DNA of 63,525 bases, counting the filler, from Sphaeroforma arctica JP610 (lineage: Eukaryota), in the NCBI RefSeq assembly GCF_001186125.1. It is 4 parts of 2 records of this genome, joined end to end, with 100 filler letters (N's around TTAATTAATTAA, not from the genome) between each part and the next. Parts side by side here need not be neighbours in the genome. Positions count along the whole stretch, not along the records: positions 1 to 28,263 come from NW_014040547.1; 3 more parts are not named here. One strand, given 5' to 3'. Positions 1 to 63,525 of the stretch are shown here, in pieces; position 1 is the stretch's first letter, and each line of letters starts with the position of its first letter. A program made the position numbers and the translations under genes. Below the pieces are notes generated by a model. That model worked only from the letters and a program-made list of their open reading frames with translations, was not told the DNA's origin and made no database searches.

Positions 1-1150
1 GCGCTTTTAGCCGTCGACCAATTCAACTCTGACGGGACACTGAAGAAAGTTCGGATGTGTTTGGATATGAGCCCAATTAAGGCTTTGATACCGACACACA
101 ATTTTCACTTACCAAGGATAAACGAACTGCTCAGGCGCATGGAGGGAGCTAAGATATTCTCCACTATCGACCTGACGCAGGGCTACCACCGGATGAAGAT
201 CTACCGAACACATCGGAAGTATTTCACCTTTACCTGGGAGGGTCAGCAATATTCGTTCAAAGGTGCCCCCTTTGGGTCACACATGTTACCTGCGTTCTTT
301 CAGCAAAATATGCAAGAATTGTTTAGGGACATGGACAATGTACAAGTATACATTGATGACATTGTGGTATTCACCAAAAACCAAAGAGGAGCACGAAAGG
401 GTTGTGCGAGAGGTTCTAGACAGGCTCAAAAAGCACAACTTTAAGGTCAACAGTAATAAATGTCACTTCGGTGTTAACGAGATTCAGCTGTTGGGTTACC
501 GAGTATCCAGGGATGGAATCATGATCGATCCCGGGAAGGTCGTCCACTTGCTAGACTGGAGAACTCCTACCACGGGTAAGGATGTCAACAGCATGTGTGG
601 ATTCGGCAACTTTTTGTCTGACGGAGTACCACACCTGGCAAGTTATTTAAAGCCCTTTGGACACTTGAGATGTCATAAAGGCAAACTCGGCGCGCTGTGG
701 ACCAAAGACTGTGATGACGCATTTAAGCAGCTCCAAACAGTGGTTCAACAGGCACCAGGAGTCCAGCCACCAAAAGATGGTATTCCATTTTTGGTAGCAA
801 CAGACGCATCCAACATGGCACTCGGCGGCGTTCTGTATCAAATGATTTATGGGAAACCGAGATATGTACAGTTCTTTAGCAGAGCTATGAATTCTTCTCA
901 GATCAATTACCCACCCGTGCAACAAGAGCTTTTGGCTATTGTTACTGCACTCACTCATTCTAAGGATTATCTATATAGCACACACTTTAATGTGCTATGT
1001 GATCAGAAGTCATTGCAACACCTAAAGGACATGAAACCTAACTCACAGTTAGTCAGTCGGTGGCATGACACAATCGCAAAATTTTCTTTCGGCATAACAC
1101 ACATACCGGGTATTCACAATCAGTTATCCGACGTGCTATCTCGCTTCGTA
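1..1150 (+). pseudogene. Reverse transcriptase and RNase H of gypsy pol (frameshifted near 380)
   Basis: ORF 55..444 carries IDLTQGYH and YIDD; it continues in ORF 263..1345 with KCHFG..LLGY and the RNase H motifs. Confidence 0.93.
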
Positions 1151-1189
1151 CCAGACTTTAATAAGATGGTTAGGGAGTTGCTAGCTACG

Positions 1190-1560
1190 GATTGGATGGT
1201 CAATCCTAGGTGGTTTAAGATCGCAGACAACATACATGGACCACATACCATATATATGTTTGCCGCTCATCATAATGCACAACTGCCGAGGTACCGGACA
1301 CTGGAACATCCGAAAGGAGATGGATTCCAGATTGACCTTTATTAACGAGAATGCCTGGGCAAATCCTCCATGGTTATTAATACCACAGTGGTTAAATTAT
1401 GTACATATTCAAGATGCTACCATCACGTTGTGTTGTCCCCTAAGACACTCAGATAAATGGCTACCACAGTTGATCTCAATGATACAATGTGAGCCGATCT
1501 ATGTGGATAGAGAGGTAGATACTTTTTTCTACCAGGGTTTTAGTCCAAACGACGCCTTGG
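1190..1560 (+). pseudogene. Dam-like (DIRS-type) N6-adenine DNA methyltransferase domain, in frame after RNase H
   Basis: DWMVNPRWF...GPHTIYMFAAHHNAQLPRY...DGF, then a frameshift near 1340, then AWANPPWLLIPQWL...TLCCP...W. NPPW is at 1362-1373. This fits the pattern DW.L...F.....GP..IDLFAS..N..LPRF...DAF...W.....Y..PP..LI of DIRS-associated MTases. Confidence 0.82.
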
Positions 1561-1839
1561 CGACATATTATTATATGTTGAATAGGTCCAGTTGGAACAA
1601 CCAAGTGGCCACCATCCGAGACTTTCAAACAGAAGGTTGAGGAAGCCAAGATTCCACTCTTGAATCCTAAGTCTCAATCAGAGACTGGGACAACACAAGC
1701 ACCTGCAGTATGTGTTACCGAGATACAGCAAAATTCAAAGGAATCAAAGAGGAGCGCATCACTAGCGAAAGCCTTCTACAACAAAATACGGTCTGACAGG
1801 GAAACTGCATACCAAGCAGAAACTCGATTGCTTAAGTAA

Positions 1840-3060
1840 TTGATGAATGACTTTCCCGAGGTATATGATCATGTGACCCAACTAATGGATAGATCAAATA
1901 TTAGTCGGATTCACGATGTAGAAACTTTAGGCGAGATTGGACACGACGAGTCTTCGAGTCCAGGTGATGACGCGGTGGAATCCTCACCTCCTGATTTCGA
2001 TGTAACAAGTAAATCACAGGAGGCGATTCTGAAGTGGTTAAGACAAAATCATGCTCTTAAGCACATGGATAAGGCCAAAACTGAGAAGGATTGCAAGAGG
2101 TACGGAATCGTACACCCGAACCTCAAGCAATATATATCTCAGGTGTATCACGAATGTAACAACTGCGAAGTTAGCCGGATCAAGCGCTACGGATACGCAC
2201 CTTTACGCAGCGTATCAGAAAACGAGCCGTGGCGCCGGGTTATCATGGATTTGGTTGAGCTACCCACGTTCGAACACACAAAGGATAAATATGTCTGTCA
2301 TGTGTTTGATGTCGCATCAAGATATAATGTATTGTATACGCTGAAAGATAAATCGACACAAACTGTGGCTGAGTGCATATATAAGTGCTTCGCAGATTTC
2401 GGCTGGCCAGCCATTGTATGTTCCGACAACGGTTGTGAGTTTACAGGAGATGTCATGACGACACTGTTACTCGTTGCGGGATCATGCCATAAAATAGGTG
2501 TACCTTACAAGCCTCAGACACAAGGTGCGAACGAGGTACAACACAGAAAGATGATGGAGTTTATGCGAGCAGCACTTCTTGATGATGCTGACATGTGGCC
2601 GTACTCAATCAACTGAGTACAGACACAGATGAACGAATCCCTTGATTCAGTCACTGGTACAACACCCGCTCACTATTTCCGGGGCCGTTATAGTGAATTA
2701 CAGATCCCCTTCAACAAGGAGTCTCAGGATGATCATGTGTTACCATGGTTAGTGAAGATGCGTCGGGCCAGAGATGTGGTCTATCCTTGTTCAAGGGAGA
2801 TGAAGGACATCGCTCTCAAGAAGAGACAAAAGCGATGAAATGATACAAAGAAAATAGTCGAGTTTGAGGTAGGCGATATAGTCGACATTATGGCTCGCAA
2901 CTCCGATACAACTGTGCTTAGGGCTAAATATATTGGACCATTTATGATCTCAGTGACCGATAAGAAGAGCGGAACGTATGAAGTTAACAATGTTGACGGC
3001 TCTAGTGCCTTAAATATCGGGTCACATCGAATCCCTAAGACAGAGATCATCCTTCGTCGC
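1840..3060 (+). pseudogene. DDE (rve) integrase with HHCC zinc finger and GPF module; internal stop codons
   Basis: H..KH...CNNC; PWRRVIMDL; VCSDNGCEF; PYKPQTQGANE; YIGPF. Confidence 0.9.
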
Positions 3061-3084
3061 ACACGTGAAGCTACTACACCTCTT

Positions 3085-3235
3085 ATGTCTTACGAGTTTA
3101 CGAATATTATAGGGAAATACAAACATGAGGATATGACATATTACGCTACGGAGTTCGCCGATGGAGCACAGTATGATCTTTCACCATCAGCATTTGATGA
3201 TCCGGATGCACTAAAGGCTTTTAATAAGAAGTTTC
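3085..3235 (+). other. Chromodomain-like tail of the integrase
   Basis: YEFTNIIGKYKHEDMTYYATEFADG...DDPDALKAF resembles the YEVE.I.......Y.V.W.G......L..F chromodomain pattern and sits in the usual chromovirus position. Confidence 0.5.
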
Positions 3236-3578
3236 GCAAACGCTTACACAAAATAAGGCTGATGCAGAAGCAATCTTACCATCGAATAAGCGACCCGACG
3301 TGGTTAAGATCTATCCACAGTCATTATACATTCCCAGCTTTAAACAGCATGGAATGTACGTACCTCCAAAAGGCATCAAGGACCAAAGCCCAAACGTAAT
3401 AGAGTAACCGAGTGAATTGTAACGTCTAAATATACTTTGTCAAAGAGAATATAACATAAGCATTGAGGCCGTTATATGATCGAAACCCATTTCTTTTCTT
3501 TTCGCTTGTGCAATTCATGTGATCTTTTTTAGTCTATGTGCTAATACCACATATAAGCCAACAATGAAATTTCAAGCT

Positions 3579-3588
3579 GAGGGGGGAC
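3579..3588 (+). promoter_or_regulatory. Polypurine tract
   Basis: gaggggggac immediately before the TG that starts the LTR at 3591. Confidence 0.8.
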
Positions 3589-3590
3589 TA

Positions 3591-4494
3591 TGTAAAAATA
3601 GCGGGTTCCTAATAGTAGTTGCACAGTTAACGTATATTATAAACGTATTATCGTATTAACGTTTATACAAATGATACTAGAATGCGTTTAACGTATTGTA
3701 CATGAACAAGAATTGAGATATTCAAGATTCTGAACATGTGATAGTACTCAGTAGAATATGGGACTCTATTGTGGACAATTAAGTGGTTTTCCAAATATAG
3801 ATTGGTTTTTTCCCCACTGAAATTTATAATGGTACATAATTTAGGAATGATACAAATCTGACACCTGAAAATGACACTTTGGGAATCTCTAATTAACGGG
3901 AGCACCATGAAAAAGGGTCTCAGGCATGAAATGGTTGTTGGTACAAACCTATGGTATAATTCGATAATAATCTCATAGCAAGATAATCCTCTGAGAAAAG
4001 GACAGGATCAGAGTTGTTAGAATTTAGGACGACATGGTTTTGATTCCTCCTAGCCAGCCAACTAGATGTGCCCATCTATGCCTTAAATGGGATGGGGAGC
4101 TAGGTACCAAGTGATGGGGTTTAGGTGCAGATATATACTGCACCAGCTTGGTGTTTTGTTTTTATTTTTTATTTTCTTAAGTTGAACTTAGCGATATTTT
4201 ATTGGTTATTTTGAGTAGATAGTTGTTTCGAGGCGTGAAATGTAAAATATGCATCCAATGAAATGATATCTAGTCTTAGTAACTAAAGCATAAATAAATC
4301 TAGACCGAAGTAATGAGTGATTAGAGCGGAGCATATAATAGTCTCAGTCTAAAATCCCCTAATCTTTTGCTCACTACTAAGGGCTGAAGCTAAACTTATT
4401 TTAACATTTTGCATTTTAACGTTTTAACGTATGGTCTTATTAACGTAAACGTTTTGGTATCGTATAGTCAGCCTAGAGGAGACCGACTTTAACA
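3591..4494 (+). repeat. 3' LTR (~904 bp, TG...CA)
   Basis: Begins tgtaaaa after the PPT and ends ccgactttaaca. Both ends are supported by the related inverted copy at 11228-12007. Confidence 0.8.
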
Positions 4495-7400
4495 TAATTT
4501 TAAGTTTATAATACGCTATCGATATTATGACAAAAGGAAATAATAAGGCAGCGAATGTAGTTGTGGAGAATGACATCAAAACAAAACCCCACCCGGCAAT
4601 CCATGATCATAATTTATGTAGCAAGCAAACAGGGTCTGCCATGCCTGTGTAGGTCAATGCAAACTAATGGGGAATGGAGACTGTATGAGAAATCAACGCG
4701 TGAAGTTGTACAAACGAAGTACAGAGGAAAATCAGATCAGTCTCGGAATATCTTTCAGATATGGTGTAGATATGTGAATGGATATACTATCTTCCTGAAA
4801 CTTCCTTTGCACTTCACTCCTGCCGCGGCAGAGTTCAGAAAGATGGCAGAGCGTTTCAGAACACATGCAGAAACTCATGCAGATGTCGAGATCCTACATA
4901 CCAATTCAAAAACCAAAGACACGGCCGAGTCTGCGACTGCCGACGTAGAGAAAGGGCAGCGACGAAAGTGTGCATATGATAGTGCTCAACCTGCAGAAAC
5001 ACCACTGTCAACAGTTGAAGATACATATTTTGCCTTCCTGACACCATTAGCACAGGGAGAATCAGATTCATAGCAAACACCGAAGCTATGACAATACAAA
5101 GTGCCAGAGCAGACAAGCGCCGCGGCGGTAGACGGCGTATGACTGACATCAACTTACTCTCAGGTCATACACAATCAACACACCAAGGGACGAAGAACAG
5201 GTCAACTTACACACAGCCACCAAAACCACCATCAAATCAATAAGTATACGGTCATCAGCAAGGGTTGCACACATCACAACGCCCACCAAATATATATCAA
5301 AGGCCTTCGACTCAGCGTCATCTGCGCTAATATAATTTATGCCTCACATCAGCTATTCATATATTCAACTCAGCAACAAACTCATCAGTATAATTTAGGC
5401 TCCCATCAAGAATTTGTGCCCCCAAGTCAGCAAAAGCAAGCTATACAGTCTCCAGGATCACAACCATGTATAGACACAAATCAATATCGACAACTAGTAC
5501 AGCTGCATCCAGGCTCCCAGCAATCAATTTTGAATGTAAATCAGCAATAACAATTATTGCAGCAATCAGCTTATGCAAATAAATTATATTCTTATGCATA
5601 TCCCTATAATCCCAAAAGTAAACAATTAAACCAAGCTGTTTTGCTTTATTCGGCTACCCCATCAATACTGAGCATGAGAATAGCGAATGTACATGCAATG
5701 GGATAAGGAGGCTCACCACAGGATGCAAAGCTAGGCCTATTATCTGTACCTGTGTTACATTCGGAAATTGCATCGCTGCATGCGGCAGAGAACCTTTGTG
5801 ACTCGCACTGTTCTTCTGTATCTCTGAGTTTGTCCCGCACCTAAAATCTATGCGCTTTTTTTGCCCTAATCTTGTATTCTGGACCAAACAGTGGTTTCTT
5901 CCTCACCACTGCAGAGCTCCCCTTTTGCACATAAAAATTTGTACTCGAACACGTGTACACAAAAACACGGCCTTCTTTGTCCGCGACTGCTAAATATGGG
6001 ATCAGTGTCTCGTGTCCAGAACGGTAGAGAATATAAGAAATATAAACATCTAGGACAGCTAAAAGTAGCTAGGCTTCACTCAATTCAGGCGCTGCCTACC
6101 GCCCTGATCTGGTACTATGGTCCTTCGAGATATACTTTCTTAGTATTATCTTTGTCATTTCTTGCAGGCTACATTTACCTTTCTTAAATATTTTTCTCTC
6201 TTTCAGGTAATTTGCTGGGGTTATACCTCCTGATATTACTATACCATGTTCTTGTTGTATATGGCGCATATCGACGGACGAAACCATTGAACCCACCCAC
6301 GTGCACCTTGCTGTTGAAGGAACGCACGCAGACTATTTGGTATTGAACCACTAGATAGTACAAGATGTAGACTTATTGGTATACACACCTTATCAGCACC
6401 AATCTGCATCAAATGCAATCCGTTCACTAGATCATCACCCGAGGTTGTTCGTCGCCCATTCCAGGTCAAATGCACACATATTTCTCAGATCAGGTGTAGC
6501 TTTGATATTAGCATTGATTAGTACTTACAGACCATGTCCGAGTTCAGCAGAATTGTTTGTCAGCAGTTGTGTGTAATCGGTCGGCAGAGTACATAGAGGT
6601 AGATCAGAAGGATGATCGTCAACAACAATCGGCGGCAGAGATTCGTTGGAGAGATCGGGCGCAATTCGCTCAGCCAGAGCCTCGTTGGCTATGTTGTCAT
6701 TGTAAATTGCCTAGTTCTTAATACCCATCCTCACGGATCTATCGTGAAACTCACGTAGGGACTTCCCTGCCTCAATGGCAGACTTCGTTGTAGTTAAGAT
6801 TGAAGTGCACTTTTATCGTGCTTATTCACTACAGTAAATAAGGCACTCAAATGGCGACGCATGAACTTGTGTCATATATGCGTTTTGTAGTTCTAAAACT
6901 ATGGTCCCTTTTTAATATGCAAGCACTCAGTTGCTGAATACGCAAATCCGAATACGACCGCGCAGCCTGATTTAGATCGTGTACTACTGCACCTAGGTAT
7001 TTTCCGAGTATTTTCCATTGTAGTCCATACGATCATGATCTTGAGACCACGTCTTGGCCTTCTATGCATGATCTGGATCATCGTACAAGTAAGGTGTAGA
7101 TTTTTCAGTGTAAGCAGAGTCAGCCAGGCAAGCATCCTGTGATGAAATCTTTTCATGTGCAATTTTTTCAAACTTCTGCTAGATCGTTGACCGTACCGCT
7201 TTCCAAGAATCGGTTCTGCAATTCGTTGATCATAACGACATCGACACCTTCCTTGTGTATGGAATAGGCAGGGAAGTCTAACTGTGCATGAGCAGGTACA
7301 AGCGCAGTCACCACCGAGTTAAACGCTTGCTGCATGTCAAGTCGCTTTGTTGAAAAGCTGTACGTATTCCTAATCAATGCTTTCAATGTACTCACCAACT

Positions 7401-8194
7401 AGATTCTTTTGCACAATAGTAGATCCAACGGTGACGGTTGGAATACTCTCCACCACATTCAGCTGCGATACATGTACAGCAGAATTGTGAGGTAAATCTT
7501 CTTCCAATCGTGATCTTGAAGTACAAATCCCTGGGGTGTGTGACACTGTTGTTTGTGTTGTCAGTTTAACATTTGTACTAATCACTGGGGTTTTGTTAAA
7601 ACTGTACTTGTATACGCTGTGCTTGATGATGACAATTGCTTCCTCAACAGCTGACTGCACCGCATTTACTTTGTTGTTTGAATTGATTTGATGTACAGCA
7701 GGCCAATTTTGTCGCAGATGCTCGCAATTCAACTGTTTTTGTGGCTCCTGGTCGCTTGCTTCATCGAAGTCAGCCAGCATCATAATCGAGCAGTACGTAT
7801 GGATCAACAGGGTATGCTTCTTTGCTGACTTTTGTATTTACAGCTGTAGCTCTCAAATATGTCTCGATGTCTTTCACTTCCACAGCTGAGTGCAATACAG
7901 GTTTCTTACCGAACAAGGTAGTTTGATTTTTTTTTTGCATGCAACTTGCTCGCATGTGATTTTCTACTAGCATTTTTCCTCGCACCACTTGATTGCTTGT
8001 TGACGACTCTCCGATTGTTCGCGATTTTCTTCTTCGACTTGTTAGTCGTCTATGAATTACTTCTGTTGGGCAGAGCTTTGTTAGAGTGAGCCGAGGATTA
8101 CACCACACCTTGTGAATATATATATTGCACAAGCAGATAGATATCGACGCAGTCTATACATTTGAACTTCAAAATTCGAGATCAAATATGTCAT

Positions 8195-8535
8195 CAATGG
8201 CGTAAATTCAGGATGTCTAAATTATGATTTAGTATGATATTGTTGTAGCTAGTAGTATAGCGCAGAACACTACAAGATTTTTGTGACATTCAGCGGTTCA
8301 ATACATGCACTAAATACAGCGATATTGCTAACTATGATTGTATGGAAGTACGATATCCGAGATTTGTGATGCCGTCTATAGTGTAAATTCAGGATGTCTA
8401 AATAGCGATTTAACATGGAAACTTGTAGCTATTACTATAGCGTAGGACACTACAAGAATTTGTGACATTCAGCGGTTCAACACATGCACCCAAAACAGAG
8501 GTATCGCTAATTGCGTTTGTATGGAAGTACGGTAT
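8195..8535. repeat. Imperfect tandem duplication of ~180 bp
   Basis: gtaaattcaggatgtctaaat...gtgacattcagcggttcaa...gtatggaagtacg occurs at ~8202-8353 and again at ~8383-8532. Confidence 0.8.
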
Positions 8536-9679
8536 TCTTGTGTATCTTTTTATATTATATCTTTGTTGTTTGTGTTTGTGTATATAGCTACAGTGTACTA
8601 TACCATGCGATATTATCAGAATGAACTGGTAGAGACTCAGGAAAGCTTCATTTTTAAAACTTTAATATTGCACTATTCAATATTGATCGTAATCTTGTGC
8701 TAAAATTAATCAGCCACTGAGTATTGAGCTTGGAGTTAATCCTTTTTTGGGACTGACCAATGTGTGTTAAGCTTGTTATTTTCCGGCATGGCCAAAATAT
8801 CAATACAATTACTAAGGACGTCAGGAGTATTTTCATTTTTCTATTTTACTTTTTCCTTCTAAGAATATAGGTTTGGGAGTCCGTCGATTTCGCCCGACGA
8901 AACATAGTAATACTTTCGCCTAGACGAACAACGAAAAGACCCTTCTGCGAAATCATTACTGGGAAGATTCTATATAGGCAATGTCTCAACCCTTTAATCC
9001 CCACACAGAGTATTGTTGTCTTCACGAGGCCTACTTTCGTATACTTTACTTTTTACTGAAACTCTAAGATACTTCAATATGTTATCAGCTTTAAGACGTT
9101 AATATCACCTTAAGAGACCGATTTTTATAATTGAGTCTTTTATTATCTATTACAAGATGAAAAAGGTGATTTTACATAGTGAATAACATAGTTGGTATTA
9201 GTGCAACCAATCTGAGCACTCACCATACCCCTACTTTGAGATTTCATTTGCTCGCTCATTTGATTAGGATGTCCCTGTTATGGAGTTATATGTCAAAAAT
9301 AGTATTAACAAACATCCGAAGACGGTTACACTTACTACAAAACCCGTTCATGGATGGGACAGAAGCATGGCTTCTTTGTAATTTTTAATAAGAAATGGAG
9401 TAAGTGGTTACATAAAAATACACGAGACAAACGGAAGGGCTTTCCTTACTGTAAATCCTGATGAATCTGAAATCCCTCATCTGCCACCTACTTCTTATGT
9501 GCCAAAACTATTAGAGCTGCTTACAAATAGTGAAGAACAACCTCGGGCTGTAACCTTGCATAATAAACGTAAAGAATCTAAATCGGAAAAGGTTACTGGG
9601 CCGTATACTAAGCGACATAGAGTACAACATACGTATAGGACTAGTACATATTCGTATATTCTTGCCTAGGAGACATGAC

Positions 9680-11100
9680 TGACACCGTTTTACTTTGAAG
9701 GTTGCTTTAAGAACTAGATTGTTCCCTCACGGACGTTCGTAACTCTGCAGCCATTCTCTTGTAGCGCATGTCTGATACAATTACAACCGATTTCAATACG
9801 TCATCACAGACCTCGCGATACCTGGCCACACGTGGTCATCAAAGAATTGGCAATATAATTATGCCACAACGGCTTGCATACTCATGTCTTTTAAAAGATG
9901 AGTAGGTTAAATCGTGACGCCGCATCGGAGAAGTGACATTCGTAGAGGTCGCATGTGTGCTCGGACGTGGACAGGTCAATCACATCAATGATATCCCTGT
10001 GCAATAGAGCATCTTCCATCACACTTTGAACCAATGCAAATCCCTAGCCCATGATCTGATTAAGACCACAGTCTGAACATAGCTGATTTGACTGTGTTTG
10101 TTCGTGTCGCTAGCTCAGAATACGCTACTCCAGTACATTTGGTGTCCTTGAAGGCTTCTACTACATTCTGGTGTTTCAGCTTATGGGTTTACGTGAACCT
10201 GTGATGCGAGAATATGTTCTTCATTCTGCTCTTCCAGAACAAAGACACGGTGTAAAGTATTCGCTTGTATATTCTCTAGTTCTATAGTGCCTTCAAACCC
10301 CCATACTTCTATTGTGGAGGCGCCGTGAGTGCAATTGAATATATTAGATACACTCAACTAATTTAATAGTCGCATTATATGTGTATATATTTTGGGTTTA
10401 TCTTTTCATAAGTCCAACTAGGAAGAGTGTCTGAACGACTTCGGGTATCGGTCGTATATTATTGAATACTTAAGGCTCGAGCTAGATATCAACGCTTTTC
10501 AACAGCTTTATCTGTAGTAGATTGTATTTCTTGTGCAAAAGCTTGAGGTGCAGAAATTATTATCAACATAATGTTTGGTATTATATCATGCCACCTACTT
10601 AATAAATGAGAGCCTAGCTGTACCTTTTCCATATACGTGTGAAAAGACTTCTGATCGCACATCAACGTAGAAACTGTACCCTATAAGTAATCTTTATAGT
10701 GCAATAACTGTTACTATAGCCATGAACTGTTTAGCAATTCTTTGTGGTTGGTAATTCAACTGTGAGGTATTCACTGCTCTTCTAAAGACTGAAAATATCG
10801 AGGTTTGTCATCTATAACTTGATGTAGAAAGCCTCTTGAGGTAAAACGGAATGCGTTAACATTATGAGTTGGCGACAACTTATTTAGTGGCCTCGTGTCT
10901 CAACATACTCTGATCGTCTTTAACAAATCGTCAGACTGCTATTAGAGCTAGATTATCCCGGTAAAGTTTGTTGGAAATCAATTTCGATTACCTCATCGAA
11001 AAACTAGTTCTCTATTTGTCCTTCCACTACAGTCTCATGTCGCCAAGATTTATAGCTTCTTGAAAGACATTTTAGCGTAGTAAAGTCTAACTTCTAACTT
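9680..11100 (-). mobile_element. Heavily decayed gypsy pol remnant (RNase H and integrase) related to the element at 1-4494
   Basis: Minus-strand translations: LLSRWHDIIP (~10600; compare LVSRWHDTIA), CSDC (~10075), IDLSTSEHT (~9970; compare VELPTFEHT), LKDMSMQAVVA...FDDHVWP (~9830-9900; compare LKDKSTQTVAE...FADFGWP). Confidence 0.7.
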
Positions 11101-11227
11101 GATAAAGTCCATGTTAACATACCCGTCGTTAAAGCAGAACTTTGTCCGTTTACAAGTATATTATCCAGTATATTGTCTGCGAAGTTAGGTTCTTGACTGT
11201 ATCCGAGGGAGGTGTACATGTGTCAGA

Positions 11228-12007
11228 TGTAAAAGTCGGACAAACCAGGCTTACAGTACCATTTCGTTTACGTAAAAGAAATTACGTTATTAAATCAAAC
11301 TGCAAAAAATCAATCAAGTTTAGCTTCAGCCCTCGGGAATGAGCAAAAGACTAGGGGATTTAAGACAGAGGCTATTGTTTATATAGCTCCGCTCTAATCA
11401 CTCATTACGTCGGTCTAGATTTGTTTGATATCAGCAATAAGATCAGAGTATATCCCATTGCATGCATAATGTGGACAAAGTATTCTAGGCAGATATTTAG
11501 GATCGGACCAGAGGACCGGAACTGAAATTAGAATTTAGGACCGGACCGAGGACCGGACATAGGGGATTGTTTGAGGACCGGATCAGAGGACTGGTCCGAT
11601 TAGTGGAATAAGAATTTAATGAGATAGAAGTGATGACTCATCCGAAACCATAAAGACGAGTATTTTCATATCACCCGATGGTAGGGCTAAACATTGGTAG
11701 ACATCCCAATAGCCATAAAAAATAAATATCAAAAGCACCAACCTTGTGCAGTTGTTTCTCTGCACCTATACCCCTTCACTTAGTACCTAGCTCGCCATCC
11801 CATTGAAGGCATAGACGGGCACATCTAGTAGGCTGGCTAGGATGAGTCGATATCATGTCCCACTTCTTACTGGATTATCTTGTGCTGAGAGTATTGCAAA
11901 ATATATCATGTGCCGTCAAGTGTCAAATTTCACCCGAGACTCAGCGATGATTATATCTTTATATTTTGGTGGGAACATATCATAGAGAAACCACCAACAT
12001 GTTTACA
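11228..12007 (-). repeat. Diverged LTR of the same family, inverted, with internal ggaccgga-rich repeats
   Basis: Its reverse complement matches 4040-4150 and 4295-4494. Termini are tgtaaac...ccgacttttaca, and a PPT-like gagtggagacta lies just upstream on the minus strand (~12009-12020). Confidence 0.8.
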
Positions 12008-12081
12008 ATAGTCTCCACTCTCTATTGTATAAGATCGATTTTTAAAAAAAATCTAAAATTGGAAGATGTAATTATTTTAGC

Positions 12082-13260
12082 GTGATTCAGAAACGCAAGT
12101 CACAAAGCACTACAATTATTATTGATAGACTCAGACATCACTCAGTGGAAAATTTGATAGATAAGTTTCTCAATGGCATGAAGAACAGGTCATTGAACGT
12201 AGAGGTGCACACAGAGCGGTTGCATAAAACAATGCAAGTGTTAGAGGAGCGTTACCGAAACACGGGCAAGGAGCCAATACACACACAACTCCTCAAGATA
12301 GCGAGATACATGGTACTCATGTACTATGGACAGCAAGAGAAGGTAAACGCAATCATTAAATCAGACAAACTGCCTGATGGAAGTGGTGATCGCTTAGAAA
12401 ATATGAAACATAATGTGTTATACTCTCCTACCGAAGCAACCATAAGAGCAGCAGCCAAAGTACAAGAAAATCGTTTGCACAGATTGCGTAATATATACAA
12501 ATCGAACGTGGCTACTCACAGCTTAACACAGAACACTACAACCACTGTTGCCAAACGTCATAAACCAGACAATGGCGCACTAAGACAGACGAAACCAACA
12601 GGACAGCCCCAAGAAAAGAAAGAGGCACGCGAAAAAACGTGCACGTCCTTATTGTAAAGCCTGTGTCCTATGAAGGCATCGAATCAGAACAAGAAGGCGG
12701 AGGAGCGTGCCAAGAACGATATGCAACTAGCTAGACTGTCTCTCACCTCCGAAAAGGTAGAGGATATAACATATAGCGATAGTTCTGAAAAAGCTATTGG
12801 GCGGAAGCAAACATGATTGACCTGGCTGACAGGCTAAATATAAATGTAGATGACGAAACGTTGCTAACAAACAGAAATGATGTAAATTATCAACCTTTAT
12901 TCTTGCTTTCCGCACCATGAGATCAAAGATTACACATTGATATACGAACTAATTGCAACATATACACTGTACTAATAGACTCAGGTGCACAACGCTCATT
13001 TACGGACAAAGGTATAGTAACTAAAGCATATATATCAGTCAGAGCGCAACCGGGCTACATACAACTAGCATAAACAGATGCGAGAATTGAATAAACAGGA
13101 TCAACCCAGGTATGTGATATTAATTATGGGGGAAAGAATACCTCTCAATGTTTCGAAATACTGGATCTACCAAACAAAGAGGCACCAATACTTCTTATCA
13201 CAGGAGGAGACAGAACAATTAGGATTATTCCTAAAGACCTCACGCAAATGAAACACCAAT
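12082..13260 (+). mobile_element. Decayed gag-like ORF plus retroviral-type aspartic protease remnant
   Basis: A 191-aa helical/basic ORF is followed by VLIDSGAQRSF at ~12969-13001. The gag call rests on position only. Confidence 0.6.
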
Positions 13261-14559
13261 AGACTTTACACCCAATACTAGCCAAATATATAGCAAAAAC
13301 ATTCCACCACTACTACTTCTCCATCATACATGTGTAGAAATACGACCTCCGGTCAGTCTAAAGTATCAAGATCAAATGAGATAACACATTGGTTATCTTT
13401 GTATTTAAAATATTTTAATACAAGTTCTTTTTCCAATATTTCCAATGTGTTCTAAATTGACTTTGATGGCTCGAATAGCCAGAGTATTTGGTATGACTCA
13501 TTTACTTCGACCTATTTGAGACGATAGTAGATGTAGGATATTAAAAACTAAATTTTATAATCTCTGAAATAGTTTGGTCTTCCCGCCAATCTCCAAAACC
13601 CAATAAGTCTTTTTAATTTTTTAATTTTTCTTCAGATGGAACTTTATAGATATTAGCTAATGTATTAAATTGACTTACGTTCTTATGTCTATCTACAAAT
13701 TAGACATGTGGTCATGAACACTTAGTACTTCTAGTGAGAATTATTCAATAAAGAACAGCTAGAGGTACGTCCTGTGTGATCGAGGTTATTAAAGCTCTTA
13801 CCAAGAGGCAGTCCCAATCATTCTTACACAAGCTACCACTGCTAAAGCCTAACTGACTTAAATTGTATCTTAGTTTATATAACATAGTTTAAAACATAGA
13901 AATATCCATCGAAGTTTATACATGTTCCAGGCAAAGGTAACCGAATGGCAGTTGTGTTGCCGTGTCTACACGAAAACAAGTTTAATACCAAAACGTTAGA
14001 GGTTTTTAAAGACGCGAACAAAACAACACATACACAGCAGCGAAGTAGACCATGACATACCATCTTAGAAACAAACATGTCTATAACCATTGTATTATGT
14101 TGTATAGACTAAATGTTACACCTCAGATTCTAAGAAAAAACTGAAAGAAGGTTTGATAGATTCATGTATAGTAGATCTGTTGACATCGGCACACAATGTA
14201 CATACAGACTAATTCAATTACACAAAAGAATTGAATATGCTCCTACAGAAGTGTGTGCAGGAAGTAAATGCATGGTCAAAACCACTGTGGGAACTCATAC
14301 CTGGTGTCTTGGACGAAGTCATTGAGGAAGATATCAACATCATAACAGTATGTGTACCATACTACCCCATGCAACAGTGATTTTCAAAATTTCGGTCTTT
14401 ACTAGAAGAAAACCCGATACTAGTGGAAAACACAAACAACACAATGTCCGTAAGGAAGGCACAAAAACATTTGAATGTCACATTAGGGATAATATTATTT
14501 ATTTCAACAACAAAAAAAGATTTGTTACAATGTATGTATGTAGTAGTGTATGAACATAT

Positions 14560-14900
14560 GATATGGCTCTCATAGCCGTTGTAGTGGTTCGGGAAAATCG
14601 ATGGGAAGAAGTGGTCAGTAAATTACCGTTTGAAGCTTGGGCCAAGTGAGTCGACGATGGATGATATGTGCTGAGTCAATTCGGGTCGGTGCTGACAAAA
14701 CACTGTATGACGAGATGTGCTCTCATTATATGTCATAATCAGACCAATGAGCGACAAATCAGCTGCAACTGTAGCACGTACGCTGTTACCAATAGCGTGT
14801 GAACATGGGCTCCCACAAATCCTACAGGCAGACTAAGGCACTGAATATTTTAATGAAATACTCTCAAAAGTCATTGAACAAGTGCCGACACAACACTTAG
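14560..14900 (+). mobile_element. Decayed integrase core fragment
   Basis: AATVARTLLPIACEHGLPQILQAD*GTEYFNEIL at ~14762-14865. Confidence 0.7.
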
Positions 14901-15706
14901 TCTCTCGCTCGGCACAAACTATTTAGAAATTTTATGCATGTGCTTGGCTACTTGCGCGAATCTAAATATGTAAATTCGTGAATATCGTGAGTTCAAGAAT
15001 CGTGACGCATCATGAATGCGGAATGTCACTATATGACGCAAGTATTTATAATTTATGTAAACAATACTTTAAAAAAACAAAAAAACAAACAAAATACTGC
15101 TAGTTGGTCAAGGGCCTCAACCGCCTTCAAAGCTCAAACCTCACGGGGCTCAAACATCAGTGCATACTCCATTGCTCTTTTACGAGTTTACCGTGAGCGT
15201 AATGGCTATAGTCACTATAGTGTATAGATAGTAGTATTGTTTACCCTGTATTTAAGGTCTATGTACTGAATAGAAGTTGAACGGAAACGCATATTTTATT
15301 CGATTTATATAAGTAACAACATTTTCAACTTTGCACTTGGGAGTTGGCATTCAGACACCTATTTCTGTTAAATTGAACAACGAGGGTTGTTTATTTACGC
15401 CAGAATATTGAATATAAGACAATCTTGGTAACCTGATATATACACCCTGTATAATTTGGTGCTTGATGAGGTGATGACTCGTTCTGTGTATCTTTTGAAA
15501 ATTTAGGTCTGCGGGCAATTTTGGGTTCAGTTCGGTAAAAAATATTTACGTACATTTCAGGAGCTTTTTTTAAAAGAAAAGTGAATTCAGAGTTACGTAT
15601 CGGTTGCTTTTTTAGAAAAAAACCTCCCCAACCCCTACTACTAATCTACTAAATAAATACATAAGGACTTTGAGTCTTTGTCAACTTGAGACTATTATGT
15701 ATAGAC

Positions 15707-15953
15707 CAGGGTTGTTAAACGGACAAGAAAAGTCCTGCCCGGAAAACCATTTGCATTTACAGACAGCCGGACAAAGGGCATTATATGGACCAAACAAACG
15801 GACAGGCATCATTCTTGAAAAGGACAAATAGTTTGGGTCAATTTGTACCAGGCGAACGGGACACACGGACAGCCTCAAAAAACAGGTCATAATACCATGG
15901 GCTGCCTTCCCCCCCCCGGACAGTTTAGTCCATTTGTCCGTTTAACAACCCTG
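15707..15953. mobile_element. hAT-like MITE (247 bp)
   Basis: Perfect 20-bp TIR cagggttgttaaacggacaa / ttgtccgtttaacaaccctg; 8-bp flanks gtatagac / gcacagac (6/8 match, degenerate TSD); repeated internal ggaca motifs. Confidence 0.85.
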
Positions 15954-16970
15954 GCACAGACTGGGCAATTGTGCAAGTGTGCAGTGTGCGGCACACCGCA
16001 GGCTCCAAAGAGTATCCTTCCGTACGTCACATACATACCACCAATTGTGTATTTGACGTCATATTGCTTCGTGTAAAACGAAGTATGTATAGTACTTTAT
16101 TTCTTGTGAAAAAACCCAGTTTGTCGGATACAACAAGCCAATAAAAAGTTGATTTTTAAGATGAGGTTTCTATTGTTGGGATTCGTTTTCTCTTTTTATT
16201 TAAAAAACAATAAAAACAAAAACAAAAACTACAAAAGAAACCATAAATACATTAGAAAAAATAGGGTTTTTTATTTGAGGCAGAGTGTACAATTGTAAAT
16301 AAATACGTAGAACAAAGTTACTGTTATTTGTGATACATTTTAAAAAACAAAAAACAAAACAAAACATGAAAACAAAGTTTGTTAATAATATGCCAAAAAC
16401 GAAAAAACAACAACAGTAGGTTTCATTGATTTAAGGTTCATTTATGAGCTATTTGATCTAATTGGAATCTTTTGAGCATTTTCCACTGCATATCTTTAAA
16501 ACTCCCAGATCCGAGGCATACTCTATAGTCATAGTCTATACTCGATTGTGTAGACTACATATGTATAGTCTATGCAGTATACAGCACGTAATACATACTG
16601 CCTGGCAGTATATACGGGACTGCTCACTGCACCTTACCAATAATTCAAGGAGAACTATATGTTTAAATAGTTTACTTCGATAAGTATCTAGCTTAGCACG
16701 AATAAGATCTGCTTCATGTCTCAGTGTAATTGGGCAATGCTTATAGATTATTAGGCTCATATATACGGTTTTGCTTTACGGTTGTAATTTCAAATCGCAA
16801 TTCGCTACGGTATGGGATTTCTTGTTGACACACTTGAAAGCAAACGAACGAAATAACAATTGATCAATGAGCTATAAAACCTTCGGAGAGCGAAAGTGAT
16901 TAGTCAGTAGAACTCAATTTAAAATATTATTCGAAGTATAGAACAGAAAAGGGCTGATATTTTATTCGGG

Positions 16971-18738
16971 ATGGCCAGTTTAAAGCAAGCATGTAGTCGT
17001 CTTAATAGCTCCGCTGCTACACAATCAGAATGGACTAAGAAAGTAGAAAAGCCCATTGCCGTTGCAAATAGTATTTGCAAGCCTACTGGTGAAGCGCATT
17101 GTCAACTACGCCGGTCTATTGAAGGGCATCTAGAACTGGAGCGACGAGCGTCGTGGTACTTATGATTTGGTGGTGTGTGCCCTTGATATGGAATATCCCT
17201 CTGCTATGAAATGGGGGTTTGAACAGTAGTATGGACTTTGTAACGAGTCTAAACTTTCTGATAGTCGTGGGCAGCAGAAACGAGTTTTTCGTATGGTTCG
17301 TATACATACTGATTACCAATGTCAGTGTGTTGCTATGTGCTCGGTCTAGATTCAAAATATTCCTCAATCGCATGGCTTACAATCTGGGTGGTCTTCACGC
17401 AGGCTTAGTCATGTTCCTAATAGTGTCACTAATTGCTCAGATTATCATCCGATATAATGAGGTGGACACAGTGTGCTTTTCAGCCTTTCTGCTAGTTGGT
17501 GTTCTGGCTATATCAGTCTTTGCATATCCAGCTTATCGACACAAGCAGAAGCACCATGATTATTTCGAATACAGCCACCGCTTCATTGGCTGGTTGCTGG
17601 CTGTAGTCGTAATTGTGCAGATTGTGTATACCACAGTTGTAACCAATGGTGATCTCTGGCGCTCCGCATCAACCTACTTGCTGGTGTGTTCAGTGTTCTT
17701 GGTTACTTGGCCGTGGATAACGATGAAAAAGGTGACCATGGATATCGACGCACCCTCTAAAATGGTAACAACACTAACCACAGCCCAATCAACAGCCTTT
17801 GCGTGTGCCGGTACCACAGGGCGCGTTTCGTTTGGATTCGCATCTCATTACCACTCTTTCGCTATCCTCAATGCATTGACTGGTGACAAGGGTACCACGT
17901 TTACAGTAAGTTCTGTAGGAGACTGGACGTTAAAATTGAACGCAAAAGGATCAGAAGGTGGGGGTGTATATCCATCTCATGTGCCCAAACCTCATACGAT
18001 GTATGTTCGCCGGTTTGCAGCACCAGGATTCATGTATCTCGCACGAACATATAAACGCGTCGTGTGTGTGGGAACTGGTGCTGGGATTGCTCCGATTGCC
18101 TCGTATCTGCCTGACCCAACCACAAATATGCTATTACTCTGGGTCGGTAGGGACTTCAAATCTACCTATGGCGCATTGTAGGATACTATCATCAAACACA
18201 AAGACCTCATCATGGTGGACATGACGCTTCCTTCTAGTGTGGACAACCCATGCGAACCACTATCGGATGAGATTCTGTATTCAAGCGCCACCACCCCAAC
18301 CGCACAGCTAGCTGCGATGGGCGAGGGGACAAACAGCGATCAACATGAAAACCTCGAGCGCAAGCAGAGCATCGCTGAGTTGACCATTGCTTACTTAGAG
18401 GCGGAAGACAATGCAGCTGACACTGCGGCAGCTCAGAATGTTAAAATAGACGTGCCTTGTGTCGAGCTCAAACAGGGTAACAAAATATTCCCAGCTATCT
18501 CATTTTGTCCCACAGGTACAGTGGCGCTTGTGAATGAAGAGCAGGCAGAGGATGCGGTTCCTATCCCGCCACCGGGTAAAAAAAACGTCCCAATTTGTCA
18601 AAGCTCACACTGGCAGCAGTTGAGGTATACAAAGCAGACGCAGTGTTCATTGTCTCTGGTCCTAAACCAACTTATGATCTCACACATGCGCTCTGGAAGC
18701 GTGGCATCCCGGCGTACGGTGCCACGTGGGATAGTTAA
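16971..18738 (+). pseudogene. Intronless TmpA/NPS12-like membrane flavo-oxidoreductase (ferric-reductase-like TM region plus FAD/NAD-binding region), disrupted
   Basis: GGLHAG, HHDYFEYSHRFIGW, YHSFA, GDWT, RVVCVGTGAGIAP, RPNLSKL and terminal RGIPAYGATWDS*. Lesions: frameshift near 17130, TGA near 17207, TAG at 18179, frameshift in the poly-A at ~18578-18586. Confidence 0.72.
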
Positions 18739-19433
18739 GGATGACACTTCATAGCGATAAGAAAAGTTGATCTCATTCGCAAACATCGAGACAATACAGA
18801 CTTTTTAAAAATACAAAGCACATACTATCGAATCTCTTATACTTTGAGTTGCTTGCTGTATAAATATAGACGCTCCACTAGCATTCGCTAGTATACTTTT
18901 GTCTGTGTTTGGAGGTGGTTTCAAGTTGTCCGAGGTCGCAGTCTCTAAGGATATCAAATGGGGCAGACTAAATGTGGTTAAATGTTGCGTAGATATATAA
19001 GAAATCTTTTAACTGGCCAGGTCAAAATCGGGAAATGGACGGTGAAGACGAATGCACACAAGCGCTGATAGAAGCGGGGTGCCTTTGTGCGAATAAGCAT
19101 TCTATACAGTCTTCATTCGATAGTATCTTCGGTATACTAGCTAATTGTGATATCTTTTTGAGAGATTTTAAGCCTGAAGTGATGTAGGAGCAACCATCAG
19201 TATAAGTATTGTACATGAAAATATCGCTAGTGTCCATCCGGAGATCAAAACGTTCCACAACACGATCACTCCTTTTAATCTTTGCAAGCAGCCCTTGTTC
19301 TGGCTCACGCCCTGTCGAAATTGCTGCTACAATACCTAACCATTGCAAACTATATTATGACACGAACCTTTGTCGCTATTATACACAATGGCCTGTGCTT
19401 ACAAGCTATAGACCATTATGCGTCAATTTGACA

Positions 19434-22400
19434 CTAATAGCCCGTCGCAGCATTGGCGTTGAGCGAAGTGTTTACAGTCGGCGTCTCTCCAGGGGGACGC
19501 CGAGGCATTGCAACCGGCCTAGCACCTACTTGGCTGTGTGATATCGTCTGGCGTAAGTTTTTCGGTTGGTTCTCGCTGGCGGTACTTGCACTCACAGGGT
19601 TTGGTTGTGAAAGACTACTCGACAGCGGAGACGCAGGTCTTACCCTAGGGTAGAGGGACGTCTGAACGGGGCTCAGCCTGCCTCCCTGCGTGTACGTTGT
19701 CCTTGGACTTACCGACAGACGTCCATTCCCCGGTCCTGCTGAGCAAGACCTCGACCTGGGCAAGGCCTGAGGAGGATCCCCATTGTCAAAGTTCTGTGCC
19801 AGCGAGTCATGGCTGCCCACACGGCCCCTGTCAGGTAGTGAGCTCACCACGTCATCCGCGCTTCTAAGCTCTGCGGGAGAACTGGGCATTACGGATCGGA
19901 TCTCCAGCACTCCCGGTGTACTGGCACGTCTCGTGTCTATAGGCCTCCGAGGTGTGACTAACGGCCCTGTCTCATCGGAATGGGTTCGGGTGCACGAGGG
20001 AATGGGGGCTTGACCGGTACGTGGCGGTATAGTCACTGGTGTCGGCGTGCTTGGGTTTGTGGTCGCTTCTGCATGTGTAGTCACAGACTCACCAGTGTGC
20101 ATCAGCCGCGGGATGTTATCCGGCAGACCCCCACTGCCACTGGGCTTAAGTATAGCGTCCAAGGCTTCCGCGGCCGACAGTTCGGGACTCTCCGTGCGCG
20201 TGCGCGATGCCGGCATCACCACACCCGCACTACTACCAGACCGCTCGCGTATATGGTCCACGTGGATGGAGAAGTCTCGGGGTATATTCGGCTGTGTGCG
20301 GATGGCCATAGACTGTGTGGCGTGTACTGGCAGACGACGAGAGGAGTGCCCGTGTTCGGTGGTGGGGCTGACGTTGCCAACGGTCACAGGCGGGATGCCC
20401 ATACTCCCGGCACGCCCCACGGTGGCATGACTCTTGGAGCTGAAGGACACGGATTCTGATTGGAGTGCGTTTAAAACGTGGTCCGGCAACCGACTGGGTA
20501 CTTGCGGTTGTGGGGATTTTGGTGGCGGTTCGGATTGGCGCGCACCGAGACCGGAAAAGTCCATTACATTGTCGTACGAAAGGGACTTCCTGTACGACAA
20601 AGAATGCAGGTAAACGTACAATAAGAATGTAGGTAAATGTAGAAACAGAATGCAGGTAAACGTAGAATAAGAATGTAGGTAAATGTAGAAACAGAATGCA
20701 GGTAAACGTACAATAAGAATGTAGGCAAATGTAGAAACATAATGCAGGTAAACGTAGAATAAGAATGTAGGTAAATGTAGAATAAGAATGCAGGTAAACG
20801 TANNNNNNNNNNNNNNNNNNNNNNNNNNNNNNNNNNNNNNNNNNNNNNNNNNNNNNNNNNNNNNNNNNNNNNNNNNNNNNNNNNNNNNNNNNNNNNNNNN
20901 NNNNNNNNNNNNNNNNNNNNNNNNNNNNNNNNNNNNNNNNNNNNNNNNNNNNNNNNNNNNNNNNNNNNNNNNNNNNNNNNNNNNNNNNNNNNNNNNNNNN
21001 NNNNNNNNNNNNNNNNNNNNNNNNNNNNNNNNNNNNNNNNNNNNNNNNNNNNNNNNNNNNNNNNNNNNNNNNNNNNNNNNCAATAAGAATGTAGGTGAAT
21101 GTAGAAACAGAATGCAGGTAAACGTAGAATAAGAATGTATGTAAATGTAGAACAAGAATGTAGGTAAACGTAGAAAAAAATGTAGGTAAACGAAGAATAA
21201 AAACGTAGGAAAACGTAGAATAAGAATGTAGGTAAACGTAGAATAAGAATGTAGGTAATCGTAGAATAAGAATGCAGGTGAACGTAGAAAAAGAATGTAG
21301 GTAAACGTAGAATAAAAACGTAGAATAAGAATGTAGGTAAACATTGAAAAATAATGCAGGTAAACGTGGAATAAGAATGTAGGTAAACATCGGATAAGAA
21401 TGTAGGTAAACATAGAATAAGAATGAAGGTAAACGTAAGATAAAAAATATACGCAAACGTAGAATAAAAATGTAGGTAAACTTAGAAAGAATGTAGGTGA
21501 ACGTAGGACAAGAATGTAGGTGAACGTAGAACAAGATTGTGAATGTAGAATAGAGTGTAGGTAAACGTATAAAAATATTGGTAGGTAAATGTGGAATAAG
21601 ATTGTACGTAAACGTAGAATAAGAATGAAGGTAAACGTAGAATAAAAATACAGGTAAACGTAGAATGAAAATGTAAGTAAACTTGGAAAGAATGCAGGTA
21701 AACGTAGAATAAGAATATAGTGAACGTAGAATAAGAATGTAGGTAAACTTAAGATATGAATGTAGGTAATTTTGGAACAAGAATGTAGACAATTATATAA
21801 AAAGAATTCGGGTAAACGTAGAATAAGAATGTAGGTTAAACGTAGAACAAGAATGTAGGTAAACGTGCACAGCAACGGTATGCTGATTGCAGGTGACTAG
21901 CGAAAGGTGCATGGGAGTGATGGTACTATCAACAACAGTAACTAGACAGTGTAGGGTGGGATGTATCGGAGAATTGCCCAGAGCCCGGCATGACACACAT
22001 GCGATGGGACTGCGGGTTCTTCTATACACCAGAATAGTATAGCCGGCTGTAGTTGAAAGCGTATACTTTTAAAATTGTCAGAGGCTCCAAGTTGGGCACA
22101 CCCAGAGATGCACCATTGGTGCCCAGGGCAACACACGCGCGCGTATGTGTGCGTGAACTCGCTTGTACTTGTCAATATAATATCAATACTATCGCGTATA
22201 TGTTATGCATGTATTTCCATAGTCACAGGTAACCCGTCAACGTTGTGTAGCGTGTGTTAGTCAGCCTAAATTCTCGTATTGCTAAAGTCTGTACTTAATA
22301 AGGCAACAGAGTTCCAATATCTCAGAAGCTACACCAAAAACGAGCGCCCCTGCCTGTCCCTGTTATCCTGATAGTAGTATACGCACTTCAGACTGATAGG

Positions 22401-24909
22401 AGCCTTGATGTGCATATAGGAGTCCACGCAAATACGAATAAATCAGTACGTATGTGATAGATATCAAGTGATCCTCCCTTCCGGACAACCAGAGAATGTG
22501 AGAGAATGTGGTCAATCAAATATTCTCTGCGAATACGAATTAATGAGAAGTAAGCGCAGTGAAATGGTCACTATCCTCCAATCACTATAAATATATATAT
22601 ATATATATAAGACTTGGAATTGTCCCATCAATAAGTCCGATCACACCAATACGATGCCACAGCACGACAAGCAACAACAGACGAGCGAAGTCCGACACAA
22701 CACACTCACGTCTAAGATAGTATACATGCAGTCCATTCTATGGCCATAAGTGGCAAAAGCTCACTGAAAACAACAGGGTGCTCTAGATACGTGCAAGGAG
22801 AACCGTAAGGGTGAGTTGAGCTTTATTCTCCGCTATCAGGTAATTGTTCATACCGCGGCACAGGCAACGACGGCTGTCTAGCCACCTGTGTTTGCTCTGC
22901 ACTATCCGTAACACTAATCTGTAAACCCGATATATCGGGGTTGTGCGATGCCCGCCTATCAGAGGGGCGTGTAGGTAAGACACCCGCCATTATCAGTGCG
23001 GTCCCCTCCACAGGTAAGGACAGCTCTCGTATGGCTGATATATGAGTCGCTTCTGCACTATGTGTACTGTCTATGTCCCTTCTATCGAATGTGGGGTGTG
23101 GGTCGCCTCTAGCGGGTATTCTTGGTAAGGGTGTGGTGGGGGGCGAGTGCGTCCGATCGGCGGAAGCCCCCGAGAACTCCACGCTATTGTTGAACGTGAG
23201 TGAGTGCCTATAATACACACGTGCACAGGTGGTTGAGAGAGATAGCATACGACATGTGTTAATCACTTGCAGTAGGAAAACCAGGTATGGTTTCTGCTTG
23301 CTAACATGTTCATAGATGTATACGCACAAACATATACATATATATATATAAGTTTACTACGTAAAAGTAGAAGTATAGGCATGTATAAGTACTAAAGTTT
23401 AAGAACACGGATATGTATAAAAATGTTTAAGTAGAAGTAGAAGTATAACCATACTAGAAGTATAAGTATAAGTATAAGTATAAGTATAAGTAGAAGTAGA
23501 AGTAGAAGTATGTATATGTGTAAGTATATATGTGTGTATATGTATATATATATGTATATGAACATGTATATGTATACGTATCCGTATATATATACGTAAA
23601 AATTTGAGCAGAAAGTAGAAGTAGCAGTAGAAGTAGAAGTAAAAGTCCTTTCAATGACGCGTTTGTCTTACGAGTAAGCTGCCAAGGCATAGTCTGGTTT
23701 GGACCGATACCACTTATCAGTTGAAAACAGTCGTTGTGGTGACTATGGTATATGAAATCCGGTTGAAGCATAGCACATGCCAGCTTACACTACTATATAA
23801 TATGCATCACTGATGTTTGACGTTCATCGTCTTCTTTGTTCCTATGCATGCTCAGTTGTTCCGAAACACTCGTTATGTTGGGATACCCTCCCAAACACAC
23901 CGCACGTTCTCACAAACTAATTACCTGTGCACACGTACGTTGTGTGGCCGGTAATAGACACTCCCTGCGCTCACATATACTTTGTCGGTTCTCAGAAGTA
24001 CACTACTTGCACTCATACATACATACATATATACATACACACAAACAAATATACATATATACATACGTACATACATACATATATACATACACACAAACAA
24101 ATATACATATATACATACGTACATACATATATACATAGATACATACATAGATACATAGATACATAGATACATAGATACATAGGCGTGCATACATACGACC
24201 ATACATACATACATACATACATACGTGCATACATACATACAAACATACATACGTGCATACATACATTCGTACATACATACACAGTCTGTTCTGGAAAGGA
24301 CATACTTTGCTTGAAGTGTGGATGCGTCTATAGGCTGCAATGATGATCTGCCAGATCGGTTGGCTATCGGCGACTTCGCGGGCCGCGGCGGAGGAGCCTA
24401 CGGTTATGCACACATGTGTATTAGTGCACAGATAGATACTCTTGATGTGTGCTATTGCTATACTGTTATATATAACGTACATACGGTTGGTGTATATAAT
24501 GTACTAGCGTGCATAAGCCATTCGACGTAGAATACACCTGTTGTGCATGCGACGGGGTTGGCGGACACACGGTGTGTTGGGAGGGTGGGCATGTGATTGG
24601 TGTGCTTTAGGGTTTTAGGGTTTACCGTTGTTAGTAGTGATGCTTATACACTAACATCATGGACACCCGGTTTCATAGATGGACGATACATCCATGTCAT
24701 TTAGTGGCGTAGAATAGAAGAGATTTAGGAGGACTACCCCGCTGTGATAAAACACATCTCATATAGCACCTTGGAATATACGACATAACTGCCACAGGAT
24801 ATAAAGCAGTCTCGAATATACAGGAACACTACCAACACGCAGCGAATGCACATACATATACATACATACATACACGCATAAATATACACACACACACATA
24901 CATATATAT

Positions 24910-24940
<31 letters not shown>

Positions 24941-26424
24941 TATATATATATATAAATATATACATACATACATACATAAATATATATATATACATATACA
25001 TATATATATATATATATATATGTTATTTATATATATATATAATACGACAAACAACGCAGCAGAACATACCTCTTCTTCGATAGCCACTGGTAAGAGTGAC
25101 GATGTGTTGATTGCAAGTGCAATTGATTTCTTCTTGGACAGTCCGTTGTTTTCCTTCTGCGCTAAAGAGTTTCTTCGGTAGGGGTCTACTACCACCTGTG
25201 CCATACAGTGGTGTGCTGTGTGAGTGACTCGCGTAGCCCACTATCAGGCGTGCTTGGTGGAGCCGAGGAGACTGCACACAGCTCACAGAGGTATACAAAC
25301 ATCTACGCCAAGTGATATATTGTAACGTGTGCGAAGCGTACAGACTAGTACAAGCCTTGAGTGAAACCCCCCCCCAACGGGCGAAAAAAAATCCCCACCC
25401 CACCCGCTCACCTCATGACTGCGACAGATAAACAAGAACGAATAAACCAGAGCGCACTTTGCCATCTCATCTGATCACATGACAACATGAACTAGTTTAA
25501 ACCCTATGAAAACATGAACTAGTTTAAACCCTATGAAAACATGAACTAGTTTAAACCCTATGAAAACATGAACTAGTTTAAACCCCATGAAAACATGAAC
25601 TAGTTTAAACCCCATGACAACATGAACTAGTTTAAACCCCATGACAACATGAACTAGTTTAAACCCCATGACAACATGAACTAGTTTAAACCCCATGACA
25701 ACATGAACTAGTTTACACCCCATGACAACATGAACTAGTTTAAACCCCATGACAACATGAACTAGTTTAAACCCCATGACAACATGTTTAAACCCTATGA
25801 CAACATGAACTAGTTAAAACCCCTTGACAACATGAACTAGTTTAAACCTCATGACAACATGAACTAGCTTAAACCCCTCACACTTGTTAGGGGATGGGCC
25901 ACAGACTTACCGATTGCAGCTCTCTCATCTCCTTCCGACAGAAAGGGCACTCGTTCTTGGCCTGTTTCTGCCACTCTGAAACACTGTGGGGAAGCACACA
26001 GAGAACGGGAGGGTGTAATGAGCGCAGGCAGAGATGGTGACAAACGAAACACTGTGGCGAAGCGCACAGAGAGGGTGAAGCACGCGTGGCAGCACACAGA
26101 CAACGGGAGGGTGTAGTGAGCGCAGGCAGAGATGGTGACAAAAAATACATTATCCACTGTACGGATTGAGTGTACCTACTGTGGGCTGTGCGGGCGAGCT
26201 TGCGTTATACTTGTGTGCTTACGTTTTTACTTGTGTGCTTACGTGATAGAGTGTTGTGGGTGGCATGGCATGCATCTAAAAGACATCACACGCCACGCAC
26301 ACGCGCACCCCAACGTATACGCCAAGATAAACGTTCTTGTTCTGCACTAGGAATCTCCAAGGCGCACGCATTCAAATACGACTTTCTAATATCTTACTAT
26401 ATATATATATATATATATATATTN

Positions 26425-26500
<76 letters not shown>

Positions 26501-26540
26501 NNNNNNNNNNNNNNNNNNNNTACTAACTACTACTACTATA

Positions 26541-26631
<91 letters not shown>

Positions 26632-26633
26632 CG

Positions 26634-26667
<34 letters not shown>

Positions 26668-52200: not shown

Positions 52201-55200
52201 ATATCAGACGTTGTTGTGTGTGTGCAAGTTTATGCGTGTATCGACAAACCCCACACCCTTAAAAACCCTAAACCTTAAACCGTATGTATATATCTCATTG
52301 AGTCTGTTCACACGTATATATCATGCCTGTGCATGCTGACTGTCTCTTCATAAAGTGCTGTTCCCGTACCTACACTGAGAATTTAAAAAGTGCCGTGACC
52401 GGTTGTTACACATACGTATGTTTATGCATTTGTGGGCATTCTGCGCATGCATGTATCTGGCTCTTATCGATAAAGAAATTCGATGCTTTTGTCGATACAT
52501 AGTTTTCATGCACATGACTGATCTCTCTATGAAGTGTATGTTGTACTTAGATACATGGATGTTCATGTTTACTCTGAATGCGTTCGTCTACGCTTAAATA
52601 GACGTACACCCATGCGCATAATCGCACGTATGTAAACTGTGCTCCATGCAGTATGGTTAAACGCTTATTCTTGCAATTATCCCTGAACACCCCATGCAAG
52701 TGACTTGTAGTAGGCATATCTCTACGTGTTTCGGCCTTGGCACGTGCGTGCTATGGCACCAACGTGATTAGTACATGACCACGTGTTCATTGAAACTCTC
52801 AAAGTATTAAGTACCGAACATCACACTATGACTCACGCGTTTGGTTGCAGTGGACACGTGGGACGGCAGCAATGGCGAACCAATCATCACCCACGGCAAC
52901 ACGCTGTGCACATCAGTCCCCTTTAGAGACGTTGTGGAGGTAATTGCGTTGTAGTGCATGTGTATGTTGTGGAGGTAATTGCATTGTAGGGCATGTGTAT
53001 GTTGTGGAGGTAATTGCGTTGTAGTGCATGTATGTCAATGTGATCGTATGTGATCAGCTTCACATATATACCTTTATGTACGTTTTGCACATCAGTGCCA
53101 TCTACGCCATTCGTTTTGCACACGTTCGTTGCCCCCTTCGTGCCTGTAGGGTTTAGGGTTCTTCTACTGCTCCCTTTCTCACCCCTTCGTCCTTGTACTT
53201 GTTCTTGTCCTTGTCTTTGCCCTTGTCCTTGGTCGTGTGTTGATGTTCCATCCACTGCGTAGGCTATCATGGATCATGCATGGGATGTGTCTGACTATCC
53301 GCTGGTGCTGTCGCTGGAGAACCACTGCAGCCCACCCTGCCAGCAGATTATGGCGGATGTCTTCAGAGAGGTCATGGGCGATACCATTCATATGGAGGTG
53401 TTGGACCCAACTCCTGGGGCTGTCCTGCCGTCGCCTAGTCAATTCAAGCGCAAGATCCTGCTGAAGGTATGTGGATGGTGTATTGTGTGTGTTGGTGTGA
53501 GGGATGTGATACGTATGCTGGTAGTAAGGCGTGGTGAAATGTCAGATGTAGTGTTATAGTCTTTTGATTAGTGTATGGTGTTGAGCTCTGTTTGTCAGTC
53601 GTTTGGGTTCTGAATGACCCAATGTTTCTGTTTTATTATTCTGTGGGTTTGTCGCCTTGGCGCGGCAATCCCACAAAATCGATTTTTGAGGAAGTGCAAG
53701 ATTATTCGTTGTAGGGTTTTTGGGTTTTATTCCAATGACCTTGTTGCATGGTTCGGGAAATTGAAAGGCCAAAGTGTGAGATAGGAGATGGGAACCAATG
53801 GCCACTAGTTATATAATGAGTGTCTGCATACGCAACGGTGGATATTTGGATACTTTTGCTATGTCGTCGTTCGCTATGTACATTTATATATATATATATA
53901 TGTGTGTGTGTGCGTGTGTGTATGTGTATTTGTATTTGTATGTGTATATATATTAATATCTATATATATATATATAAGATTTGTCTGCAAATATCTCCTG
54001 CATGTGTTTAATACTCTTCTGATCCCCCACACAGGACAAAAAGAACTATGATCCGGTGTATGAGGGAGGTCTGTTGGGTGATACCGTTAGCCCTTTGACC
54101 AACATATTGGGGTCGCTCATGAGCAGAGACTCTATTGAGGGCAGCAACGACACAGACGTCGGTGATCTCAAGAACGGTCATCTGTACATGAAGTTTGGCG
54201 ACCAGGTGTGTTCATGAGACTTGTGCACACCTCTGCCTATGCACGTGCATGCGCTTTTGTACATACATGCCTTATCTCTATTTGCACTCAGGTAGATGCA
54301 TACCCTATCTGTACTTGTACTTATGTACATACATATCTCTATTTGCACATATGTAAATGCATACCCTATCTCTCCGTACACACATGTCCATACATACTAA
54401 TCTCTGCAATACTCCCCGTGTGCCATCTCCCGCTGCCTGCCACAGGACTTTATGCTGTACTACTTTGTGATCCACCCCACGTACATTGAGTATGTAGATG
54501 TGGACACGGGCAACAACGACAACGACGAGGACGATGACAACGACGACATCATGGACGGCAAGGAAGACTTCTGGGGCGAAACGTAAGCTATGTGTGTGTT
54601 TATGCTAGATATATGTATGTGTATCTATTGCCGATCTATATGTATCTATTGATAAACTATGTATTTTTATGCCTGTGTATCTATTGAAGATCTATGTATT
54701 TATACGTATACGTATGTATTTTTGTATTTTTATTGATCTATGTATATGTATGTCTATGCGTTTCTATTGAAGATCTGTCTATGTATATTTTTTGTAGATC
54801 TATGTATATGTGTGTATATGTACATATTCTTAAGTCTTTATTTCTACATGTCTGTGTCTATGCCTATATATCTATTTGTCTATGTGGGTTCATACGCACC
54901 ATATAGGTCAATTGTATAGTGTTTCCTAAACCCAAAATCCTTGTCTCTGCGTATGATTCTCAGCTTGCTATAAATGATGAATGTAGCAAAACATAGTCGT
55001 CTTCACCACATATCACAATCGCAATCGTTGTTTTTTTTTTCCTGGTCAACCCTGGTTTATTCTAACACCACACACACCCCTCTCCCTTTTTCTTGCTCTA
55101 CAGATGGTTTCATCCCAATGAGTGTGGACGAACGGAAGCCCATGCCATACTGCGCAAAGCAAATGTCCACGGCGCATTCTTAGTCAGAACACGCAATACA

Positions 55201-58200
55201 TACCCTTACTACGCTCTCTCATACTGGTAAGTGACTACTACTAGTCAGAACACTGTTAGTCACAACAACCAGTACATACCCTTACTACGCTCTATATATA
55301 TATATATATATGTAATGCATGTATTGATGCATATATCCTGGTTGTTCGCGCACAATTCCGCCGCCTTCACGCTCACTCCTCTCTAATTGTCCACTATGCA
55401 CCCACCAGGGACCAACTCAACCTCGACCAGCACGTGCTGCTGCGCACGTCGCCTGACAATGAAGAGGGTAAGAAGGAGTACTGGTTGGTAGACACCCCTC
55501 GCTTCACCAGCATGCTGGACCTCATTGAGTTCTATCAAAACAACACCCTGCTCACAGCCGATGGCGATGAGATGGTCCTCACCAGACCACTGGGAGCGGT
55601 ATGTAGGGGTGCGTGAGGCGCATGAGCGTGGAGAGTGATGAGTGGCGTTGTGTGTGTTGGGTATAGAGTACGTGCAAAGGAACTGTAGACATAGTACGTG
55701 CTCATGTGCGATAGACTTGGTCTGCTGCTTGCTTCTGGTACACTCTTCGATAGTTAGGCGTATTGCATACGTGGTACGTATATTAAAAACGTACTACGTA
55801 CTTGGTATACGTTTTTGCAGTGTGTTATAGACGTACTACACACTTGCTACTGTGAGTAAGGTAGTGTACTGCTTGCGTATATGTCGCAGATTTGTTTACA
55901 AATGTGCCCTGCCTTTAGCGCTTTCCTCTGTTGTTATCACTTGCTCGCATGCTACTTACGGCCCATTGGTAGGTAACTACTACAGAGATCGCATATGCGC
56001 ATTATACCTACACACGCCCCTATGGAAATACGTACAACCGCATACATAATAATAATACATGCATCTGATTGTTTCCGCTGTGGTGTGTCTATTCCGGCGC
56101 GTACAAGGAAAGCGTACATACAAATAGCTACACACACACTTATATATATATATATGTATACGCACGCACGCACTCATCTTCGAGCATTTCCACGCACACA
56201 GGTGCCTGTACTGACCAACGAGCAAGGGATCTCACTATATGACTGGTACGACCCAACTATGGCCAAAGAACAAGCAGAGTACCATCTCAAACGCACCGTC
56301 AAGGATGGCAGCTTCCTCGTCAGAAAAGCCACAGACGACGCCAACGCATACACCATCTCATTCAGGTATGTAGGTAATTGCCAAATATAGGAACCATCAC
56401 ATTCCGGTAGTTTGTACTTTACTAGGTGATTGTAGACAGTTGAGTGTATGATCTCATTCATGTAAGGTCTGTTATAGTGGCCATCCTATACATGTAATTG
56501 ATTGTACTTGCTCCGTGACTGTGCAGTACAGCTGCACTGAAATTGATGACTGGAGCATATGATCACACACACATATATATATATATATATATCACCTTAC
56601 TAGCCAACGTATCAAAGATAGGAATTCTTCTTTGTGGGCCTGTTCGCCAACAATATTATCTCCCCAGGCCTCGTACTTATACTCCTGCCCTCCTCCATGC
56701 ACCTGTCCTTTTAATTCAGGGCCGGTCGGGGCATCAAGCACTGTCGGTTGCAACGCGAAGGGCGGTTCTTTGTGGTGGCACCTGGTCTAAGGCGATTTGA
56801 TACCATTCCCGATCTCATCGAATACTACCAACGCCATGTGCTCTACCGCAAAACTAAACTCACCAAAGCCGTTAATAAGATGGTAGGTGTACATGGGAAA
56901 CTACACACACAGACATGTATGTGCTGGTTTACTTAGACATATACATGCATGTACTGTACTTGTACATATACATGCAAGTACGGTACATTTACATGTATGT
57001 ACTGTACTTGTACATAAACATGCATGTACTGTACTTATACATATATATGCATGTACTTGTCCATATACATGCATGTACTGTACTTGTACATATACATACA
57101 TGACTGTACTTGTACATATACATGCATGTACTGTACTGTACTTGTACATATACATGCATGTACTGTACTTGTACATATACACATGTACTGTACTTGTACA
57201 TATACATGCATGTGCTGTACTTGTACATAAACATGCATGCACCTGTAGTCCCATGCCCTTGTTATCCCACCCGGATCCACTTTCCGATTTCAAATTCCCT
57301 CATCTCACCCACCTTTATCATTTGCCTTCCTAACTCGCCCTTATTCAACCCTTGTCACTTGTCTTCTCATTTATTGTCTTTTATTTATTCCAATCGTATT
57401 CGCTTGTCTTCTCATTTTATTAATTCTACTCTTATTCACTTGTCTCTTCATTTATTGTCTTCTCATTTATTGTCTTTCTATTTATTCTATTCGTATTCGC
57501 TTGTCTTCTCATTTTATTGATTCTACTCTTATTAACTTGTCTTCTCATTTATTGTCTTAATTTCTTCTGGTCTTATCCACTTGTCTTCTCAGTCTGCGCA
57601 AGCGGCGGGGGCGGAAGTGTCGAAAGAGCTGTACATGCAGACATACTGCGACACCAATTACGTCGACATCAACCAGGACGGCGTATGTTAGCCTGATCAA
57701 AGGCCAATGGAACTGTGTTGTACGCGTGTGCGTTGCAAGTATCAATGTGACTGTGTGGTACAAAGGACAATTGCTCAGCCCTAACATATGTCTGTCTGTG
57801 TGATAAACTGTAGCACTTGTTTAATAAACCCTAACACATATCTGTCTGTGTAATAAACCCTAGCACATATCTATCTGTTTAAATGTTTGTCGTGCGGGTG
57901 ATGTGCGATGCAATTGCCACATACGCATTACTAATTGCAATTGCAATGTTAGTATGTCGAGAGGTTTGCGTATTGGCTCTATTGCCTACTGTACTGCTGA
58001 GTGTATTGACATGCGGGTCAGCCCTATGGCCCACTGCTGGATGTGTTCTCTGCATGCACACGCACCTCGCACTCGCTATCGATTGATTGACGTGGCAGTG
58101 TGTTGTGGTTGTTTTGTGCTTTGTTTCTTGTACTTTGTATATATATATGTGTGTGTGTGTGTGTATATATATATATGTGTGTGTGTGTGTATGTATTTAT

Positions 58201-61200
58201 GTGTATGTATGTATGNNNNNNNNNNNNNNNNNNNNNNNNNNNNNNNNNNNNNNNNNNNNNNNNNNNNNNNNNNNNNNNNNNNNNNNNNNNNNNNNNNNNN
58301 NNNNNNNNNNNNNNNNNNNNNNNNNNNNNNNNNNNNNNNNNNNNNNNNNNNNNNNNNNNNNNNNNNNNNNNNNNNNNNNNNNNNNNNNNNNNNNNNNNNN
58401 NNNNNNNNNNNNNNNNNNNNNNNNNNNNNNNNNNNNNNNNNNNNNNNNNNNNNNNNNNNNNNNNNNNNNNNNNNNNNNNNNNNNNNNNNNNNNNNNNNNN
58501 NNNNNNNNNNNNNNNNNNNNNNNNNNNNNNNNNNNNNNNNNNNNNNNNNNNNNNNNNNNNNNNNNNNNNNNNNNNNNNNNNNNNNNNNNNNNNNNNNNNN
58601 NNNNNNNNNNNNNNNNNNNNNNNNNNNNNNNNNNNNNNNNNNNNNNNNNNNNNNNNNNNNNNNNNNNNNNNNNNNNNNNNNNNNNNNNNNNNNNNNNNNN
58701 NNNNNNNNNNNNNNNNNNNNNNNNNNNNNNNNNNNNNNNNNNNNNNNNNNNNNNNNNNNNNNNNNNNNNNNNNNNNNNNNNNNNNNNNNNNNNNNNNNNN
58801 NNNNNNNNNNNNNNNNNNNNNNNNNNNNNNNNNNNNNNNNNNNNNNNNNNNNNNNNNNNNNNNNNNNNNNNNNNNNNNNNNNNNNNNNNNNNNNNNNNNN
58901 NNNNNNNNNNNNNNNNNNNNNNNNNNNNNNNNNNNNNNNNNNNNNNNNNNNNNNNNNNNNNNNNNNNNNNNNNNNNNNNNNNNNNNNNNNNNNNNNNNNN
59001 NNNNNNNNNNNNNNNNNNNNNNNNNNNNNNNNNNNNNNNNNNNNNNNNNNNNNNNNNNNNNNNNNNNNNNNNNNNNNNNNNNNNNNNNNNNTAAATATAA
59101 TCTGTTTANCTCTAGGCACTCAACGCTTTTCATTTTGCCGTTTTGCATTGTTGTAGACATCTTGGTGTGATCGCAGGTAGTCTTAGCCTTGGCTCGGTTT
59201 CTTTGTTTTTTCTTCCCAGCCATGTGTTTACAAGTCGATACGATTTGAAGTATGTCACTGCAACCGAATGGGCCTAATTTGGGACATTGGAGCCGTGGTT
59301 TTGTCTACACCTCAATCTTACACTTGAACCTCTCAACCTTGACTCTGTTATTTGGCTACGCCCATGCACTAAACCTGCACATAAACCCTTAACCCTGTTT
59401 TTAGGCTACGCCCATGTACGAAGTTGTGCGAGCCAAGTACGACTATGAGTCCGACGACAAAAAGAAAATCTCATTCACCAAGGGCACCATGATCAGGGTA
59501 TGTCCAGTGATCCACGCTTTAACAACCGCACACGCCGCCCTACCACCGCCCACGTGTACCGTTGTTGTTGCCTAACTTTAAATAGTCAGTTAGGATCGGT
59601 GTCCTGGTAGTTGTTTATATATATTTATATATATAACGATTGGGCTGTTCAGTCCCTCTTGAGTTGTCATGTAGGTGATTGCCCATCGCCTGTCCTGTCG
59701 CACGATGTGTTGGCCCTGTCTGTTGCTTTGCCTAGAGTGCGCTGTCCCTTCCGCTTGTGTCTAGGGCTGAATCAGTCCCTTTTGTTACGATGGGTGCACT
59801 TTGCTGATACTCTTGCGGGGGAGTGTACCCTGCCTGCGTGATCCGTTACCATTTGTTGCGTTGTGTCGCTTTGTTTACGTTCATCTGTATGCTAACGGTC
59901 ATCTCACCACGTGTCTAAGAACTGATATACATCTGCTCTGTATAAGCACACCTGATGTTCATTTCAATCCTGTCTATATATCTCTGAAACTCTTAACCCC
60001 CGAAGCCCTAAAACACTAAAACACTAGAATATATCTCTTGCTCTGCGCACTGATCCGTAGCGACCACGTGTGCTGACGGGTACTGTTCTATATTATTTCT
60101 ATATTATATTATTAACTCTACTGTTCTATTTATATTATTTACTCTACTGTTCCATTTATATTAACTCTACTGTTCTATTTATATTATTTACTCTACTGTT
60201 CTATTTATATTATTTACTCTACTGTTTCATTTATATTAATAAGTAAACTGTTCTATATTATATTATTAACTCTACTGTTCCATTTATATTAACTCTACTG
60301 TTCTATTTATATTATTTACTCTACTGTTCCATTTATATTAACTCTACTGTTCTATTTTTATTATTTACTCTACTGTTTCATTTATATTAATATGTAAACT
60401 GTTCTATATTATATTATTAACTCTACTGTTCCATTTATATTAACCCTACTGTTCTATTTATATTATATACTCTACTGTTCTCTACTGTTCTATTTATATT
60501 TTTTTACTCTACTGTTTCATTTATATTGATAACCATACTGTTCTATTTTATACTATAAACTCTACTGTTCTATATTATATTATTAACTCTACTGTTCTAT
60601 TTATATTATTTACTCTACTGTTCCATTATATTAACTCTACTGTTCTATTCATATTATTTACTCTACTGTTATTAATAACTCTACTGTTCTATTTATATCA
60701 TTAACTCTGCCGTGCACTTGCAGGTGGTGTCTAAGGACGATGGTCTGTGGTGGAGAGGCGAGTGTCCTGGTGGCATAGAGGGTCTGTTCCCATCGACTTA
60801 TGTGGAACCTGTGGTGGAAGACAAGGGCGATGTGCTGGTAAGTAGACTTCTACAATGGATGTCTTTTGTTGTGGCACTGTGATGTGTTAAGTAAACTCTC
60901 TGCAATGGATGTCTTATGTTGTGGTACTGTGATGTGTGTGTGTGTGTGATGTGTGTGATGTGTGTGTGTGTGTGATGTGTTACGTAGACCCTCTGCAATG
61001 GATGTCTTATGTTGTGGTACTGTGATGTGTGTGTGTGCTGAGTTTCTTCTAGCGCTTTGTCCCTGTGCATGGTTTATTCGTGCTGATAGATTGGTATATG
61101 TATGGTTTTGCTACTATTTTGAAGTATTGTTTTCTACTCCTGATATAACTATACGATGAATACACGCTTACATGCAACGTGTACAAATACAAGGATTCGT

Positions 61201-61810
61201 AGACATAGCTATACCAATAAAAGAACGCTAACATACACCGCTGTGTGCCTATTATAACTATTGTGATACACACTCGCTTACATGTAATCTGCAAACTATT
61301 ATAATATTATATCCATGATGTTAAATGCACTCTTATATGCACTGTCTGCAGATACAAGGTGACGACGGTGAACCAGTGGCCAGGCGGATAATGCTCAACG
61401 AGAAGATCAAAGTCAGCAAACTCTCACCCACGCACTTCAGCATAGAGACGCCTACCAACGACACATTTGTCATAGCAACCGCACCCACAGACGACGGAGC
61501 AGGTGCACCCCCAGACAGTGAAGCACAGATAGACACGTGGGTGGAAAGCATCAACAAGCACACCAAACCGGCTCAAGCACTGCTGCACGAGGTACGCTAG
61601 CCAGGGAGGATGGGGCGTGTGTGTCGGATTTTACACAAGCAAATATGCGTGTTATATTGCATATGTATGTGTATATATTTGTATATATATATATATTATA
61701 TATACATAATATTTATTATATATATTATATATTTATTATATGTATATATGAATAAATGTATGTATGTATGTATGTATGTGTGTATATGTGTATGTGTACA
61801 CATATATAAG

Positions 61811-61842
<32 letters not shown>

Positions 61843-62495
61843 CGCTAGTGTTTGTGATGTACGTTTGTCTGTGGGGATATGTGTGTGTGTGCTTTCTGTG
61901 CATAATCCTTAGCGTCCACACGTGTGTGCCATATATATATATATATATGAGTGTTTAGCATGTGTGCCCATATGAGTCCCTGCCTGTGCGTTTGCGTTGT
62001 TCTTTTATATAAATGGGAGCCTGCCGTCGTTTCGCTTCCGTTCGTTCCGTGATTACACAGCAAGTGACAATTATTGGCTGTGGTTGTACACTGATGAGTC
62101 ACCCTACAAGTGAGTAGTGGCACTTCAAAGCCTAGAAACCCTACACGCGTCATTGGGTTTGCCTTTTGAGCTCTGCATATGACACAATGACGACGCTACA
62201 GCACACGAAATGGCGGTAAAGCGGTGTATGTATATCAAACACCGCACTATGAACCGACAGGAGAGAAGCGAACCCCTGGACTAGAAACCCTAAAACCGTA
62301 CTGACCTGTGATGATACTCTTGCTATGACTCAGAACAACCACACACTAACACACCCAATGGTCTGTTGCAGACGCCTTCGGCTGTGTCGAATATTTCGAA
62401 TGACGCGCTCTTTTCCCAAAGAAGTCAACTGCGTGTGCCTGACCTCAGTGACCTCATCAGCTACTTCCAGTCTGTGCGTTTCACCTCACACAGCG
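49252..62495 (+). CDS. PLCG: Phospholipase C-gamma (PH, EF-like, X box, split PH, SH2, SH2, SH3, split PH, start of Y box); partial at both ends
   Basis: GT-AG exons 49252-49388, 49743-49942, 50537-50657, 50888-51120, 51286-51429 ([13 protein letters not shown]), 52063-52148 ([12 protein letters not shown]), 52851-52939 ([13 protein letters not shown]), 53263-53466 ([12 protein letters not shown]...LPSP...KILLK), 54035-54205, 54446-54582, 55104-55226 (WFH...GAFLVR), 55409-55598, 56202-56365 (WY...DGSFLVR), 56720-56882, 57593-57682, 59405-59497 (AKYDY), 60724-60837 (WWRG...GLFPSTYV), 61352-61591 and 62372-62495 (LSDLISY). Confidence 0.93.
51545..51695. repeat. 30-bp intronic tandem repeat, 5 copies
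   Basis: tgatgaagtgctttttttctgatgtgtatg. Confidence 0.9.
56935..57240. repeat. Intronic ~27-bp minisatellite
   Basis: Tandem copies of catgcatgtactgtacttgtacatata. Confidence 0.9.
60080..60710. repeat. Intronic AT-rich minisatellite splitting the SH3 exons
   Basis: Tandem copies of actctactgttctatttatattattt. Confidence 0.9.
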
Positions 62496-62539
62496 GTACG
62501 TCTTGTGGCTATGAGTGTGTACGGTTGTCGGGTACTATT

Positions 62540-63525
62540 GGTGTGCACTATATCTATCGAGTGTGCACTAATTTCTATTTGTGTGTATTAATCTCTATTA
62601 GTGTGTACTAATTTTCATTGCGTGCACTAATATCTATGAGTGCGTGTTAATCTCATTAGTGTGTACTAATTTATATTCATTAGTGTGTACTAATTTATAT
62701 ATGTGTGCACTAATTTCTATTAGTGTGTACTATTATCTATGAGTGTGCACTAATTTCTATTAGTGTGTACTATTATCTATGAGTAGTGTGCACTAATTTC
62801 TATTAGTGTGTATTGATTTCTATTAGCGTGTGATATCTATTAGGATGTACTAATATCTATTAGCGTGTACTAATATCTATTAGCGTGTACTATTATCTAT
62901 TTGTGTGTACTAATATCTATTTGTGTGTACTAATATTCATTAGTGTGTACTTATATCTATTAGTGTGTATTGATTTCTATTAGCGTGTACTAATATCTAT
63001 TAGCGTGTACTAATATCTATTAGCGTGTACTAATATCTATTTACTAATATTCATTAGTGTGTACTTATGCCTATTAGTGTGTATTGCTTTCTATTAGCGT
63101 GTACTAATATCCATTAGCGTGTACTAATATCTATTAGCGGGTACTAATATCTATTAGCGTGTAATATATTTATTAGCGTGTACTAATATCTATTAGCGTG
63201 TACTAATATCTATTAGCGTGTACTAATTTCTATTAGCGTGTTCTAATATCTATTTGTGTGTACTAATATTCATTAGTGTGTATTGGTTTCTATTAGCGTT
63301 TACTAATATATATTAGCGTGTACTAATATCTATTAGCGTGTACGAATGTCTATTAGCGTGTACTATTATTTATTAGTGTGTACTTATGTCTATTAACGTG
63401 TACTAATTTCTATTAACGTGTACTAATATCTATTAGCGTGTCCTAATATCTATTTACTAATATTCATTAGTGTGTACTTATGTCTATTAGTGTGTATTGA
63501 TTTCTATTAGCGTGTACTAATATCC
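62540..63525. repeat. Intronic 20-bp minisatellite with an internal inverted repeat
   Basis: Tandem copies of tattagcgtgtactaatatc (tattag...ctaata) continuing to the window end. Confidence 0.92.

What the first reader, a model, noticed from the sequence alone, without database searches (positions are those of the whole stretch)
1..4494. Ty3/gypsy LTR retrotransposon carrying a DIRS-type N6-adenine methyltransferase between RNase H and a DDE integrase
Seen: pol continues in frame from RNase H into DWMVNPRWF-GPHTIYMFAA-NAQLPRY, then after one frameshift into AWANPPW. It is followed by an HHCC/DDE integrase, GPF module, chromodomain-like tail, PPT and TG..CA LTR. Known: this Dam-like MTase after RNase H is characteristic of DIRS tyrosine-recombinase retroelements, which lack DDE integrase and canonical direct LTRs; NPP(Y/W) is the catalytic motif of amino-MTases. 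Inference: this is a gypsy lineage that captured a 6mA methyltransferase, perhaps to mark or protect its cDNA or target sites, alongside a possible chromatin-reading domain. I do not know this architecture as a standard family. This copy is dead (frameshifts, and an apparent D-to-Y change in the IDLFA motif).
Basis: partly seen in the sequence, partly recalled or inferred. Interest (0 to 1): 0.9.

Follow-up and report, generated by a model that had tools for sequence, protein, structure and literature searches.

The report
Dead gypsy retrotransposon carrying adenine methylase
This is a broken copy of an abundant gypsy-type jumping gene that carries a phage-like adenine-methylase domain between its RNase H and integrase; such elements were described in a 2026 preprint, likely including this very lineage, and the only addition here is a predicted, worn-down chromodomain that the preprint called absent.

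Summary
Observation confirmed. 1-4494 is the 3' part of a Ty3/gypsy element: RT, RNase H, a Dam-family (PF05869) N6-adenine methyltransferase (MT) with NPPW, DD35E integrase, SH3/GPF module, chromo-like tail, polypurine tract and a 904-bp TG..CA LTR. The MT is integral, not a nested DIRS scrap: two relatives (67-69% identical) carry it in one unbroken Pol, 19 of 153 proteins examined show RT-RH-MT-IN, the MT is as conserved as RT, and RT and MT trees agree. This copy is dead (four frameshifts, four premature stops). It is not new: a May 2026 preprint names these DAM-LTRs and an ichthyosporean lineage, and the closest named relatives here are Sphaeroforma arctica, Abeoforma and Pirum proteins. 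This scan has also found DAM-LTRs in other genomes. Two additions: (1) the lineage, described as lacking chromodomains, has a divergent one (profile chain 97-99%, fold Z 8), with a degraded aromatic cage in this subfamily; (2) the MT's closest solved fold is the RNA methylase PCIF1, although predicted phage methylases rank higher. Likely mechanism: methylation of the element's own RNA:DNA or cDNA intermediates, seeding host-maintained 6mA; activity is unproven.

The parts
1..510 (+). Reverse transcriptase, cut by the window start; YIDD motif; frameshift near 376
   Evidence: Pfam RVT_1 E 1.8e-16 and 9.1e-7 on the two frames; 73% identity to P0002
695..1153 (+). Ty3/gypsy-type RNase H
   Evidence: Pfam PF17919 E 2.3e-26, PF17917 E 7.7e-26
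1187..1590 (+). Dam-family (PF05869) N6-adenine methyltransferase domain; NPPW motif IV intact, motif-I Asp replaced by Tyr in this copy; frameshifts near 1340 and 1540, stop at 1579
   Evidence: Pfam Dam E 3.4e-4, below cut-off; own profile 6e-14 and 4e-20; 67-69% identity to intact P0002/P0003; model of P0003 domain pLDDT 94, fold matches
1591..2019 (+). Poorly conserved linker, stop at 1837
   Evidence: 28-29% identity to P0002/P0003 against 52-73% for the domains
2020..2691 (+). Integrase: HHCC zinc finger and D-D-35-E core; stop at 2614
   Evidence: Pfam rve E 1.8e-11, Integrase_H2C2 E 0.046; motifs
2839..3078 (+). Integrase C-terminal GPF / SH3-like module (stop at 2836 just before it)
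   Evidence: Model residues 1-78 align to PFV integrase C-terminal domain Z 6.0 and to KOW/Tudor barrels; Ty3 intasome is top Foldseek row, E 1.2e-3
3085..3252 (+). Divergent chromodomain with degraded aromatic cage; frameshift near 3249 just after it
   Evidence: hhalign chain 97.2% and 98.6%, 0 of 100 shuffles each; direct link marginal, 1 of 100 shuffles; model residues 77-138 align to chromodomains Z 8.1, 7.9, 7.4, rmsd about 2
3579..3587 (+). Polypurine tract
   Evidence: Sequence, 3 bases before the LTR
3591..4494 (+). 3' LTR, 904 bp, TG..CA with short imperfect terminal inverted repeat
   Evidence: Sequence; depth drop beyond it in 4 of 4 runs; 79-86% identical pieces at 11257-11859

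Best explanation
This is a dead copy of a multi-copy Ty3/gypsy DAM-LTR retrotransposon, likely of the ichthyosporean lineage in a Sphaeroforma host, whose Pol-borne adenine methylase would most likely methylate the element's own RNA:DNA or cDNA intermediates so that new insertions are likely kept transcribed. Shown: domain order, a single ORF in intact relatives, conservation of the MT at the level of RT, intact NPPW, concordant RT and MT trees. Inferred: (1) being part of Pol, the MT is packaged with RT, RNase H and integrase; (2) it starts 8 residues after the RNase H match, is a compact fold of about 140 residues followed by a poorly conserved linker, so it probably relies on RT/RNase H or the particle to reach substrate; (3) it adds N6-methyl to adenines of the nascent DNA strand; (4) after integration the host AMT1 system maintains 6mA, the mark of active chromatin in these protists (model of the preprint). 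The C-terminal chromodomain is predicted to be a retained chromovirus module that likely no longer reads methyl-lysine in this subfamily. Identity about 0.95; mechanism about 0.45.
For: Pfam domains in window. P0002 and P0003 are unbroken RT-RH-Dam-IN ORFs, P0003 with protease. 19 of 153 proteins have RT, RH, MT, IN in that order in one ORF (the search query held MT and IN, so the set is enriched by design). Window against P0002/P0003: MT 69/67%, RT 73/63%, RH 65/71%, IN 52/56%, linker 29/28%. NPP[W/F] in 23 of 30 aligned MTs; [DNSH]PP[YFW] is the catalytic motif (PMC4738411). RT: best solved relative of P0003 is Ty3, E 6e-57 to 6e-63; window RT sits in a 12-row clade (SH-aLRT 97; 9 MT+IN rows) far from two DIRS-type RTs; MT tree gives the matching clade, 99. 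Depth over the MT bins is 60-440 times the flank in 4 of 4 runs, similar to neighbouring pol bins. A second, different decayed RH-MT-IN element lies at 12810-14917. Named relatives: S. arctica proteins 57-83% identical to window integrase and tail, Abeoforma and Pirum more distant. Preprint: DAM-LTRs of S. arctica and A. whisleri are enriched for 6mA and more expressed than other LTRs. PCIF1, the closest solved fold (Z 10.7), methylates RNA/DNA hybrids and ssDNA in vitro (PMC9178792 abstract).
Against: No activity has been shown: representative eukaryotic DAMs gave no 6mA in dam-deficient E. coli (preprint). Iyer et al. judged DIRS1 MTases likely inactive. P0003, the model folded here, has CPPW rather than NPPW, and 7 of 30 rows depart from NPP[W/F]. 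Pirum P0013 lies in the same RT clade with no MT match, so the domain appears dispensable or was lost there. The window's own MT scores below the Pfam cut-off. 6mA enrichment is a correlation and could follow from transcription. The host is inferred from transposon proteins only. Trees are quick trees with SH-aLRT only, and the DIRS-type references are unnamed proteins classed by architecture.
Confidence: 0.6

Rival explanations
1. The MT is an RNA methylase working like PCIF1/CAPAM: it puts m6A or m6Am on the element's genomic RNA to affect stability, translation or packaging, and the DNA 6mA on copies is laid down by the host because they are transcribed.
For: Best solved-structure match is PCIF1/CAPAM in both searches: Z 10.7, rmsd 2.9, 133 of 143 residues, ahead of rRNA methylases (8-8.9), T4 Dam 7.9 and E. 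coli Dam 7.6; Foldseek top rows all PCIF1, E 1.4e-3. Iyer et al. place DIRS MTases in the PCIF1 clade. PCIF1 prefers ssRNA over hybrid over ssDNA over dsDNA. Fits the negative dsDNA assay. The preprint's main text does not mention PCIF1 (0 hits).
Against: Among predicted viral structures, small phage N6-adenine MTases rank first (E 5e-8, TM 0.75-0.81) and PCIF1-like proteins lower (E 4.5e-4 to 1e-3), so PCIF1 may top the PDB list only because that phage family has no solved member in the list. Pol is made in small amounts and works in the particle on reverse-transcription intermediates (general knowledge). A shared fold shows no substrate.
Confidence: 0.2
2. The MT is catalytically silent and is kept as a nucleic-acid- or SAM-binding, structural or spacer module of Pol.
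For: Negative E. coli assay; Iyer et al. prediction for DIRS1 MTases; motif IV degenerate in some rows (FAPT, FPPT, FPPY, FPPV, NIPF, CPPW).
Against: In this lineage NPPW and D-x-F-A are kept: 23 of 30 rows NPP[W/F], Asp in 29 of 30; such retention across proteins under 50% identity is expected of catalysis.
Confidence: 0.18
3. The MT is a one-off nested DIRS fragment or an assembly chimera.
For: Frameshifts sit inside and just after the MT; no single laid contig spans the whole stretch.
Against: Unbroken RT-RH-MT-IN ORFs at 67-69% identity; 19 such ORFs; a second family in the same window; MT groups with MTs of integrase elements, not with the three DIRS-type rows.
Confidence: 0.01

Closest known systems
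Ichthyosporean DAM-LTR lineage (Fernandez-Moreno et al., bioRxiv 10.64898/2026.05.21.726589; Pirum gemmata, Abeoforma whisleri, Sphaeroforma arctica)
   Same: Ty3/gypsy RT and DDE integrase with a Dam-family domain bearing NPP; closest named relatives come from exactly these three species.
   Different: The preprint says this lineage lacks chromodomains; here a divergent one is supported for the window subfamily and for Abeoforma and Pirum proteins, scoring too low for Pfam (Abeoforma P0038 E 0.015). Whether this exact family is in their tables could not be seen (supplements not available).
DIRS1-like tyrosine-recombinase retrotransposons (RT-RH-MT)
   Same: Same MT family directly after RNase H; 31% identity to the DIRS-type P0004.
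   Different: RT is gypsy-type and far from the DIRS-type rows; DDE integrase, purine tract and TG..CA LTR present; no tyrosine recombinase hit in the ORFs scanned.
Chromoviruses with group II chromodomains (PMC3350952)
   Same: Chromodomain at the integrase C-terminus with lost cage residues.
   Different: Plant group II lack Y24 and usually Y48 but the paper's motif keeps W45 and TWE; in the window subfamily the W45 position is Phe in 5 of 5, the Y48 loop is deleted, the Y24 position is Tyr in 2 of 5 and the TW Trp is kept in 1 of 5.
Phage PF05869 N6-adenine methyltransferases and PCIF1/CAPAM
   Same: Same compact fold and motif order; PHROG 111 hits on relatives P0082 and P0032.
   Different: Embedded in Pol; lacks PCIF1's WW and helical domains; substrate unknown.

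Membership tests
Ty3/gypsy LTR retrotransposon | Order protease-RT-RNase H-integrase in Pol | tested here: met
   RT-RH-IN in window; protease upstream in P0003; the window itself starts inside RT
Ty3/gypsy LTR retrotransposon | RT of Ty3/gypsy type | tested here: met
   P0003 best PDB hit Ty3 RT; window RT 63-73% identical to P0003/P0002 and away from DIRS-type RTs
Ty3/gypsy LTR retrotransposon | HHCC and DD35E integrase with GPY/F module | tested here: met
Ty3/gypsy LTR retrotransposon | Two direct LTRs, primer-binding site, target-site duplication | tested here: inconclusive
   Only the 3' LTR and purine tract are in the window; no genome held. LTR-like pieces lie on the 5' side of a decayed sister copy at 11257-11859
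DAM-LTR | Dam-family domain in the same ORF as gypsy RT and integrase | tested here: met
   Broken in the window, unbroken in P0002 and P0003
DAM-LTR | NPP catalytic triplet kept | tested here: met
   NPPW in window; 23 of 30 relatives NPP[W/F]
DAM-LTR | 6mA enrichment and expression of copies | not testable with these tools
   Reported for S. arctica DAM-LTRs in the preprint; no methylation data here
Ichthyosporean DAM-LTR lineage | Groups with Abeoforma, Pirum and Sphaeroforma elements | tested here: met
   RT clade with Abeoforma P0006 and Pirum P0013, support 97; MT clade with P0005 and P0006, support 99; S. arctica fragments up to 83% identical
Ichthyosporean DAM-LTR lineage | Lacks a chromodomain (as described in the preprint) | tested here: inconclusive
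   True by Pfam; profile and fold tests show a divergent chromodomain, also in the Abeoforma and Pirum proteins, so the description rather than the membership looks wrong
DIRS1-like retrotransposon | DIRS-type RT and integration by tyrosine recombinase rather than DDE integrase | tested here: not met
   Gypsy RT and DDE integrase
Chromovirus | Chromodomain at integrase C-terminus | tested here: met
   Divergent; profile chain and fold; direct link alone marginal
Chromovirus | RT groups with named chromovirus clades | not tested
   No named reference RT set was on hand; tree rows are mostly unnamed
Methyl-lysine-reading (group I) chromodomain | Aromatic cage Y24, W45, Y48 | tested here: not met
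   W45 position Phe, Y48 loop deleted; cage definition from PMC3350952
N6-adenine methyltransferase (active) | Methyl transfer to adenine | not testable with these tools
   Fold and motifs only

The most novel reading that the evidence does not exclude
Ichthyosporean DAM-LTRs are cryptic chromoviruses that pair a 6mA writer with a chromodomain which has dropped methyl-lysine reading, switching the element from hiding in heterochromatin to making or seeking active chromatin; and the writer is a PCIF1-like enzyme acting on RNA or RNA:DNA hybrids, which would explain why it was silent on E. coli double-stranded DNA and give the first assay for the long-unexplained DIRS methylase domain.
Probability: 0.15. 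Interest if true: 0.6.

Novelty: already known. Interest (0 to 1): 0.27.

Why it matters
The architecture is striking but has been in print since May 2026, with methylome data for the likely host. What this window adds is modest: a chromodomain overlooked in the ichthyosporean lineage (probability about 0.85 that the fold is real), which changes how the lineage is classed, and a pointer to RNA and hybrid substrates for the still unproven methylase. Two natural intact Pol proteins (P0002, P0003) are ready starting points for that assay.

Tried and rejected
No whole genome is held, so copies could not be collected and dN/dS was not computed; variant counts by codon position over the MT were not obtained, and constraint rests on protein identities. 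Sequence search of PDB with the MT gave only chance hits. A profile of 14 MT-bearing proteins against PDB was flooded by integrases and showed no MTase among the best 60; it did list HP1 chromodomains at E 3e-4, but the alignment held a canonical chromodomain (P0107), so this is not counted. A region search with the P0002 MT returned only P0002 and P0003. Metagenome scan with P0003: 39 pattern matches, none confirmed. The ESM Atlas gave no answer for the tail. Pfam Chromo: no hit on the window tail. Direct comparison of the five-member subfamily tail with canonical TE chromodomains was marginal (14.8%, 1 of 100 shuffles as high; single-sequence E 0.16). Foldseek found nothing at E<=0.001 in PDB for either model. 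PHROGs: no hit for the window MT itself. Expression: no RNA holder listed; X10 is only guessed to be RNA. The careful RT tree did not finish; the quick tree is used; RT matches under 140 residues and the multi-RT P0047 were dropped (79 rows kept); the MT tree kept 33 matches of 100 residues or more. Literature: 'DAM-LTR' 1 paper; ichthyosporea + chromodomain + LTR retrotransposon 3 papers, two of them on Capsaspora and Salpingoeca and seen only as listings; Sphaeroforma + 6mA + AMT1 1 paper; these searches found no report of a chromodomain in this lineage. Repbase and GyDB could not be searched.
Full report
1. Observation. From base 1 the + strand encodes RT (RVT_1 E 1.8e-16), gypsy-type RNase H (E 2e-26) and an integrase core (rve E 1.8e-11). 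Read with X at that break, the 129 residues hit only Pfam Dam PF05869, E 3.4e-4, 20.8 bits against a cut-off of 28.1. HHCC, D-D-35-E and GPF are in the sequence. A purine tract at 3579-3587 precedes a 904-bp TG..CA repeat at 3591-4494. In 4 of 4 runs laid, summed contig depth over the MT bins is 60-440 times that of the flank at 4554-4700; the tool warns that this is no copy number, but it shows a repeat family that includes the MT and ends near 4494. The copy is dead: frameshifts near 376, 1340, 1540 and 3249, stops at 1579, 1837, 2614 and 2836, and Tyr where 29 of 30 relatives have the motif-I Asp.

2. The MT is an integral, conserved part of Pol. A search for longer proteins gave 3 hits among 30 candidates: P0002 and P0003 at 69 and 67% identity and the DIRS-type P0004 at 31%. 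P0002 and P0003 are unbroken ORFs with RT, RNase H, Dam and integrase, P0003 also with protease. A HMMER scan of 1.84 billion representatives with the MT-to-tail part of P0002 and a domain map gave 19 of 153 proteins with RT, RH, MT and IN in that order, and 27 with MT and IN; the query favours such hits. Pfam Dam passes its cut-off in many of them. Identity of the window to P0002/P0003 is 73/63% for RT, 65/71% for RNase H, 69/67% for MT, 52/56% for integrase, 50/45% for the tail, and 29/28% for the linker, which points to constraint on the MT; dN/dS was not computed. A second decayed element with RH-MT-IN, of another subfamily, lies at 12810-14917.

3. Gypsy, not DIRS. The best solved relative of P0003 is Ty3 Pol (E 6e-63). 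In a quick tree of 79 RTs the window falls in a 12-row clade (SH-aLRT 97) with nine MT+IN proteins, Pirum P0013 without MT and one long-branch row, while the two DIRS-type RTs sit on a separate branch of length 3.9. The MT tree of 33 rows returns the matching clade (99) and puts the three DIRS-type MTs elsewhere. DIRS-type here means RT-RH-MT without integrase; these rows are unnamed.

4. Host and prior art. Named relatives are Sphaeroforma arctica JP610 gene fragments (57-83% identical for three of them over integrase and tail; others 30-67%), then Abeoforma whisleri and Pirum gemmata. The host is therefore likely Sphaeroforma; no host gene was used to confirm this. Fernandez-Moreno et al. 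(bioRxiv 10.64898/2026.05.21.726589; whole main text read; supplements not available) describe DAM-LTRs as at least four transfers from DIRS into Ty3/gypsy, name an ichthyosporean lineage in exactly these three species, report more 6mA and expression on DAM-LTR copies in S. arctica and A. whisleri, obtained no activity in dam-deficient E. coli, and propose methylation of RNA-DNA intermediates followed by AMT1 maintenance. Earlier notes of this scan reached the same paper for other genomes; none concerns this genome or sequence.

5. The tail. The preprint says the ichthyosporean lineage lacks chromodomains, and Pfam agrees for the window. Alignment A1 shows a gradient from the window subfamily to Abeoforma and Pirum tails with YxIxW..TW. 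The five-member subfamily profile matches the separately aligned tails of ten relatives at 97.2%, and those match ten Pfam-positive TE chromodomains at 98.6%, each above 100 of 100 shuffles; Abeoforma P0006 alone matches that chromodomain profile at 1e-8 in a nine-sequence search. The direct link from the subfamily is marginal (14.8%, 1 of 100 shuffles). An AlphaFold model of the window's own tail (pLDDT 82) aligns residues 77-138 to Oxpecker, SUV39H1, Rhino, HP1 and Chp1 chromodomains (Z 8.1-6.8, rmsd 1.8-2.0, 49-57 residues). These Z values are near the tool's background, though high for so short a domain and consistent in kind, and the alignment used for the model held two rows with weak Chromo hits. 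Against the cage Y24, W45, Y48 (PMC3350952, passages), the subfamily has Phe at W45 in 5 of 5 (Trp in 12 of 12 other rows), lacks the Y48 loop and keeps Tyr at Y24 in 2 of 5. A chromodomain fold is likely (about 0.85); classical methyl-lysine reading is unlikely.

6. The MT fold. The P0003 domain folds with pLDDT 94. Among solved structures PCIF1/CAPAM ranks first (Z 10.7, rmsd 2.9, 133 aligned), then rRNA adenine methylases, with T4 Dam at 7.9 (one search agrees at E 1.4e-3). Among predicted viral structures small phage N6-adenine MTases rank above PCIF1-like proteins (E 5e-8 against 4.5e-4 or worse), which favours the preprint's prokaryotic origin over derivation from cellular PCIF1 as proposed by Iyer et al. 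(PMC4738411, passages), who also judged DIRS1 MTases likely inactive. Here NPP[W/F] is kept in 23 of 30 rows. PCIF1 acts on ssRNA, hybrids, ssDNA and dsDNA in falling order (PMC9178792, abstract), so RNA and hybrids are the substrates worth testing; the preprint's main text does not mention PCIF1.

7. Mechanism. Shown: architecture, conservation, motifs, phylogeny. Inferred: the MT travels in Pol, begins 8 residues after the RNase H match in P0002 and P0003, and probably meets reverse-transcription intermediates; 6mA on the new DNA would be maintained by host AMT1 and favour transcription. I give this about 0.45, RNA methylation 0.2, a silent module 0.18; the remainder covers other roles such as protection of cDNA from nucleases, and a nested fragment is excluded.

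8. Verdict. Real, well read by the first stage, but already known as a class and very likely as a lineage. Interest 0.27, carried by the overlooked chromodomain and the substrate lead. PMC5890265 (cytosine methylases in retrotransposons) was seen only as a search listing.

Noticed in passing
window 12810-14917 (+): A second, different decayed DAM-LTR: protease, RNase H end, MT and integrase, 48-66% identical to P0008, RT deleted; MT profile hit iE 3e-15 with motif IV degenerate. ORF 12046-12654 upstream may be gag (no Pfam hit).
   Followed up: partly
window 9817-11859 (-): Heavily deleted sister remnant: LTR pieces 79-86% identical to 4031-4459, then scraps of RT, RNase H and integrase; no MT hit.
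   Followed up: partly
window 9173-9630 (+): Remnant of a P0003-like integrase tail including the chromo-like part, 44% identity.
   Followed up: partly
P0013 (Pirum gemmata): Same RT clade and chromo-like tail but no MT match between RNase H and integrase: a likely loss.
   Followed up: no
P0016, P0019, P0024, P0049, P0050, P0090, P0018, P0081: Further RT-RH-MT-IN proteins from unnamed metagenome records, in other parts of the RT tree, several with canonical chromodomains; P0050 and P0090 have degenerate motif IV. Could be lineages beyond the five in the preprint; hosts unknown.
   Followed up: no
P0028: A 94-residue protein labelled Shewanella sp. AS16 on a 284-bp contig is 69% identical to the window integrase: probably eukaryotic contamination of that assembly.
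   Followed up: no
window 55977-56387 (+): Exon with the first half of an SH2 domain, Pfam E 1.4e-9.
   Followed up: no
window 17210-18751 (+): Long hydrophobic ORF pair split by one stop, resembling a membrane oxidoreductase by eye (recalled resemblance); no Pfam hit at E<=0.01 for 17210-18178.
   Followed up: no
window 33104-33769 and 44633-45214 (-): Two ORFs sharing an N-terminal stretch ([17 protein letters not shown]), no Pfam hit.
   Followed up: no
window 20552-63525: Draft-assembly character: 3,828 N in 14 runs, dense AT/CA microsatellites and 13-54-base minisatellites.
   Followed up: no
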